Shown here: positions 1 through 64,000 of the stretch, in pieces | Position numbering within the stretch: position 1 is the stretch's first letter | Layout of the letters: every line of letters starts with the position of its first letter | Assembly: GCA_030649165.1 (NCBI GenBank) | Contig: JAUSGG010000034.1 | Location: 4,546 to 68,545 of the forward strand | DNA from: Armatimonadota bacterium | Lineage (GTDB): Bacteria; Armatimonadota; UBA5829; JAUSEB01 | DNA: 64,000 nt | Direction of reading: 5' to 3' | Made by a program: the position numbers and the translations under genes | The notes under the pieces: model-generated | What the model was told of the DNA's origin: nothing | Seen by the model: only the letters and a program-made list of their open reading frames with translations | The model's database searches: none

Positions 1-110
1 AGCGGAGCGCCGGCGGAGTCGAGAAATCTGCTTTTTAGCGTGACGCAACCGGAAAAAGCAGATTCCTCCACTTCGGTCGGAATGACATTTCCTTGAAACT
101 GAACTCAATC
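1..110. mobile_element. Partial copy of the modular MITE-like element (other end outside window)
   Basis: Near reverse-complement copy of 32697-32808; ends in CTGAACTCAATC (99-110), a variant terminal repeat. TSD cannot be checked. Confidence 0.75.
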
Positions 111-136
111 GAGTCGAGGGAGTCGATGGCGGAAAA

Positions 137-173
137 CCCCCTCTCCCTGGAAGGGAGAGGGTTGGGGTGAGGG
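137..173. repeat. REP-like palindrome family CCC(T/A)ACCC(C/T)CTCC-loop-GG(G)AG(A/G)GGG (representative copy)
   Basis: Similar copies at about 15781-15819, 17022-17058, 23179-23220, 27489-27530, 35085-35122, 35166-35202, 38340-38378, 40501-40538, 52919-52984, 53878-53950 and 56558-56626; essentially all intergenic. Confidence 0.85.
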
Positions 174-329
174 TTGAACCCAACTCCAACTTCCAACCTC
201 TGACTTCTAATCTCTAAACTGGGGTCGGGGTGGGGTCATTCCGTATACTTGACATGTCCCCGCTCCGGCCCGGTTTTATCGAACGTATTGTTGGGGATGA
301 ATATCCCGTGGCCGGTATCGCAGCCTTCA

Positions 330-358
330 TTGACAACAGAATGCGTCCTTGCTATTAT
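330..358 (+). promoter_or_regulatory. sigma70-type promoter of gyaR-glxK
   Basis: TTGACA (330-335), 17-bp spacer, TGn-TATTAT (353-358). Confidence 0.75.
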
Positions 359-381
359 TCCGTAGAATGGAGCAGAAGGTT

Positions 382-1371
382 ATGGATAAACCAAAGGTCT
401 TTGTCACTCGACCGTTTCCCATCGAAGCGATAACGCTTTTGGAGAACACCGCCGAAGTCAGCGTCTGGATGGAGGAAACGCCCCCGCCCCCGGACGTTCT
501 CCTGCGCGAAGCAGTGAGGGCTGAGGGGATTTTGTCTATGCTCACGGACAAGATCGACGCGGATCTGATGGAAGCAGCGGCGAATCTGCGGGTCATCAGC
601 AACAATGCGGTGGGTGTAGACAACATCGACGTCGCCGCGGCCACCGCCCGCGGCATTGCCGTCGGCAATACTCCGGGAGTCTTGACGGAAACGACGGCCG
701 ACCTGGCCTTTGCGCTGCTCCTCGCCGTCGCCAGGCGCATCGTCCAGGCGGATGGTTTTCTGCGCGCGTGCGGCTGGCGGGCCTGGTCTCCGACGCTGTT
801 TCTAGGTCAGGACGTATCAGGGGCCACGATAGGTATTGTCGGAATGGGCAGGATAGGCCGCGCAATGGCAAGACGGGCGTGCGGCTTTTCGATGCCTATC
901 CTTTACACAAATCCGCGGCCTGTGCCTGAGGTGGAGGACGAGTTCGGCGCGCGGCGCGTAAAGCTTGGCGAGCTGCTTCGCAAGTCGGACTTCGTGACGA
1001 TCCACGCTCCGTTGACTTCGGAGACGCGGCGCCTCATCGGAAGGGCCGAGTTCGAGCTGATGAAGCCGACAGGCATACTGATCAATACGGCAAGAGGACC
1101 CATCGTCGATCAGGACGCCCTTTATGTTGCTCTCAAGACCCGAAGAATAGCGGGGGCGGGCTTGGACGTATTCGAGAATGAGCCTGTGGACTGCGATGAC
1201 CCGCTTCTGGCGCTGGACAACGTGGTCGTCGTCCCCCACATCGGGTCCGCCACCGTAGCGACCCGCACCAAAATGGCATACATGGCCGTCGAGAACGTGA
1301 TCGCCGGCCTCAACGACGAGCCCCTGCCGTATCCCGTGAATGCCGTTCAAGCGCCCGAGCCCACGGCATGA
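382..1371 (+). CDS. gyaR: D-glycerate dehydrogenase / glyoxylate reductase (D-2-hydroxyacid dehydrogenase)
   Basis: GIVGMGRIG Rossmann motif, INTARG, AGLDVFENEP, PHIGSAT. Start placed after the promoter with a GGAG RBS (alternative ATG 367). Confidence 0.9.
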   Translation: MDKPKVFVTRPFPIEAITLLENTAEVSVWMEETPPPPDVLLREAVRAEGILSMLTDKIDADLMEAAANLRVISNNAVGVDNIDVAAATARGIAVGNTPGVLTETTADLAFALLLAVARRIVQADGFLRACGWRAWSPTLFLGQDVSGATIGIVGMGRIGRAMARRACGFSMPILYTNPRPVPEVEDEFGARRVKLGELLRKSDFVTIHAPLTSETRRLIGRAEFELMKPTGILINTARGPIVDQDALYVALKTRRIAGAGLDVFENEPVDCDDPLLALDNVVVVPHIGSATVATRTKMAYMAVENVIAGLNDEPLPYPVNAVQAPEPTA

Positions 1372-2486
1372 AGGTCATCGTCGCCCCCGACTCGTTCAAA
1401 GGGACTCTTACAGCGGCTGAGGCGGCCGCTGCTATCGCCGCCGGAGTGCGCGAGGCTATTCCCGACGCCGACATCGTCGAGCTTCCACTTGCGGACGGCG
1501 GCGAAGGGACGGTTGATGCGCTGGTAAGCGCAACACGGGGCCGGAAACTGACCCGGCGCGTGCACGGACCGCTGATGGAGCCTGTAGACGCGACCTACGG
1601 GCTGCTTGGCGCTAACGAGACCGCGGTGATCGAGATGAGCGCGGCCGCGGGGTTGGGTCTTGTTCCCCCGGACCGCCGCAATCCGCTGATTACGACCACT
1701 TATGGCGTCGGCGAACTGATAGAGGCAGCGTTAACACACAATGTCAGGAAGATCATCATCGGGGTCGGCGGCAGCGCCACCAATGACGGCGGCGCGGGGG
1801 CTCTGTGGGCGCTTGGCGTGCGGTTCGTGGATTCCGGAGGCGTCGAACTTGGGCCGGGCGGGGCTGCGCTCGCGGATTTGGCGCGTATCGATGCGAGCGG
1901 CCTGCGTTTCCCCCGTGGCGCTGTCGATGTCGTCGTTGCCTGCGACGTGCGAAACGCGCTAATCGGTCCTGAGGGCGCCTCCGCTGTTTACGGACCCCAG
2001 AAAGGCGCGACGCCGGAAATGGTCCGGATATTGGATGGCGCCCTATCAAACTATGCTAAGGTAATTCCCAAATACCTGAATAAGAACGTAGGCGATTTGC
2101 CCGGCGGGGGCGCCGCCGGAGGTCTCGCCGCCGGGCTGGCCGCATTCCTGGACGCTCGTATCGAGCCGGGCGCTGACCTGGTCCTGGATGCCGTGGGTTT
2201 CGATGACCGCCTCCGTGACGCCGATCTGATCGTGACGGGCGAGGGGAGGATAGACCGGCAGACGCTATACGGTAAGACCATCGCCGGGGTCCTTCGCCGC
2301 GCCCAGGCGCATCGGATACCGGTGATTGCGCTTGCCGGCTGCATCGGTGAAGGCGCTGAAGACCTCAAATCCGCGGGCCTGGCAGGCATATTCGCGCTCA
2401 CGGAGTTCGCGTCGAAAGAGGAGTCCATAAGGAACGCAGCGGACCTCTTGAAACGCCTCGCGTATCAAACCATACTAACCTTCTAA
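1368..2486 (+). CDS. glxK: Glycerate kinase
   Basis: VAPDSFKG, PLADGGEGT, GVGGSATNDGG, ITGEG-like motif, GKT; ATGA overlap with the upstream gene. Confidence 0.95.
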   Translation: MKVIVAPDSFKGTLTAAEAAAAIAAGVREAIPDADIVELPLADGGEGTVDALVSATRGRKLTRRVHGPLMEPVDATYGLLGANETAVIEMSAAAGLGLVPPDRRNPLITTTYGVGELIEAALTHNVRKIIIGVGGSATNDGGAGALWALGVRFVDSGGVELGPGGAALADLARIDASGLRFPRGAVDVVVACDVRNALIGPEGASAVYGPQKGATPEMVRILDGALSNYAKVIPKYLNKNVGDLPGGGAAGGLAAGLAAFLDARIEPGADLVLDAVGFDDRLRDADLIVTGEGRIDRQTLYGKTIAGVLRRAQAHRIPVIALAGCIGEGAEDLKSAGLAGIFALTEFASKEESIRNAADLLKRLAYQTILTF

Positions 2487-2503
2487 CTTCTAACTCCTGA
2501 CTT

Positions 2504-2884
2504 CTATTCGGAACCCGCCCTCTCGATCAAAACGTTTGCGCCGTCGGGCACGGACTTGAACTCTTCCGGGCTTCCCAGCAGTTTGCCGAAGACGTTCACC
2601 GCGCTGGCGGGCCTGATCTCGTCGCCGTGGCTGGCCGGGGTGCGTCCGAAGAATATGCAGAAAGCGTTTCCGGGCGGCCAATACGCCAGGTCGCCCAGAT
2701 CGACAATCTCCCGTGGATTCTCATAGTCGCAATGGACCGGGATGCCAAAGTAAATCTCATCGCCCCACGTGTTGCCGTGCGCCTCGATCGGCAGCGCGTC
2801 CCAGACCTTTGAGGCTGTAACCGTCTCGTTCAACTCCGCGAGCATTGTCACCCTGTCCGTCGTTATCCTTACGATCTTCGCCAT
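2504..2884 (-). CDS. Cyclophilin-like fold protein (TM1367/DUF369-like)
   Basis: WDALPIE..GNTWGDEIYF, GDLAYWPPGNAFCIFFG.TP.S, PASAVNVFG; GGAGG RBS before ATG 2884. The longer ORF-track extension is not protein-like. Confidence 0.85.
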   Translation of the reverse strand: MAKIVRITTDRVTMLAELNETVTASKVWDALPIEAHGNTWGDEIYFGIPVHCDYENPREIVDLGDLAYWPPGNAFCIFFGRTPASHGDEIRPASAVNVFGKLLGSPEEFKSVPDGANVLIERAGSE

Positions 2885-3617
2885 AGCTCCTCCCGCAAAC
2901 CAAGATAGCAGGCAAACTGCGTCCCGAGACAGCTTCGCCCCCGGGGGCGGTAATTCCTCCGAAGGAGTGAAGCGAGTCGAGAGGAACCCCCTCCCCCCGA
3001 AGCACACCATCATACACGAACTTATGTTCGCCGCAAAGAATTCCCGAAAATATACCCCTAAGGTACTGATGCGAAAATGGCCTTCTGCTGGGCATGTACA
3101 TGGGAGACAAAAAACCCCCATTTTTGGGCGATCACGCGCGTGGATGGCCCGCGGTTTTGTTGGCGGCCCAAAAATGGGCGAATTTCGGCGATCGCGACCA
3201 TTGCGCAAATCGTGACGTAGCGACGACCAGAACCGGGGTATTTGAAAATGTAGGTAAAACCACCGGAAAACGTACCGAAATTCGCGGAAACATGCGCGTA
3301 ACTGCCCTGTCTTTGCCCGTAACCACCGCGGAACAGGGCCAAATCGCGTGGAAACAGCGCTACCGGTCACTAAACACGAATCACGAATCGCTCTGTCCGT
3401 ACAGTGAACGGTAAACAGTGTCAGATGCCGGCGCAGGGGATTCAGCGAGACCATGCGCGTCAGCGTTTCAGCGGTTCAAAACAAGCAATATCCGGCAACC
3501 AACAACCAACAACAAAACGTCAACTGACAACCGCGCCGTTTTCTGCTAATATTGTAATGCCACTGATCGTCAAACGCGGTCGGCTGGCATTTTTTGCATT
3601 CTCAGCTCAAGTAAGGA

Positions 3618-4769
3618 GTGCGTATGCGGCACGGACATGTTCTGCTTTTGGCGCTGGCGGTTGCGGTTGCAATCGGCGCCGTAATGACCGGCTGCGGAAA
3701 GCAGTCGGCTTCCAATGAGATACTGATCGGAGAGTACGGCTCCCTCACCGGCACGACCGCCGATTTCGGGATCACGACGAAGAACGGGATCGACCTGGCC
3801 GTTGAGGAGATCAACAACGCCGGCGGCGTGCTCGGCAAGAAGATCCGCCTGATCATCCAGGACGACCGCAGCGATCCGGCGGAGGCCAAGACCGCCGTGA
3901 CCAAGTTGGTCATGCAGGACCGCGTAGCGGCCGTTCTCGGCGAGGTGGCCAGCACCCGATCCATGGCCGCGGCCCCGGTATGCCAGCAGGCGGGGGTTCC
4001 TATGATCACTCCGTCTTCGACCAACCCGGCGGTAACCAAGCGGGGCGACTACATATTCCGGGTCTGCTTCATCGACGATTTCCAGGGGACCATTTGCGCC
4101 AAGTTCGCCGCCGAAACCCTCGGTCTCAAGAGGGCCGCCATCATAAAGGACGTGAAGAACGACTACAGCGTGGGCCTGGCGAAGTCGTTCACCGACAGTT
4201 TCAGCAAACTCGGCGGACAGATCGTCGGAGAGGTTTCCTACAGCGAAGGCGATACCGATTTCAGCTCGCAGATAACGGCTATCAGAGGCACGAAGCCGCA
4301 GATCATCTTCGTCCCAGGCTATTATCAGGAAGTGGACCTCATCGCCCGAAAAGCGAGGCAGCTTGGGATCAAGGTCCCTCTGCTGGGCGGAGACGGCTGG
4401 GATTCGTCAACGCTGATCCCGAACTCCGGCGGCGCGCTGGAAGGTTCTTATTTCAGCAACCATTACGACGCCGCAATGGGCGGCCCCGAAGTGAAGAAGT
4501 TCATCGCCGCCTACCGCAAGAAGTTCGGCAGCGATCCCAACGCCCTGGCCGCGCTCGGTTATGACGCTATGCACATCATGGCCCGGGCGATCGAGCGCGC
4601 GGGATCGACTGATGGAGCTAAAATACGCGACGCCATCGCCGCGACGAAGAACTTCCCCGGAATCACCGGCTCGATAACGATAGACAAGGACCGCAACGCC
4701 GTGAAACCGGGCGTTATATTGCAGATCAAGGGCAATAAGTTCCAATACGTCACTACAGTGCGTCCGTAA
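3618..4769 (+). CDS. livJ: Branched-chain amino acid ABC transporter substrate-binding lipoprotein
   Basis: Signal peptide with lipobox MTGC; GIDLAVEEINNAGG, DDRSDP, STNPAVT, GGDGW; followed by livHMGF. Confidence 0.9.
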   Translation: MRMRHGHVLLLALAVAVAIGAVMTGCGKQSASNEILIGEYGSLTGTTADFGITTKNGIDLAVEEINNAGGVLGKKIRLIIQDDRSDPAEAKTAVTKLVMQDRVAAVLGEVASTRSMAAAPVCQQAGVPMITPSSTNPAVTKRGDYIFRVCFIDDFQGTICAKFAAETLGLKRAAIIKDVKNDYSVGLAKSFTDSFSKLGGQIVGEVSYSEGDTDFSSQITAIRGTKPQIIFVPGYYQEVDLIARKARQLGIKVPLLGGDGWDSSTLIPNSGGALEGSYFSNHYDAAMGGPEVKKFIAAYRKKFGSDPNALAALGYDAMHIMARAIERAGSTDGAKIRDAIAATKNFPGITGSITIDKDRNAVKPGVILQIKGNKFQYVTTVRP

Positions 4770-4848
4770 GATTTTGAATCGCTCGCTTTCAGCGCGGTGT
4801 CGGCGTTGCACCGGCCCGAAAGGGTCGGTGGGGATTGAAACAAGACCA

Positions 4849-5754
4849 TTGGGTGAGTTACCTCAACAGCTAATAAACGGCCTGACACTGGGAAGCATAT
4901 ATGCCCTGATCGCCCTGGGCTACACGATGGTGTACGGCGTGCTCAGGCTGATCAACTTCGCGCACGGCGACATCTACATGCTCGGCGCCTTCGCCGGGTA
5001 TTACGTCGCTCGTTGGCTCGGCTTCGGCGCCGAACTCTCCATTTTCGAGGTCCTCGTCCTGCTGCTGTCCGCGATGGTCTTCAGCGCCCTCGCGGGAGCG
5101 GTCATCGAGCGGATCGCTTACAGGCCCTTGAGGCGCGCCCCCAGGCTGACCGCCCTCATCACCGCAATCGGCGTCTCTCTGTTTCTGGAGTACGGGGGCC
5201 AACTCGTTTTCAAGACCGACCCCAAGGCGTTTCCGCAATTGGCAAACACCGATACGGCCTTGCTGAGACTCGGCGAGACTGTCGTCGGCAGGCAGGAGGT
5301 CCTCACCTTCGCCGTCGCGATCATACTCCTTTTTGTACTGTGGATGATAGTCTACCGGACCCGCGTCGGGAAGGCGATGCGCGCAGTGTCGTTCGACCGC
5401 GAGACCGCAAGCCTGATGGGCATCAACACCGATGCGATCATCCTCCTCACCTTCGTGATCGGCTCTGCGTTCGCGGGCGCGGCCGGTGTGCTGGTCGCTA
5501 TGCAGGAGCCGAGCATTACGCCGATGATGGGACTGCTGCGCGGGATAAAGGCGTTCACCGCGGCAGTCTTGGGAGGAATCGGCAGCATTCCCGGGGCCAT
5601 GGTAGGCGGTTTGGCGATCGGAATGACGGAGACGATGGTCTCCGGTTACTGGACCTCGTCGTACCGTGACGCTGTCGTATTCGGCGTGCTCATATTCATG
5701 CTGCTGATAAGGCCGTCGGGACTTCTGGGGAGGGGGACTGTTGAAAAAGTCTAG
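4849..5754 (+). CDS. livH: Branched-chain amino acid ABC permease
   Basis: QQLINGLTLGSIYALIALGYTMVYGVLRLINFAHG; start approximate (TTG 4849). Confidence 0.93.
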   Translation: MGELPQQLINGLTLGSIYALIALGYTMVYGVLRLINFAHGDIYMLGAFAGYYVARWLGFGAELSIFEVLVLLLSAMVFSALAGAVIERIAYRPLRRAPRLTALITAIGVSLFLEYGGQLVFKTDPKAFPQLANTDTALLRLGETVVGRQEVLTFAVAIILLFVLWMIVYRTRVGKAMRAVSFDRETASLMGINTDAIILLTFVIGSAFAGAAGVLVAMQEPSITPMMGLLRGIKAFTAAVLGGIGSIPGAMVGGLAIGMTETMVSGYWTSSYRDAVVFGVLIFMLLIRPSGLLGRGTVEKV

Positions 5755-6868
5755 CGGCGTCTCCAGCCCCCGGTCGAACCGAATGGCGATCTTTCTCATA
5801 GCTGTCGGCGCGCTTGTAGCGCTGCAACTTCTCGGCACGGTCCTGATGCTATATGCTCCGCCGTACTACGTTCGGATGATCATGTTGAGCGGAATAGCCA
5901 TCGTCCTCGCAGTCAGCCTCAACCTCGTCAACGGCTTCGCCGGGCAATTCTCCCTTGGCCACGCCGGATTCTACGCAATCGGAGCGTATGCTTCAGGCGT
6001 CCTGACCTTCTATTGGGGTAACGGACTGGTCGCCTGGCTGACAGGATTCGCGCACTTGCCTCTTGCTTTGGCGGCGGTTCTGCTGATGCTGTTGGCAATC
6101 CTCATCGCCGCGGTCGCGGCCGGAACCGCGGGGTATCTGGTCGGGCTGCCGTCGCTGCGGCTTCGCGGCGACTATCTGGCTATAGCGACGCTGGGCTTCG
6201 GCGAGGCCATCCGGGTGATCATCGAGAACAGCGACGCCGTCGGAGGGGCGCGCGGCTTCGACATAACACGGGACGCAACCGGAACCCTGCTGAACGCGCT
6301 CGGGGCCATAGATAAGGCGACCTTTACGTGGATTTTCGGCGCGGCAATACTCGTGGTTCTCTTTTCGCGCAACCTGGCAATGTCGTCTCACGGGCGGGCG
6401 TTGTTCGCAATTCGCGATGACGAGGTCGCCGCCGAATCGGCGGGCGTGGCGGTGTTCCGGTATAAGGTCATGGTCTTCGCAATGGGCGCCGCCTGGGCCG
6501 GCGTAGCCGGAGCGCTGTTTGCCCAATACGACGATTATCTGACCGCGAAGTCCTTCGACTTCATGAAGTCGATAGACATTGTGGTTATGGTGGTGTTAGG
6601 CGGAGGAGGAAGCATCACGGGCTCTTGCGTCGCGGCCATAGTCCTGACAGCGCTGCCGATGCTTCTGCAAAACTACCTGCCCGGCAGTATTCAGAACGTG
6701 CGCATGGTCGTGTATGCCGTGCTCCTCATCGTGCTTATGCTCACGCGCCCCCAGGGTCTGTTCGGCCGTTCCGAGTTCAGCGTTCGCAATCTGTTTCGCC
6801 GCAGGTCCGTTCAACCGCCGCGGCCGGCGAATCCTGACGGCGGTAACTCCGGAGGGGGCGGCAAATGA
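5741..6868 (+). CDS. livM: Branched-chain amino acid ABC permease
   Basis: GFAGQFSLGHAGFYAIGAY, LRLRGDYLAIATLGFGE, GRALFAIRDDEVAA; start may be ATG 5783. Confidence 0.93.
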   Translation: MKKSSGVSSPRSNRMAIFLIAVGALVALQLLGTVLMLYAPPYYVRMIMLSGIAIVLAVSLNLVNGFAGQFSLGHAGFYAIGAYASGVLTFYWGNGLVAWLTGFAHLPLALAAVLLMLLAILIAAVAAGTAGYLVGLPSLRLRGDYLAIATLGFGEAIRVIIENSDAVGGARGFDITRDATGTLLNALGAIDKATFTWIFGAAILVVLFSRNLAMSSHGRALFAIRDDEVAAESAGVAVFRYKVMVFAMGAAWAGVAGALFAQYDDYLTAKSFDFMKSIDIVVMVVLGGGGSITGSCVAAIVLTALPMLLQNYLPGSIQNVRMVVYAVLLIVLMLTRPQGLFGRSEFSVRNLFRRRSVQPPRPANPDGGNSGGGGK

Positions 6869-7632
6869 GTGACGCCCTGCTGACCCTCGATAATTGTTTC
6901 ATTGCGTTCGGCGGTCTGGTTGCCGTGGATTCGGTCAATATCGCGTTGAAACCAGGCGAACTCATCGGCCTGATCGGCCCAAATGGCGCCGGCAAGACTA
7001 CGGTATTCAACCTCATAACCGGCGTGTATCGACCCACAATGGGCGGCATATATCTCGGGGGCAGGCCGATCCACGGCCACAAACCACACGAGATAGCCGC
7101 GGTGGGGATTGCGCGCACGTTCCAGAACATCCGCCTGTTCGGCAGTCTGACCGCGTTGGACAACGTCCGGGTGGGCGCGCATACCCACGTGCGCTATTCA
7201 CCGGGGGACGCGATATGGCGAACGCGCGCATTTGCGGTCCAAGACCACGAGCAGACAACGCGGGCTATTCACCTTCTGCACGTTTTGGGGCTGGGCGGTT
7301 TTCAGAACACCGATGCGCGAAGCCTGCCGTACGGCGAGCAGCGCAGGCTGGAAATCGCCCGGGCGCTTGCGTCGGAGCCGAAGGTTTTGCTGCTGGACGA
7401 GCCTACAGCCGGCATGAACCCGCACGAAACGCGCGAGTTGATGGAGGTTATCAAGTCGATTCGTGACGATTTCGGGCTGACTATACTGCTTATCGAGCAC
7501 GATATGAAGGTGGTTATGGGCATCTGCGAGAGGATTTACGTCCTCGACTACGGCAAGGTCATCGCCGAGGGAAAGCCGGAGGAAATCCGGAACAACCCGG
7601 CGGTGATCGAAGCGTACCTGGGGGAGGCGTAG
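6865..7632 (+). CDS. livG: Branched-chain amino acid ABC ATP-binding subunit
   Basis: Walker A GPNGAGKT, ARTFQNIRLF, LPYGEQRRLEIARAL, LLLDEP. Confidence 0.95.
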   Translation: MSDALLTLDNCFIAFGGLVAVDSVNIALKPGELIGLIGPNGAGKTTVFNLITGVYRPTMGGIYLGGRPIHGHKPHEIAAVGIARTFQNIRLFGSLTALDNVRVGAHTHVRYSPGDAIWRTRAFAVQDHEQTTRAIHLLHVLGLGGFQNTDARSLPYGEQRRLEIARALASEPKVLLLDEPTAGMNPHETRELMEVIKSIRDDFGLTILLIEHDMKVVMGICERIYVLDYGKVIAEGKPEEIRNNPAVIEAYLGEA

Positions 7633-7642
7633 GCTGCACGTG

Positions 7643-7695
7643 GGGTTCAGGGGAGAACGCAGATGAACACAGATAAACACGGATGAACGCGGATA
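7643..7695. repeat. 10-bp periodic repeat element GGTTCAGGG(G/A)AGAAC + (AACRCRGAT.)n
   Basis: Copies at about 7643-7695, 7870-7925, 8675-8700 (short), 12128-12180, 16920-16996 (without the head) and 27038-27088. Confidence 0.85.
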
Positions 7696-7800
7696 GGGAG
7701 GGCAGCAGGATCCGGTCAATCACGAAAACACGAAAGGACGAAAAGTCGAAAGAGGGAGTGGAGATAGTCGGACGAAAACGGAGACCTTCGGTCGGCCATA

Positions 7801-7828
7801 GTGCGGGGTCTGAGACCCGCGCACAGCG
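7801..7828. repeat. REP-like palindrome GTGCGGGGTC.GAGACCCGCGCACAGCG
   Basis: Copies at 7801-7828, 18013-18040 and 27142-27171; two are preceded by GGAGACCTT(G)CGGTCG. Confidence 0.85.
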
Positions 7829-7942
7829 TGGAGTCAGTTGAATCGAAGGGAAGGGGATTTGCGATTGGTGGGGTTCAGGGGAGAACGCGGATGAGCACAG
7901 ATAAGCGCAGATGAACGCGGATGGATCGGAAAAAGAGTTAGT

Positions 7943-8650
7943 ATGCTGCTTGAGCTGGACAATATAGACGTTTATTATGGCGCGATACACGCGCTGCACG
8001 GGGTCAGTCTGCGGGTGGATGAGGGCGAGGTGGTGACGCTGATCGGCAGCAACGGCGCCGGTAAGAGCACCACGCTGCGGGCGATCTCCGGTCTGCTCCG
8101 GCCCGCGAAGGGAGAGATTCGCTTTGCGGGAAGAACGCTCTCGAACCTCCGTCCACACGAGATCGTGAAGATGGGTGTGTGTCAGGCGCCGGAAGGGCGG
8201 CGGGTATTCGCCAATATGAGCGTGAGGGAAAACCTGGAGCTTGGCGCCTACTCCCGGAAGGACGCGGGGAGGATACGCAGGGATTTCGACACGGTATTCG
8301 CGCTGTTTCCAAGACTGAAGGAACGAAGCTCCCAGGCTGCCGGCACGCTCAGCGGCGGTGAGCAGCAGATGCTTGCGATGGGCCGCGCGCTGATGTCCCG
8401 GCCAAGGCTTCTGCTCCTCGACGAACCCTCCCTCGGCCTCGCGCCGGCGCTGGTGAAGGAGATATTCCGCACGATCGGGGATATCAGCAGGAGCGGGACG
8501 ACGATCCTGCTCGTAGAACAGAACGCGCACCAGGCGCTTGCGCTTGCCTCCCGCGGATACGTCCTGGAGAGCGGGCAGGTTGTGCTGGAGGACTCCGCGG
8601 AGGCGCTGCTCTCGAACGAGTTGGTGAGGAAGGCTTACCTGGGAGAGTAG
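7943..8650 (+). CDS. livF: Branched-chain amino acid ABC ATP-binding subunit
   Basis: GSNGAGKST, QAPEGRRVF, LSGGEQQMLAMGRALMSRP, LLLDEPSLGLAP. Confidence 0.95.
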   Translation: MLLELDNIDVYYGAIHALHGVSLRVDEGEVVTLIGSNGAGKSTTLRAISGLLRPAKGEIRFAGRTLSNLRPHEIVKMGVCQAPEGRRVFANMSVRENLELGAYSRKDAGRIRRDFDTVFALFPRLKERSSQAAGTLSGGEQQMLAMGRALMSRPRLLLLDEPSLGLAPALVKEIFRTIGDISRSGTTILLVEQNAHQALALASRGYVLESGQVVLEDSAEALLSNELVRKAYLGE

Positions 8651-8757
8651 GGGGCCGCTCTTGTCGGTAGATGAGGTTCAGGGAAGAACGCGGATAAAGA
8701 CCGGAACCGGGATTAACCACGAAAGCACGAAGATGCGAAAATACGAAAGAATTATTT

Positions 8758-8789
8758 GGTCCCTCCAGGTAGGATACCTGGAGGGATAG
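8758..8789. repeat. REP-like palindrome TCCCTCCAGGTA-GGA-TACCTGGAGGGA + TAG
   Basis: Perfect 12-bp stem. Copies at 8758-8789 (+), 11448-11476 (-), half copy 11484-11497, 11739-11778 (+) and 25990-26029 (+, 2 mismatches). Confidence 0.9.
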
Positions 8790-8850
8790 AAAACTGGCAC
8801 AAAATCACAGGTGTAGACCGGCAGTCCCAACGGCATGACATAGACGATAA

Positions 8851-9774
8851 TCACAGAATCGCAGGAATCATCGCTGGAGATGGTTCAGGAGTCTTTGCCT
8901 TCTGACCGGGTGGGTAGTTTTGCTTGTTCACCGACCACCATGCGCGCCACTCCGTCTGCGCGGTCTGAACGTTCTCAGGTCGGAACAAGGACATTTCCGG
9001 CTGTTTGCGGCCGGTCAAGCCATTAAGCAGCTTTGCCGCGAAGTAACGTACCCCCCCATCGCTGTCGGACAGCGTGTCAACAAGAACCGGTATGGCAGCA
9101 CACAACTGCGTGTCCACTATCGCCTGCAGCACAAGCCTCCGGCGCAGGCAGTCCGGCGAAGACAGGTGCGACGCCAACAACTCGACACTGCGTGTACTTT
9201 TCCGTTTGCTCAGAAGCCAAATGGCCATTCCCTGAACGTTGTTGGACTTATCAACTAAGCCCGCCTGTAAGGCGGCGTAAGCCACGTTATCGTCGGGACA
9301 AAGGCCAACAGCAGTCAGCGAGCAAACCCTTATAAGCGTGGACTCGTCCGCGAGGTGCGATTTGGCAATCTCGACGCCGGCATAGTCACCATTCCTGGCC
9401 AAAGCGGCAGCGGCGAGGGTCGCTTGCGTAGCCGAGGAGGACGCTAGAGCGTCCTTGAGCGCTGGAACACCGGTTGTATCGCCCAGTTTGAGAAGCGCAT
9501 CACCAGCCGCAACGCGGACGTCGAGCGAACTGTCTATTAGCACGTCGCGGAGCGACGCTATAGCGGACTTGTCGTTCCGCGTACCGAGTTCGATGCAGAC
9601 GATCACTCGCTGATAAGAGGGATCCCGGAGCGCAGCCACAAGTCCCGAAACTGTCATGCTCTGAATGACACCAAATTTCGATTCGGAAACCACTACGCTC
9701 TCACATCTTTGGACCCCGCACGACAACAGGACCGAAAAAGCTATAAGCCCGAAAACGCTTGACAACCGTTTCAT
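8851..9774 (-). CDS. Exported HEAT/PBS-lyase-repeat protein, possible lipoprotein
   Basis: GGAGG RBS; MKRLSSVFGLIAFSVLLSC lipobox-like signal; repeats such as VRVAAGDALLKLGD, AIPVLVDTLSDSDGGVRYFAAKLL. Confidence 0.8.
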   Translation of the reverse strand: MKRLSSVFGLIAFSVLLSCGVQRCESVVVSESKFGVIQSMTVSGLVAALRDPSYQRVIVCIELGTRNDKSAIASLRDVLIDSSLDVRVAAGDALLKLGDTTGVPALKDALASSSATQATLAAAALARNGDYAGVEIAKSHLADESTLIRVCSLTAVGLCPDDNVAYAALQAGLVDKSNNVQGMAIWLLSKRKSTRSVELLASHLSSPDCLRRRLVLQAIVDTQLCAAIPVLVDTLSDSDGGVRYFAAKLLNGLTGRKQPEMSLFRPENVQTAQTEWRAWWSVNKQNYPPGQKAKTPEPSPAMIPAIL

Positions 9775-9915
9775 TATTTCTCCTCCTGGGATCGAATGTG
9801 CCACTAAAATGGCTCCAGCAAAAACCGCACTATCAGCCGTCCCGCCAATTGGCGGTAAAAGAGTATAAACAACAGACGGCTTGGTATGGAGAAGGCTCCG
9901 TCCCCTTATTCCCCC

Positions 9916-10833
9916 TTATTCTGTCGTCTTCGACCGTACGACCCTTGACCGCGCCAACGTATCCTTGGCATAGTCAACGAGACCCGAGGATGCTCCAACG
10001 GCCTGCTTCGCGTCAATATAACGCTGAATTGCGTCTTCGGCCTCAGGACAAGCGAGGTTCCCCATCATCATCAACGCCCTGAACGGAGGCTCACTCGTAC
10101 AGAACAATTGTTCCAGCCGGGGAACGAGGTACCGTGCGTCAACAATCTCCGCTCCGACGGGCACGATCTCCCCCATGCTTCTCAGGGCTTCGGCGGCTGC
10201 GAGGCGGACTGGTGAATACACCATTTCTCTGGGAGTAAGGTTCCGTATGCTGGACCCAAGACGTACCCGGGCAAAAGTGTCCGTTTCGAGACATCGTTTG
10301 AGAGCCGGTATGGATGAACGATCCCCTATTCCGCCAAGCGCACGCGCCGCTGCGTAACGCATGAAGCCATCTTCATGGTTTTCCATTACGTTGATCAACG
10401 CCGGCACGACGCTACGGTCTCCGACATTCCCCAGCATTACGGTGAGTCTGTCCGCCATGGGCTTATCCGAGGAGGCGAGTGAGGCTAGTTTGGATGCCAC
10501 GCAATTCCTAAGGGACTCCCGATTGGCGCCTTGCTGGACATACGTGCGGACTGATCCCAGTATGACCTCCTGAACGTAACCGGAATCGATAGGCCCTCCG
10601 CCAATACCCAAGACGGGCGCCGAAGGTTCTGTTATTTCACGCCGAAGCAACGCGACAAGGCGATCGACACGATCGGTGGAAGACAGGGAACCATGGTTGA
10701 CGACCCTGAGTTCGCCGAGGGCAGCGTCACCTGTTCGCTTCTCGACCGAAGGCTCCGCAGCCCGGCAGTACGGGACACAAAGCACAAGCAAGCAGCAAAC
10801 CGCGGCGAACATCCGCACCTTACACTGTTTCAT
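9916..10833 (-). CDS. Exported HEAT/PBS-lyase-repeat protein
   Basis: GGAGG RBS; signal MKQCKVRMFAAVCCLLVLCVPYCRA; VPALINVMENHEDGFMRYAAARALGGIGD repeats. Confidence 0.8.
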   Translation of the reverse strand: MKQCKVRMFAAVCCLLVLCVPYCRAAEPSVEKRTGDAALGELRVVNHGSLSSTDRVDRLVALLRREITEPSAPVLGIGGGPIDSGYVQEVILGSVRTYVQQGANRESLRNCVASKLASLASSDKPMADRLTVMLGNVGDRSVVPALINVMENHEDGFMRYAAARALGGIGDRSSIPALKRCLETDTFARVRLGSSIRNLTPREMVYSPVRLAAAEALRSMGEIVPVGAEIVDARYLVPRLEQLFCTSEPPFRALMMMGNLACPEAEDAIQRYIDAKQAVGASSGLVDYAKDTLARSRVVRSKTTE

Positions 10834-10887
10834 ATTCTCCTCCATTATCATTGTGGGTATTCCCACACCTGTCCATAATAGGCCCGG

Positions 10888-11217
10888 TCATCTCCCGCAT
10901 TCCGTATTCTGCCAGAGTTGGATGGCGTCCCAAGGATAGCTGTCGCTGCGCATGCAGATATCCTCAGTGTCCTCAATGGGATCTTCCCCGTAACCGATCT
11001 CATCGTCGTACGTATATCTCGATAGAGGGTTGTAGCCGCCGCGCCCGAAAGTGGGCTCATCCAAATCAGGAATGTAGTCTCCATCCCAGTCCAGATCATG
11101 GTCATGGTCTTGATTGGCCCAGAACGCAGTGAAGTGGGCTACGTGCCTCAATTCGTGGCGGCCGATCCATGCAAACGCATCAATCCACCTCGGGCTGCCC
11201 GAAGCCGTCCTTGTCAA
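10888..11217 (-). pseudogene. C-terminal remnant of a protein with an HExxH motif and a DxDxDGD acidic segment
   Basis: IGRHELRH (HELRH at 11143-11157), then DHDLDWDGDYIPD. The frame stays open upstream to 11418 without an ATG and reads protein-like to about 11300. Confidence 0.55.
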
Positions 11218-11496
11218 CGGGATATTGCCGCCGGTATCATAAAAGGCTATGTACGCGCCAGCTGGGAGCTCCCGTCTCGTGCCTACTGCCCATATTCTAT
11301 CACACGAGCAGCGCGTTTGGCTTTCGCAGCCGAGGGCTGTGGCTGTCCGGGAGGAGATCCTTCGTTCCTCAGGATGACGTCTTTCCGGCGTGGTGGTGTT
11401 GGGATGGGGGGCGTGTTTTCAGGCCGGGTAAAGCAGATTCCTCGTTCCTATCCCTCCAGGTATCCTACCTGGAGGGGCCTTCAACCTGGAGGGATA

Positions 11497-11718
11497 GAGT
11501 ACGTAGGCGTGAATCAAAACTCCGTGCTTCTCTCTGTAGAAGTCGAGGGCGGACAGCAGCAGCCGGGCGTTTTCCGGCTCTGCAAGTAGGGGCACGAACC
11601 GTTCAATCGTGGTAGTGATGAAGCAGAGATCGAAGCCCTCCGCTATGTTTTTCCAGTGTTTATACTGCGGCGTAGTGACTCGCCTCCCGACCGCCGATTG
11701 CTCGGCAAGTGGTTCCAT
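11497..11718 (-). pseudogene. N-terminal remnant of a REP-associated / IS200-like HUH tyrosine transposase (RAYT, Y1_Tnp)
   Basis: PQYKHW..CFITTTIERFVPLL....ARLLLSALDFYREKHGVLIHAYVL, then runs directly into a REP palindrome where the MPxHxH motif is expected. Confidence 0.7.
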
Positions 11719-12200
11719 AGGGGGTGTTCTATGTGCATACGGTTGGTCCCTCCAGGTAGGATACCTGGAGGGATAGAACCGATTCCACATTCCACACACC
11801 CCCTATATAGATGATGTGTATGTGGAATCAACCCATCGCGTCTGTTTGGCCGGGCGAAAGGAGACGGAAAGGCGTGTCCCGAAGCCTAGCAGATTCCTCC
11901 TCGTTCCTCGTCGGAATGACAACATACGGGCCTTTTTCAACAGGTCCTCGGTCCCCTTTTTCGCCCTTTTCCTTCACATTGGTGTTGCCGCCGACGCCGA
12001 TTAGGCGAACATGTCCTGGGAACGTTCGACCATGCAGCAGATAGCCGATCAGGTGGCGTGGGATGCGGAGTTCGTGCGAGTCTTGTACAAATCGCACGCG
12101 ATCTTGCAAATCGCGCCCGATCTCGGGTGGTTCAGGGAGGAACGCAGATGAACACAGATAGACACAGATGAACGCGGATGACTGGGATAGCTGACAGCTT

Positions 12201-13502
12201 TCAGCTATCGGCTTTCAGCAGTTCGCGGTAGTGCTTGCTTTGTTTGAGAATGCCGCCGCTTTGGGCGTAGAAGTCATCGCCGAGGTGGAAGATGGCGCGC
12301 TCGGAGTCGATCCAGCGGGCGTCGCGGCAGGGGTGGTATGACTTCATCGTCTCCCAGTTGCGGTAGTTCTGAGGGCCGTTGACCTCGACCATGCCGATCT
12401 TTACCCCTGGAAGCGGCGCGAGGCGGGCGGCGACGTTCTTGTTCCAGTCCGCCAGGACCGGGTTGACGGTCAAATCCGCGCAGAATACGGGAACGTCGTT
12501 TTCGCGCGCAACCTTGGCGATTTTGAGGCTCATACTCATCGTTTTAGCAATCGGTTTGAGCGCAATTGCCCGATAACCCGTCTGAATCCGCTCCAAAGCG
12601 TCTTCATCCGAATGGGCGCTCTCGTCGGCGGCCATTCGGACGGGGATATCCTTCACGTCCAGCTCCAAATCCTCCGGGAACGGCTCCTCGAAGATGGCGA
12701 TGCGATCGAGCGCGCCGATCTCCGCCGCGTGATCCAGCAGGCGCATAAGGCGATCTTTGCCGTCATAGCGGCCGTTCGCGTCGAGATAGTAGGCAATCCG
12801 GCCGTTCTCGGTGTACGGCGTTTCCAGATCCTTCACTTTGTCGTGGATAGAGGAGAGCCGCTGTTTGTCCCACTCCAGCATTTTTTCGCGGTCGCCGTCC
12901 TTGTCCGGGTCGGCCCCGAGCTTGACCTTGATGAGGAAGCATCCATCTTTGACCGTTCGCACAACCTCATCAAGAGGCGTGCCGTATGTCATCAGCGCGC
13001 TGTTCACCAGCTTGTCGTGCCGCAGGGGAAGGGCGGGGCGGAACTCGGCGGGGACCATATCGTCGAAACTGGTTATGCCATTCTCCGCGCAGTAGAGCTG
13101 CCAGACCGCGTTGTCCACGGCGACGAGCGCGTTGAGGGCAAAGGTGAGGCGCAGGTCGTCGACGCCGGAGATATGCCTGGCGAAGTCGTAGGTTTCCTCG
13201 ACGAGAGGATCGATGAGGTCGATTGGATTGTCGAACTTGAAGCCGATGAGCGCCCAGAGCGCGTGGGCGGTTGTGTCGTACATGAGCCGGTTGCCGTCGG
13301 TTTCCGAGCGGCTGGTGAAGACGTTGGCGTCGGACCAGAGCACGCTCTGGGTTCCGAGACCCAGGCCGGTATTGCCGTTTGCGCTCTCCAGATGCCCGAT
13401 AGTCTGCCAGAGTTCGGTAAGACTGCCGCCTTTGAAGCCGAAGGGGGCGAGAAGCGGTTCGCGTTCGTAAGCAGAGTTTGTTTTTGCTATTGTGATCGGC
13501 AT
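12201..13502 (-). CDS. Enolase-superfamily enzyme (muconate-lactonizing / dipeptide-epimerase subgroup), substrate unknown
   Basis: KVKLG (KxK), metal ligands in YLDANG, FEEP, ADES; second Lys in ALKPIAK. Confidence 0.85.
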   Translation of the reverse strand: MPITIAKTNSAYEREPLLAPFGFKGGSLTELWQTIGHLESANGNTGLGLGTQSVLWSDANVFTSRSETDGNRLMYDTTAHALWALIGFKFDNPIDLIDPLVEETYDFARHISGVDDLRLTFALNALVAVDNAVWQLYCAENGITSFDDMVPAEFRPALPLRHDKLVNSALMTYGTPLDEVVRTVKDGCFLIKVKLGADPDKDGDREKMLEWDKQRLSSIHDKVKDLETPYTENGRIAYYLDANGRYDGKDRLMRLLDHAAEIGALDRIAIFEEPFPEDLELDVKDIPVRMAADESAHSDEDALERIQTGYRAIALKPIAKTMSMSLKIAKVARENDVPVFCADLTVNPVLADWNKNVAARLAPLPGVKIGMVEVNGPQNYRNWETMKSYHPCRDARWIDSERAIFHLGDDFYAQSGGILKQSKHYRELLKADS

Positions 13503-13562
13503 TTTGTCTTTTCTCCGGAATAGGACTTATGGGACGGATGGGACGTATGCGCCGTTGCTGGA

Positions 13563-14708
13563 TCAATCGAAGAACTCTGCCGCGGCGCTGTAGTCCAGCG
13601 GCAGAGGGATTTGCTTGCCCGTGGCGGCGGACATCCGCGCGGCCCAGCCGATCTCGGAAAGGATGGCGGAGTTTGTGAAGCTGAGCGGCGATTTGGTCCC
13701 CGACTTCACGCACTCGATGAAATGCCCGACGCACTCGGACGTTTGATGATTCACCACGTCGCCGCTGTCCGGTGTCGTGGTGTCGGGAGGCCAGGCGAAA
13801 TCCCGCCGGCCCTCGCGCGCGCAGCGGTCGGGGTCGAGCGGATAGACCCATTTGCCGGCGGTTTCGCGCGCGGACCAATATCGGACCTTATGGGTCCGCT
13901 CAAGCTGGGAGTCGAAGACGAAGCCGCCTTCGGAGCCGAGAACGTTATGGTAGGCGTCGTAGCCGTTGCTGTTCTCGATGTTGCCGAAGCAAAAGCCGGC
14001 GCCGCCGTTGTCGAACTTGACCAGAATGTTCCAGATCGGGTCCTCTTCGAACTGTCTGATCTGGGCGGGCCGGCTCGTCGCCAGGACGCCGACGGGGCCG
14101 GTCTGGGAGCGCATCAGGTAGATCATCACCGAAAGCGCGTGGTTGATGCCCATCGCTATAGCGTCGCCCATTGTTTCTTTGCTCAGCTTCCAGACCTTGT
14201 CGCCGGCGATGTTGATGGGGTGACGGTAGTTGACCTGGACCTGGGCGACGGTCCCGAAGACCCCGTCCGAGACCATTTGCCTCAGGCGGCTTTCCATCGA
14301 GTCGAAGTACAGGATGAAGTCCACGTAGGTGATCAGATCGGGATTGGCGCGCTCGGCTTCGATAAGCGCGCGGAAGTCACTGAATTTCGTGGCGCAGGGT
14401 TTCTCGCAGAAGACGTGTTTGCCCGCCCGCATTGCCTGCAGCGCCTGGGGGGCGTGCGCGCTGTTCGGGCTGGCGATCCAGACGGCGTCGATGTCGGGGT
14501 TGCTGATGATATCGTCGTAATTGCCGGTTAGCAGGGATACGGGGAGTCCCGCGCAGCCCAATGCTTCTCCGCCCCGGTCCCCATTGGGTTCGCACAGGGC
14601 CAGCACATCCACGTCGCTTCTCTCTGCGAGACGTTTCAGCAACGTTCCGCCCATCCAGCCGGCGCCGACGAGTCCGGCTTGTAAGTTTTGCACTCGATGT
14701 ACCTCCAA
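13563..14708 (-). CDS. Gfo/Idh/MocA family oxidoreductase
   Basis: GLVGAGWMG, IASPNSAH, KHVFCEKP; start may be GTG at about 14693. Confidence 0.9.
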   Translation of the reverse strand: MEVHRVQNLQAGLVGAGWMGGTLLKRLAERSDVDVLALCEPNGDRGGEALGCAGLPVSLLTGNYDDIISNPDIDAVWIASPNSAHAPQALQAMRAGKHVFCEKPCATKFSDFRALIEAERANPDLITYVDFILYFDSMESRLRQMVSDGVFGTVAQVQVNYRHPINIAGDKVWKLSKETMGDAIAMGINHALSVMIYLMRSQTGPVGVLATSRPAQIRQFEEDPIWNILVKFDNGGAGFCFGNIENSNGYDAYHNVLGSEGGFVFDSQLERTHKVRYWSARETAGKWVYPLDPDRCAREGRRDFAWPPDTTTPDSGDVVNHQTSECVGHFIECVKSGTKSPLSFTNSAILSEIGWAARMSAATGKQIPLPLDYSAAAEFFD

Positions 14709-14790
14709 GGGCTATCAGCTATCAGCGACCAGCAATCGGACGGATCAGTCGGATCAGACGGATCGGTCAAAGTCCCTGGACTCGCAGGCG

Positions 14791-15738
14791 TCAGCGAGCC
14801 AGGTACAACTGCGCTCCTATTGCGTTTTTGGCGTATCCCCGCTCGAACTCGTCGCCGTCGAAGCCGGGGTCGTCAATGGGGATATCGGCCAGTTTGACTT
14901 CCGCGCCGCCTGTGTTCCGGGAAATCCGTCCCGCCAGCATGATCTTGATCGACTCAGTCAATGCGCTGACCGGCGCCATTTTGTTGACGCCAGTCTCCAT
15001 GTAGTCGCAAATCCGATCGAGGAGCGCGGCGTATATTTTGGTCGCATCTACTCGGATCTGGTAAGCGGCTGTCGTGGTCATAATGGACAAGTCGAACGGC
15101 TGCCAGTTGCCCAGACATATCGTGCAGGTGGCTGTCGCGCCGTTTGCAAAGCGAACGAAAAACGTCTCAGCAGCCTTGCCGTCCACTGTGCCTCTACCCA
15201 CGAACTGGGTCGAGACAGCCCCCGTGATGAGGCCGCCCATTGACTCAACGGCGTGGATAGCATAGTTAAACTCATCGACTCCCACAGAGGCATATATGTG
15301 GACAATCTTTCCCACTTCTTCCTCGGACTTGGAAGCGAAATCCGCGACTTCTTCCGCGTAACGAACCGAAGACGATCCCAGTATCACAGCGCCTTTTGCC
15401 GCGAATTCCTCAAGCGCGAGGCAGTCGGCCAGCGAGCCAACTATCGGCTTGTCGATGAAGACAGGCTTCCCTCGCTCGATGAACGGCGTCGCTTGTTTCA
15501 GATGGTTGTCCCAGTTGCAGCTCTGAACGAAGCCCACGTCCACCATGTCCGCCAGTTCTTCGATGCTCCGGCAGCGTTTTTCGAGGCCGAACATGTTGAT
15601 GAAGCCATCGACTTCCTCATCGGTGCGGAACGCGTTGTTGTAGACCGCCACGTAACGCGCCCGGTCCGACTTCTCAAGGTACATCGAGAATGCCTTGGGG
15701 TGGGAAACGTCGATGTTTACTACTCCGATTCTGATCAT
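14791..15738 (-). CDS. Gfo/Idh/MocA-related oxidoreductase (divergent)
   Basis: IRIGVVNID.SH, GKPVFIDKP, NYAIHAVE. Confidence 0.8.
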   Translation of the reverse strand: MIRIGVVNIDVSHPKAFSMYLEKSDRARYVAVYNNAFRTDEEVDGFINMFGLEKRCRSIEELADMVDVGFVQSCNWDNHLKQATPFIERGKPVFIDKPIVGSLADCLALEEFAAKGAVILGSSSVRYAEEVADFASKSEEEVGKIVHIYASVGVDEFNYAIHAVESMGGLITGAVSTQFVGRGTVDGKAAETFFVRFANGATATCTICLGNWQPFDLSIMTTTAAYQIRVDATKIYAALLDRICDYMETGVNKMAPVSALTESIKIMLAGRISRNTGGAEVKLADIPIDDPGFDGDEFERGYAKNAIGAQLYLAR

Positions 15739-15826
15739 TGGCTGCTCCGTTGATGGTTGATGGTTGAAGGTTGATGGTTGAACCTCCCCCTAACCCCCTC
15801 CCAGAGGGAGGGGGGATTACGTCATC

Positions 15827-16834
15827 CTAGAAAACATAGTCCTTTTCGGTGATTGGCACGGCCTGGCCGGTTGCTATGGATTCGCTGACCATGAAGCTGA
15901 TGACGGCGGCCTTGGCGGCGTTGATCGGGCCGTTGGGCGGGTCAGTGTCGTTGAGTATTGCGTCCGCGAACAGGTCGATCTCCACCTTGTGGCCCTTATC
16001 GATGGCGCCGAGATCGATCTTCTCGCACTCCTTACCGTCAAATCCGCAGCAGGTCATCTCCTTGAAGTCGTTGATGTGGATAGCCTTCAGGTCGACGTAG
16101 ATCTCGGTCGATTCCTTCGGGAAAAACCCGCAGCCGGCGCTTGCAATCAGCGTCGTGCCGACGGAGCCGTCCGCGAACGTGATGGTCACGATCCCGCTGT
16201 CGGGAATCTTCACGATATTCGGATCGAGAAATGTGCCGCCCGACGCGTAGACCGAAACCGGCGGACACTGAATCAGCTCACAGATCAGGTCGAAGATGTG
16301 GCAGCCTTCTCCCACAAATCGCCCCCCGCCGCGGGCCGGATCGTGGGTCCAATGGTCAACCGGGAACAGGGCCTGAATGCAATGGTAAATCAGCTTCTTG
16401 TGGGGGATGTTCGCTATCATATCCCGCGCCTGGGTTACCAGAGGGGCCATTCCTCTATTGTAGCCGACGGTGTATTTGACTCCGTTCTTCTTTACAGCCT
16501 CGGCGACGGCTTTGCACTCTTCGCGGTTCAGGCCCATGGGCTTCTCGCAGAGGACGTGCTTGCCGGCATTCGCGGCCGCAACGCTCAGCTCAGCGTGCGA
16601 GTCGTGCACCGTCGAGATGACCGCGACATCGATGGAATCATCGGACAGCAGGCGGTTCAGATCGGTGGTCCAATATTGCATTCCGAATTCTTCCGCGGTC
16701 GTTTTCGCTGCGGCTTCGTTTATGTCCATCGCGGCCCGAAGATGGTATTTCGGGTTGGCCTTCATATTGGTGATATGCACCGCGCGCCCAAATCCGCCGC
16801 AGCCAATGAACCCGACGTTGAGTTTCCTCATCAA
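15827..16834 (-). CDS. Gfo/Idh/MocA family oxidoreductase
   Basis: GFIGCGGFG, STVHDSHA, KHVLCEKP, GYNR, GEGCHIFD. Confidence 0.9.
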   Translation of the reverse strand: MMRKLNVGFIGCGGFGRAVHITNMKANPKYHLRAAMDINEAAAKTTAEEFGMQYWTTDLNRLLSDDSIDVAVISTVHDSHAELSVAAANAGKHVLCEKPMGLNREECKAVAEAVKKNGVKYTVGYNRGMAPLVTQARDMIANIPHKKLIYHCIQALFPVDHWTHDPARGGGRFVGEGCHIFDLICELIQCPPVSVYASGGTFLDPNIVKIPDSGIVTITFADGSVGTTLIASAGCGFFPKESTEIYVDLKAIHINDFKEMTCCGFDGKECEKIDLGAIDKGHKVEIDLFADAILNDTDPPNGPINAAKAAVISFMVSESIATGQAVPITEKDYVF

Positions 16835-17061
16835 ACAACTCCCTTCGATGTGCTCGTTGCGGTTTTCCTAGTGCTCCTTCGACCAAAGGGGGGCGGAACC
16901 CTGCGTGTTTGCACGTATGAAACCGCCGATGAACGCAGATAAACGCGGATGAATGCGGATGTTTGAACCACAGATGGACACAGATGGACGAGATGGAGGG
17001 ATGTTGACTCCACCCCGACTCCACCCCAGCCCTCCCCCTGAATGGGGAGGGGGCAGGTTGG

Positions 17062-17961
17062 CTATTCCTCGGAGGCGTAGAGAGTTGGGTCGTCGATTTT
17101 CCAGGAGTTCTCATCGTCGGGGCGCGTGAGGATATCGTAAGTTTCGGGCCTGCGCATACCGAGGAAGCAGTCTTTGAGGGTGGGGAATTCCCGCTTCAGG
17201 TCGCCGGTGACCCAGTATTCGTAAGCCTGATCGAGGTCCACTTGCGCCACGGCTATTCCGGGGGAATGGCTGGTAGAGGCCCTAGTGCGGCCGTAAGGAT
17301 CGACGATGCGGGCGTGTCCCATCGCTCCGCCGGTGAGAAACGGCATCGTAATGTAGTGGCTGGTGACGACGTAGACCTGGTTGTCGATGGCCCTGGCGTT
17401 TACCACGGATTCGCAGAGATCGCCGGTGTAGTCGCGCCACATGGTGGGATGGACGATGACGTCGGCGCCCTGAAGCGCAAGGATACGCCAGGGCTCCGGA
17501 TAGTGGACGTCCATGCAGATCATGACGCCGACGACGCCGAAATCGAGCTGAAATACGGGGTATGAGTCGCCGGGCCGGACCTCTGCGGCTTCGCCGGGAG
17601 CAAGGTGGGTCTTGCGATACTTGCCGACGAATTGGCCCAGCCTGTCGATGACTACTCCTACGTTGTATAACTCGTCTCCGTCGCGCTCGCGGATGCCGAG
17701 GACGACGTTGGCGTTGTGTTTGCGGGCCCGCGCGGCAAAGGCTTCCTGGATGGGGCCGCCGGGGACAGGCTCGCCTGCTTTTTTTGCTTCCTCGGGGGCG
17801 ACGCCGGCGTAGTCGATCTCTTCGGGGAAGACGACGAGGTCCGGCTTCCAACTTGCGGCTTCGTCAAAGGCCGCGAGGGCGCGTTCGATGTTGACTCCGG
17901 GACGTTTGGAGTGTTCGTCCAGGATGATGGATGTGGTGGCGAGGGTGGCGTTACGGTTCAT
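17062..17961 (-). CDS. Carbon-nitrogen hydrolase (nitrilase/amidase superfamily)
   Basis: Catalytic E-K-C triad in VFPEE, YRKTHL, MICMDVHYPE; start at MNRNATL. Confidence 0.9.
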   Translation of the reverse strand: MNRNATLATTSIILDEHSKRPGVNIERALAAFDEAASWKPDLVVFPEEIDYAGVAPEEAKKAGEPVPGGPIQEAFAARARKHNANVVLGIRERDGDELYNVGVVIDRLGQFVGKYRKTHLAPGEAAEVRPGDSYPVFQLDFGVVGVMICMDVHYPEPWRILALQGADVIVHPTMWRDYTGDLCESVVNARAIDNQVYVVTSHYITMPFLTGGAMGHARIVDPYGRTRASTSHSPGIAVAQVDLDQAYEYWVTGDLKREFPTLKDCFLGMRRPETYDILTRPDDENSWKIDDPTLYASEE

Positions 17962-18114
17962 TGGGGGGCCTTCCGAGGGAGTCGAAGGAGGGGAGAGCCG
18001 CGGTCGGTGATTGTGCGGGGTCGGAGACCCGCGCACAGCGACTGGACGGATAGGACGGATAGGACAAGTGGGACCTATGGGACGACATGGGCCGAATTGT
18101 TGCAAAGCTGTCCA

Positions 18115-19110
18115 TTATTTTGGCATTCCCTGTTTTACCGTGATTTTCATTCCGTCGTGGACTGGGAGGGTGAAGGATTGGACGCCCGCGCGAGATGGGA
18201 TGGTTGGGACGGGAGAGCCGTCGACCAACGCCTGTGTCACTGACACAGTGGCCGGAGTCTGCAAGAGGAAGGTCAGATCGCGGGATTTGACTTCTTGCGG
18301 GAGGGATTCGAGGCGCAGGATGAACACGCCGAGCCCGTCGGGCTCGACGCGAGTGTGGCGGCGCATATAGCGGTAGTCGATTACATCGTCCGGGTTGGCG
18401 TACCAGCAGGCGGCGCCGCCCTCTCTTGCGATAGTCTCAAGCCTTTCGCGGTGATGGGCTGCCGTGACGTCCTTGCACTCGTGGACGGCCTCTTCGAGTG
18501 GACAGTGGCAGTAGTCGACGATCCATCCGCGGCGCTCTTGGGCCTGGCGAATGCGTTTGTAAGGCTCAAATGCGCTCTCGAAGTATCCGCCGTAGCTTTC
18601 GTGGATCGGGACCCTGTTGGTCCATACCAGGTCGTCGGCGTCGGAATAGTTGAGATCGTCGGTGATACCGAGTCCGGCCAGATAGCCGTACTCGACTATC
18701 TTCTCCAGTACCGGCGGCATCAGATTGGCGTTCGAGCCGGGCGCGGTGAACAGGGTCACGGGCACGCCGGTCGCCTCTCCCAACACCTCTTTAGCCCGGC
18801 GCAGCTCCAGATCGGGGTCGTCCATAACCATTCCGTGACTCCACGAATGGCAGCCGACGCCCCAGCCGATGGCGATCATCTCTCTCATCTCGGCGGGGCC
18901 CATGTGATGCAGTCCGTTGTACGAACTCTCGCCGAGGGCGCGGACCTTGCCGATGTGGCCGGCGACGGCTTCCAGATGCCCCGGTATGCCAAGCTCCAGG
19001 TGGACCGGGATTACAAAGCGGTGGAGCTCGGAAAGGGCCTCGTCGTAAGTGATGGAGTAGACCCAGTCTTTGTCGTATTTCCAGGTTGCGGTCGAGATTG
19101 TCAGGTTCAT
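18115..19110 (-). CDS. Polysaccharide deacetylase (NodB-like) domain protein
   Basis: SITYDEA, GWGVGCHSWSH, FTAPG; start at MNLTIST. Confidence 0.75.
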   Translation of the reverse strand: MNLTISTATWKYDKDWVYSITYDEALSELHRFVIPVHLELGIPGHLEAVAGHIGKVRALGESSYNGLHHMGPAEMREMIAIGWGVGCHSWSHGMVMDDPDLELRRAKEVLGEATGVPVTLFTAPGSNANLMPPVLEKIVEYGYLAGLGITDDLNYSDADDLVWTNRVPIHESYGGYFESAFEPYKRIRQAQERRGWIVDYCHCPLEEAVHECKDVTAAHHRERLETIAREGGAACWYANPDDVIDYRYMRRHTRVEPDGLGVFILRLESLPQEVKSRDLTFLLQTPATVSVTQALVDGSPVPTIPSRAGVQSFTLPVHDGMKITVKQGMPK

Positions 19111-20171
19111 GTCGGTTGATGGTTGACGGTTGTCGGTTGTCGGTTGTTTGGCGCAGCCTCCTGCATTGCGAGTCCGATTCCGCCCATGATTCCTACATCG
19201 TCGCCAAGCCGCGAAGGAACGATGCCGCACACTTCCAGGTACTGCACGAGCGTGTTCGCCGAAATCGTTCGCATCATCGGCTGCCACAGCGCATCGCCCG
19301 CGCCGGACACTCCGCCGCCGATCACGACCATAGCGACGCTCAAGCCGGTTATCACGTTCGCCACGCCCAGTCCGATGTAGTAACCTGTCTCGGCCAGTGT
19401 TTCGACCGAGACGGCGTCGCCTTTGCCGGCGGCCTCGGCGATGAGGGCGGGGGTGATAGCCGGGAACTCGTTATTCACCATGCCGAGCAGAAGGCTGTCG
19501 CGACCCTGGTGGAGTTTCCTCTGCGCTCGGTTGATTATCGCCGTCCGGCCGGCAAGGGCTTCCAGACAGCCGTAGCGGCCGCAGCCGCAGCGCGGGCCGT
19601 CCGCCAGTATCACCTGATGACCGAATTCCGTCGCTCCCTCGCTTTCGCCGACCCACAGCTTGCCGTCCATGACAAGTCCCGTGCCGATGCCGGTGCCCAG
19701 GGTGAACATCATCAGAGAGTTTACGCCCTGCCCGGCGCCGAACCAGTATTCTCCCAGGGCGGCAACGTTGGCGTCGTTGCCGATGAAGACCGGCGCGCCG
19801 AAGTCTCCGCGTATCGGATCGACAACGTTGGCGTTCGCCCAATCCTCGTGGAAGTTCGGGGTCCAGACCACGATTCCCTGCTTCGGCTTGATCGTGCCGG
19901 GCACGCCCATACCGATGCCGGCCAACTGGGAATCAGAAACGCCCGCCGCGGCCATCGCCCCGCGTATCGACTTGATGATCTGCCCGGCGGTGATGTCGAA
20001 CCCGCTCATAGCGTAAGAGGGTTCCCGCGCATCGCCGAGCAGCCTGCCGGTCTTATCCGAAACGGCCGCTCGGACGTTGGTCCCTCCGAGATCGACACCG
20101 ATGAGGTACTTGCCGTTCGTCTGTTGTGTCACTGCTCCGGTCCCACCTGTTTGTGTTGTTGAGCCGCCCAA
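19107..20171 (-). CDS. ROK-family sugar kinase (glucokinase-like)
   Basis: GVDLGGTN, GNDANVAALGE, TLGTGIG, EFGH, CGCGRYGCLE. No HTH. True start may be near 20132. Confidence 0.92.
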   Translation of the reverse strand: MGGSTTQTGGTGAVTQQTNGKYLIGVDLGGTNVRAAVSDKTGRLLGDAREPSYAMSGFDITAGQIIKSIRGAMAAAGVSDSQLAGIGMGVPGTIKPKQGIVVWTPNFHEDWANANVVDPIRGDFGAPVFIGNDANVAALGEYWFGAGQGVNSLMMFTLGTGIGTGLVMDGKLWVGESEGATEFGHQVILADGPRCGCGRYGCLEALAGRTAIINRAQRKLHQGRDSLLLGMVNNEFPAITPALIAEAAGKGDAVSVETLAETGYYIGLGVANVITGLSVAMVVIGGGVSGAGDALWQPMMRTISANTLVQYLEVCGIVPSRLGDDVGIMGGIGLAMQEAAPNNRQPTTVNHQPT

Positions 20172-20270
20172 GTATAACCTGGTTTGCGGGGGATTTGCAA
20201 ACGTCTTTAACGAGGAAAACAGGAAAGGTAGGAAAACGGGAAAGGGGATCGGATTGAGGTGAGGGGGCTG

Positions 20271-20414
20271 CCGCGGGAACTGACTTTGGTGAGATTCGAC
20301 TGCTTGGCAGTACTAGGCCGTTCCCGCACGATAGTGGTTGGGGCGGTGGGCGGTGCGGGAACTGACTTTGGTGAGATTCGATGACTTGGTTGTGCAAGAC
20401 CGTTCCCAGGATAG
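20271..20414. repeat. ~62-bp hairpin element GCGGGAACTGACTT-N-G(G/A)CCGTTCCC..GATAG (tandem pair)
   Basis: Copies at 20271-20334, 20355-20414, 31303-31367, 38247-38312 and 53133-53193. Confidence 0.85.
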
Positions 20415-20583
20415 AAGGAAGAAATAACGTCACATTGGTGGCTCTCTGTCCTCTGCAGCATAATACCATTTGCCGAGTTCTCTCCAAAATTCGTCCATAC
20501 CGGCCAAGATGGGTTGTTCTTCGCCCAGGCGTCGAACGTCAAGCGCCAGCGTCTCGCCTTGACGGCCGGCATCCCATTTGCAT

Positions 20584-22914
20584 TCACTGTTCGAGATCAC
20601 GGCGCGGGGCGGCGTCGTAAGGTCCGAGACCGACGTCGGACGGCGCGAGGTTGACCGGCCAATCGGCGGGATCGCCCTTGCCGAAGACCTTGCGCACGCG
20701 CTCGTACATGTCGAAGTCGTACTCTATGCAAGGCTCGATGTAGCTGCCTTCGCCCCACTCGTTCGCAGGTCCGAGAAGCACGAACGGGGGCTTGTTTGTT
20801 TCGCTGTATTTCTTTGCTTTTCTGAGCAATTCCTCGAAAAGCTCCGGAGTGCGGTTCCGGATGATCATGGTCTGCGGACCCTCGCCCTGCCAGGGGCGCG
20901 GGTCCCATCCGGTTTCGACCAAGGGAATGTAGGTCAGACGAGTTGAGGGTTGAGAGTTGAGGGTTGAGTGACCGGAGTCCTTGAGACCCTCCCCGGCCAA
21001 GCGTTTTGCCTCCCACGCGGCTGGGGCGGCGCTGACCACATCGGCATAGTCGATCCGATCGGACGAAGGAGCCAGTCCGTATGCGAGGAGATTGTCGTGG
21101 TACGTCATGTATGCGCTGTAGCCTTCAGCGGACAGGCTTTGGCTGAGTTCGGGCGCAGGCAGCATTCGCATTCCGGACTCGATGAAGGTGATGCCGGGAT
21201 AGCCTGCCTCCTTCGCAACGGCCTCGCAGGCGTCGAGAGCTTGCTTTACCGCTTCCGATCCGCCGAGTTGATCGCGAAGCCTGTCAGCGTCATAGATCAC
21301 CATGACCGGTTTCCCGTTGAGGCGGTAGTACGACTTCCAGCCGAAGTAGTTGTCGGCGCAGTACTTCGTCATCTTTCGAAGGTCGTCGACGGTGTGCGTC
21401 CCGACGTGATCGCACCACATCACGAGAATCTTCAGGTAGTCCCGGTATTTCGTCTTACCGTAAGCGTTAATCCAATGCGTGATCTCGGGCTTGCCGTCCC
21501 ACCAGTACCAGTCCACCACGAACCCGGTGATGCCGTTTTCCACCGCCGCCTTGATTTGCCAATCCACGACTTCCGGATTCGTCTCGTCATAGTATCCCAG
21601 CCAGGGCTTGCGAGAGGGAGTGTCGCGCCGAATGCAGTTCCACCATTCGCTGTTGTCCCAGCCGGGGAAGTAGTACATGAACAGATCGGTGTCCGTACCA
21701 ATGGGTCGAGGCTTGGGAACATATCTTGCTTTGGTCGTGGTTACGGGCGCAAGGAAACGAAGCGCGGTCTTCACCGGACGAGCGTCCCGGTCCTCGAACC
21801 GGAGTTCCACCGGGTACGTGCCGGGAGACTTGGCGACCACGGGCCAGACGACTCTGACCGGGTCCGACATCGGGGCAACGGATAACGACTGAACGGCTTT
21901 ACCTTCCGGGAATCGCAATCCCTTGGGCAAAACAAGACGGACGGTCGCGTTTGCCGCCGCGACGCCTCCCGTGTTCGTTATCTCCGCCACGACCGAGCAA
22001 GCTTTGCCGGAGCGGTTGACCGCGTTTTCGAATCCCAGATAATGCGCCTGAAGATCGGGCGGTCCCGAGGGCTTGTCGGCCAGCGAGACGGACTGTACGG
22101 TGACCCGGCTCTGGGCTTTTTGGGGTATCTCCAGCCCGAATGCTACTATTGGGTCGGGCCAGGTCGTCCCGACGCCTCTGTTGGCGGGGAATCCCATGAG
22201 CGCGATGTTGTACGTCCGTTCGCCGCCGTCGCCGCGGACGCGGAAGCTGTGTCTGCGCAGCCCCGGGGTGTCCTGGTGGCTGTAAAGGACCGCGCACTCG
22301 CAGTCAACGGTGGATCGAAGTTTGACGGATGCGATGCGCTTGTTTTCCAGCTTTGCTGCGATCGGTGGGGCGAAGAAGCGGTCGCTGTCCGGGTTGACGC
22401 GCCATTCTTCGACCCCGTTCCGGAGTTCCCACGAGTATACTTCGACCGGAGCCTTGTCGTCGCCCCAGGAGACAACGTGGATATAGTCGATCTCAAAACT
22501 GGCCGGGCCGTAAAGATCGAGCCGCAATTGCCGGATGGTTCTCTCCGACTGCCAAAACGGAAAAAGCACAACCGTCTGCCAGCCGGACTTGCGAACCTGA
22601 AACGGCGTCCGTCGATCCCAACTGCAGTACGGCAGCCGGTCACCTGACCAGAGCAGGTTCCCTTCGCCAGGGCGGCTGGCCTTCAGACGGATGACCACGC
22701 ACTGATAGGATTTCGCGGCTATTTCGGGCGTATCGCAGGCGAAGTAGCCGATGGCGTCAGGCACGCTGAAACGCAGGCGGCCGTTCGCAACGCCCGCCCT
22801 GGTTATGTTGGCGACGGGCTTCCACTGACTGGGGTCAGCGGTGGGTCCGAACTCCCACGTAGGCAGTTGTGAGACCATACCTGCCAGAAGCAGACAGCAG
22901 TTGAGCAGTACCAA
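20584..22914 (-). CDS. Secreted multidomain glycoside hydrolase, GH99-like/WbsX catalytic domain
   Basis: TTG start with GGAGG RBS; signal peptide; YYFPGW, YDETNPEVVDWQIKAAVENGITGFVVDWYW, GWDPRPW, NEWGEGSYIEP. Confidence 0.85.
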   Translation of the reverse strand: MVLLNCCLLLAGMVSQLPTWEFGPTADPSQWKPVANITRAGVANGRLRFSVPDAIGYFACDTPEIAAKSYQCVVIRLKASRPGEGNLLWSGDRLPYCSWDRRTPFQVRKSGWQTVVLFPFWQSERTIRQLRLDLYGPASFEIDYIHVVSWGDDKAPVEVYSWELRNGVEEWRVNPDSDRFFAPPIAAKLENKRIASVKLRSTVDCECAVLYSHQDTPGLRRHSFRVRGDGGERTYNIALMGFPANRGVGTTWPDPIVAFGLEIPQKAQSRVTVQSVSLADKPSGPPDLQAHYLGFENAVNRSGKACSVVAEITNTGGVAAANATVRLVLPKGLRFPEGKAVQSLSVAPMSDPVRVVWPVVAKSPGTYPVELRFEDRDARPVKTALRFLAPVTTTKARYVPKPRPIGTDTDLFMYYFPGWDNSEWWNCIRRDTPSRKPWLGYYDETNPEVVDWQIKAAVENGITGFVVDWYWWDGKPEITHWINAYGKTKYRDYLKILVMWCDHVGTHTVDDLRKMTKYCADNYFGWKSYYRLNGKPVMVIYDADRLRDQLGGSEAVKQALDACEAVAKEAGYPGITFIESGMRMLPAPELSQSLSAEGYSAYMTYHDNLLAYGLAPSSDRIDYADVVSAAPAAWEAKRLAGEGLKDSGHSTLNSQPSTRLTYIPLVETGWDPRPWQGEGPQTMIIRNRTPELFEELLRKAKKYSETNKPPFVLLGPANEWGEGSYIEPCIEYDFDMYERVRKVFGKGDPADWPVNLAPSDVGLGPYDAAPRRDLEQ

Positions 22915-23080
22915 TGGGACCTCCGAAACGCAATAATGCGGATAGCATCAAGTTTGAGGTTTGCCGGACGCGGGGCCGATTCCTTCACGGGCCTGCTCCG
23001 ATTGATCACGAAAGCGCGAAAGGGAACAGGAATCGGAGATCGAAAAGCGGCCCTTTTGCTCTATTGCGAAGGAGGCGCTC

Positions 23081-23284
23081 GGTTTCGGGATTTCCGGGTT
23101 GGAATGCGAGGTTGTGCTATGACCGCGGAAGTGTGAAGCCCAACCCTCAAATCCCGAAACAACGGCAAGGAGAGAGCTTTCACCCTCACCCTAACCCTCT
23201 CCCTCAAGGGAGAGGGGATTACGCTCGTCGTCTCCCGAAAGTGAGCGGCGAAGAGATACGTACTCACCAAGCCTGAACTCTTAC
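23081..23284. mobile_element. 5'-truncated copy of the modular MITE-like element
   Basis: Ends in CTGAACTCTTAC (23273-23284); interior matches 27461-27592 plus the ~85-bp module of 32821-32905. No left end found. Confidence 0.75.
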
Positions 23285-23289
23285 GTTGA

Positions 23290-23319
23290 TTGACTTGTGC
23301 GCGCCTGTTCCTCTAGGAT
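23290..23319 (+). promoter_or_regulatory. Possible sigma70 promoter of the GH172 operon
   Basis: TTGACT, 18-bp spacer, TAGGAT. Confidence 0.45.
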
Positions 23320-23368
23320 AGTGTGGTAAACGGCTCAGGCCGAATATCGCTGTATCGGAGGTATGTTA

Positions 23369-25081
23369 ATGTTTACGAACTCCCTCAAACTGAATCTGCT
23401 GACCGCAACGCTCGCTCTCGGCCTGGTCACGGCTGCTTCGGCAAGCATTTTAACCGATCTGCCGGGCGCGAAATCCTACCGCTCCGCCAGAATCTCCAGT
23501 TACGACAAGCGGGGCGGGAACGCAGACGGCTCTCAGGGCAATCCGCTTAAACCAGGACAAATCCGCACTATGGCGGAGATCAAAGGCCCTGGCCAGATTG
23601 CTCACATCTGGATTACCAAAGGCGGCGTGGATATCCGAGATATCATCATACGGATGTACTGGGACGGCGAGAATACCCCAAGCGTGGAGTGTCCTCTTGG
23701 CGAGTTCTTTGGCTTGGGTCACGGCAAGTATTACACCTTTGAGAGCCTGCCATTTGCCATTGGGAACGACGCCGGTCTCAACTGCTTCTTTCCCATGCCT
23801 TTCAAGAAAAGCGCGAAGGTGACGGTTCAGAATGTCGGCTCCAGTAACCTCGACATGTTCTACTACTATATCGACTACCAGGTCTTCGACGCTCCCCGCA
23901 ACGATCTTCTTTACTTCCACGCGCAGTATCGCCAGGAGAAGCCCGTCCTCTCGTCCGGGAACTACGTCATACTCGACGCCGCCGGACGCGGGCACTTCGT
24001 CGGGTGTTTCCTTTTCTGCCGGCAGAACGAGCCCGGGTGGTTCGGCGAAGGCGACGACATGATCTACATCGACGGCGCGAAACAGCCTACCCTGAACGGG
24101 ACCGGCACCGAAGACTATTTCTGCCACGCCTGGGGTTTCGCCAAAGGCGCCTCGACTGCCCGTTTCGGCGTTTGGAGCGAGAAGCCGTTCGAGGATATGG
24201 GGGATTACTCGGTCTACCGGTTCCATTTGGAGGACGCGATAGCTTTCAAGAAGTCGATCCGCGTGACCATCGAGCACGGGCACGCTAATAACCGTTCGGA
24301 TGACTTCTCATCCATCGCGTACTGGTACCAGACCGAGCCGCACAGCGCGTTCCCGAAACTCGCCGCCCCGTTCGACAGACGCTCCTCCGAGGAGCGCGGG
24401 AAAACGCTGCTCAAGGAGAAAAAGTTCGCGGAATACCGCGAAGCGCAGACACAGGTCGCTCGGCGCACACACTCGGATTACGTGAGGCAGACCGCCGAGT
24501 TCAATATCGCGGACAGCCGGGCCGCCGAGGTGGGCGGGCAGGCGGGGGTAGACGCACTCCTTGATCTCCTCGGCCCGTTCCCGAATCCCGATATTGCCAA
24601 AAGGGTGGCCGAGCGAGTGAAGGAGCTTGGCGGTGACGCGGCTGCAATTCCTCAATCCGGCGTCTATCACATTTTGGGCGTCTCCGACGGCGAGGGCGGC
24701 GTGGTAACGATGGACGGCAAGCGCTGCGTCAGGACGAACACGGCGAAAGGCAGCCGGTATATCTACTTCGACGTGGATAAGTCGATCCTGTCGCGGGGCG
24801 ACAAGCCCATCATGCTGGAGATAGAGTACTACGATGAGGGCAAGGCGGGAGATACTTTCCTCGTTGAGTATGATTCGGCGTTCACGAACGATGATGCGGA
24901 CAAATATCGCCCCACACCTGCGTTCATCAAACCGGGGAAGAAGGGTTGGAACTCCGCCGTGCTTTATCTGGAAAGAGCGAGGTTCGGCGGAAGGCAGAAC
25001 GGCGGCGCGGATTTCCGCGTCTACTCCGGCGGCGACACCGACGAATACGTCAGCAGTATCAAGGTGATCTCGAAGCAGTAG
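23369..25081 (+). CDS. Secreted DUF2961 / GH172 glycoside hydrolase with a C-terminal beta-sandwich domain
   Basis: Signal peptide; GPGQIAHIW, IRMYWDGE..PSVECPLGEFF, WFGEGDDMIYIDG, GTGTEDYF, IEHGHAN, SIAYWYQ. Confidence 0.88.
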   Translation: MFTNSLKLNLLTATLALGLVTAASASILTDLPGAKSYRSARISSYDKRGGNADGSQGNPLKPGQIRTMAEIKGPGQIAHIWITKGGVDIRDIIIRMYWDGENTPSVECPLGEFFGLGHGKYYTFESLPFAIGNDAGLNCFFPMPFKKSAKVTVQNVGSSNLDMFYYYIDYQVFDAPRNDLLYFHAQYRQEKPVLSSGNYVILDAAGRGHFVGCFLFCRQNEPGWFGEGDDMIYIDGAKQPTLNGTGTEDYFCHAWGFAKGASTARFGVWSEKPFEDMGDYSVYRFHLEDAIAFKKSIRVTIEHGHANNRSDDFSSIAYWYQTEPHSAFPKLAAPFDRRSSEERGKTLLKEKKFAEYREAQTQVARRTHSDYVRQTAEFNIADSRAAEVGGQAGVDALLDLLGPFPNPDIAKRVAERVKELGGDAAAIPQSGVYHILGVSDGEGGVVTMDGKRCVRTNTAKGSRYIYFDVDKSILSRGDKPIMLEIEYYDEGKAGDTFLVEYDSAFTNDDADKYRPTPAFIKPGKKGWNSAVLYLERARFGGRQNGGADFRVYSGGDTDEYVSSIKVISKQ

Positions 25082-25139
25082 GTTTGTAGGTTTGTAGGGT
25101 TGAGAGGTTCCAAGGTCTAGAGGGTTCCGGAGTTTTGAG

Positions 25140-25985
25140 ATGCGTATAGCTGTGACCGGCGGGAGCGGGTTGATTGGGCGCTACGTCGTGAGGGAATTGG
25201 CTGGATCGCACGAGGTGACGAACCTCGATTTGCGGCGCCCGGAACAGGATGAACCGGGAGTCCGCTTCGTGCAAGGCGACGTTCTGTCGTGCGACCAACT
25301 CACTGAGAAACTTGCCGGGCACGACGCTGTCGTCCACCTCGCCGGTATTCCGAATCCCTTGAGGGACCCTCCGGAACGGGTCTTTCAGGTGAACGCGCAG
25401 GGGACTTTCAATGCGCTGCAGGCGTGCGCGCGCAACTCCATCCGGAATTTCGTGTACGCGTCGAGCGACTCCACTTTCGGCTTCGTCTTCCGGCGAAACG
25501 ATTTCTCTCCCGACTTTTGTCCACTTGACGAGAACCACCCGCTGCGACCACAGGACCCGTATGGCTTGAGCAAGCTGGTAGGCGAGGAGATATGCGGGTC
25601 GTTCGCCCGCGGATACGGTATGCGGACCACGGCCCTGCGCCCCTGCTGGGTATGGGCCCCTGAGGAGCGCGAAATGCAGCGCGAGCTGGTCGCAAAACCC
25701 GAGGGGTGGTGGAAGATGATGTGGGCCTACGTGGACGTTCGGGATTGTGCGAGAGCGTTCCGGCTCGCGGTCGAATCGACGCGGAAATGGGAGCACGAGG
25801 CCTTTCTTATAACAGCGGATGACAACGGGACGCACATGGAGTCGCGCGACCTGGTCTCGCGCTACTATCCGTCCGTGCAGCGAATCTCGCCTGAGTTCGG
25901 CGGCCGCGATTCGCTTCTGAGATGTGAAAAGGCGAAACGGATTCTTGGGTATGAAAGTCTACACAGTTGGAGAGATTTTCTGTGA
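25140..25985 (+). CDS. NAD-dependent epimerase/dehydratase (extended SDR)
   Basis: TGGSGLIG, HLAG, YGLSK. Confidence 0.92.
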   Translation: MRIAVTGGSGLIGRYVVRELAGSHEVTNLDLRRPEQDEPGVRFVQGDVLSCDQLTEKLAGHDAVVHLAGIPNPLRDPPERVFQVNAQGTFNALQACARNSIRNFVYASSDSTFGFVFRRNDFSPDFCPLDENHPLRPQDPYGLSKLVGEEICGSFARGYGMRTTALRPCWVWAPEEREMQRELVAKPEGWWKMMWAYVDVRDCARAFRLAVESTRKWEHEAFLITADDNGTHMESRDLVSRYYPSVQRISPEFGGRDSLLRCEKAKRILGYESLHSWRDFL

Positions 25986-26061
25986 AACAACGGTTGGTCC
26001 CTCCAGGTAGGGTGCCTGGAGGGATAGAATATGAGAGTCTGCACAGTTGGAGAGATTTTCC

Positions 26062-27033
26062 GTGAAACACGTTCTGATAGACACGGACGCCGGGGTAGAC
26101 GACGCCCTGGCGATTCTATTGGCCCTTTCCTCCCGTGAACTCGCCATCGAGGGCATAGCCACGGTGGCCGGCAACATCGATGTCGAACACGCTACCGCGA
26201 ATGTCCTGACCATCCTGGACGCGGTGTTTCCTCCGATCCGCCCTTCCGTTGCCCGGGGCGCCGAGAGGCCGTTAAACCGGCCACTGGTCACGGCGGCCCA
26301 CGTTCACGGGGAGGACGGGCTGGGCAATATTACGACGTTGCGCAGGCCGGACGGCTCGCCCAAGTACCCGTCTTCGCGGCACGGGCTTGTCAGTCTTGGG
26401 GCCGCGGAGTTCATTATTGATGAGGTACGGAAGCATGGTCCCGGTCTCACTCTCATCACGCTGGGGCCGCTGACGAATGTGGCGGAGGCGATCCGTCTTA
26501 ACCCGGAGACGATGCGCCGGGTCGGCGAGATCATAATAATGGGCGGCGCGTTCAGGACATACGGGAACACGTCTCCAGTCGCCGAGTTCAACATCTTCGT
26601 TGACCCGGATGCCGCGGCAAGGATCGTCGAGTTCGACGTTCCGAAGACCGTAGTCCCGTTGGACGTTACCGAGCAGGTGATACTGACCCGCACCGAGCTG
26701 GAATGCCGCTATGCGTCAAATCCATCCCCAATTCTGGACTTCACCCGCGACGTCTCGTCATTCTACATGGATTTCCACAGGGACAATGACGGCTTCGACG
26801 GCTGCTACATGCACGATCCGACTACGGTTGCGTTCGCAATAGACCGGTCGGTCCTTATGACTGTTCCGGCCGAGGTGCACGTGGAGTGTAAGGGAGAGTA
26901 TACGGCGGGGATGACGGTGGCGGATTTGCGGCCCGAACGGGCCGGACGGTACCGGACGAATACCGAGGTTGCGGTTGGTGTTGATGCGGGGAGGGTCATC
27001 GATCTGTTCTTCTCCAGGCTTCTCGCGTGCTGA
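26062..27033 (+). CDS. Inosine/uridine-preferring nucleoside hydrolase
   Basis: DTDAGVDDA, VHGEDGLG, LGPLTN, AEFNIFVDP, MHDP; GTG start at 26062. Confidence 0.93.
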   Translation: MKHVLIDTDAGVDDALAILLALSSRELAIEGIATVAGNIDVEHATANVLTILDAVFPPIRPSVARGAERPLNRPLVTAAHVHGEDGLGNITTLRRPDGSPKYPSSRHGLVSLGAAEFIIDEVRKHGPGLTLITLGPLTNVAEAIRLNPETMRRVGEIIIMGGAFRTYGNTSPVAEFNIFVDPDAAARIVEFDVPKTVVPLDVTEQVILTRTELECRYASNPSPILDFTRDVSSFYMDFHRDNDGFDGCYMHDPTTVAFAIDRSVLMTVPAEVHVECKGEYTAGMTVADLRPERAGRYRTNTEVAVGVDAGRVIDLFFSRLLAC

Positions 27034-27218
27034 GGCTCGGTTCAGGGAAGAACACAGAACACGGATAAACACGGATGAACGCGGATGGGATCGAACGGAG
27101 GGCCGGAATGGGGAGTCGAAGGAGACCTTGCGGTCGCGGACGTGCGGGGGTCGGGAGACCCGCGCACAGCGGGTTGTGTAACGGGAACCTCCATTCGCGT
27201 CTCGCTCAGATAGCCCTC

Positions 27219-27898
27219 ATGGTCTTTCTCCTGATTGGAATTGCCGCGGGCTATTGATCCACGCAGGTTCCTCCAAGCAAGCCGAGTCAGGTTTCCGCGG
27301 CCAAACTCACGCCTGAGGAACTGGGGCTTATTAAAGCGCAGACAGAGAACAACAAAGCACAAGCTCAGTAAAATAAGTTACTAGTCCAAGAGTTAGAGGA
27401 AAAGCCCAAGCCTAAGCCCCCCAAGCCGACCATCACGCGGAAAGTATTGGCGCTTTTAGCGTAAGAGTTCAGAAATGGAGAGAACTTTCACCCTCACCCT
27501 AACCCTCTCCCTCAAGGGAGAGGGGATTACGCTCGTCGTCTCCCGAAAGTGAGCAGCGAAGAGATACGTACTCACCAAGCCTGAACTCTTACCTTTTAGC
27601 AGGTATTCCGGGATGGGGCATGTTTATTGCTGCTATCGTTGCTATTGTCACTTTTGGCTTGAACTATAGGGTCACGCTAAGAAGCCAAAAGGACACACAG
27701 TTTTATGAAGCCCTCAAGCGTTTTGGTGATGAGGACAGTCCCTGCGTTCGTTGCAGCGCCGCGGGTCTCTTGGCGCAACTGGGTTCCACTCCGGTGTGGG
27801 AACCCAAGTTATGGCGGCGACCAATCGTTGGGTGGTTTCGGACATCTCGCTCACACTATCAAACTGCTTTTGATCAGCTCTTTGCGGGCTCAGCGTGA
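27219..27898 (+). pseudogene. Degraded membrane-anchored protein gene interrupted by a MITE
   Basis: One frame from ATG 27219 with stops at 27255 and 27369. Removing 27461-27600 rejoins KVLALLAGIPGWGMFIAAIV..FYEALKRFGDEDSP.VR.SAAGLL in frame. Confidence 0.75.
27461..27592. mobile_element. MITE-like element, 132 bp
   Basis: Perfect TIR GTAAGAGTTCAG / CTGAACTCTTAC; TSD CTTTTAGC at 27453-27460 and 27593-27600. Confidence 0.92.
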
Positions 27899-28018
27899 GC
27901 ACGAAATTGTTCGGGAAAAAACGAGAATTCTCCTCGTGCGCAACCGTACGAGCGAACTGTGCTTTGATATCGGAAGGGCCAGGGGGATGCAGCTTCAGCG
28001 GCAACCAACAACCAACAA

Positions 28019-28774
28019 CTAACCACTCCGCCCAACGACTCTGCCAATCACCCATTCCATCGCCCTGACCGTGTCCTCGTAGCTGGCGCGGTGGCCGGCC
28101 GCGGGGTCGTGGAGCATCAGGACGCCGCGGCCCAGTTGCTTGAGCTTCTCGGCGAGGCGGAGGACGCTTTGCGGGGGGACGGATTGGTCCAAACCGCCGC
28201 AGGTGAAGGAGATGGGCATCGTGAGCCTTTCGGGGAAGAACTCCGCACTGCGCTTCTCGTATTCGCGCGGAACTTGCCCTTTGGTCCCGCCGAAGGACTC
28301 CGCGATGTCGTCCTGGTAGTTGGCGAACTCGACGTGGTTGGCTGTGGCTTTCTGGCTGCAGACGCCGTCGATCATCTCAGGGTGAAGGACGGCAAAGGTC
28401 AGCGCGGATGAGCCGCCCATGGACGAGCCGACGAGGATGAGTTTTCCGATTCGGTAATTGCGGCGCAGCTCTTCGATGATCTGGACAAGGTCCGCCTCGG
28501 CCTTCGGCCCCATCCAGGAGGTCGCCGCGCGGTAGTCCGGCGAGACGAAAAGCAGCCCGTGCCTCGCGGCGGTGTCCCGTGCGCCCCGGCACTCGTTGAT
28601 GTCACTTTGAACGTACTGCCAGCGATCCCCGCCGTGACCGTGCAGCGCGATCAAGAGGTGGATTTGTTTTGCGGGGTCAAAGCCGCGCGGGCGCATCTCG
28701 ACGTATCGCTGCGAAGAGCCGTCTACTTTCGCCGTGAAGGTCATATCGACGGGATCTGAGAATTCGTGTGTCAC
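28019..28774 (-). CDS. Alpha/beta hydrolase (esterase / S9-like)
   Basis: LHGHGG oxyanion segment, GSSMGG nucleophile elbow, GGLDQSV, AGH; no clear RBS. Confidence 0.85.
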   Translation of the reverse strand: MTHEFSDPVDMTFTAKVDGSSQRYVEMRPRGFDPAKQIHLLIALHGHGGDRWQYVQSDINECRGARDTAARHGLLFVSPDYRAATSWMGPKAEADLVQIIEELRRNYRIGKLILVGSSMGGSSALTFAVLHPEMIDGVCSQKATANHVEFANYQDDIAESFGGTKGQVPREYEKRSAEFFPERLTMPISFTCGGLDQSVPPQSVLRLAEKLKQLGRGVLMLHDPAAGHRASYEDTVRAMEWVIGRVVGRSG

Positions 28775-28879
28775 AGCTCAAGTTTACCAGATGCGGTCTT
28801 ATCACGAAAGGACGAAAATGCGAAGGGGAGTTCGCGGGGAAGCTGTCAGCCGTCAACGGTCAGCCGACGCCTGGGTGTG

Positions 28880-28919
28880 CTTCGGCAGCGTCGCTGCCGC
28901 TCTGCTACCGAAGGATCGG
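28880..28919. repeat. 40-bp REP-like unit CCGATCCTTCGGTAGCAGAGCGGCAGCGACGCTGCCGAAG
   Basis: Identical at 28880-28919 (-), 53686-53725 (+) and 56647-56686 (+). Confidence 0.9.
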
Positions 28920-29091
28920 AAGGGGGAGGAATTGGGCGGATCGGTCGGATCGGACTGATCGGACTGATCAACCGCCAACCAATAACCAACAACTAACAAC
29001 CACCCATCACCCTCCGATGTTTTGGCTTGCGTAATGGCTGGGTAATCAGAGAGCAAGCCAGTTTAGCCGAATTTGGAGGAAGGTGACGGTT

Positions 29092-38509: not shown

Positions 38510-40501
38510 ATGCACAAAGCTCGCAAGGCGCTTGGCTTGGCGCCCTGGCCCAACAACGTAAGACTGACCGGCGGGGGGTTGACGCTTCCCGACCGGTCTA
38601 TTGTTTCTTATGGCCCCGCGGGAAGGACCATGCGTTTCGCGGCGGAGGCAATCGCCAGGGCGATTCGCGCGACCGCAAGGCAGGCGGAACTCAGATACGT
38701 AGACGATAGAGACGGCTGCTATCTGCTGGTGACGGGCTTCGCCGGACGCTACCCGCGACTTTCTCCTCCCGCCGGCGCTGAGGCTTACGAAATACGGATA
38801 GCGGATGACGTGGAGGTTCGCGCGGAAACGCCCACGGGCGCGTTTTACGGAGCGCAGACTCTGGTCCAAGCGATATCGGCGGGGCAGGGGACTCTGCCGA
38901 AGTGCGAAATAGGGGACCGTCCCAGGATAGCCTTCCGAGGCGTCATGGCCGATCTTGCGCGCTTGAAAGAGCGGGACGACTATTATTTCAAGCTCATCGA
39001 CTTCATGTCTCGCTATAAGTTCAATGCGATCTTCCTGCACCTGACAGACGATCAGGGCGCGCCGATAGAGCTGCAATCGCACCCCAAGTTGACCAGCGCC
39101 CATCCGCTCACGCGCGAGACGATCGAGCGGCTGATCGACTACGCCGCGCAACGCCACATCGACGTGATTCCGGAGATCGAGGTCTGGGGCCACGCGGGTT
39201 GGGTGACCAAACATCCGGAATACGCCGACATCGCCGAGGAAGGCCCGGACCTCTGCACCACAAACCCCAGGACCTGGCAGTTGATCGGAGACGTGCTCGA
39301 TGATATCTGCTCGCTCTTCTCCAGCAAGTACATTCACGGCGGCAGCGACGAGGCCCATTTCGGAAGGTGTCCGAAGTGCAAAGCAGAGGTGGAAGCGCAT
39401 GGAGAGGACACCTTAGTCGGTAATCATTTGAAGCGCACCGCGGAGCTTATCCGTGAACGGGGCAGAGTTCCAATCCTCTGGGCCGATATACTCCTGAAAT
39501 ACCCCGGCTCGGCGGATATTGTGCCCAAGTATGCAATTCTCAACCACTGGGACTACGCCGCCAGTCCTTCGGACGAGCCGGTGAAGCTGCTGAAGAGCAA
39601 GGGGTTCACCGTTCTGGGCGGGTCCGGGATCGTCTTCGGCAGTAGGGCGGTTCTGCCGAAAGGGGACGCGCTGCGGAATGTCGAGAATTTCGGACAGATA
39701 ACTCGCAAGCACGGGATTATGGGGATCAACAACACCATCTGGATCCCGCAGCGGTACGTTTCCGACACGCTTTGGTATGGCATAGCCCTGGCCGGGGAAG
39801 CATCGTGGTCCGGCGCAAAGCCGGATCGTGCGGGCTTTACTGTTTCGTTCTTCAAGTCGTTCTTTGGAATCGACGCCGGCCCGGACCTGGTCGAAGCCAT
39901 AGCGACCCTGCACGAGCTGCCGGCCTACGTCGGCGACAGCGTTATGGGCGTGTGGCAGGACAAGAAGGAGTTCGATGAGCTTGCGACGCCGGAGCAGCAT
40001 TCGCAGAAAGAGGCGTATCTGTCGTCGGCGCTGGATGTCCTGGCGGTCGTTCGGAAATACCGGGCGAGTGTTGTCAGGCGGAGATGGGAGTACGACGCTT
40101 TGGTCTACGCGGCGCGGATGAAACGGCACATAGGAGAACGAAGCGCCGCTCCGGGCCGGCTGGTCGCCGCAATCGAATCGGCCAGGAAACTCGCCGCGGA
40201 GGGAAAGGCCGCCGCGGCCGCCGGGAAGCTCCTGGCGCAGGCCCAGTATCTGGCGCGTCTGTCTGAACAGGAGAGAAGAATGGCGTCGGCCACCGAGAAG
40301 TATTGGGACAGGTGGCGGTACGCCGAGGATCCCAGGAAGGCCGAGCCGTTCCAGAACACATTGAACGCCTTCAAGACGAGCGCCGGTTACCTCAACACGC
40401 TGGCCGCGCGGCTGACCGAAGCGGCGAGGGAGTTGAGTCAGGGGAGGCAGCCGGATTGGGAGCGCGTGAGTGATGAGCGCTCAGTGCTGAGTGCTGAGTG
40501 A
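38510..40501 (+). CDS. GH20 family glycoside hydrolase (beta-N-acetylhexosaminidase-like)
   Basis: RGVMAD, HLTDDQG, IPEIEVWGH, catalytic HGGSDE; no obvious signal peptide. Confidence 0.85.
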   Translation: MHKARKALGLAPWPNNVRLTGGGLTLPDRSIVSYGPAGRTMRFAAEAIARAIRATARQAELRYVDDRDGCYLLVTGFAGRYPRLSPPAGAEAYEIRIADDVEVRAETPTGAFYGAQTLVQAISAGQGTLPKCEIGDRPRIAFRGVMADLARLKERDDYYFKLIDFMSRYKFNAIFLHLTDDQGAPIELQSHPKLTSAHPLTRETIERLIDYAAQRHIDVIPEIEVWGHAGWVTKHPEYADIAEEGPDLCTTNPRTWQLIGDVLDDICSLFSSKYIHGGSDEAHFGRCPKCKAEVEAHGEDTLVGNHLKRTAELIRERGRVPILWADILLKYPGSADIVPKYAILNHWDYAASPSDEPVKLLKSKGFTVLGGSGIVFGSRAVLPKGDALRNVENFGQITRKHGIMGINNTIWIPQRYVSDTLWYGIALAGEASWSGAKPDRAGFTVSFFKSFFGIDAGPDLVEAIATLHELPAYVGDSVMGVWQDKKEFDELATPEQHSQKEAYLSSALDVLAVVRKYRASVVRRRWEYDALVYAARMKRHIGERSAAPGRLVAAIESARKLAAEGKAAAAAGKLLAQAQYLARLSEQERRMASATEKYWDRWRYAEDPRKAEPFQNTLNAFKTSAGYLNTLAARLTEAARELSQGRQPDWERVSDERSVLSAE

Positions 40502-40564
40502 CCTCCCCCTAACCCCCTCCTATGAGGAGGGGGATTTGGGCGTTTTTTCCTTCAAGCCTGCTTT

Positions 40565-40580
40565 TGGCACATCATTTGCT
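40565..40580 (+). promoter_or_regulatory. sigma54 (-24/-12) promoter upstream of the peptidase gene
   Basis: TGGCAC-ATCAT-TTGCT, exact GG-N10-GC spacing. Confidence 0.6.
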
Positions 40581-40813
40581 TCGTTCCACATGGGCATTGT
40601 CGTGCCTTTGGGTCGTCTGTCGTATCAGCACAACGGGCGAAGAGGGCCGTTACTACGCCCCGGGAGGGCTGGTTTTTTCGACATTTCGCCCAAATAGTGG
40701 AAACAATGCGGCAGAAAGTTACATCTAAGAAATAGGCGCCGGGACCACGCGCGTCTCAGGCTCCGCTGGATGTTGCCGGAAATCTCATCGATAGATAGCC
40801 ATCGGGGAACCTA

Positions 40814-43800
40814 ATGCGCAAGCGTTTCACGTCGCGTTTCCTTAGGCCATTCGCAGCCGCGATTACAAGCATAAGCCTTGTCTTCCTGGCCGGCGTTCCG
40901 CGCGCGGGCGCGATAGACGTCGCAGGCGGACTGACAATTCCGGAAGCTCCCGGCGCGGCCAGGGGCGGAATGGGGAGTGACGCCGCTCGACTTAACGGGC
41001 GGATTCTCAAGGACCTGAACAACAGCCAGGCGTGGCGGGCGCTCAAGGCGCAGATGGGCCGCGGCTGGTCCGCGCGTTGGAACACCGTTACTGGCGCGCC
41101 ACACATGGCCACCGGCAGGGCTGCCGCATTGCCGGGATTCGGCAAACTGAGCCGCGAAAACGTCGAGTCCGCCTGTCTCGACTTCGTCGATCGTCACTCC
41201 GACCTGCTGAGAGTCAAGCCAGGGCAGTTACGATCAGCGTCGGCTGTTAAGGGCGGCGGGCGGTGGTACGTTGATTTCCAACAGACGCACAACGGAATTC
41301 CTGTCATCGGCGGCCGGGTCCACATGTCGTTTACGAAGGACGATCACCTGATCGCCTTCGGCTCCGACGTGTTCCCGGACGTTGCGGTGGACACAAATCC
41401 GCGGATCGACGCGGCGCGAGCGCTCGATATCGTTCAGGCCGACCTGCCGGAGACTCGGGACGCACGGTTCAGTCCTCCACAACTCAGCATTCTTCCTCTT
41501 CGCAAAGAAGCCGATTACGACTATATCCTGTGTTGGAGCATCGACGCAGCACAGCCCCGCGCGCACAAGAGTTGGAGATACCTGGTTGACGCCGGAACGG
41601 GCGCGATCCTGGCGAAATGGGACACCATTCGGCACGCCACTGCGTCGGGGACCGTCCAGGGAGCGTACGTTCCGGAGTTCCCGGACGATCCGCCAGCGGT
41701 GTCGGCCTTACCGCACAATCAGGTCCAGGCGCAGGGACCGGAGACGGCCATCCAGACCTGGAGCCTGGATTTCGACCCGGTTTGGACCATGCAGGGACAG
41801 TGGGCGTACGGCGTTCCCACGGGATCGGGCGGCGGCCAGCACGGGCTTGCCGATCCTGCCGCCGGCTACACCGGCTCCAAGGTTTTGGGCGTCAATTTGA
41901 ACGGCGATTACTACTCCACGGTCGGAGGCCCGTGGTGGCTCACCACCGATGCGTTAGACTGCGTAGGCAGAACCAGTGTCTGGCTCAAATTCCGGCGATG
42001 GTTGAACACGGACTATCGACCGGCGGCATCCGCGACCGTTGAAGTTTCCAACAACGGAACGACATGGACTCCTGTCTGGAGCAACGCAGGCTCCACGATC
42101 ATCGATTCCAACTGGACTCTGTGCAGATACGATATCAGCTCCGTCGCGGCAAATATGCCGAACGTATACTTGCGCTGGGGTTACCAGGTGGAGGCCGGGA
42201 CGTGGATGTACTCCGGCTGGAATATCGATGACGTAGCGCTGGTTTCCTACAGCGGGGGAATCTACACGAGCGTGACCGGAACGGACGGCGCGTATACGGT
42301 CGAGTTGCCGTGGAATCCTAGCTCGATCTACTCCGAATTGAAGGGACCTTACTGCGAGATGAACTATGCGGGCGGGTCGCCGGACGCTCAGTTCACCCAG
42401 GCCGGCGTTATGCCCGGAAATCAGGTCGACTGGACGTGGGACGCGGGTCTGTATAACCAAATCGACGAGTCCAGCGTTTTCCGGCACGTCAACTATATTC
42501 ACGACTACTATAAGCAGATCGACCCCGGCTTCTCCGGCATGGACTACCAAGTTCCTACAACGGTCTCCATTCCGGGCCTCAACGATGCCTACTGGGACGG
42601 GACCGGCCTGGCGTTTGGGGCCGGCGACGGCATAACGTACGCGGATTTCGGCCTTTCCTCGGAAATGATCTACCATGAGTATACGCATGGGGTGACGGAC
42701 AAGATTTATCAGGGCGTCCAGATGCCGAACTATCCGGAATTCGGGGCGTTGCAGGAAGGTTTGAGCGACTACTTTGGCTGCGCGCTCAGCCTGAGTCAGA
42801 GTCCGGAGTTCGGAGACGGGCTGCTGCTGTACGATCCCAATGGAATACGCACGCTTGACAATACGTTCCGGCGCGAAACGGACTGGACCGGCGAAGCGCA
42901 CGCGGACAGCCAGATGTTCAGCGGCGGTCTTTGGGAAGCCAGGCAGAGCGTGGGCGCGGGCATCATGGACCTCTTGACACATTTCACCAGGTACGCGCAT
43001 CCCGCCGGCTATGAGGATTATGTGCTGGACCTCGTGATCGAAGACGACACGCGGTACGGTGACGACGATATTACCAACGGTTGTCCGCACGGCCAGGCCA
43101 TCTATACCGCATTCGGGAACCACGGCATCGGAGGGTTACAGTATCTGGGGCCGAGTATAGTTATTGGCGACGCGGGCGGGATAGTCGAGAACGGAAGACT
43201 CGAACCGGGTGAGGCTGCCAACCTTTCGCTCACGCTGACGAACGGGTGGGCCGACGCCACCAACGTGACCGCCACGCTGAGCTGCGCCGATCCACTGATA
43301 ACGATGTGGAAATCGGGGTCGGTCTTCGGAAACATCGGTCAGGGCGCGACTCTCGATAATCTGGCGGATCCGTTTGTCGTCGAGCTTTCGGCTTCCTGTC
43401 CGGAGACTCGGACTATCTATTTTACGCTCGATATAACCGCGAACGGCTTCTACGCTTACACGCGGACGTGCAAGTTCTACTACGCGGTCGCTGTCGGGCA
43501 GCTTGCCTGCGACGACGGCGGGGCGGAGGGGTACGCCGCCCCAGGGCCGGGCGAATCCTACGCCGTGAAGTTCACGCCGGACAGCTATCCCTGCTATCTC
43601 AGGAAAGTACGGTTGTTTCCCGGCGGCCCATCCTCGTTCGACCTCACTTTCCGGGACGATGACGGTCCGAGCGGCGCCCCCGGCACGGTGATACGCCAGA
43701 TTCCCATCGATGTCCCAATCGGCATGGACTGGTTCGACATCGATATTTCCTCGCAGTATCTGCAGATAGACAGCGGGAGCATCTACGTAGGCTGGACAGC

Positions 43801-45778
43801 CGCTGTGATCGGCTACTCAAACGGATACGATCTGGACCCTCCAGACTGGGGAAGAATGTGGCGCTATGACTCCGCGGCGCAACAGTGGTACAGCGCGGCC
43901 GGCGGCAATCTGATGCTGCGGCTGCGTTATTCGGATATTCCGCTGCTGAAGATCGAGCCTCCGTACGACTACCAGTTGAGCTACGCCGGCGAGCCGGTCT
44001 CGGATTGTTTCATCGCCAGCGGAGGAGTTCCTCCCTATCACGATTGGCAGGCAGCAGGATTGCCTATCGGGTTAACGTTAAACAGCGAAACAGGCTGCTT
44101 ATCGGGAATGCCGATTGCCCCCGGCAGTTACCAGGCGCTCGTTCAGGTCACGGACAGTGACGTGACGCCTCAGACGGCGATGCATTACATTACTTTTGAC
44201 ATCGTCAACTGCAGTACGCCGGCGCCGTCCGGTCCCAACCCCGGCGATAATGCGGTCGGCGTTCCGCTCAATGTGGGACTGGAATGGAATTACAGTTGGT
44301 ATATCGAGGATTTTGAGATGGGTGTTGCTCAGAATTGGAGCGAGAACACCGAGGCATACTGGGAAGTATACGGCAGCGGGTACAGAGCAATGGCGGGCAT
44401 TGCGGGGAGGCAAATGCAGGCCACGTACACGGGCGAAAGCTGGACCGATGTTGCGGTCCAGGCCACGATGCGGCGATCGGCGGATTCGGGAAGCCCCGCG
44501 GGAGTATTCCTCCGGGCAACGAACGACTTCAACACGGCGTCCCCCATCGGCTCAGCTTATATTCTGCTCATTGACGGCGCGGGCCAATATCGCGTCGCGA
44601 AATACGTATCCGGATCGCTGATTGCTCTGCAGAACTGGACGTATTCGCAATATCTGAACCAGGGCACATCTCCAAACATAGTGATTCTGAGCGCGGCGGG
44701 GACGGACCTGGACGTCTACGTCAATAACCATCTCATCTGGTCAGGCAGCGACAGCAGCATTACGGCGGGGGGACACATCGGGCTTTACGGCTACAGCGGA
44801 TCTTCATCCACGGGCCACTACTACGACAACGTGATTGCGCGGCAACCGATTCCGGACGGCGCGAGTCAGCCCGTATCCTCCACTGAGATAACTCTGTACG
44901 ACGTGTTCTTTGGTCTCTCTCCCGAGTCGCTTGCCCCGGTAGCATTCGACGTGACGCAAGGACCGTTTTACCCGACCTCCCTGCAGGCGGGGAAGACTTA
45001 CTACTGGAGAGTCACGGCGAAGTCTTTCTGCGGCGAATCCCCCGGCCCGTGCTGGTCCTTCACCACCCAGGCTTCGACAGCGGATGCCAAGCTGGCGCCG
45101 AACGGAACGCCAGTCGACATCCACGGCGCGATAGTATCGGGCGCGTTTGCTGACTTCTTCTACATCGAGTCCGACAATCGCGCATCGGGCATCAGGGTGC
45201 AGAAAACGACGCACGGCTTGGTTCTGGGTGACAGAGCGGATGTTGTCGGCACGGCGGAGACGAATTCGGACGGCGAGAAGTACGTCGAGGCGACCTCGAC
45301 AGCCAGGCGGGGAGCCGGGAGCGTGGCGCCGACCGGTTTGAGATGCGCGGGCTTCGGCGGGTGCGACTTTGCCTACAATCCCGCCACGGGGGCGGGCCAA
45401 CAGGGGGTAAAAGCGTACATCGGCGGATCGCCGACGATGGGTCTCGTGCCCGGCCTGAATAACATCGGCCTGCTCGTGCGATTGTTCGGCGAGGTCAGCG
45501 AATCAGGCAGGGGCTGGTTCTACTTCGACGATGGAAGCCAGTTGGGTGACGGCACGGGCTATGTCGGTGTGTACGTCGCGCCGACCGGCCTGGTCGCGCC
45601 AAAGCGCGGCGACTACGTCTCCGTCACCGGCATTTCGAGCTGCCAGTTCTATGATAGTAATCTGGTGAGTTTGCTGCTTCCGCGCGCGCAAAGCGACATC
45701 GTGATCGTCGTTCCCGCCCAGACCGGCCTTGGGTTTTCGGCAGAGCCGGGACCGAGTCCGCGTGAAGGCGCGCGCTAA
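40814..45778 (+). CDS. Large secreted M4/M36-type zinc metallopeptidase, multidomain
   Basis: Signal peptide; FTP/PepSY-like propeptide; HEYTH (42674-42688), GALQEGLSDYF, HADSQ; Ig-like and jelly-roll domains; tandem beta-rich C-terminal module. Confidence 0.88.
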   Translation: MRKRFTSRFLRPFAAAITSISLVFLAGVPRAGAIDVAGGLTIPEAPGAARGGMGSDAARLNGRILKDLNNSQAWRALKAQMGRGWSARWNTVTGAPHMATGRAAALPGFGKLSRENVESACLDFVDRHSDLLRVKPGQLRSASAVKGGGRWYVDFQQTHNGIPVIGGRVHMSFTKDDHLIAFGSDVFPDVAVDTNPRIDAARALDIVQADLPETRDARFSPPQLSILPLRKEADYDYILCWSIDAAQPRAHKSWRYLVDAGTGAILAKWDTIRHATASGTVQGAYVPEFPDDPPAVSALPHNQVQAQGPETAIQTWSLDFDPVWTMQGQWAYGVPTGSGGGQHGLADPAAGYTGSKVLGVNLNGDYYSTVGGPWWLTTDALDCVGRTSVWLKFRRWLNTDYRPAASATVEVSNNGTTWTPVWSNAGSTIIDSNWTLCRYDISSVAANMPNVYLRWGYQVEAGTWMYSGWNIDDVALVSYSGGIYTSVTGTDGAYTVELPWNPSSIYSELKGPYCEMNYAGGSPDAQFTQAGVMPGNQVDWTWDAGLYNQIDESSVFRHVNYIHDYYKQIDPGFSGMDYQVPTTVSIPGLNDAYWDGTGLAFGAGDGITYADFGLSSEMIYHEYTHGVTDKIYQGVQMPNYPEFGALQEGLSDYFGCALSLSQSPEFGDGLLLYDPNGIRTLDNTFRRETDWTGEAHADSQMFSGGLWEARQSVGAGIMDLLTHFTRYAHPAGYEDYVLDLVIEDDTRYGDDDITNGCPHGQAIYTAFGNHGIGGLQYLGPSIVIGDAGGIVENGRLEPGEAANLSLTLTNGWADATNVTATLSCADPLITMWKSGSVFGNIGQGATLDNLADPFVVELSASCPETRTIYFTLDITANGFYAYTRTCKFYYAVAVGQLACDDGGAEGYAAPGPGESYAVKFTPDSYPCYLRKVRLFPGGPSSFDLTFRDDDGPSGAPGTVIRQIPIDVPIGMDWFDIDISSQYLQIDSGSIYVGWTAAVIGYSNGYDLDPPDWGRMWRYDSAAQQWYSAAGGNLMLRLRYSDIPLLKIEPPYDYQLSYAGEPVSDCFIASGGVPPYHDWQAAGLPIGLTLNSETGCLSGMPIAPGSYQALVQVTDSDVTPQTAMHYITFDIVNCSTPAPSGPNPGDNAVGVPLNVGLEWNYSWYIEDFEMGVAQNWSENTEAYWEVYGSGYRAMAGIAGRQMQATYTGESWTDVAVQATMRRSADSGSPAGVFLRATNDFNTASPIGSAYILLIDGAGQYRVAKYVSGSLIALQNWTYSQYLNQGTSPNIVILSAAGTDLDVYVNNHLIWSGSDSSITAGGHIGLYGYSGSSSTGHYYDNVIARQPIPDGASQPVSSTEITLYDVFFGLSPESLAPVAFDVTQGPFYPTSLQAGKTYYWRVTAKSFCGESPGPCWSFTTQASTADAKLAPNGTPVDIHGAIVSGAFADFFYIESDNRASGIRVQKTTHGLVLGDRADVVGTAETNSDGEKYVEATSTARRGAGSVAPTGLRCAGFGGCDFAYNPATGAGQQGVKAYIGGSPTMGLVPGLNNIGLLVRLFGEVSESGRGWFYFDDGSQLGDGTGYVGVYVAPTGLVAPKRGDYVSVTGISSCQFYDSNLVSLLLPRAQSDIVIVVPAQTGLGFSAEPGPSPREGAR

Positions 45779-45822
45779 AGGTTCCAGGATTAGCAGGGTT
45801 CCAACCGGACCCTTTGCCGGCT

Positions 45823-46734
45823 TTACTCTAGTCCTCGCCGCGCCCCGGGCCTATAGCTCCGGAGCAAGTCCTCGTAGTACAGAAACTGCTGCGCCCAGCC
45901 CGCGTAAGCGCCGAAGCGTTCGCGGAAGGAGTTCGCGATCCGGTCGTACGACGCGGCTGTTATGCTTTTCGTTTTGAGATCGGGCAGGTAGAGCCGGGCC
46001 GCAAGCTGCCGCACGTGCGTGTCAACCGGAACCGCCTCGTTTTTGTCCAGCGAGAACAAGCATACGCAGTCCGCGATTTTTCTACCAACGCCTCGAATGG
46101 CCAGCGGTTCCTCCCGGGCCGTTTCGTAAGATTTCCCGCGCAGAGATTCAAGCCAACCCTCCGGACGGTCGAGGATTTGCCGCGCCACGTTCTTCAACGC
46201 AGGTCCCCGAAATCCCAAGCCGGCCGTCTTCTCCAACTGAGAGGCGTCCGCCGCGGCAAGCGCAGGCAGGGTGGGGAAAGCGTGATAGTCTATTCCTTCC
46301 AGCGTGACTATGTGTTCCCCGCGGATAGCTGACAACGCTTCGATCGACGCCGATATGCGCGGTATGGAGTTGGCCGCGGAGCAGATGAAGCTCAAGAGGG
46401 TCTCTGTTGGGTCCTGGCGGAGGAGCCGGAGGCCTTTGAAACGGTCAATGACGGCCGCGAGATGCTCATCCGCGGCGGCGAGTGCGGCGTAGATCGTCGG
46501 GATGTCGTCGTCGAGGCGGAAATAGTCCCGAATCAGATCAAAATCGCGCGGCTCTGGGTAGGTCTGCCACTCGAATCCTTCCGGCGTCCGGCGGATTCGC
46601 ACGACCGTGTTACGTGTGACGCCGGTCCAACATCCGTCCGGCGACTTGCGCCAGCGGAATGCCTGGCCGGACGGCAGCGTGTAGTCCAGGCTTAGCTGGT
46701 CGTGCGGGATTTCAAGTAATTGGAAGTCAAGCAT
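45823..46734 (-). CDS. 8-oxoguanine DNA glycosylase (OGG-type HhH-GPD)
   Basis: SGQAFRW, GLRLLRQDP, FICS, GLGFR, GVGRKIADC, VPVDTH. Confidence 0.9.
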   Translation of the reverse strand: MLDFQLLEIPHDQLSLDYTLPSGQAFRWRKSPDGCWTGVTRNTVVRIRRTPEGFEWQTYPEPRDFDLIRDYFRLDDDIPTIYAALAAADEHLAAVIDRFKGLRLLRQDPTETLLSFICSAANSIPRISASIEALSAIRGEHIVTLEGIDYHAFPTLPALAAADASQLEKTAGLGFRGPALKNVARQILDRPEGWLESLRGKSYETAREEPLAIRGVGRKIADCVCLFSLDKNEAVPVDTHVRQLAARLYLPDLKTKSITAASYDRIANSFRERFGAYAGWAQQFLYYEDLLRSYRPGARRGLE

Positions 46735-46866
46735 GAGATACTCACGAGTCTGGTGATCGGACGGATCCGACGAATCGGACTGATCGGATCAGTTGGACGC
46801 GGCCCACCGGAGCGCTTCCACTGGCGTAACTTCGTGTCGGGAGGCGGTTTGTCCTTCCGCGAGTGC

Positions 46867-46908
46867 AAAACGTCGAAGGCCACCGCCGGAGAATGGCGGT
46901 GGCCTTCG
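46867..46908 (-). terminator. Intrinsic terminator after the triple-repeat surface protein gene
   Basis: 14-bp stem CGAAGGCCACCGCC / GGCGGTGGCCTTCG with a short T tract on the minus strand. Confidence 0.7.
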
Positions 46909-46929
46909 CGTCGTCAGGAGAGCCGCGTG

Positions 46930-49584
46930 TCAAGAGCCAACAGCGTACCGAATGCCCGGCAAGGCGTTGCCGGCGCTGTCGCAGAGCCTGGCTGAGATTC
47001 CCCAGCCGTTAGTCCCCTGCGTGACCTTGATGAGCAGACAGTTCCAGTCTCTGTGGAGGGTCACAGGAATCCTGTCCTGATCGCGAGTCCACGAGCGATA
47101 GACGTCGTTCAGCCAGACCATCTGGCTGTTATGGTAGACTTTCACACCGTCGTTGCTGCCTATCCGCAGTTCGGCGGTCTGATCGGCGGGAGAGTAGATG
47201 TAGGCGTTCACATAGCCGAGGCCTTCCGAGGGAGCGCCATAGGGGCCGGCCAGGTCTACGTATCCATCCGGTTCGGCTGTCACGGGCGACCACTGGTATC
47301 TTCCGCTAACCATTCCGATCTTCGGCCAGGTGGTCGCCTCGCCGCCGAGGTAGTCGGCGGCCATGCGGGTGGTTCTGTCGAGATGACCGTAGAATCCGTT
47401 CGCCAGCCAGTCGAATATGAACGGAGCGGGCTGGTCCGTTGTCGTCGACTGACTCAACCCGTCTTCATAGTTCCAATTGCCACATACGTCCACGGCTACG
47501 ATCTTATAGACGTAGTTCGTGTTTGGCGTCAGGTTGGTCAGAGTGACCGCGTGGTCCTCCACCAGTTGCGGGGTGGCGACAATGGTGTTCGTGGTAGTCG
47601 TTCCATAGTCGATCCGGGTAGTTGTCGGTTCGCTGGTTTTCCACGTGACGACCATCCGGCTGCCGGTCACTGCCTCAACCTGCACGTCGCTGATGATCGG
47701 AGGCGTGGTGTCCCCAGTGTCGGCAGCGACGTTCACTCCCGGCAGAGCTTTTCCGGCCGAATCGCAGACTTTGGCGACGAGCGCCCAGCCGCCGGTGTTC
47801 TGCGATACTTTGAAGATCAGCCGGTTCCAGCCCGCGATCAGATGGACGGGCATCTTATCCTGGTCGGGCGTGACGGTTCTGCCAACGTCCTTGGTCCAGA
47901 TGTTCACGCCATTCGCCCAGACTTTGACACCATCGTTGCTTCCGAGCCACAACTGGGCGTCCTGTTCGGACGGAGAATAGACGTACGCGCAGGCGTAAGC
48001 GGCGCAATAAGTGCGGGTTGATCCGTAGACGGACAGGAAGCTCAGAATATCCGTGGAACTCTGCTTAAACGTCCACGTCTTCGCCCCCTGGACTTGCCCG
48101 GCGCGCGGCGCCGCGTATTCCTCGCCGCCGAGGTAGTCCTGCGACAGTCTGGTGGCGCTGCTGATATTGGAGTAATAGCCGTTCAACAGCCAGGTCCTTA
48201 TGTAGCCGGCGGTTGTCGCGCTTCCCGCGGTCGTGACAAAGGTGGACGAAGGCGCGCTCGACGTGTTTCCATCGGCATCCCGCGCGTCCACAACGAAATG
48301 GTACGTCGTGCCGGCGGAGAGGCCGGTCAACGTGATAGAATGCTGCGTCCGCAGAGTAGTGTCGCTCGACGAAGATCCCAAGGCCGTGGTCGCGCCATAG
48401 CGCACGGTGGCCGTGGTCAACTCATCAGTCGTGCAGTTGATCGTGGCAGAACTGGTTGTAATGCCCGTCACAGTGACGATAGTGATCGTGGGCGCCCCGC
48501 TTGGGGGATTTGTGGAAGTAGTAACGCCCGGAATGGGATTGCCCGCTGAGTCGCAGACCCTCGTCGCAAGCGCCCAATTGCTCGTGTTTTGCGCTACTTT
48601 GAGAAGCAGCCGGTTCCAGCCGGGGGCAAGATGGGCAGAGACCTTATCCTGATCGGGGGTGCAGCCCCTCAGGACATCGTTGGTCCAGATGTTCGCGCCG
48701 TTCAGCCAGACCTTTACGCCATCGTTACTTCCGAGCCACACCTGCGCGTTGAGGTCAGCCGGTGAGTAAACGTAGGTGAAGGCGTAAACGGCGCAGTATT
48801 GCGACGTGGACCCATATACGGTAAGGAAATCGAGGTGGTCCGCTGAGTTCTGCTTCAGCGTCCACGTTTTCCCCGCCTGGGACTGCCCCGCGCGCGGAGC
48901 GGCGCTCGTCTCACCGCCAAGGTAGTCGGTCGAGAGCCTGGTTGTCCTGTCGGTGTTTGAATAATAGCCGTTCAGGAGCCACTCTCGCACGAACGCCATC
49001 GGTGGGGGATCGCCCGGGGTGATAGTGTACGATCCCTGCGCCTTTTTCGTAGCGTCGAACCTCGACGTCGCCATCAGCGCAAACGAGGCCGGAACGGAAG
49101 CGGCTGTCGGGATCGCGGCAACCAGGAAGCACTTATAGGAGGCTCCCGCGGCGACAGAGGGTGTGGAGGTTACGACGGTCGTCTCCGTCGATTGACGAAC
49201 ACCGTCGCCGTTGGCGTCGGCGACCATTCTCGGCGACCACGAGGTATCGCCTGTGACGGCAAGTCCGAAAGTATCGGACCCGTTGCCGGCGTTTTTGACG
49301 GCTACAGCGACGCAGCCATCAGACCCCGCTTGCGCGGTGACGTTTCCGGTCGCGGGCGTTAGCTGTACGCCCGCCACCTGACCTACCGTTACTGTAACGG
49401 TGTTCGAAGTGGACGCAGGCATGCGGGTTCCTGCGCTGTCGTTGTAGTTCGCGATGCTTGAGGTCGAAATCTGCGCGCCTGAAGGGGTGAGGGCGTAGGC
49501 GCTGACCGCGAGACCGCAGCAGGCGAATAGGAGGCCTACCGCGGATGACAATGCTCGCGCCAAGTGAAACTGTTTCTGGTTCAT
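46930..49584 (-). CDS. Secreted protein with three PA14/galactose-binding-like repeats and FN3-like spacers
   Basis: Signal peptide; three ~160-aa repeats WL.NG.Y..DYLGGE..GSNDGVKV..W....KV.Q.T..W....CDSAG; DUF11-like N-terminus. Confidence 0.8.
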   Translation of the reverse strand: MNQKQFHLARALSSAVGLLFACCGLAVSAYALTPSGAQISTSSIANYNDSAGTRMPASTSNTVTVTVGQVAGVQLTPATGNVTAQAGSDGCVAVAVKNAGNGSDTFGLAVTGDTSWSPRMVADANGDGVRQSTETTVVTSTPSVAAGASYKCFLVAAIPTAASVPASFALMATSRFDATKKAQGSYTITPGDPPPMAFVREWLLNGYYSNTDRTTRLSTDYLGGETSAAPRAGQSQAGKTWTLKQNSADHLDFLTVYGSTSQYCAVYAFTYVYSPADLNAQVWLGSNDGVKVWLNGANIWTNDVLRGCTPDQDKVSAHLAPGWNRLLLKVAQNTSNWALATRVCDSAGNPIPGVTTSTNPPSGAPTITIVTVTGITTSSATINCTTDELTTATVRYGATTALGSSSSDTTLRTQHSITLTGLSAGTTYHFVVDARDADGNTSSAPSSTFVTTAGSATTAGYIRTWLLNGYYSNISSATRLSQDYLGGEEYAAPRAGQVQGAKTWTFKQSSTDILSFLSVYGSTRTYCAAYACAYVYSPSEQDAQLWLGSNDGVKVWANGVNIWTKDVGRTVTPDQDKMPVHLIAGWNRLIFKVSQNTGGWALVAKVCDSAGKALPGVNVAADTGDTTPPIISDVQVEAVTGSRMVVTWKTSEPTTTRIDYGTTTTNTIVATPQLVEDHAVTLTNLTPNTNYVYKIVAVDVCGNWNYEDGLSQSTTTDQPAPFIFDWLANGFYGHLDRTTRMAADYLGGEATTWPKIGMVSGRYQWSPVTAEPDGYVDLAGPYGAPSEGLGYVNAYIYSPADQTAELRIGSNDGVKVYHNSQMVWLNDVYRSWTRDQDRIPVTLHRDWNCLLIKVTQGTNGWGISARLCDSAGNALPGIRYAVGS

Positions 49585-49982
49585 GATTTGGGCTGTGACG
49601 GAATGGCTCAGCCGCCAACCGCCACGAGTCCATTCCCCCTTCCATTTGGAGATTCGCTGAAGGCGGAGGCAGCAGCATGCCAGTACACAGCAAAGGGCGG
49701 CGCGCCCGCGGAGCTTCCCGCATTGCTCCGGCTAGACGCCAGCCGTCCCAGCCTTACATCGATGCTTCCGGATTGTTGCACAACTACCCCACTAACCCTC
49801 AGGTTGTTAGACGCTGGTCTTGTAGAGGTTGTTCCACAATAATCGGCGAGATGATGACAAAAATTACGGAGCGGTAGCAAGCAAGCTTATCCTGTGGTAT
49901 TTGCCGGGTGGCAAGCGAGCACAGGTATGGCATTTGTGTGACAGGCTGCTAGGGAGTGGGGAGTGGAGGGACACGGAGGCGG

Positions 49983-52742
49983 TCAGGCGATTTGGTGTTT
50001 GCAGGTTCCGGGTTGCGTGTGGCCGGTGAACTTGACGGTCAGGACGGCAACATCGTCATGCAGGTGGCCTCCCGCGTATTCGGATGCCGCGTCAACGATG
50101 GCGCTGGCGAGGTTACCGGCCGAGTCCGGACTGCGCTCCTCCATCAGCCGTTGAATGCCCTCCATGCCAAAGAATTCGCCGTTGGCCCGAGCCTCGGATA
50201 TGCCGTCGGTGTACATTGCGAGCATGGATCCGGACGAAAGGCGCAGCGTTCTTTCACTGTACGTGGCGCCATCGGTGGTCCCGAGGGCAGGGCCTGTGAC
50301 GTCCAGCGGCTCACACAGAGCGTCTCGGCGGCGAAGCAGAGGCATTTCATGGCCGGCGTTGGCATAGACCAAGTCACCGCCGCACGGGTCCACGATCATG
50401 AAGAACAAAGTCACGAAGCTATCGGGACTCAATTGTCTGATCAGGGCCTTGTTGAGATTGGTCAGGGCTTCCGCCGGAGACTGATTCTGATACGCATAGG
50501 CTTGCAGCATGTATTTAACCATCGCCGTATGCACCGCCGCCTGGAGTCCTTTTCCCGCCACATCCGCGATCACGATTCCAAACTTGCCGCCGGGAAGACG
50601 CATGACATCGAAGAAGTCTCCCCCAATGCTTGCTTCGTCCATAGCCGGTCGGTACACTTCGGCGATCTCGATGCTTTCGTCGGTGAAGTCCGTCGCTGAG
50701 ATGAATGCCTCTTGGAGCGTTTCCGCAATGCGACGTTCTTTGGTGTAAGACCGCGCGTTCTCTATCGCGATCGCCGCCACGCCGGCAAGGGCCGACGCAA
50801 GCCGCACGTCGTCTTCTTCGAAGTGGCCGCTGTGTTTGAACATGCAGATGCTTCCCATCGTGTAGCCCCGCAACGTCATAGGGACCGACAGCGTGCTTCC
50901 GGATTCGGACCGTGCTTCGAGGGTTTCCACGAAAGCAGGCCTGCCCATTTGTACAGCTCGGATAGCGAGGTCCGCGCACCGCAAAGCTCTGTCCGCGGGG
51001 CACATCGTCCCCGGGGCGAGCGTCTGGGCGAGAGGGGTTATCTCGCCGGTGTTGTGATTGTACAGCGCGATGCAGCAATCATCCGCCTGCATCAGGACCT
51101 TCAGTCTCTCAGCCAGCGTGCCGGTGAGATCGTCGAGGTCCAGCTTCAGGGCCACGGCCTGCCCGACGTCCCATAGGATTTGCAGTTCGCGCCCGCGCCG
51201 CTTTGTCTCTTCGTGAAGCTGGGCGCTTTCCAGAGCGATGGCAGCTTGTGCCGACAGGAAGGTGAGGGCGCTGACTTCCTCGTCTTCAGGCTTGCGGCCG
51301 GGAGGGAAGTACCCGGCGAGGACACCGAGCAGTTCATCCTCCGCTGTCAACAGCGGAAGACACATCGCGGACCCGATCTGCTCTCTCGTCGTCAACTCTT
51401 TGTCAGCGGCAAAGGCCGGATCGGAGACGAAATCGACGTATTCGATTTGTCGCGACGTCGCCGCCCTTCCGCACGGCACGGCCGATGTGTTGGAGAGAAA
51501 ACGTATATACTCTTCCGAGAGGCCGTGGCTCGCGGTATGCCTGATTTGACGTTTCTGAGGGTCGTACAGGAAGACACCTGCCTTCTGGGTTCGCAGCACT
51601 GCGCCGGCTCCGGCGACAAGACTCTGGAGCAGGTCCTGAATTGGGGTGTCCGCCAGCACCTGGCCCGTTATTTTGCGAAACTGTTCGAGACTCTCGGTCA
51701 TGAGATTGAACCTGTTGGCGAGAAGCTCGACTTCGTCCCCGGTGTGGATTTCCAGACGTCTCGATGGCTTGCCGCCGGCCACCTCGGCGGCCGCATTTGC
51801 CAGTTCCGTGATCGGTCTGGAGAGGTGGTTGCCAATAACGAGAATCGCCAGTATAACGATGAGAGAGATGAGCAATCCCAGAAGCATACTGTTACGGAAG
51901 TCTTCTACGACAGGAGCCATCGCGGCTTCGAGCGGACTGTAGGCCCCAGCGGTCCAACCGAGCGACTCTACCGGCGTCTGTGCCCCAATGAGGTCCATCC
52001 GGCTCAAGGGAAGGCGCGTCCTGTAATCGTAGGCCCAGCGCCCCCGAAGGGCGTTCTTAACAGCGGAAACCCGGCTCCAGTCCCTATCTTTCAACGACAT
52101 CTCCGGATAGCGGTTGTGGTAGACTACCCTTCCGGCGGAGTCGGTTATGATGGCTGTGGATCCCGGGGTCATATTGACGAGGGTGAGATCCTGGTCCAAC
52201 AGCGCCGGATTTACGACTGCGATCATGATCCCCTGAAGACTCCCGCTCCGATCTCTCACGCCATACGCCAGGATAAAGCGAGGCTCGCCGCCCACCTTGC
52301 TGAGCACCAGATCGGAGAGCGCCCAGGTCTGCCCCCGTACGATCCGCTTATAGTAATCGCGATCTGTGATGTCGATCGGCGACGCAACGCGGGGATGGAC
52401 GGCCCTCACTTCTCCTTCGGGCGACGCCCAGGCCATGAACTCGATGGACTTGTAGTCTTTCCTGAGCTCCCGGAGATACCTGCGGATTTTCTCCGGAGAC
52501 CATCCCTGACCGTACTGCGCTATGGCTAAACCTGCTGCGTGGGCTTCTCTGCGAAGGTTTACGATGAAGTGACCGAACTCGTGGCCAACGTCTCTCGATC
52601 TCTGAATCTCGGCCTGCAGCAGCAGTATGCGTCTGGCAGACAGCCTGCTTCGGTGTGTGTACATTTGCAGCAGCAGAAACGGAACTATGACTGCCAGGAA
52701 GGCGAGTATCAGCTTTCGTCGAATTGTCAGGGCGCGTCGCAT
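49983..52742 (-). CDS. Membrane SpoIIE/RsbU-type PP2C phosphatase with Cache, HAMP and two GAF domains
   Basis: Two TM segments flanking a dCache-like region, DEVELLA HAMP, GAFs, IGGDFFD, IADVAGKG, YTDGISEA, DDVAVL. Confidence 0.92.
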   Translation of the reverse strand: MRRALTIRRKLILAFLAVIVPFLLLQMYTHRSRLSARRILLLQAEIQRSRDVGHEFGHFIVNLRREAHAAGLAIAQYGQGWSPEKIRRYLRELRKDYKSIEFMAWASPEGEVRAVHPRVASPIDITDRDYYKRIVRGQTWALSDLVLSKVGGEPRFILAYGVRDRSGSLQGIMIAVVNPALLDQDLTLVNMTPGSTAIITDSAGRVVYHNRYPEMSLKDRDWSRVSAVKNALRGRWAYDYRTRLPLSRMDLIGAQTPVESLGWTAGAYSPLEAAMAPVVEDFRNSMLLGLLISLIVILAILVIGNHLSRPITELANAAAEVAGGKPSRRLEIHTGDEVELLANRFNLMTESLEQFRKITGQVLADTPIQDLLQSLVAGAGAVLRTQKAGVFLYDPQKRQIRHTASHGLSEEYIRFLSNTSAVPCGRAATSRQIEYVDFVSDPAFAADKELTTREQIGSAMCLPLLTAEDELLGVLAGYFPPGRKPEDEEVSALTFLSAQAAIALESAQLHEETKRRGRELQILWDVGQAVALKLDLDDLTGTLAERLKVLMQADDCCIALYNHNTGEITPLAQTLAPGTMCPADRALRCADLAIRAVQMGRPAFVETLEARSESGSTLSVPMTLRGYTMGSICMFKHSGHFEEDDVRLASALAGVAAIAIENARSYTKERRIAETLQEAFISATDFTDESIEIAEVYRPAMDEASIGGDFFDVMRLPGGKFGIVIADVAGKGLQAAVHTAMVKYMLQAYAYQNQSPAEALTNLNKALIRQLSPDSFVTLFFMIVDPCGGDLVYANAGHEMPLLRRRDALCEPLDVTGPALGTTDGATYSERTLRLSSGSMLAMYTDGISEARANGEFFGMEGIQRLMEERSPDSAGNLASAIVDAASEYAGGHLHDDVAVLTVKFTGHTQPGTCKHQIA

Positions 52743-52776
52743 TATCAGTCTCCATCTGGCCGGCGTAAGTCTCGTT

Positions 52777-52813
52777 AAAAGACAAAAAGGACCCCTGAAA
52801 AATCAGTGAGTCC
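52777..52813 (-). terminator. Terminator-like hairpin in the 5' leader of the SpoIIE gene
   Basis: GGACTCACTGA-TTTT-TCAGGGGTCC followed by TTTTTGTCTTTT. Confidence 0.55.
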
Positions 52814-52845
52814 CCGTCCAATCAGAAAGTAACTTATCCATTGAC

Positions 52846-52874
52846 ATCATACCACGAAACAGTGGGTTTCACAA
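52846..52874 (-). promoter_or_regulatory. sigma70-type promoter of the SpoIIE gene
   Basis: TTGTGA, 17-bp spacer, TGn-TATGAT on the minus strand. Confidence 0.6.
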
Positions 52875-52890
52875 CAGACTCAGTCGGAGG

Positions 52891-53048
52891 GTAAGAGTTC
52901 AGAAATGGAGAGAACTTTCACCCTCACCCCATTCGCTGCGCTCAGGGCAAGCTCTAACCCTCTCCCTCAAGGGAGAGGGGATTACGCTCGCGTTCTCCCC
53001 GGGGGTGAGCAGCGAGAAGAGTCGTACCGACCATTCCTGAACTGTTAC
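52891..53048. mobile_element. MITE-like element, 158 bp
   Basis: TIR GTAAGAGTTCAG / CTGAACTGTTAC; TSD GTCGGAGG at 52883-52890 and 53049-53056. Confidence 0.92.
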
Positions 53049-53304
53049 GTCGGAGGAGGGCGGAGGTATGAGGTATGAGTCATCCGTGCCGGTGCGCGAC
53101 ACGCATGGGGATGGAATCGGTTGCGGTCCGGTGCGGGAACTGACTTCGATGATGTCTGAGACCTGATTGCACAAGGCCGTTCCCGCGGGATAGGTAAGGC
53201 GGATCGATTATAAGTGAGGGAGTTGGGCTTTGGTTTTGCCGCCTGGTTCAAACCCCATGTGTCAGGGAAACCTGATAATGAGAATAGTACGGAGGTCAAG
53301 TCCA

Positions 53305-53577
53305 ATGTCTGCCGTTACGGACCTGCTGCGAACAGTAAGAATCAAGGTTGGCCTGCTCGCCGACCACCGAGTCAGCGGGCTGGACGTGAATGTGGATGTG
53401 GACGGAGGAGTCGCGCGACTGTCCGGAACAGTTCAGAGCGAGGAGCAGAAGCAAACGGCCGAGGAAATAGCCGCCTCGATCGAGGGTGTGGTGGAGATCG
53501 AGAACGACATTGTTGTGGCTTCATCTGAGGAGCGGACGGAGAGTTTAGAGGAGGGCGGAGCCTGCTTTGGGTACTGA
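53305..53577 (+). CDS. Single BON domain protein
   Basis: GGAGG RBS; LDVNVDVDGGVARLSGTV....A..IA..IEGV..IENDI; no signal peptide. Confidence 0.85.
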   Translation: MSAVTDLLRTVRIKVGLLADHRVSGLDVNVDVDGGVARLSGTVQSEEQKQTAEEIAASIEGVVEIENDIVVASSEERTESLEEGGACFGY

Positions 53578-53595
53578 GACGGTTGACGGACGAAC

Positions 53596-54109
53596 GTAAC
53601 AGTTCAGAAATAGCAAGTACGTGCCGCTGAGTGTCATTTCGAGCATCCGACCTCGACACACGGGGTTATTTCGGAAAGAAACCAACCGATCCTTCGGTAG
53701 CAGAGCGGCAGCGACGCTGCCGAAGGACGCACAAGTACGATCCCCGGTGTTTCGAGATTTGAGGGTTGGGCTTCATACTCGCGCAGTTACAGCACAACCT
53801 CCCATCCCAACCCGGAAATCCCGAAACCGGGCGCTTCCTTCGTGCAGCATTGCCTAAATATCGTCGCATAGTCCGGAACCTCCCCCTAACCCCCTCCTAA
53901 GAGGAGGGGGGAATACTCCCTCTCCTTCCAGGAGAGGGTTGGGGTGAGGTTATTACGTCATCGAACTTATGAACTGAGGTACTTAGGAACGGAGCGTTAG
54001 CGGAGTCGAGAAATCTGCCTTTGAGCGTGGCGCAACCGGATAAAGCAGATTCCTCACTACGTTCGGAATGACGTTGCCCGATAGGCGCTCACCATTTCTG
54101 AACTCTTAC
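53596..54109. mobile_element. Composite MITE-like element, 514 bp
   Basis: 16-bp TIR (15/16) GTAACAGTTCAGAAAT / ATTTCTGAACTCTTAC; TSD GGACGAAC at 53588-53595 and 54110-54117. Confidence 0.92.
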
Positions 54110-54119
54110 GGACGAACCC

Positions 54120-54148
54120 TTGAACCCCTTCCGGCAAAGCGCTAGAAT
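54120..54148 (+). promoter_or_regulatory. sigma70-type promoter of the radA operon
   Basis: TTGAAC, 17-bp spacer, TAGAAT. Confidence 0.65.
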
Positions 54149-54230
54149 TGGCTTGGAAGAAAAAGGGCGGGGACGGGTGCGTCCCGCAGCCCTTTTTGCG
54201 CATAGAAGGAAGGATGGCGCGGCCGGCCAA

Positions 54231-55607
54231 ATGCGGAAAACAGTCACCAAATTCGTCTGTCAGAACTGCGGATACGAGTCTCCCAAATGGCTTGGCAGGT
54301 GCCCCGATTGCGATCAGTGGGCGTCGTTGGTCGAGGAAACAACCACGGCGCGTACGGAGCGCGGCGCCCGCGACGCCGCAACCTCTTATCATCCTCCGAT
54401 GGCGATAACGAGCGTAAGGTCCGGGGCCGATAAGCGAACCGGCACGCAGATACAGGAGTTCGACCGCGTTCTGGGCGGAGGGGTGGTCGAGGGATCTCTG
54501 GTCCTTATCGGCGGCGACCCCGGAATCGGCAAGTCCACCCTGCTTACCCAGGTCGCGCAGAATCTCAGCCGGGATTCCGGCAAGACCCTCTACGTCTCCG
54601 GCGAGGAGTCGGTCCAGCAGATCAAAATGCGCGCCGACCGGCTGGGACCCGTCAACGACGACCTTCTTCTGGCGACGGAGACGGACATCCTCGCCGTCCA
54701 GCATTACGTGGACAGCCTCAAGCCCGCCTTTGTGATAGTGGATTCGATCCAGGTGATGTACCACCCGGAGTTCGTGTCGGCGCCCGGCACAGTGAGCCAG
54801 GTCCGCAATTGCACGGCGCTGCTCGCCCGGATGGCCAAGACATCGGGGGTTCCCGTCTTCATAGTCGGTCACGTGACCAAAGAGGGCGCCCTGGCCGGGC
54901 CGAGAGTGCTGGAGCACATGGTCGATACGGTGCTGTATTTTGAAGGGGACCGGCATCAGACGTATCGCATCTTGCGAGCGGTGAAGAACAGGTTCGGATC
55001 GACCGACGAGCTGGGCATTTTCGAGATGCGCGAGGAAGGACTGATCGAAGTGCCGAATCCGTCGGAGGTTTTCCTCTCGGAGCGGCCTCAGCATGGGGCC
55101 GGGTCCGTAGTGACTTCAACCATCGAGGGGGCGCGCCCGATTCTGGTGGAGGTGCAGGCGCTTGTGGCGCCGAGCCATTTCGCGGGGCCGCGCAGGATGG
55201 CGACCGGCGTGGATCACAACCGGACTTTGATGATTCTTGCGGTGCTCGAAAAGCGCGTCGGGCTAAACCTGGCTAACCAGGACGTATACGTGAACGTGGC
55301 GGGCGGCATGCGAGTTGCGGAGCCGGCGGTCGATCTGGCAATCGCGGTCGCGGTGGCCTCCAACTTCAAGGAGATGGCGGTGGATCCGACGACCGTTTTG
55401 CTCGGCGAGATCGGCCTCGCAGGCGAAATCCGCGCGGTCGGCCAGACCGAGAAGCGTCTGCGCGAAGCGGCGCGCCTCGGGTTTACGAAGGCGATCGTGC
55501 CAACCAGATCGGCGGGCAAGGTCGCCAAGTCCACGGGTCTCAAACCGATCGGAGTCGATACGCTGCGAGACGCGATTTGGCAGACCCTGGAGGACAGCGG
55601 GCAATGA
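54231..55607 (+). CDS. radA: DNA repair protein RadA/Sms
   Basis: C4 zinc finger CQNCG..KWLGRCPDC, GDPGIGKST, KNRFG. Confidence 0.97.
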   Translation: MRKTVTKFVCQNCGYESPKWLGRCPDCDQWASLVEETTTARTERGARDAATSYHPPMAITSVRSGADKRTGTQIQEFDRVLGGGVVEGSLVLIGGDPGIGKSTLLTQVAQNLSRDSGKTLYVSGEESVQQIKMRADRLGPVNDDLLLATETDILAVQHYVDSLKPAFVIVDSIQVMYHPEFVSAPGTVSQVRNCTALLARMAKTSGVPVFIVGHVTKEGALAGPRVLEHMVDTVLYFEGDRHQTYRILRAVKNRFGSTDELGIFEMREEGLIEVPNPSEVFLSERPQHGAGSVVTSTIEGARPILVEVQALVAPSHFAGPRRMATGVDHNRTLMILAVLEKRVGLNLANQDVYVNVAGGMRVAEPAVDLAIAVAVASNFKEMAVDPTTVLLGEIGLAGEIRAVGQTEKRLREAARLGFTKAIVPTRSAGKVAKSTGLKPIGVDTLRDAIWQTLEDSGQ

Positions 55608-56512
55608 AGGCCGACGATCTGACAGCCCGGATCATCGAGCTGAAAAGCCGGCGAAACGCCGTGATCCTGGCCCACAACTACCAGCTCGCGGAGGTGCAGG
55701 ACATCGCTGATTTCGTCGGCGATTCGCTGGAGTTGAGCCGGAAAGCGGCGGAGACGGACGCCGACGTGATCGTGTTCTGCGGCGTTCACTTTATGGCGGA
55801 GACGGCGAAGATACTTTCTCCTCATAAAACGGTCCTGCTTCCCGATCCGCGCGCGGGCTGTCCGATGGCGGATATGATCGATGTGGCGAGATTGCGGGAG
55901 TTCAAGGCGCGGTATCCGGGACTGCCGGTGGTTGCTTATGTCAACACGACGGCGGACGTGAAAGCGGAGAGCGATATATGCTGCACGTCCGCCAACGCGG
56001 TCAAAGTCGTGGAGTCCCTGGACGCGCCCGCTGTACTGTTCGTGCCGGACAAATGCCTTGGGGCTTACGTGGCGTCCAGGACATCGAAGCGGATTGTTCT
56101 CTACCCAGGCTATTGCCCAACCCATCATCGCATCCTTCCGGAGTATGTGCTTGAGCAGAAAGCGGCGCATCCCGATGCCGTTGTGATAGCGCACCCGGAG
56201 TGTACCCCGGAGGTCCTGGCGCTCACCGACGTAATCGCGAGCACTTCCGGGATCGTGAGGCACATTGCCCAGAGTGAGGAAGCGGAGTTCATCGTTTGCA
56301 CCGAACGCGGACTGATGCATCGTCTGCAACAGGACAATCCGAACAAGAGGTTCTACAATCCGGGAAACCTGAACATCTGTCCGAACATGAAGAAGATCAC
56401 GCTCGAGAAGGTAGCCTGGTCGCTTCAGGATATGGTGTATTCGATTGAGGTTCCCGAGGATATCATTCGGAAGGCGCGCGCGGCTATAGATGGAATGGTG
56501 GGGATTGGGTAG
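55604..56512 (+). CDS. nadA: Quinolinate synthase
   Basis: ILAHNYQ, VFCGVHFMAE, AGCPMAD, YVNT, HPEC, CPNMKK. Confidence 0.97.
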   Translation: MKADDLTARIIELKSRRNAVILAHNYQLAEVQDIADFVGDSLELSRKAAETDADVIVFCGVHFMAETAKILSPHKTVLLPDPRAGCPMADMIDVARLREFKARYPGLPVVAYVNTTADVKAESDICCTSANAVKVVESLDAPAVLFVPDKCLGAYVASRTSKRIVLYPGYCPTHHRILPEYVLEQKAAHPDAVVIAHPECTPEVLALTDVIASTSGIVRHIAQSEEAEFIVCTERGLMHRLQQDNPNKRFYNPGNLNICPNMKKITLEKVAWSLQDMVYSIEVPEDIIRKARAAIDGMVGIG

Positions 56513-56715
56513 GACAGAGTTCTGAGCGCTGAGGTATGAGGCATGAGGTATGAGTGACCTCCCCCTAACCCCCTCCTGGGAGGAGGGGGGACTCCCTCTC
56601 CTCTTAGGAGAGGGCAGGGGTGAGGTCTTGCTTGGTGATTGCACTTCCGATCCTTCGGTAGCAGAGCGGCAGCGACGCTGCCGAAGGACGCAAGGGGCGC
56701 AATGGAAGGTGTTGT

Positions 56716-57576
56716 ATGAGTTTGGACTTGATGCAGGCGCGTAAAGTTGTGAAACGGGCGTTGGCCGAGGATATAGGCGCGGGGGACATCACGACGCGGC
56801 TGACGGTTCCCGCGTCGGCGACCGCATCGGGCGTCATCGTCGCCAAGGAAGCCGGGATAATCGCGGGGCTGCCGATTGCGGCCCTGTGCTTCGAGCTCAT
56901 CGATCCGACCGTCGCTTTTCGCGCTATGGTCAGTGAGGGACATGCCGCGCGACCCGGCGAGACAATAGCGGAGATCGCCGGTTCGGCGCAGCCTATATTG
57001 AGCGCGGAGCGCGTGGCCCTGAACTTCCTGCAGAGAATGTCGGGCATCGCGACGATGACGGCTAAGTTCGTCAAGGCGGTGGAAGGGACTCGCGCGCGGA
57101 TCGTCGATACACGAAAGACCACTCCGGGCCTGAGATTGTTTGAGAAGTACGCGGTCCGCATGGGTGGAGGGAGCAATCACCGTTTTGGCCTCGACGATGG
57201 AATTCTTATCAAAGACAACCACATTGCAATCGCCGGAGGTGTGGGGCCGGCGGTCCGCGCCGCCAGGCGCGGCGCTCCTCACACTCTCGGCGTGGAGGTC
57301 GAGGTTCGGTCTATATCCGAGATCGAGGAAGCCCTGGCCAGCGGCGCAGACGCTGTGCTGCTGGACAATATGTCGCTTGAGGAGATGCGCGAAGCCGCGC
57401 AACTGATAGCAGGCCGGGCGCTGGTCGAGGCGTCGGGGGGCGTCGACGCCGATGTGGTGTTGGCTGTTGCCGCGACGGGCGTCGATATCATATCGGTCGG
57501 AAGGCTTACGCACTCGTTTAAGTCCCTGGACCTGAGCCTGCAAATGGCTCCCGCCCGGGCCGCGGAGCCGGCTTAG
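56716..57576 (+). CDS. nadC: Quinolinate phosphoribosyltransferase
   Basis: EDIGAGDITT, ERVALNFLQRMSGIAT, DTRKTTPG, NHRFGLDD, LIKDNH, LLDN, EASGG. Confidence 0.97.
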   Translation: MSLDLMQARKVVKRALAEDIGAGDITTRLTVPASATASGVIVAKEAGIIAGLPIAALCFELIDPTVAFRAMVSEGHAARPGETIAEIAGSAQPILSAERVALNFLQRMSGIATMTAKFVKAVEGTRARIVDTRKTTPGLRLFEKYAVRMGGGSNHRFGLDDGILIKDNHIAIAGGVGPAVRAARRGAPHTLGVEVEVRSISEIEEALASGADAVLLDNMSLEEMREAAQLIAGRALVEASGGVDADVVLAVAATGVDIISVGRLTHSFKSLDLSLQMAPARAAEPA

Positions 57577-57578
57577 CA

Positions 57579-58337
57579 ATGGATCCCACGTCCGCGGACC
57601 GGATTATCGGAAAGCAAATCTTCCGCTACCCCACTGTCAGCTCCACTAATGACATTGCTCGCCAACTCGCGGCTTGCCAGGCAGACGAAGGAACGGTGGT
57701 GGTCGCCGCCGAACAAACTCTGGGCCGGGGGAGTCGGGGACGCGCGTGGATTTCGCCTGCCGGCGTCAATCTGCTGCTCAGTGTGATTCTTCGTCCGCCT
57801 GTGGAGCGAGGCAGGATTTCCGAACTTGCCTTCGTGGCCGCCGTGTCCGTGGCGCGATTCCTGAACGGCGATACAGGGTTGGCGGCGCGGGTCAAATGGC
57901 CGAACGACGTGCGCGTGGGCGGCAGGAAGATCGCAGGGATTCTGATCGAAGCGCCTGTGTGTCTGAAAAAGGAAATCCCCACCGCGGTCGTCGGCATCGG
58001 TGTAAACATTAACTGGACCGACCTTCCACCCGAGATCGCTGAAACCGCCACGTCGGTCCTGATCGAGACGGGCCGGACGCTGGACCTGGAGAGCGCTCTG
58101 ACTGGGCTTCTCGACTCGCTCGACGCGGTTTATCGCACGTACCGAGTGGACGGATTCGAAGCGGTTCTCGCGGATTGGCGCTTGTTGGACTGCACAACCG
58201 GCGAGGAGGTCACCGTTTTGCTCGACGGGGAGACAGTGCGGGGAGTGGCCGAGTCCGTGGCTTCCGACGGCTCGCTCGTCGTTCGCCAGGCCGATGGCAG
58301 CCTCAGGAAACTGACGGCGGCGGGGCAAACGGAGTAG
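57579..58337 (+). CDS. birA: Biotin-protein ligase without N-terminal HTH
   Basis: SSTND, QTLGRGSRGRAW, KWPNDV, KIAGIL, GIGVN. Confidence 0.93.
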   Translation: MDPTSADRIIGKQIFRYPTVSSTNDIARQLAACQADEGTVVVAAEQTLGRGSRGRAWISPAGVNLLLSVILRPPVERGRISELAFVAAVSVARFLNGDTGLAARVKWPNDVRVGGRKIAGILIEAPVCLKKEIPTAVVGIGVNINWTDLPPEIAETATSVLIETGRTLDLESALTGLLDSLDAVYRTYRVDGFEAVLADWRLLDCTTGEEVTVLLDGETVRGVAESVASDGSLVVRQADGSLRKLTAAGQTE

Positions 58338-58379
58338 GTGTCAGGTCGGACAAAACTAACTGAAGGAAAGGCGAATACT

Positions 58380-59627
58380 ATGGCAGGTGTTCCGAAGGCT
58401 AAGGCTATACTTTTGATCGGCGACGGTCTGGGCGACCGTCCCGTGGCCGATTTGGGCGGAAAGACTCCGCTCGAAGCGGCGAACAAGCCGGGCATGGACC
58501 GCATCGCCGCGGAAGGTGAAGTCGGGCTGATGGACCCAATAGCGCCGGGCGTGCGAGCCGGCAGCGACACGTCGCACCTGGCGATCCTGGGCTACGACCC
58601 CTATCGGTATTACACGGGCCGCGGTCCGTTCGAAGCAGCGGGGATCGGGATGGACGTAAAGCAAGGGGACATTTCATTTCGCTGCAACTTCTCGACCGTG
58701 GATGACTCAATGACCGTCATCGATCGCCGCGCCGGTAGAATTGTTGAGGGCACCGACCAACTGGCGGCGGGCGTCGACGGAATGCGAATCGAGGACGTAA
58801 GGGCGCTGTTTAAGGAGTCCGTTGCCCATCGGGGCGCTCTCGTTCTTCGCGGGCCGGGCCTGGGAGCGGACGTCAGCGACACCGACCCCCACGAAGAGGG
58901 GGCGAAAGTCCATAAGTGCGAGCCCACCGCAGCTGGAGACGAGGCGGCGGCCAAGACGGCGCGCATCGTCAACGAGTTCGTCAAGAGGTCATACGAGGCA
59001 TTGAACAACCATCCGGTGAACGTCGCGCGCCGGGAACAGGGGTTGAACCCGGCGAACATTATTCTTCCGAGGGGAGCCGGACTCGCTCCCGACCTGCGCA
59101 ACTTCGACGAACGCTACGGGCTGAAGAGCGCGTGTGTCGCCGAGACCGGGTTGATCAAGGGCGTCGCCAAGTACGTCGGCATGACAATCGTTGACGCGCC
59201 GGGCGCGACGGGAGGTCTGGATTCGGACATTATGGCAATGGGTCGCGCCATTGTAGAGGCGCTGGAATCGCACAACTTCATTCTCTGCAACGTCAAAGGT
59301 GGCGATGTGGCCGGGCATGACAATCAGCCGGCGGCAAAAGTCGCGCTGATCGAGAGGTTGGATGAGATGGTTCGGTTCCTCCTCGACCGCGCCGGATCGG
59401 AGACGTATATCGTTCTGACGTCGGACCATTCCACACCCGTGGCCGTAATGGACCATTCGGGGGACCCGGTCCCCATAGCGTTCTGGGGTCCGGGAGTGCG
59501 GACGGACGCGTGCAAGTCCTTCGGCGAACGACCGGCGGCGACAGGCGGGGTGGGGCGCATTCGGGGTGTGGACGTGATGAACATGATCACGAATCTGATG
59601 GGTGTCCAGGAGAAATTCGGCGCCTGA
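58380..59627 (+). CDS. apgM: Cofactor-independent phosphoglycerate mutase, ApgM type
   Basis: IGDGLGD, TPLEAA..P.MD, GSDTSHL, YTGRGPFEA, D.AGHD, TSDHSTP. Confidence 0.93.
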   Translation: MAGVPKAKAILLIGDGLGDRPVADLGGKTPLEAANKPGMDRIAAEGEVGLMDPIAPGVRAGSDTSHLAILGYDPYRYYTGRGPFEAAGIGMDVKQGDISFRCNFSTVDDSMTVIDRRAGRIVEGTDQLAAGVDGMRIEDVRALFKESVAHRGALVLRGPGLGADVSDTDPHEEGAKVHKCEPTAAGDEAAAKTARIVNEFVKRSYEALNNHPVNVARREQGLNPANIILPRGAGLAPDLRNFDERYGLKSACVAETGLIKGVAKYVGMTIVDAPGATGGLDSDIMAMGRAIVEALESHNFILCNVKGGDVAGHDNQPAAKVALIERLDEMVRFLLDRAGSETYIVLTSDHSTPVAVMDHSGDPVPIAFWGPGVRTDACKSFGERPAATGGVGRIRGVDVMNMITNLMGVQEKFGA

Positions 59628-59824
59628 TATTGTGAACAGTGGCGCTGCCGCATAGACCAGTGGATTGAGCGGGGCGCTAAATAGTCGATTGGCAGGCGAA
59701 CGCCTTGTTCATTTTCTTTACGCCCCTGCCCGCCGTCTGTTTCACAAGTCTCCCAATCCACGTGAGTCCGCGGTAATTAAAGTTGGAATGGCGACTTCTG
59801 AATTTTATTTTTTGGGTTCTAGTA

Positions 59825-59853
59825 TTGACAACGCTGTCCAAAGCGCCTATAGT
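59825..59853 (+). promoter_or_regulatory. sigma70-type promoter of the response regulator
   Basis: TTGACA, 17-bp spacer, TATAGT. Confidence 0.8.
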
Positions 59854-59942
59854 GCTTATGATGAGATTATATGCACATGATGTGGTCGGCGTCGCCTACC
59901 AATTGTTGGCGATGCGCTAAAACGGGAGGCGTGATTTTGGAA

Positions 59943-60650
59943 ATGACGAAACAAAAAGTACTGATTATCGATGACGAGGAGAATGTTTGCGAACTCATCT
60001 CCCTCTACTTCAGCAAGGCCGGGTATGACGTGGTATGCGCGGCCGACGGAAGTGAAGGACTTGACAGGCTGCGCGATCAGCGACCGGATATTGTGATCCT
60101 CGATCTAATGCTGCCCGGAATGGACGGGATCGATGTGTGCAAGGAGATCCGGAAGACCAGCAATGTGCCGCTCGTGATGCTGACGGCCCGAGTGGACGAG
60201 GTAGACAGAGTGCTGGGTCTGGAGATCGGCGCTGACGACTACGTTACTAAGCCTTTCTCGCCGCGTGAACTGCTGGCGAGGATCAAGGCAGTGTTGCGCC
60301 GTGCGGCTTACGTGCCAAATCCGGACGAGCAGCAAGTGTTGAAGATGCCCGGCTTGTCGATCAGCCGGATATCCCGTGAGGTCATCGTCGGCGACGACCG
60401 GATCGATCTGACCCCGAAGGAGTTCGACCTCCTCTGGTACCTGGCTTCGAACAGAAACCGAGTGTTTACTCGGGAGCAGCTTTTGGAGCACGTGTGGGCT
60501 TACCAGGAGTTCTACGGGGACGAGCGGACGGTGGACCAGCACATCAAGAGGCTCCGCCGCAAGATCGAGACCAACGGAAGCCCCTGCCGGATCACCACGA
60601 TCTGGGGTGTTGGGTACAAATTCGAGGTTCGCGAGCTTCTACCGCGGTAG
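59943..60650 (+). CDS. OmpR/PhoB family response regulator
   Basis: IDDE, ILDLMLP (phosphoacceptor D), YVTKPF, winged helix with RTVDQHIKRLR and WGVGYK. Confidence 0.95.
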   Translation: MTKQKVLIIDDEENVCELISLYFSKAGYDVVCAADGSEGLDRLRDQRPDIVILDLMLPGMDGIDVCKEIRKTSNVPLVMLTARVDEVDRVLGLEIGADDYVTKPFSPRELLARIKAVLRRAAYVPNPDEQQVLKMPGLSISRISREVIVGDDRIDLTPKEFDLLWYLASNRNRVFTREQLLEHVWAYQEFYGDERTVDQHIKRLRRKIETNGSPCRITTIWGVGYKFEVRELLPR

Positions 60651-60680
60651 CTGATACCAAAGAGTCTCGTTGTGAGATAG

Positions 60681-60720
60681 AGCTGGACGGTTGCATTTGC
60701 GACCGTCCAGCTTTCGTTTT
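60681..60720 (+). terminator. Intrinsic terminator after the response regulator
   Basis: 14-bp stem AGCTGGACGGTTGC / GCGACCGTCCAGCT (one G-U pair) followed by TTCGTTTT. Confidence 0.75.
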
Positions 60721-60825
60721 CTACCGGCAAAGCACGTGTTTCCTCCTGCAGATAGTCCACCAAATAACCGATAAGTAGATTGACGTAATAGCAGTCAGGC
60801 AGAAGGCTGAGACAGGGGGAAGCAG

Positions 60826-61038
60826 ATGCTTGTCCTGGCAAGGAAGCACGGCCAATCGATATTTGTCGGCGATAACGTGGAGATAACCATAGTGGAAGTC
60901 CGCGGAGACGTGGTGCGTCTGGGGATCAACGCTCCGGGCGGCGTGCCGGTGTACCGCAGGGAGGTATGGGAGAGGATAAAGGCCGAAAAGGAAGCCGAGG
61001 CCAACGGCGATGGCAACGGCAACGGCCAGTCCGAGTAA
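60826..61038 (+). CDS. csrA: Carbon storage regulator
   Basis: MLVLARK.GQSI..GD.VEITIVEV.G..VRLGI.AP..VPVYR.E. Confidence 0.95.
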   Translation: MLVLARKHGQSIFVGDNVEITIVEVRGDVVRLGINAPGGVPVYRREVWERIKAEKEAEANGDGNGNGQSE

Positions 61039-61215
61039 CTTCGGACTCATCAAATTGAGGCAATACCAGCGGCTCCGGAACACGGGAGCCGCTGTTTGCG
61101 TACGTATGCCGTGAAACAGGTCTCGACGGCAGGATTATGCGCAAGCCGGGGGGAAGGCTATAGCGGTTCGCAAAACGCCGTTGTGGTGCAAGACGGGTTC
61201 AATTGGAGGAACAGT

Positions 61216-62169
61216 TTGACACCGAAGGAAAGAGCAATCGCGGCTTTTGAGCTAAGAGAGCCGGATGATATCGTGCCGACTTTTGAGCTGCAATTTCAGC
61301 TTTCCGAGGCGCTGCTGGGCAAGAAACATGCGACGCAGCGGGAGTTGGACGAAGCTTCGCCGGGGGAGAAAGACCGACTCCTGAGCATTGAAGCGGAGTT
61401 GTACGTCGAGGAAGCGGAGAGGCTGGATTATTCCATTATCTCCGTAAGCTTCGGTCCTCACAATTCAGAAGACCTGCTGCAGACCATACGCCGCATTTGC
61501 CGACTGGTGGGTGAGAAGTACCTGATCGCGGTCCTGCTCGACGGGACAATGGGCATCCCGAACGGACAAACAATGATGACGCTTTCGATGCGTCTGACGG
61601 ACGACGCGGACGGCCTTAAAGCGGAACAGGACCGCAATGTGGACGGAGCTATCGAATACGCAAAACGTCTTGCCGACGCCGGCGTTGGTGTGGCATTGAT
61701 GGTTGCCGACTATTGTTTCAACGACGGACCTTTTCTGTCACCCGCGATGTTCCGCGAGTTCGTCACGCCGTATCTGGCCCGACAAGTTTCCGAGTTGAAG
61801 AAACTGGGACTGTACACGGTCAAGCACACGGACGGCAACATAATGCCCATCCTCGACCAACTCGTCGAATCGGGGGCCGACGCCCTGCATTCCATAGACC
61901 CGCAGGCCGGCGTGGACTTGAAGGAGGTCAAACGCCTGGTCGGGGACCGGATCGCGCTTTGCGGGAACGTGCGCTGCGATTTTCTGCAATCCAGAACAGT
62001 TCAGGACGCGGTCACGGACGCCGAACGTTCTCTGCGGGACGGCATGCCGGGAGGCGGCTACTTCTTCTGCACGAGCAATACGCCGTTCATTGGAATGCCG
62101 CTGGAGAATTATCTGGCGGCGCTTGACGTAAGGCGCCGGTTGGGATGGTACAAGAGGGAAGGGTTATAG
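61216..62169 (+). CDS. Uroporphyrinogen decarboxylase / MtaA-CmuA family protein
   Basis: GGAGG RBS before TTG 61216; ADDY-like VADY, FLSPAMFREFVTPY, KHTDGN, GN, GGGYFF...N. Confidence 0.8.
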   Translation: MTPKERAIAAFELREPDDIVPTFELQFQLSEALLGKKHATQRELDEASPGEKDRLLSIEAELYVEEAERLDYSIISVSFGPHNSEDLLQTIRRICRLVGEKYLIAVLLDGTMGIPNGQTMMTLSMRLTDDADGLKAEQDRNVDGAIEYAKRLADAGVGVALMVADYCFNDGPFLSPAMFREFVTPYLARQVSELKKLGLYTVKHTDGNIMPILDQLVESGADALHSIDPQAGVDLKEVKRLVGDRIALCGNVRCDFLQSRTVQDAVTDAERSLRDGMPGGGYFFCTSNTPFIGMPLENYLAALDVRRRLGWYKREGL

Positions 62170-62282
62170 GGTTATAGGTTTGTAGGGTTTTGAGGTTACG
62201 ACGGCCTTTGGTTTGGCCCCTATCACCCTATAGCCCTATGAACCTGCAATGCTACAACCCGAAACCGGCCGACTGTCAGAAG

Positions 62283-62312
62283 TTGACGTCCCGACGGATG
62301 AGGTGGTACACT
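62283..62312 (+). promoter_or_regulatory. Possible sigma70 promoter of the histidine kinase
   Basis: TTGACG, 18-bp spacer, TGn-TACACT. Confidence 0.55.
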
Positions 62313-62344
62313 ACGGGTGAGAAAATTGTCAACGCAGGTCCGAA

Positions 62345-63928
62345 ATGTGTGAGAGTGATAACAGCTTGAATGTCAAGGAGTCGGGCGCGCCTGCCTCGGC
62401 GACGCCATGCAGCGAGAGCGAGCAGCTATACCGTCTGCTGGCCGAGAACGTGACAGACGTTATCTGGACTACTGACCTCAACCTTCAGTTGACCTACTGC
62501 AGTCCTTCTGTGTACGGGCTGCGAGGTTACACTGCCGAGGAGACCATGGGACAAACCATCGACGAGATAATGACTCCAGACTCCATCGCTGTAGCTTTGG
62601 AGGCGCTTAGGGAGGCGTTGGCGTTGGAAGATCGGGGCCGTCCGGATCAGTCCGACCATCTGACGCTTGAGCTGGAACACACCTGCAAAGACGGTTCGAC
62701 GGTTTGGGCCGAAACGAGCGTGCGGCTGTTGAGGGACGCGGCGAGAGATATGGCCGGCCTCGTGGGAGTGACCCGGGATATTTCAGAGCGAAAGCGGGCC
62801 GATGACGCGCTCCGACAGAGCGAGGCCAGGTACCGGAGTATTTTCGACGCCATAGCGGACGGTATCTGTGTGTTGAGCCCGGACGGTATCATCCTCGACG
62901 CAAATACGGCCATGTGCGATATGCTCCGCTGGCCGCTGGAATGCATGCTCGGCAAGTATATCCGGGACATCGTAGACGAGCGGTTTGTCAGCGACGCGGA
63001 CGAGTTCTTCAGTCGCGTCAAGCGTTCGGGTGAGGTTCACTATGAGGTGATCACCGCGCTTGACGACGGCTCGGTTATCGCTTCGGACGTTCACGCCAGG
63101 CATCATTCATATCAAGACAAACCCGCCATACTGGTCGTAGTTCGCGATGTCACCGAGCGTAAGCAGGCCCTCGACGAACTGCGAAAACGCGCCGACCGGC
63201 TGCAGGCCCAACATGCCAGGCTAAAGGCCGCGACCGTGCAGAAAGCCAGTTTCTTCGCCAGTATGTCGCATGAACTCCGCACGCCGATGACTTCCATCAT
63301 CGGCTTTACGGAACTTCTGCTGGACGACCTTGAGGATCCGGTTTCGGCGGGTCAGCGCGAGCTGCTCCTCAAGGTTTCGCAGAACGGGCGTCGGCTGCTG
63401 GGTATGGTCAACGATCTGCTCGACCTGTCCCGCCTCGAGTCAAGAAGAATGACCCCCGTGGTGTCCGAAGTCGACCTCGGTTTGCTGATGGAGCAGATCG
63501 TGGCCAACATGCGCCCCCTTGCGAAAGACAAAGACCTGGAAATCGTCGTGACCAACGGCGGTCCGACGACCAATGTCTACACGGACGAACAGAAGTTGAG
63601 CCAAATCCTCGTCAATCTGATCAGCAACGCAATAAAGTTCACGCCATCAGGACGCGTGACCGTGGCCGCGGAAGCGACGGGATCACAGATTCAGGTCTCT
63701 GTTTCAGATACGGGACTTGGCATACCCAGGTCCGAGCATCGCAAGATATTCGACGAATTTCACACCATGGCCCAACGCGGCAGGCAAAAGATGCCCGGCA
63801 CGGGGTTGGGACTCGCGATAACGAAAAAGCTGTGCGATCTGCTTGGCGGCAAGATAAATGTTGTCAGCGAGCCGGGGAAAGGCTCGACATTCACCGTTCT
63901 GCTGCCGAATAGCAGGCCGGAAGGCTGA
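62345..63928 (+). CDS. Cytoplasmic PAS-PAS sensor histidine kinase
   Basis: Two PAS/PAC domains, H-box MSHELRTP, NLISNAIKFT, DTGLGI, GTGLGL; no TM segment. Confidence 0.95.
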   Translation: MCESDNSLNVKESGAPASATPCSESEQLYRLLAENVTDVIWTTDLNLQLTYCSPSVYGLRGYTAEETMGQTIDEIMTPDSIAVALEALREALALEDRGRPDQSDHLTLELEHTCKDGSTVWAETSVRLLRDAARDMAGLVGVTRDISERKRADDALRQSEARYRSIFDAIADGICVLSPDGIILDANTAMCDMLRWPLECMLGKYIRDIVDERFVSDADEFFSRVKRSGEVHYEVITALDDGSVIASDVHARHHSYQDKPAILVVVRDVTERKQALDELRKRADRLQAQHARLKAATVQKASFFASMSHELRTPMTSIIGFTELLLDDLEDPVSAGQRELLLKVSQNGRRLLGMVNDLLDLSRLESRRMTPVVSEVDLGLLMEQIVANMRPLAKDKDLEIVVTNGGPTTNVYTDEQKLSQILVNLISNAIKFTPSGRVTVAAEATGSQIQVSVSDTGLGIPRSEHRKIFDEFHTMAQRGRQKMPGTGLGLAITKKLCDLLGGKINVVSEPGKGSTFTVLLPNSRPEG

Positions 63929-64000
63929 CGAGGCTCCGAGTCCTGAGTTCTGAGTTTCTCAATAGCTAACCGATGCCGTCCGCGGCGCTTCAGACCGATG

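Follow-up and report, generated by a model that had tools for sequence, protein, structure and literature searches.

A REP unit flanked by a flush 40-bp direct duplication at a former gene overlap in an epimerase-hydrolase operon of an Armatimonadota bacterium

The window analysed here, a stretch of 64,000 nucleotides from an Armatimonadota bacterium, carries on its forward strand an NAD-dependent epimerase/dehydratase gene of 281 aa (25140-25985; Pfam PF01370, E=3e-35), whose C-terminal motif is conserved in homologues, followed by an inosine-uridine-preferring nucleoside hydrolase gene of 323 aa as counted from its GTG (26062-27033; Pfam PF01156, E=2e-87). The hydrolase start was placed through homology to three relatives, L001, L002 and L042. 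At the junction of the two genes, a left and a right copy of a 40-bp sequence, also on the forward strand and here called A1 (25950-25989; TATGAAAGTCTACACAGTTGGAGAGATTTTCTGTGAAACA) and A2 (26030-26069; TATGAGAGTCTGCACAGTTGGAGAGATTTTCCGTGAAACA), enclose a further 40 bp (25990-26029). A1 and A2 are direct repeats that agree at 37 of 40 positions; the mismatches (positions 6, 12 and 32) are all transitions, the longest exact block common to the two copies measures 19 nt, and none of 100 shuffled controls contained any match. The enclosed segment is 38/40 identical to 11739-11778, a match that no shuffle of the window reproduced. On reading the sequence, the three segments abut exactly and without filler, and no microhomology was seen at the A1-REP joint, at the REP-A2 joint or at the ends of A.

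Each copy of A retains elements of both genes. A1 contains the last 11 codons of the epimerase with its TGA (25983-25985), and it has kept a GTG (25982-25984) as well as a GGAGAG. A2 contains a Shine-Dalgarno-like GGAGAG (26049-26054), the GTG of the hydrolase (26062-26064) and a retained TGA (26063-26065), and the GTGA motif is kept in both copies. At present, A1 would supply the epimerase with its last 11 codons and stop, and A2 would supply the hydrolase with GGAGAG, a 7-nt spacer and GTG. The preliminary description had given this arrangement of repeats with exact coordinates and counts, and its placing of the epimerase stop in the first copy and the hydrolase start in the second, with both genes left intact, agrees with the ORF reading. 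No other closely spaced pair of repeats around an insert occurs in the 64-kb window, where A1-REP-A2 is unique, and no sequence resembling A was found there beyond A1 and A2 themselves.

The peptide encoded by A, YESLHSWRDFL, or LGYxxxxSWRDFL as a motif, corresponds to the conserved C-terminus (LGYxPxxSWRDxL) of the epimerase family. Judged by this coding content, A is native epimerase gene sequence. The possibility that A belongs to a mobile element was considered and ruled out, as it encodes this family-conserved C-terminus and occurs only twice in the window. Both A1 and A2 align onto the single-copy junction of relatives. In L001, which is the closest of the relatives that have the junction (70% identity for the epimerase, 66% for the hydrolase), a single copy is present and the genes overlap by 4 bp, ATGA (...TGGAGAGAGTTTCTATGAGACGA...). 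The junction of L002, an Armatimonadota MAG (64%), is likewise single-copy, with 16 extra nt and a 26-bp overlap. In L042 the epimerase has been lost except for about 100 nt of its 3' end, which are still present in one copy and form the leader of the hydrolase. Single-copy junctions in the closest relatives, including the 4-bp ATGA overlap, establish a single-copy junction as the ancestral state, and no duplication lacking the REP was found in L001, L002 or L042. In every aligned relative, the GGAGAG that serves as the Shine-Dalgarno sequence of the hydrolase lies inside the W-R-D/E codons of the epimerase. The contig of L041, with an 80%-identical hydrolase, starts inside the gene and is uninformative for the junction; L043, L044, L045 and other hydrolase relatives have different upstream genes and no bearing on it.

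The enclosed element (25990-26029, forward strand) consists of an 8-nt 5' extension (ACGGTTGG), a hairpin (25997-26025) and an ATAGAA tail. The hairpin has a stem of 11-13 bp and a loop of 3-5 nt, folds as DNA at -12 kcal/mol (z=-5.0) and carries at its loop and stem top a variant, GGGTG, that is private to this copy; the core hairpin of the repeat reads TCCCTCCAGGTA-NNN-TACCTGGAGGGA. All four copies in the window have an 11-12-bp DNA stem with -12 to -13 kcal/mol and z about -5 to -6. Among them, the focal copy most closely resembles the one at 11739-11778 (forward strand), which lies immediately upstream of a remnant of a REP-associated tyrosine transposase (RAYT) gene and has the ACGGTTGG extension and the ATAGAA tail in common with it. 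An inverted copy (11442-11479, reverse strand; 92% complementary to 11745-11782) is situated at the truncation point of that remnant and adjoined by a half REP (11483-11500), and a third forward copy (8752-8791) lies between convergent genes. REP clusters away from the junction were observed at 11442-11500 and at L038. Separately, a similarity of the form TTCT(A/G)TG, 6-12 nt to the left of the copies at 11739 and 25990, was judged to be due to chance.

The RAYT pseudogene (11482-11721, reverse strand) retains the N-terminal ~80 aa only and is bracketed by inverted REP copies; the inverted REP cuts it off immediately ahead of the HUH motif, so that it represents a dead RAYT. A Pfam search with the fragment alone gave no match, and its identity came through a 181-aa protein on a JGI contig (L040:1803-2348), to which it is 54% identical over 65 aa by tblastn. 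That protein scores 105 bits against the NCBIfam model NF047646 REP_Tyr_transpos (cut-off 80), also matches Pfam Y1_Tnp (9e-09) and PDB 4ER8 (E. coli TnpArep), contains HUH (PEHIH) and YIHGNPV motifs and has the same hairpin on both sides.

Three of the four features that define REPs are found here, namely a short (20-40 bp), imperfect and GC-rich palindrome forming a hairpin, many extragenic copies (four in 64 kb, all outside ORFs with homologues), and a RAYT gene flanked by inverted repeats, as seen with the window fragment and the intact L040 homologue. The repeat is therefore a REP within a REPtron. The fourth, a GTAG or CGTC tag at the hairpin foot, is absent, the 5' foot being (A/T)(A/T)GG(T/C) and the 3' foot ATAG(G)AA; such a conserved tetranucleotide at one foot is a feature of two large superfamilies and not of all REPs (PMC3733652). 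The ATAG foot resembles GTAG, yet is not GTAG. The focal element is a single 40-bp REP and not a REPIN, which would comprise two inverted REPs and a short spacer. In the source metagenome, the hairpin word reaches a depth of ~650 vs 13-20 for the flanks and about 20 other contigs carry the hairpin, the REP count per genome, roughly 40, being an estimate only; the hairpin core is also present in three Armatimonadota MAGs.

The system thus resembles the REP/REPIN and RAYT (TnpAREP) REPtrons (PMC2817692, PMC3116915, PMC3333891, PMC8266576) in its short GC-rich hairpin, in its extragenic repeats and in the inverted copies that flank a Y1/HUH transposase gene, a homologue of which scores above the cut-off of the NCBIfam RAYT model and hits PDB 4ER8. 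It differs from them in its Armatimonadota-like host from groundwater, in feet of the form TTGG...ATAGAA instead of a GTAG or CGTC tag, and in a focal copy that is a singlet between two cistrons of an operon with a 40-bp flanking duplication. Long flank duplications are not mentioned in that REP literature (PMC2817692, PMC3116915, PMC3333891, PMC8266576), and a literature search on overlapping genes together with repeats found nothing comparable.

In order to place the duplication within the family, the 120 nt to the left of each copy were compared with the 120 nt to its right for 42 hairpin copies, comprising the four of the window, 34 from a scan of GTDB representatives, the window's own genome not being among those with hits, and four from metagenome contigs. 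The focal copy has a flank-repeat score of 31, the next best copies score 12 and 11, and the maximum among 400 mismatched left/right pairs, used as a null, is 11. None of the other 41 copies has a long flanking repeat, and the metagenome scan for REPs of the window type yielded four loci only, none with flank repeats. The duplication is therefore a rare event and not the insertion footprint of the family; by our own calculation from 0/41, duplicating events account for less than ~7% of retained insertions (95% upper bound). In this regard, neither the terminal inverted repeats with a target-site duplication of fixed length that characterize MITEs and DDE transposons nor the duplicated attachment sites of integrative elements are recognized here: no target-site duplication recurs in the 42 copies, and A-like sequence is absent both elsewhere in the window and beside the other REP copies.

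The structure is not fresh. A1 and A2 differ at three sites and the focal REP differs from its nearest copy, or from the consensus loop, at two, which indicates some age. The change at position 32 certainly occurred in A2, the Leu codon being conserved in A1 and in relatives, and the five substitutions fall in about 80 bp of largely unconstrained sequence (REP and A2). That the duplicated copies (3/40) and the REP (2/40) have diverged to a similar degree would fit a simultaneous origin without proving it. As a side observation, within the REP-A2 block every one of the five differences reads A>G or T>C, counts too small for interpretation.

These results bear unevenly on what the preliminary description had made of the locus. 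Its identification of the enclosed 40 bp as a REP is borne out by the RAYT fragment between inverted copies and by the L040 homologue, and the native origin of A stands as well. The single-copy overlap that it expected of relatives is found (a 4-bp ATGA overlap in L001, a single copy in L002, a single-copy remnant in L042), and in no relative was the duplication seen without the REP, an observation that would have spoken against it. The survey of other REP copies that it had suggested, in contrast, shows that long flank duplication is no property of this family, and the term "snapshot" is contradicted by the five differences. A single event by a single-strand or replicative mechanism, which it also proposed, is retained below in conditional terms.

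An additional feature of the junction is a 27-codon ORF (VKQRLVPPGRVPGGIEYESLHSWRDFP, followed by the stop; 25982-26065, forward strand) that opens with the GTG in A1, crosses the REP and closes with the TGA in A2; each of its ends is a GTGA overlap, with the epimerase stop on one side and the hydrolase start on the other. This frame is open because the period of the structure is 80 (2 mod 3) and the REP itself is open in that frame. As read from the sequence, a termination-reinitiation chain from the epimerase through the mini-ORF to the hydrolase may act as a relay that carries translational coupling across the hairpin. The chance that such a bridging frame arises by accident is roughly 0.1-0.3, which makes the relay a lead and not a finding. 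To our knowledge there is no precedent for a bridging ORF and a duplicated Shine-Dalgarno sequence at a REP.

The hairpin starts 11-12 nt past the epimerase stop, inside the polycistronic transcript, and in this respect the locus is like those where REPs affect operon expression; the bridging ORF and the duplicated Shine-Dalgarno sequence set it apart from them. Newbury and Higgins reportedly described, in 1987-88, a REP-mediated stabilisation of mRNA 3' ends, and E. coli REPs within ~15 nt of a stop codon are said by Liang, Rudd and Deutscher (in 2015) to lower upstream translation. A scan for promoters and terminators at the junction found nothing, the REP having no T-tract, and no Rfam families were detected in 25000-27300.

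Since GGAGAG is embedded in the W-R-D/E codons of the epimerase, an insertion without duplication would cost either the C-terminus of the epimerase or the Shine-Dalgarno sequence and start of the hydrolase. As an insertion of that kind would destroy the end of one gene, only a rare duplicating event could survive, so that selection would act as a filter. Together with the exact abutment of the three segments and the absence of flank repeats at the other copies, this constrains the origin, and we favour, at about even confidence, a single aberrant integration of the REP with its ends joined to the target 40 nt apart, kept because it was the only outcome that spared both genes. The REP would have integrated once into the 4-bp start/stop overlap of the epimerase-hydrolase operon. 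A nick in the target strand to the left of A would have provided a 3'-OH, extended by ~40 nt with strand displacement; the REP would then have linked the newly made 3' end to the 5' end that had been displaced, and the A-REP-A structure fixed at the next round of replication. Alternatively, two staggered nicks followed by fill-in would lead to the same product. In either case the rare duplicating class alone would survive at a gene overlap. In HUH chemistry, a free 3'-OH can indeed prime synthesis or act as a nucleophile (PMC8266576).

The main rival to a single integration is a two-step history, which we consider unlikely, in which a 40-bp A-A tandem duplication un-overlapped the genes, with little effect on fitness, and a normal REP insertion later fell by chance exactly at the joint. 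Each step would be a known process, and as the family normally leaves no flank repeat no aberrant transposition would be needed. Single-stranded loops are the preferred substrate of Y1 transposases (IS200/IS605), and a slipped A-A tandem would expose them; furthermore, the 16 extra nt of L002 show that the junction is evolutionarily labile. Nevertheless, 24 insertion points would be tolerated from the TGA of A1 up to the Shine-Dalgarno sequence of A2, and the REP occupies precisely the one at the A-A joint, a 1-in-24 coincidence for a REP landing in a pre-existing tandem and an automatic result of a single integration. Moreover, the ends of A offer no microhomology from which slippage could have duplicated it, the instability of perfect 40-bp tandems would leave only a short time for the second event, the window has no other short tandem at a gene junction, and no relative has A-A without the REP. 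It is also improbable that the junction is what remains of a larger rearrangement, in which a bigger duplication or insertion between A1 and A2 (e.g. a partial second epimerase or a REP-flanked element) was trimmed by deletions to one REP. L042 demonstrates that about 100 nt of epimerase 3' end can outlast the gene as a hydrolase leader, and the RAYT pseudogene, with a REP and a half REP side by side (11442-11500), is a visible case of truncation in association with REPs. In Salmonella, tandem duplications are known that have REPs as their join-points, as Shyamala, Schneider and Ames reportedly described in 1990, and these share the X-REP-X arrangement with the present locus. They differ in that REPs are needed at both ends of the parental X and outer REPs are left, and no outer REPs flank A here, as recombination between REPs would require. 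Trimming would in addition demand several events with end points that leave a complete 40-bp REP flush to both copies, and there is no leftover sequence.

Flush junctions would be obtained without unusual transposition chemistry if two defective alleles, one with the REP to the left of A and one with it to the right, had recombined within the REP, or if the REP had come first and a compensating duplication later. A REP to the left of A would merely replace the last 11 aa of the epimerase. We hold this rescue to be very improbable, given that two insertions, both rare and deleterious, would have to occur in the same population at a distance of 40 bp and then recombine within 40 bp, and that no single-sided alleles were seen in the Logan contigs. 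As for an artefact in which the metagenome assembler joined two loci through a common REP, repeats of this kind do break and mis-join short-read assemblies, and the Logan contigs do break inside the focal REP. These contigs, an independent assembly of run X1, the one public run to hold the sequence and then as contigs, lead from A1 into the REP as far as 26027 and from the REP (from 26000) into A2 with 0 mismatches; the two overlap by 28 nt within the REP, both carry the private GGGTG variant, and their flanks have matching single-copy depth (13-20). An assembly chimera is for these reasons unlikely, and, with the epimerase-hydrolase order being conserved synteny, we attach hardly any probability to it. 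Among the Logan contigs of that run no joint skipping 80 nt was seen; a contig of a second strain, roughly 87-92% identical, ends 7 nt past A1, short of the junction.

Several points weigh against a single aberrant integration as well. It is known from one instance (n=1), which makes the case for it suggestive and not decisive, and no empty-site or intermediate allele was found in close relatives or in the population sample (contigs of one run). The window contains no RAYT besides the dead one. No reconstitution of REP integration has ever been achieved (PMC8266576), and REP singlets have been argued to be immobile in Pseudomonas (PMC3116915). The "peel and paste" transposition of IS200/IS605 elements is akin to the present system in transposase fold, in recognition of hairpin ends and in the 41 other REP copies without flank duplication, but Y1 transposition of this type makes no target duplication (PMC2817692), and 40 bp are duplicated at the focal copy. 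The focal event was consequently not the standard reaction. Staggered-cut target-site duplications (DDE, MITE, LINE) do share with A1 and A2 the direct repeats of target sequence flush to the insert ends without microhomology.

Target-site duplications of DDE transposons and MITEs measure 2-14 bp, and those of LINE target-primed reverse transcription are longer and variable. At 40 bp, the present one is far beyond the bacterial DDE range, it is not recurrent, and no DDE transposase or reverse transcriptase is implicated. Likewise, integrative elements that leave a second copy of the 3' end of the target gene, e.g. at tRNA-gene att sites, reconstitute a gene end and place direct repeats around the insert; they bring the repeat and an integrase with them and are site-specific, whereas the insert here is of 40 bp and the other copies have no A-like sequence. 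A broader and rather doubtful proposal is that RAYT-driven integration proceeds by way of a nicked target whose 3'-OH is extended before strand transfer, which would occasionally generate long and variable duplications. The locus would then be the first natural footprint of this process, kept by selection on overlapping genes, and the genes would have been un-overlapped with their coupling maintained via the relay mini-ORF.

This locus is a possible clue to how REPs spread. It is unusual in three respects: 40 bp are duplicated flush to the insert, the REP lies where a start/stop overlap used to be, and an ORF bridges the two copies of A. Set against the empty site of relatives, the filled site defines three things: what moved, namely a 40-bp singlet extended by 8 nt and 5 nt, junctions that are flush and free of microhomology, and a target duplication of 40 bp that was not expected. 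The mechanism, drawn from one locus, is suggestive. If insertion and duplication were one event, the chemistry would be constrained to nick-primed synthesis or staggered joining. The junction also shows by example that a selfish repeat can enter a start/stop overlap with both genes surviving, and how overlapping genes may become separated.

In a relative whose nucleoside hydrolase is 70% identical (contig L042, 190-285), the epimerase gene has been lost except for approximately 100 nt from its 3' end; these contain the GGAGAG motif and are retained upstream of the hydrolase ATG. Because this tail remains after loss of the gene, it serves as the hydrolase leader. In a further relative, the epimerase-hydrolase junction at L002 2870-2926 contains 16 nt (AGGTTGGAAGAAACCA) more than those of L001 and the window, and therefore presents a 26-bp overlap, with a second purine-rich tract preceding the GTG. 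This junction is evolutionarily labile.

A second strain, approximately 87-92% identical and at a depth of approximately 5, is present in the public metagenome run X1 (contig "record 2" compared with window 25600-25989). Its 489-nt contig matches the epimerase 3' end through the last base of A1, the upstream 40-bp direct repeat (25950-25989), and ends 7 nt further on; no second-strain sequence was found in this run over window 26032-26274.

Within the window, a 27-codon ORF (25982-26065) spans the REP (25990-26029) and links the GTGA motif of A1 with that of A2, the downstream repeat; it could possibly act as a translational-coupling relay. A2 differs from A1 at 26035, 26041 and 26061 (25955, 25961 and 25981 in A1), and this REP differs from the 11739 copy at 26012 and 26014; read on the plus strand, each of these five differences is an A>G or T>C change in the REP-A2 block.

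The window also holds a REPtron remnant (11442-11782) with a minus-strand fragment of a gene for RAYT, the REP-associated tyrosine transposase. Only the N-terminal ~80 aa are left, an inverted REP interrupting the gene just before the HUH motif and being followed by a half REP (11483-11500), and a forward REP lies upstream of the truncated gene. The sole RAYT of the window is dead.

The GH172(DUF2961)-epimerase-hydrolase block is flanked by 119-nt direct repeats of 97% identity (23169-23287 and 27477-27595), whose family is characterised by a CCCTCTCCCTCAAGGGAGAGGG hairpin and has further members at 52954 and 35091. The GH172-epimerase spacer holds TAGGTTTG-type 8-nt repeats (25082-25139), found again at 62.2 kb (62159-62205), and since the two genes abut in L002, this second junction of the operon is also repeat-expanded. 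Gene-distal repeats composed of 10-nt, GATGAACRCAGAT-like units form another family (7630-7932, 12115-12189, 16906-16960 and 27032-27096), with one copy immediately 3' of the hydrolase stop.

Separately, 46952-48981 contains three paralogous segments arranged in tandem (period approximately 785 nt, identity 61-73%).

At least two further intergenic repeat families occur in the window: a CCTCCCCCTAACCCCCTCC...GGAGGGGGG hairpin of approximately 45 nt (15777, 35079, 38335, 40496, 53873 and 56552) and a GCGGGAACTGACTT...GGCCGTTCCCGC element of approximately 100 nt (20258-20407, 31268-31368, 38213-38313 and 53095-53194). Extragenic repeats are unusually abundant in this genome.

Follow-up and report, generated by a model that had tools for sequence, protein, structure and literature searches.

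The C-terminal region of a putatively exported metallopeptidase, encoded in the 64,000-nucleotide stretch of Armatimonadota DNA analysed here (the window), carries a discrete module of about 205-210 residues. The module is predicted to consist of a pair of OB folds with a conserved Gly/Asn-rich insert between them, and it is found on mutually unrelated passenger domains within a single lineage, as judged by the phylum labels of the best-scoring matches. We propose, at roughly even odds (probability about 0.5), that it is a non-covalent envelope-retention domain of one Armatimonadota lineage, comparable in role to the SLH domain. The initial annotation of this DNA had likewise described a two-OB-fold-like tag with a sorting or anchoring role; this interpretation is partly supported, in that structure and distribution are borne out, while we infer the rest, namely that the module binds something, what its ligand is and that surface retention results. 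The carrier gene and its parts are as follows (coordinates are those of the window).

40814..45778, + strand: carrier ORF, 1654 aa (translation)
40814..40912, + strand: Sec-type signal peptide, aa 1-33, MRKRFTSRFLRPFAAAITSISLVFLAGVPRAGA followed by IDV (read from the translation)
41270..41620, + strand: FTP and PepSY propeptide motifs, aa 153-269 (Pfam PF07504, E 2.3e-5; PF03413, E 0.013, below the curated cutoff)
42488..42802, + strand: thermolysin/fungalysin-type (M4/M36) catalytic region (Pfam PF01447, E 7.4e-7; PF02128, E 3.2e-4)
44021..44194, + strand: He_PIG Ig-like domain, aa 1070-1127 (Pfam PF05345, E 8.3e-9)
45077..45319, + strand: predicted OB fold 1 (OB1), aa 1422-1502 (AlphaFold2, AF2, of OB1 alone, pLDDT 96.5)
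45320..45457, + strand: Gly/Asn-rich insert, aa 1503-1548 (AF2 and conservation)
45458..45712, + strand: predicted OB fold 2 (OB2), aa 1549-1633 (profile-profile comparison and AF2)
45713..45775, + strand: C-terminal extension of 24 aa, a variable linker plus P-S-P-R-E-G-A-R (AF2 pLDDT 67-84)

The signal peptide of the carrier has a basic n-region, a hydrophobic core and an AGA cleavage-like site, and is also flagged by a crude heuristic. HEYTH is found at aa 621-625 (nt 42674-42688) with the Glu motif GALQEGLSDYF downstream, and the He_PIG domain is one among several spacer domains N-terminal to the module. On the opposite strand, a 198-aa shadow ORF (44804..45400) was discounted, since homologues of the + frame reach E 1e-53. 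Promoter and terminator scanning gave a result at chance level, and the carrier gene appeared in none of the RNA runs checked.

By a family HMM, the module spans aa 1421-1630 of the carrier, nt 45074-45703 (aa 1426-1635 of the stop-to-stop ORF), and the span of 45068-45720 first assigned to it is therefore right to within a few codons. All of the motifs by which it had been recognised are present in the translation of 45068-45778: STADAK (aa 1421-1426), FFYIESDNRASGIRV (aa 1448-1462), GLNNIGLLVR (aa 1547-1556), FYFDDGS (aa 1569-1575), GDYVSVTGISS (aa 1599-1609) and LLPRAQSDI (aa 1621-1629). The initial annotation also had the module terminating the peptidase; it does lie near the end, but a 24-aa tail ending in PSPREGAR follows it. 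The signal is far above chance, with the carrier matching the family HMM at E 2e-77 and a search of 5.8 billion sequences returning homologues at E down to 1e-53. Pfam and NCBIfam scans of the module tail gave no match even at E<=10, to a characterised catalytic domain or otherwise, and a lenient Pfam scan of 35 members returned only sub-threshold OB families (RMI2, tRNA_anti-codon). No second copy was found in the 64-kb window, and no description of the module was found in the literature on Armatimonadota sorting, choice-of-anchor domains or UBA5829.

AF2 models the whole module (pLDDT 93.4, pTM 0.90) as two OB folds of five strands each, in agreement with the fold first suggested for it. The predicted OB1 opens with an N-terminal helix bearing a Lys kept in 80% of modules, continues with five strands and has FYIE..DR..GIRV, G1479 and T-N-x-D-G-E-R/K-Y as conserved elements. 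In Foldseek searches of the PDB the top 50 matches are all OB-fold proteins, OB1 alone scoring TMq 0.52-0.69 at a probability of 1.00, and periplasmic YgiW ranks first for it (1nnx; E 3.7e-4, TMq 0.68, with an rmsd of 2.8 A across 81 columns). The five-stranded closed beta-barrel with OB topology that characterises the OB-fold superfamily is thus present in the model. The insert carries the family motifs P-L-G, L-G-G-G-D and T-G-A-G-Q-x-G-V, with the G-G conserved at 98-99%, the Q at 91% and the G at 97%, and is predicted to contain three short strands (E101-104, E109-111 and E115-118; AF2 pLDDT 83-98). In OB2 the signatures are, in order, (G-L-)N-N-I-G-L-L, F-Y-x-D-D-G-S, V-T-G-I-S-S-C and a closing R-x-Q-x-D-I; NNIGL is invariant in A1 and 90-99% conserved among 260 modules. 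Comparison of the OB1 and OB2 profiles (hhalign: 85.6% probability, E 5.6e-6, 56 columns) indicates that the two halves are homologous and arose by internal duplication, which is seen only at the profile-profile level, plain BLAST of half against half giving a non-significant E of 0.17. A fold search of viral structures (BFVD) returned generic OB proteins only. The module is acidic (median pI 5.1, net charge -4), which argues against nucleic-acid binding, and this possibility was set aside. Conserved acidic motifs, E..DR and DDGS, follow strand 2 of each OB fold; their location on the canonical OB binding face is read from secondary-structure order rather than from measured geometry.

Clustering at 50% identity divides the family into 5,500 clusters, of which 2,242 score at E<=1e-30. 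Genomic searches gave 259 matches; the top-scoring 80 are spread over 29 MAGs, none with more than 6 loci, and at least 8-12 module genes were counted in the loci of individual MAGs. All members are from uncultured MAGs, and among the best-scoring matches every phylum label is Armatimonadota, save for one 2.9-kb contig labelled archaeon. The C-terminus is strongly preferred: of 134 M-start proteins that have one copy and are at least 450 aa long, 112 (84%) carry the module there, and in the other 22 it is N-terminal (10) or internal (12). Among the top matches of at least 450 aa, the module ends no more than 30 aa from the C-terminus in 78/91, against 4.9% expected if its position were uniform, and most modules stop 2-12 residues ahead of the protein end with the conserved R-x-Q-x-D-I close. 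N-terminal modules directly follow the signal peptide, six of those ten proteins having an FGE domain, and internal modules are followed by CarboxypepD_reg and other domains. Two or three copies, in tandem or dispersed, occur in 21 proteins. By a crude heuristic, signal peptides are present in most full-length members, 81 of the 118 homologues with an M start scoring positive. The statement in the initial annotation that similar tails end many unrelated secreted Armatimonadota proteins is thus upheld.

Passenger domains are diverse. The choice-of-anchor Q domain is present in 19 of 50 full-length members, and other passengers include choice-of-anchor B, beta-helix, RCC1, HAF repeats, the FGE-type sulfatase-modifying domain, alkaline phosphatase, peptidases (M4/M36, S8, M6, C1, C39) and propellers (SBBP, NHL, PD40, WD40). 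Small proteins made of a signal peptide, FN3 and the module occur in tandem gene clusters, at one locus with 4-5 such genes per 12 kb, and near-standalone modules exist. Signal peptides, terminal bias, paralogues, unrelated passengers and lineage restriction are together what is expected of a generic localisation or anchoring module, and we count the many paralogues and the family size as a distribution typical of one.

Under the envelope-retention reading, the carrier would be exported via Sec by its N-terminal signal peptide, and the two fused YgiW-like OB folds with the Gly/Asn-rich insert would act as one rigid unit that binds a conserved component of the producer's own envelope. The attached enzyme or adhesin, which in the carrier is an M4/M36 metallopeptidase, would thereby stay on the cell surface and not diffuse away. 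The likeliest ligand would be a glycan (an EPS or LPS-type polymer) or an outer-membrane protein epitope, positively charged or metal-bridged, and tandem copies could provide higher avidity. The N-terminal, internal and multi-copy occurrences count for such a binding module rather than for a cleaved tag.

The closest parallel in role is probably the SLH domain, a repeated, non-covalent envelope-binding module found at either end of unrelated exported proteins, with many paralogues per genome, whose ligand is a pyruvylated secondary cell-wall polymer made with CsaB. The pattern of either terminus, unrelated passengers and many paralogues is, by analogy, that of our module, although SLH is helical with repeats of ~55 aa whereas the module is predicted to be all-beta OB, and the taxonomic ranges differ. 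SLH (PF00395) was not matched in the carrier tail or in the module members scanned with Pfam. Of the two roles offered in the initial annotation, the SLH-like one fits better as an analogy, while the T9SS CTD one is disfavoured on position, copy number, fold and size.

The best solved-structure match to OB1 belongs to the BOF family (YgiW-YdeI-SipA; PF04076), which like the module is extracytoplasmic. Both show an N-terminal helix with a conserved A-K followed by V..G.V.....FY..D..G.I.V, in an alignment that is not significant. The module profile matched no PDB sequence significantly (YgiW, E 0.32), and PF04076 matched none of 35 module members at E<=5. BOF proteins are also single stand-alone domains of ~110-130 aa linked to stress response, whereas the module is a fused pair with an insert on large passengers, and the BOF arrangement of one OB fold alone behind a signal peptide is not that of the module. 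Cationic ligands have been predicted for the BOF/YgiW family, whose proteins also interact with outer-membrane porins (PMC6370654), and the cationic-ligand prediction fits the acidic character of the module. Both this acidity and the tandem OB fold, with YgiW as its nearest solved structure, count in favour of envelope retention.

A copy of the module is also carried by a phage. On one viral contig, a gene located between tail-fibre genes encodes an 892-aa protein with a signal peptide, an NlpC/P60 domain, Ig repeats and the module at the extreme C-terminus, the same place that cell-wall-binding domains occupy in phage lysins and tail-lysins. This position counts in favour of envelope retention. 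The folds of established cell-wall-binding domains (SH3b, LysM, CW_7, SLH and others) differ from that of the module, and compared with lysins the protein is unusually long, has a signal peptide and is a single example. Given the signal peptide, it need not be a virion protein and may instead act as a secreted lysin or a moron. A second viral scan with the phage module as query returned the same contig only.

Several observations count against retention. All-against-all clustering of the flanking ORFs at 80 loci revealed no recurrent neighbour that could be a receptor, its maker or a processing enzyme. Modules are only slightly more similar within a genome (42% identity) than between genomes (39%), so that co-adaptation of a genome's modules to a ligand of its own is barely indicated. 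The phage evidence comes from one locus, and OB folds in general also mediate oligomerisation and substrate binding. If the retention reading holds, one HMM would label a large part of the surface-located and secreted proteins of a little-known, uncultured lineage that is frequent in groundwater, sediments and anaerobic digesters. It would further indicate that an envelope component serves as a docking site, both for these cells and for at least one phage, and the tandem OB would be a new fold among the few bacterial surface-anchoring modules. The module could then also serve as an affinity handle for labelling or capturing uncultured cells. Annotators would gain a model for ~5,500 protein clusters, which Pfam and NCBIfam currently leave without a match over their last 200 residues.

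There are other possible explanations for the module. One hypothesis, which we consider unlikely, is that it binds a substrate or matrix in the manner of a CBM, with an external polymer as target in place of the producer's envelope: polysaccharide of plants, fungi or bacteria, EPS of a biofilm, or extracellular DNA. All top structural matches are OB-fold proteins, a class well known for binding oligosaccharides and oligonucleotides, and tandem copies are typical of CBMs too. PEP-CTERM proteins, a class linked to EPS production in the exosortase literature, are moreover encoded in the same genomes. CBMs, however, mostly accompany carbohydrate-active catalytic domains, and glycoside hydrolase-related partners are few among the families listed (PF02638, PF09136); one shared substrate is implausible for proteases, alkaline phosphatase, FGE, RCC1/WD40/PD40 and small FN3-only proteins. 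The acidity of the module is unfavourable for DNA, and CBMs for common polymers are widespread, whereas the module occurs almost only under Armatimonadota labels.

Quite improbable, in our estimate, is that the module acts in secretion or sorting as the T9SS CTD does; dedicated outer-membrane machinery would then recognise it and remove or covalently process it, with an x-P-R tail that could be the processing site. The C-terminal bias, the closing motif just before the stop and, in one subfamily, the conserved PR motif at the extreme C-terminus are all in its favour, as is a passenger set resembling T9SS and PEP-CTERM cargo. The T9SS CTD of Bacteroidota is similarly lineage-restricted, C-terminal and found on diverse secreted hydrolases, M36 peptidases included, and the closest NCBIfam names for the carrier peptidase are 'T9SS-dependent M36' and 'myxosortase-dependent M36'. 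The CTD, however, is a single beta-sandwich of ~80-100 aa that is strictly C-terminal and cleaved, whereas the module is a ~205-aa predicted tandem OB that is sometimes N-terminal after the signal peptide, internal or present in 2-3 copies; a cleaved signal is disfavoured for these reasons. No NCBIfam sorting-signal model matches the module: models of the TIGR04183/TIGR04131 type had no match in the tail at E<=10, and CTD models are absent among the 25 listed of the 33 NCBIfam families matched by 50 full-length members. The lack of a conserved processing-enzyme neighbour at the 80 loci also speaks against a sorting signal, and a phage-borne copy is hard to square with a host sorting tag. The PEP-CTERM/exosortase signal shares passenger kinds with the module (HAF repeats, choice-of-anchor domains, NHL/SBBP), and PEP-CTERM tails are found on other proteins of module-bearing MAGs. 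It consists, however, of a ~25-aa motif, a transmembrane helix and a basic tail, as opposed to a folded 205-aa domain, and neither a PEP motif nor a hydrophobic helix is present in the carrier tail IVVPAQTGLGFSAEPGPSPREGAR. HAF-repeat proteins end in either the module or PEP-CTERM, and the module therefore sits in the 'anchor slot', which counts in favour of envelope retention.

Self-association, as an oligomerisation domain, an S-layer-like protein coat or a folding and stability cap with no separate ligand, is a long shot: OB folds do form oligomers in RPA, CST, RMI and AB5 toxins, several of which are among the structural matches, and the clustered signal peptide-FN3-module proteins and near-standalone modules would suit it, yet nothing in the analyses run points to it, the single-chain AF2 model is a compact monomer (pTM 0.90), and passenger diversity and positional pattern fit targeting equally well or better.

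The C-terminal extension of the carrier is shared with a subfamily. Extensions of 15-50 aa occur in 37 of 328 module proteins, and 32 of these 37 end in PR plus 1-12 residues, compared with 6.2% of 812 background ORFs; PSPREGAR in the carrier is an instance of this x-P-R-x(1-12) end motif. A further, doubtful reading is that the module, with the x-P-R tail in this subfamily, is the recognition element of a dedicated surface-attachment system of anaerobic and groundwater Armatimonadota, having its own receptor or processing enzyme. The partner could be an outer-membrane docking protein, a PEP-CTERM-anchored protein or a PR-specific ligase or protease, and such a system, if real, would be a new means of protein sorting and anchoring built on a tandem OB fold. 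At three loci the gene immediately after the module gene encodes a member of a ~235-aa PEP-CTERM protein family. Overall, a motif search found a PEP-CTERM gene in this downstream position for 7 module genes, and the adjacency is therefore a lead rather than a rule.

The tail of the window peptidase (236 aa) was used as the query of a word-indexed search, which returned 34 proteins with E-values down to 1e-53. Alignment of these homologues defines a unit of ~205 aa, hereafter the module, in which N-N-I-G-L is invariant, the motifs FYIE..DR..GIRV, T-N-x-D-G-E-R-Y, L-G-G-G-D, T-G-A-G-Q-x-G-V, D-D-G-S and V-T-G-I-S-S-C are conserved, and a conserved R-x-Q-x-D-I forms the close. All motifs quoted in the initial annotation (STADAK, FFYIESDNRASGIRV, GLNNIGLLVR, FYFDDGS, GDYVSVTGISS, LLPRAQSDI) are present in the translation of 45068-45778. 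Its further statement that the module terminates the peptidase holds as to the neighborhood of the protein end, but a 24-aa tail follows, so that the module is nearly and not exactly terminal.

Peptidase and module in the window
40814-45778, + strand: long ORF, secreted zinc metallopeptidase, 1654 aa
45074-45703, + strand: module, aa 1421-1630
45713-45775, + strand: extension past the module, aa 1634-1654, ending PSPREGAR

Searches of Pfam and NCBIfam with a cutoff as lenient as E<=10 gave no match for the segment, none of the curated models (Pfam copy of 2025, NCBIfam 20.0) describes the module, and no description of it was found in the literature searched. When 1.84 billion cluster representatives were searched exhaustively with a profile, 5,500 proteins scored E<=1e-3; of these, 4,485 reached E<=1e-10 and 2,242 reached E<=1e-30. 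Because the profile (287 positions) took in some flanking columns, the weakest matches may partly reflect neighboring domains, which the 1e-30 set should not. The module is a real, bounded domain family. Two subtypes occur side by side in single genomes: type A, to which the window copy belongs, has a long D-G-S-G...G-x-G-V loop and ends in 'vnvl', whereas in type B the loop is short ('VKC') and the end reads 'l.rllrvr'. Identity is 42% within genomes versus 39% between them, so the paralogues of one genome are deeply diverged.

The prediction of two OB-like folds proved correct. An AlphaFold2 model of the whole tail, built from the alignment (pLDDT 93.4, pTM 0.90), is all-beta: two sets of five strands flank an insert of three, and its top Foldseek matches in the PDB are all OB folds (SSB, YgiW, RMI, aaRS anticodon-binding domains, Stn1/Ten1, RPA). 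When the first half was modelled by itself (pLDDT 96.5), the best match was E. coli YgiW (1nnx; E 3.7e-4, TMq 0.68, rmsd 2.8 A over 81 columns), with OB folds throughout the remaining top matches. Profile-profile comparison relates the two halves at 85.6% probability (E 5.6e-6), a duplication that plain BLAST of half against half does not detect. From the fold matches and this comparison, the module is a single OB type duplicated in tandem, with a conserved insert rich in Gly and Asn. The high pTM suggests that the OB folds and the insert pack as a single body, and the modelled structure makes the module a member of the OB-fold superfamily. YgiW/SipA is its nearest structural relative, although the stand-alone architecture of the BOF/YgiW family is not shared; membership of that Pfam family was rejected, there being no significant sequence match and a different architecture. 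Modules are acidic, with a median pI of 5.1 and a median net charge of -4 across 259 of them (window copy pI 4.9). Judging by strand order, the conserved acidic motifs IE..DR and DDGS, each of which comes after the second strand of its OB fold, are expected on the face where OB folds usually bind ligands.

Placement within proteins is strongly biased. Among the top 150, the module lies within 12 aa of the protein end in 103 of 126 single-copy proteins, and within 30 aa in 78 of the 91 that have at least 450 aa, versus 4.9% expected under uniform placement. With our own HMM on 251 retrieved proteins, counting those that are single-copy, start with M and have at least 450 aa, 112 of 134 modules are C-terminal (93 at the end, 19 with a 13-40-aa tail), 10 stand directly behind the signal peptide (6 of them in FGE-sulfatase proteins) and 12 are internal, followed by CarboxypepD_reg-like or other domains; 21 more proteins carry two or three copies, in tandem or dispersed. 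A crude heuristic finds a signal peptide in 81 of 118 M-start homologues, and many of the negatives look like fragments or miscalled starts. Passengers are very diverse, with choice-of-anchor Q in 19/50. Enzymes include peptidases (M4/M36, M6, S8, C1, C39), FGE-sulfatase and alkaline phosphatase; other passengers are choice-of-anchor B/LVIVD, NosD/beta-helix, CHB_HEX_C, SBBP, NHL, HAF repeats, FG-GAP, PD40, WD40, RCC1, Ig and LRR. 'Choice-of-anchor' families are named in NCBIfam for their occurrence with alternative C-terminal anchors. No recurrent flanking gene was found at the best 80 loci.

A GTDB scan with one genome per species gave 259 confirmed matches to the NNIGLL pattern. The best 80 of these come from 29 MAGs (at most 6 loci each), and their titles read Armatimonadota or Armatimonadetes in 58 cases and 'uncultured bacterium' or 'bacterium' in the 22 others, which are unlabelled MAGs. 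In a second search, the source-given names of the 120 best proteins were all Armatimonadota with one exception, so that among the best-scoring matches listed the family is, as far as seen, restricted to this phylum. The exception, the 220-aa protein P0242 on a 2.9-kb contig labelled 'Candidatus Marsarchaeota archaeon', probably reflects misbinning of a short contig. Counted within retrieved loci, and hence as lower bounds, module genes number at least 8 in the complete chromosome OY970325.1 and at least 12 in MAG CAWGNL. Local clusters occur, with 4-5 module genes in 12 kb at locus L009 (1910-12242), several encoding small proteins of signal peptide, FN3 and module, and three each at L001 (296-7851) and L007 (157-6792). 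Family size, labels, C-terminal bias, signal peptides and diverse passengers together support the statement of the initial annotation that similar tails end many unrelated secreted Armatimonadota proteins.

The same MAGs encode classic PEP-CTERM proteins, and some HAF-repeat proteins end in the module, others in PEP-CTERM. Given these shared passengers and alternative endings, the module occupies a slot used elsewhere by sorting or anchoring signals, and its distribution is that of a localization module. PEP-CTERM genes also lie directly downstream of seven module genes, 0-330 nt past the stop; these could encode partners, or reflect plain clustering of surface-protein genes. None adjoins the window peptidase.

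PEP-CTERM genes downstream of module genes
L017 6623-7339; L028 6544-7236; L035 6625-7329: one ~235-aa family (36-54% identity), behind non-orthologous module genes in three MAGs
L059 6625-7542; L031 8112-9221; L036 8214-8966; L041 8146-8574: other PEP-CTERM genes

In IMG/VR the module was matched once, by a protein of 892 aa encoded on a 33.5-kb contig.

Viral module protein
L081 5877-8555 (viral contig IMGVR_UViG_3300050581_000179): signal peptide, NlpC/P60, Ig/FN3 repeats, C-terminal module

This module is complete (aa 682-888, HMM E 1e-43). The NlpC/P60 domain has matches among the PHROG families for minor tail proteins and tail lysins. Tail-fibre genes flank the gene on either side, and upstream lie genes for integrase, recombinase and ParB. 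Phage peptidoglycan hydrolases carry their cell-wall-binding domain at the C-terminus. The phage copy, a single case in which a signal peptide is also present, is consistent with binding of the module to the host envelope.

There are several possible explanations for the role of the module. Non-covalent envelope retention is the reading we favor, with a probability of about 0.5; the module would stay on the mature protein as a binding unit, SLH-, LysM- or CWB-like in logic. Binding of substrate or matrix instead is an unlikely reading. That the module is a secretion or sorting signal we consider improbable: T9SS CTD, LPXTG and PEP-CTERM are strictly terminal, cleaved tags, whereas the module is also N-terminal, internal and multi-copy, folds over ~205 aa and has a phage copy, all of which favor a binding module kept on the mature protein. 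A self-assembly or scaffold domain is quite doubtful. Identity with T9SS CTD, SLH or PEP-CTERM was rejected, the module lacking their defining features; its proposed mode of working is closest to that of SLH-type anchoring modules. Of the analogies first proposed, anchoring is thus preferred over sorting, and the functional claim itself is plausible. The analysis establishes the fold, the duplication and the domain boundaries, the size of the family and its lineage labels, the positional statistics and the diversity of partners, whereas binding, ligand and surface location are what we infer for envelope retention. The acidic tandem OB may plausibly bind an envelope glycan that is cationic or bridged by metal, or else a protein of the outer membrane, as suggested by YgiW/SipA, an extracytoplasmic OB protein that is a predicted cationic-ligand binder and for which interaction with outer-membrane porins has been demonstrated (PMC6370654). 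The module would represent a new fold and family in the known role of surface anchoring: a large, well-defined domain family without an existing model, in a functional class familiar to specialists.

About one in nine module proteins (37/328) carries a 15-50-aa extension past the module, comprising a variable linker, [N/S]-P-R or R-P-R-[D/E/K], and 1-12 polar or basic terminal residues. The P-R end pattern is present in 32/37 extensions versus 6.2% of 812 background ORFs, and no hydrophobic stretch was found in them. This extension could serve as a motif for processing or docking. Besides the window peptidase, proteins with such an extension include P0001, P0002, P0004, P0010, P0059, P0060, P0076, P0079, P0081, P0082 and P0108, among others.

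In the window peptidase itself, a Sec-type signal peptide was identified by reading the sequence. FTP/PepSY motifs mark a propeptide, HEYTH (aa 621-625) lies in an M4/M36 catalytic region, and a He_PIG Ig-like domain is also present; the closest NCBIfam models to the peptidase are 'T9SS-dependent' and 'myxosortase-dependent' M36 families. Just before the module, aa ~1129-1419 (window 44198-45070) have an FN3-like look, interrupted by the insertion of a large domain rich in beta structure; the putative FN3-like domain begins PAPSGPNPGDNAVGVPLNVGLEW and picks up again at ...GKTYYWRVTAKSFCGESPGPCWSFTT, and the region has no Pfam match. A YYW.V...W.F.T element immediately before the module also occurs in several homologues. 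The whole 64-kb window holds no second module copy. Surrounding genes are housekeeping (lar cluster, GH20, OGG, RadA, phosphoglycerate mutase, sensor phosphatase), and groundwater metagenome runs contain the window DNA. The similarities of the lar cluster and RadA to MAG JBDKSP assign the window to Armatimonadota.

Neighbors of the peptidase in the window
33025-35064, + strand: 679 aa, TMEM260-like protein O-mannosyltransferase domain and TPR repeats, 6 kb upstream
35383-38185: lar (nickel-pincer cofactor) cluster, 58-64% identical to and syntenic with L012 (Armatimonadota MAG JBDKSP)
46930-49584, - strand: 884-aa secreted protein, three ~165-aa repeat copies with FN3 domains between
54120-55607: RadA, 71% identical to RadA in L058 (Armatimonadota MAG JBDKSP)

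The 884-aa protein is without the OB module or any recognizable anchor; its repeats are 44-63% identical to each other (E 1e-47 to 1e-83) and matched no Pfam model at E<=1e-4. The TMEM260-like protein could have a bearing on glycosylation of secreted or envelope proteins.

Follow-up and report, generated by a model that had tools for sequence, protein, structure and literature searches.

Element A, a 514-bp non-coding element directly upstream of radA in a genome of the Armatimonadota, is a composite MITE, and its cargo includes the pan-bacterial BoxC/TM motif. It occupies positions 53596-54109 of the window, meaning the whole 64,000-nucleotide stretch of DNA that was analyzed, and its interior is a series of small hairpin modules, designated X, H48, G, and P, the last of which corresponds to BoxC/TM. 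Smaller copies of the same MITE provide direct evidence that transposition of the carrier multiplies BoxC/TM copies, at least in this genome. The explanation favored here, in which the element was built up in layers as hairpin modules entered a MITE and were afterward copied along with it, is reasonably probable as a whole.

Termini, target duplications, and copies of the MITE

The neighbors of element A are housekeeping genes, namely a gene for a BON-domain protein and then radA-nadA-nadC-birA-gpmI, and the best named relatives of RadA are from Armatimonadota, the closest being 86% identical. Two nucleotides separate the right TSD of A from the radA -35 box TTGAAC (54120), which belongs to a promoter-like TTGAAC-17-TAGAAT site conserved upstream of radA in relatives without element A; A itself landed 10 bp upstream of the -35 box. 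The coordinates and motifs given for the 514-bp element in the initial annotation were recovered as described, with 16-bp TIRs (GTAASAGTTCAGAAAT) at its ends and a perfect 8-bp TSD. The parts of A, as laid out by BLAST of A against the window and by alignments of A with D and the window-start copy and of B, C, and E with each other, are as follows.

53588-53595, unstranded: left TSD of A, GGACGAAC, identical to 54110-54117
53596-53632, plus strand: left terminus of A, 16-bp TIR GTAACAGTTCAGAAAT and subterminal region, common to all copies
53633-53684, plus strand: X-left, GTCATTTCGAGC..GGAAAGAAACCA, left-hand half of the core that A has in common with D
53685-53741, plus strand: 57-bp segment without counterpart in D, made up of the H48 hairpin core (53686-53731) and 10 unique nt
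53742-53831 (BLAST match 53742-53842), plus strand: G module, long hairpin GTTTCGAGATTT..AAATCCCGAAAC between CCCC and GGGG
53841-53984, plus strand: 144-bp segment without counterpart in D, holding an inverted BoxC/TM (P) pair at 53878-53950
53985-54072, plus strand: X-right, inverted doublet with GCAGATTCCTC..CGGAATGAC at its end; identity 92% with D, 88% with window 1-86
54073-54109, minus strand: right terminus of A, with the 16-bp TIR reading GTAAGAGTTCAGAAAT on that strand, common to all copies
54110-54117, unstranded: right TSD of A, GGACGAAC

With up to three mismatches, the TIR 16-mer occurs eight times in the window against 0.37 expected, and none of 100 shuffled sequences reached eight. 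These ends pair up as four complete elements (A, B, C, and D), and all four have a perfect TSD, so that the length of the duplication is fixed at 8 bp, as expected of a MITE. Two partial copies were also found, and this set of four complete and two partial copies, all within the 64-kb window, comprises the MITE copies examined. The family termini are GTAASAGTTCAG, and BLAST finds the outermost 18 bases of the right terminus of A unchanged at the left ends of B and C. Being small (132-514 bp), non-coding, and multicopy, the family has the general features of MITEs. The copies other than A are listed below.

27461-27592, plus strand: element B, 132 bp, two termini and one BoxC/TM unit, TSD CTTTTAGC
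52891-53048, plus strand: element C, 158 bp, B-like, TSD GTCGGAGG
32697-32983, minus strand: element D, 287 bp, termini with X core and G, without H48 or P pair
23067-23284, plus strand: element E, partial B-type copy with a single TIR left, at 23269-23284
1-110, plus strand: right part of a partial D-like copy, cut by the window edge

The TSD of D reads CGTCTTCG on the plus strand and CGAAGACG on the element's own strand, and the far end of D is degenerate. In element C the spacer of the TM unit is lengthened by an extra 25-bp insertion, and in E the other 16-bp TIR has been replaced by a G module. Elements E and B are 98.3% identical over 116 nt, and B and C are 90.8% identical. Pfam scans of nearly all long ORFs of the window (excluding 23363-25081 and 62345-63928) found no transposase, and a stop-free 96-aa frame through D had no homologue among 5.8 billion proteins; the elements are MITEs. 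Beyond the window, a scan of the genome contig collection with the TIR 16-mer gave 106 loci, all of them chance matches, and a scan of metagenome contigs with an 18-mer gave 12 matches, about the estimated chance number and none of them related. One of these matches, contig L112, is an unrelated satellite.

Modules inside and outside the MITE

The interior of A divides into a core that is shared with other copies and segments that are particular to A. Elements A and D and the window-start copy have the X core in common, and G is common to A and D. X-left is 92% identical to D at 32908-32958 and is also conserved at 9861-9912 of contig L109, from a relative whose RadA is 80% identical. The 57-bp segment of A is a clean indel in the alignment of A with D and has no microhomology at its bounds; its H48 core of 46 nt folds as a hairpin (z = -3.05). 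BLAST with A as query also finds G in D and in E (23067-23165), and all three of its copies in the window lie in or at MITEs, none being free there. In the eight G copies compared, the 12-bp outer stem is invariant and three inner pairs have compensatory changes. An independent insertion of G in E, suggested by an apparently inverted orientation relative to A, was considered and rejected, because B/E-type elements are oriented opposite to A (B-left is the reverse complement of A-right) and the polarity of G is therefore the same in both.

The 144-bp segment consists of a 73-nt P pair and flanks of 37 and 34 nt that are found nowhere else in the window. It is bounded by a 3-nt CTT repeat and lies between CTTCCTT and AGGA, at a junction where CTTCCTTAGGAG runs uninterrupted in D and in L109. 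The P pair takes a three-way hairpin fold (z = -4.61) with the same architecture as a free pair at 56552-56626, and both of its units match the TM regular expression. The right end of the segment (ACTTATGAACTGAGGTAC) resembles a TIR. A nested B-type MITE was considered for this segment and rejected, as it has no left TIR and no 8-bp TSD, only CTT. Folded alone, H48, G, and the P pair have z-scores of -2.7 to -4.7, and the whole of A has a z-score of -7.2. The cargo of the smaller elements is simpler: D carries X and G only, and that of B, C, and E is mainly a single P unit, at an identical internal position. The initial annotation had likewise described the 287-bp element as carrying a subset of the modules of A and the 132- and 158-bp elements as carrying mainly one of them, which the alignments bear out.

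Several modules also occur outside any TIR-bounded element. H48 of A recurs with 46 of 46 bases identical at 56647-56692 and 43 of 46 at 28874-28919, the P pair recurs at 56557-56626, and the X unit, also denoted GCAGATTCCTC..GGAATGAC, recurs at 11889-11920 (BLAST). These are places at which the initial annotation had reported free modules, and the modules were found there without TIR and TSD. The free copies in the window are the following.

56552-56692, plus strand: free modules in the nadA-nadC spacer, with a BoxC/TM inverted pair at 56552-56626 and H48 at 56647-56692, no TIR/TSD
28874-28919, minus strand: free H48, no TIR or TSD
11889-11920, plus strand: free X unit GCAGATTCCTC..CGGAATGAC, no TIR+TSD
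15777-15821, plus strand: free single BoxC/TM unit of the C-variant, no TIR or TSD
35079-35123, 35161-35206, 38335-38379, 40496-40540, and 134-179: further free single BoxC/TM units

No TIR core lies within 250 bp of the free modules, with the exception of the unit at 134-179, which is 30 nt outside the window-start element, and none of them passes a TIR+TSD test that recovers B and C. The reservation attached to the initial annotation, that free modules might prove to be eroded MITE remnants, was thus not borne out by these searches for TIR and TSD traces. Free P units mostly lie directly after stop codons.

Each module accordingly folds alone and exists outside MITEs, in this genome or in relatives, without a TIR or TSD of its own. 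Among the relatives, L107 has three free copies of G and L109 has one, P lies in the radA leader of L107 and L108, and X is present in L109 and L122. The TIR occurs once only in the relatives examined, in L122, and their free copies of G, P, and X are without it. The nadA-nadC spacer measures 43 bp in L108, and in L107, L123, and L109 it is occupied by other sequence with different repeats. The X unit was present in 10 IMG/VR contigs, and the G and H48 patterns had no matches in IMG/VR. A literature search by the X unit sequence returned only unrelated primer matches, and Rfam identified no family at the gathering threshold in the window, with only far-below-threshold chance matches in A.

BoxC/PIT/TM motifs have been known since the 1990s and are nearly identical in sequence in distant bacteria, yet to our knowledge no function or dispersal route has been assigned to them. 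The P unit (CCCTAACCC) is this motif and not a lineage-specific REP. It has the three-block layout CCCTCNCCC-N3-6-GGGNGAGGG-N3-GGGNGAGGG of the intrastrand triplex motif BoxC/PIT/TM_ECO (Holder et al. 2015, PMC4666352; earlier Hoyne et al. 2000), the TM pattern being taken from PMC4666352. Of the 13 BoxC/TM units in the 64-kb window, three are strict matches to the TM pattern (B, E, and 139-173) and eight match with 8-nt blocks. The copies in B and E are identical to E. coli K-12 TMECO no. 2 at 35 of 35 bases (in B at 27490-27524, minus strand), and the unit from B matched 5401 of 5426 complete E. coli genomes, with 95.7-97.7% identity over 43-46 nt and a median of 16 places per genome. A 19-nt core of P occurs in more than 120 IMG/VR contigs of 36-73% GC, in which the hairpin is nearly always kept and the loop is variable. 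The layout of the unit is that of a mirror repeat and is triplex-like, with a triad pattern that is predicted to be triplex-compatible. In the C-variant, which accounts for six of the 13 units, a stem pair changes from T-A to C-G and a third-strand T changes to G, a combination that leaves the triads compatible and yet is a single inherited event.

The likeness to BoxC/TM of E. coli covers the three-block pattern, the exact 35-mer, the inverted pairs, the intergenic position, and local indels nearby. The differences are in host and setting: the host here is a member of the Armatimonadota, whereas the published census covered 262 proteobacterial genomes (PMC4666352); the motif is far denser here and includes the C-variant; and some copies lie inside TSD-flanked MITEs, whereas transposase or integrase remnants and mobility functions were, according to the authors of the census, never found near TM sites (PMC4666352). 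Elements B, C, and E hold one TM unit in the same position at three loci, and the TSDs of B and C differ, so that transposition of the MITE has multiplied BoxC/TM here; identical cargo at different loci indicates that cargo spreads with the MITE. Once inside the MITE, the module would have been copied along with it, which would account for the same unit in all three elements. When BoxC sites in unrelated contigs were tested for small TIR+TSD carriers, one weak case was found among 121 sites against none among 402 controls, in a test that recovers B and C, and carriage by a MITE is thus a lineage-specific route and not a general answer to how BoxC/TM spreads.

Proposed layered assembly and its alternatives

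Comparison with L109 bears on the direction of change. This genome carries, ahead of radA and in reverse orientation, a diverged D-like element that on its own strand reads ..GTCATTCTGAGC..GGAAATCC-GCCCC-AAAA-GGGGG-AGCTTCCTTAGGAG.. and has no H48, G, or P pair. It is uninterrupted at the junctions of A that hold H48 and the 144-bp segment, and it has a 4-nt loop at the G site. At the same site D reads ..GAAACCA-CCCC-[G]-GGGG-CGCTTCCTTAGGAG.., and A adds the H48 segment ahead of CCCC. Since the L109 element lacks all three modules at the same junctions, stepwise gain is favored over a series of deletions, and by parsimony the backbone would originally have been without the three modules; the outgroup in this comparison is another genome's diverged paralogue and not an orthologous empty site. 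The backbones of A and D are about 92% identical, whereas H48 of A is identical at 46 of 46 bases to a free copy 2.5 kb away, which points to a recent gain.

Element A is a non-autonomous DNA transposon with GTAA-type 16-bp TIRs and 8-bp target duplications, and on the layered explanation its interior would have been assembled in three layers. The first layer would be the core, an inverted pair of X units common to D and the window-start copy. In the second, before A and D diverged, the G hairpin would have entered the loop of a small CCCC/GGGG hairpin. In the third, confined to the lineage of A, the 57-bp H48 segment and the 144-bp segment with the inverted BoxC/TM pair would have been added, the latter in a small TTCC/GGAG hairpin with TTA as its loop. 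Because the modules fold by themselves and occur outside MITEs without TIR or TSD, their arrival at new sites probably creates no duplication, and the route they take may be hairpin- or single-strand-dependent, either Y1-transposase-like or by template switching.

Two features of the A-specific segments complicate this history: both carry extra unique sequence (10 nt in one; 37 and 34 nt in the other), and the larger is bounded by the CTT repeat, which fits deletion or recombination as well as insertion. Together with the deletion-prone nature of BoxC sites, these features keep two rivals in consideration. It is distinctly unlikely that a long form resembling A was ancestral, with D and the short forms derived by loss of hairpin segments and the free modules being unrelated common motifs. 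Loss would be in keeping with the behavior of BoxC/TM loci elsewhere, which have raised local indel rates and are prone to small intergenic deletions that take flanking sequence along (PMC4666352), with the 71 nt of non-repeat flank and the CTT microhomology at the bounds of the 144-bp indel, and with the missing TIR of E. A deletion series does not readily explain why L109 is uninterrupted at both junctions and has only a 4-nt loop at the G site, why H48 in A equals the free copy when the backbone has diverged by 8% from D, or why the 57-bp indel has no microhomology. The free modules, moreover, lack TIR and TSD traces and are present in relatives in which the TIR was found only once.

The modules might instead not be mobile units at all, and the mosaics would then be products of gene conversion, illegitimate recombination, or replicative template switching among scattered hairpins, with MITE interiors acting simply as tolerant intergenic DNA in which such patches build up. 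This is unlikely, although the inserted segments do carry extra unique sequence and no TSD, and two of the three insertions fall in hairpin loops. Local copying would also be expected to leave H48 and a P pair together nearby, as they are found 2.5 kb away in the nadA-nadC spacer with H48 identical, and that spacer is filled with completely different repeats in five related genomes. The boundaries of the modules, however, are fairly constant among copies, and the 12-bp ends of G are preserved in L107 and L109, where its surroundings are unrelated. The order of modules differs as well, being H48, G, P pair in A and P pair, H48 in the spacer, which means that no single patch was copied. A further alternative, that the modules owe their recurrence to selection for a role in cis, for example as hairpins for RNA stability or termination or as binding sites for DNA-structuring proteins, and that A is mainly a regulatory region of radA, is highly improbable. 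Free P units do usually follow stop codons, the G stem is kept by compensatory change, P variants change the stem pair and the third strand jointly, and A adjoins the radA promoter, but no Rfam family was matched, this radA promoter is also present in the closest relatives, which have no element A, and BoxC/PIT has neither promoter nor terminator activity in E. coli (PMC4666352). The perfect TSDs, moreover, identify the carriers as transposed DNA.

The initial annotation had offered two accounts of the interiors: that TIR-bounded shuttles spread clusters of repeats, or that repeats accumulate inside MITEs. Each is partly supported, and they are not mutually exclusive. The shuttle is supported by the same P unit in B, C, and E at three loci and by the same X core in A, D, and the window-start copy; accumulation is supported by the H48 and P-pair segments of A at points where D and L109 are uninterrupted.

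Mobilization of the carrier and of its cargo

The signature of the IS66 family is GTAA termini with 8-bp direct repeats (PMC12898284, PMC12888890), and the MITE described here has both, as do ends of the IS66/ISBst12 type. The TIR of A is identical at 11 of 14 positions to that of ISDge4 (GTAACTGCTCAGCA), a member of the ISBst12 group of IS66 that makes an 8-bp direct repeat (PMC12898284). The transposase that mobilizes element A would act in trans and be encoded elsewhere than in the window, and the best guess is an ISBst12/IS66-type enzyme. No IS66-type transposase was seen in the scanned ORFs of the window or in the relatives examined, and because a parent element with these TIRs was not found, the assignment of the parent to ISBst12/IS66 from its termini is suggestive only. 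Like IS66-derived MITEs, the family is short and non-coding, with GTAA TIRs, an 8-bp duplication, and several dispersed copies; it differs from them in that the interior is a stack of unrelated small hairpin repeats and not a deleted transposase gene.

The sole transposase trace in the window is of another type.

11422-11718, minus strand: truncated Y1/RAYT transposase gene, of which only the N-terminal part is left, breaking off immediately ahead of the HUH motif

This remnant matches the NCBIfam model NF047646 for REP-associated tyrosine transposase at E = 6e-4, well below the cutoff of that model, and its full-length relatives (P0122, P0124, P0134, and others) carry PF01797; a word-index protein search with the fragment matched only itself. 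Inverted R hairpins (GGTCCCTCCAGGTAGGATACCTGGAGGG) flank it at 11445-11479 and 11745-11782 and belong to a family that differs from the modules of A. The modules had been termed REP-like in the initial annotation and were taken to link two mobility systems. The structural likeness holds: H48, the P pair, and the X doublet are short extragenic imperfect palindromes that in many cases pair up as inverted doublets with a longer fold, as in REP, BIME, and REPIN-RAYT systems, there is no target duplication, and a RAYT-type remnant is present in the window. Membership in the REP class and a connection to RAYT were not borne out, as no RAYT linked to P, H48, G, or X was found within the window, and the remnant is flanked by GGTCCCTCCAGGTAGGATACCTGGAGGG hairpins and not by these modules. 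REPs are expected to flank a RAYT gene (Bertels & Rainey 2011, PMC3116915), and by this criterion the REP candidates here are the R hairpins and none of the modules in A. "REP-like" thus describes structure fairly but does not denote an established membership.

Intergenic mosaics of short modules that are also found alone have precedents in the BIMEs of E. coli, the NIMEs of Neisseria, and the BOX elements of pneumococci, and small dispersed repeats reportedly nested in cyanobacterial MITEs were described by Elhai et al. in 2008. The present mosaic differs from BIME, NIME, and BOX repeats in being bounded by TIRs with TSDs and in having the pan-bacterial BoxC/TM motif as one of its modules. 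A broader arrangement for this lineage may be put forward tentatively, as a possibility on the doubtful side, in which there are two interacting tiers of mobile DNA: hairpin repeats without TSDs (BoxC/TM, H48, and G) would prefer hairpin loops inside MITEs as insertion sites, and transposition with TIRs and TSDs would then multiply them.

The nested architecture of element A provides a small, datable record of the gain of intergenic hairpin repeats, and it suggests hairpin loops as preferred entry points for modules. It also supplies one concrete route by which BoxC copies multiply, namely as cargo of TSD-flanked MITEs. If the two-tier reading is true, BoxC/TM, which is conserved between E. 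coli and Armatimonadota, would gain its first documented vehicle.

MITEs A and C and the RAYT remnant

A small BON-domain gene (53230-53577) is bracketed by two complete MITEs, C (158 bp) and A (514 bp), in opposite orientation (52891-54109), and the outer ends of the two elements are identical 18-mers, GTAAGAGTTCAGAAATGG. Because of this arrangement and these shared ends, C and A together resemble a composite transposon in layout; each has a separate TSD, and they are therefore independent insertions.

A truncated gene for a REP-associated tyrosine (Y1) transposase (RAYT) ends just short of the HUH motif and has inverted hairpins, GGTCCCTCCAGGTAGGATACCTGGAGGGATAGAA, on either side, with further copies of the hairpin at 8756-8791 and 25996-26042. 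The remnant and its hairpins likely represent a REP/RAYT system distinct from the MITE modules.

RAYT remnant in the window
11422-11782, truncated RAYT (Y1 transposase) gene with flanking hairpins

Variants of the BoxC/TM unit

The BoxC/TM unit, an intrastrand-triplex motif of two stem blocks and a third-strand block, is split in element C by a 25-bp sequence, CCATTCGCTGCGCTCAGGGCAAGCT (52929-52953), which separates the third-strand block from the hairpin and should abolish triplex potential. This sequence was found only once in the window. In the C-variant units, the stem changes from CCCTCTCC/GGAGAGGG to CCCCCTCC/GGAGGGGG and the third block from GGGTGAGG to GGGGGAGG, such that one triad is altered in all three strands.

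C-variant BoxC/TM units
15783-15814
35085-35116
38341-38372
40502-40533
53879-53910
56558-56589

Tandem and dispersed repeats

The intergenic spacers of the window abound in short tandem repeats, whose period is 7, 8, 9, or 10 nt. Every unit contains a stop codon, and the repeats therefore carry stops in all three frames. The start of a repeat often falls exactly at the stop codon of a gene, often with a BoxC/TM unit immediately after the repeat, and the corresponding positions in relatives hold analogous tandem repeats of different sequence (L108 3655-3690, L107 4950-4985, and L122 6070-6110).

Repeats in the window
Short tandem repeats: 40470-40500, 56524-56556, 35060-35082, 38412-38445, 28931-28972, 7650-7700, 12135-12185, 27050-27095, 25079-25117, 62159-62205, 181-230
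Dispersed family CGCGGGAACTGACTT..GGCCGTTCCCGCGGGATAGG: 20258-20407, 31268-31368, 38213-38313, 53095-53194
Small dispersed repeat GGAGACCTTCGGTCGG..GTGCGGGGTCTGAGACCCGCGCACAGCG: 7780-7828, 17992-18040, 27121-27169
Internal repeats of the fn3 ORF: 46952, 47735, 48524

The dispersed family of ~100 nt has five copies, two in tandem, and no match in Rfam. A large ORF with an fn3 domain (46930-49584) contains three internal repeats of ~785 bp with 61-73% identity.

In related genomes, units of ~186 bp, three in tandem (L107 1110-1570, also L108 1-270), each combine a copy of the upstream gene's 3′ tail with the long hairpin module G, and the gene caller placed ORFs across them. The X unit of the MITE core, GCAGATTCCTC..GGAATGAC, was also found in two unrelated IMG/VR contigs (L249 and L254), 12 nt past an apparent tRNA 3′ end; this feature reads ..GGTTCGATTCTAGCCCCTGCCACCA and sits ~30 nt ahead of the match to the X unit.

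The radA leader

The stretch between the radA promoter and start codon holds a conserved GC-rich hairpin with a T-run after it (window 54160-54200, L107 2515-2550, and L123 3040-3075), which looks like a leader or attenuator; the radA leaders of L107 and L108 carry an added BoxC/TM unit.
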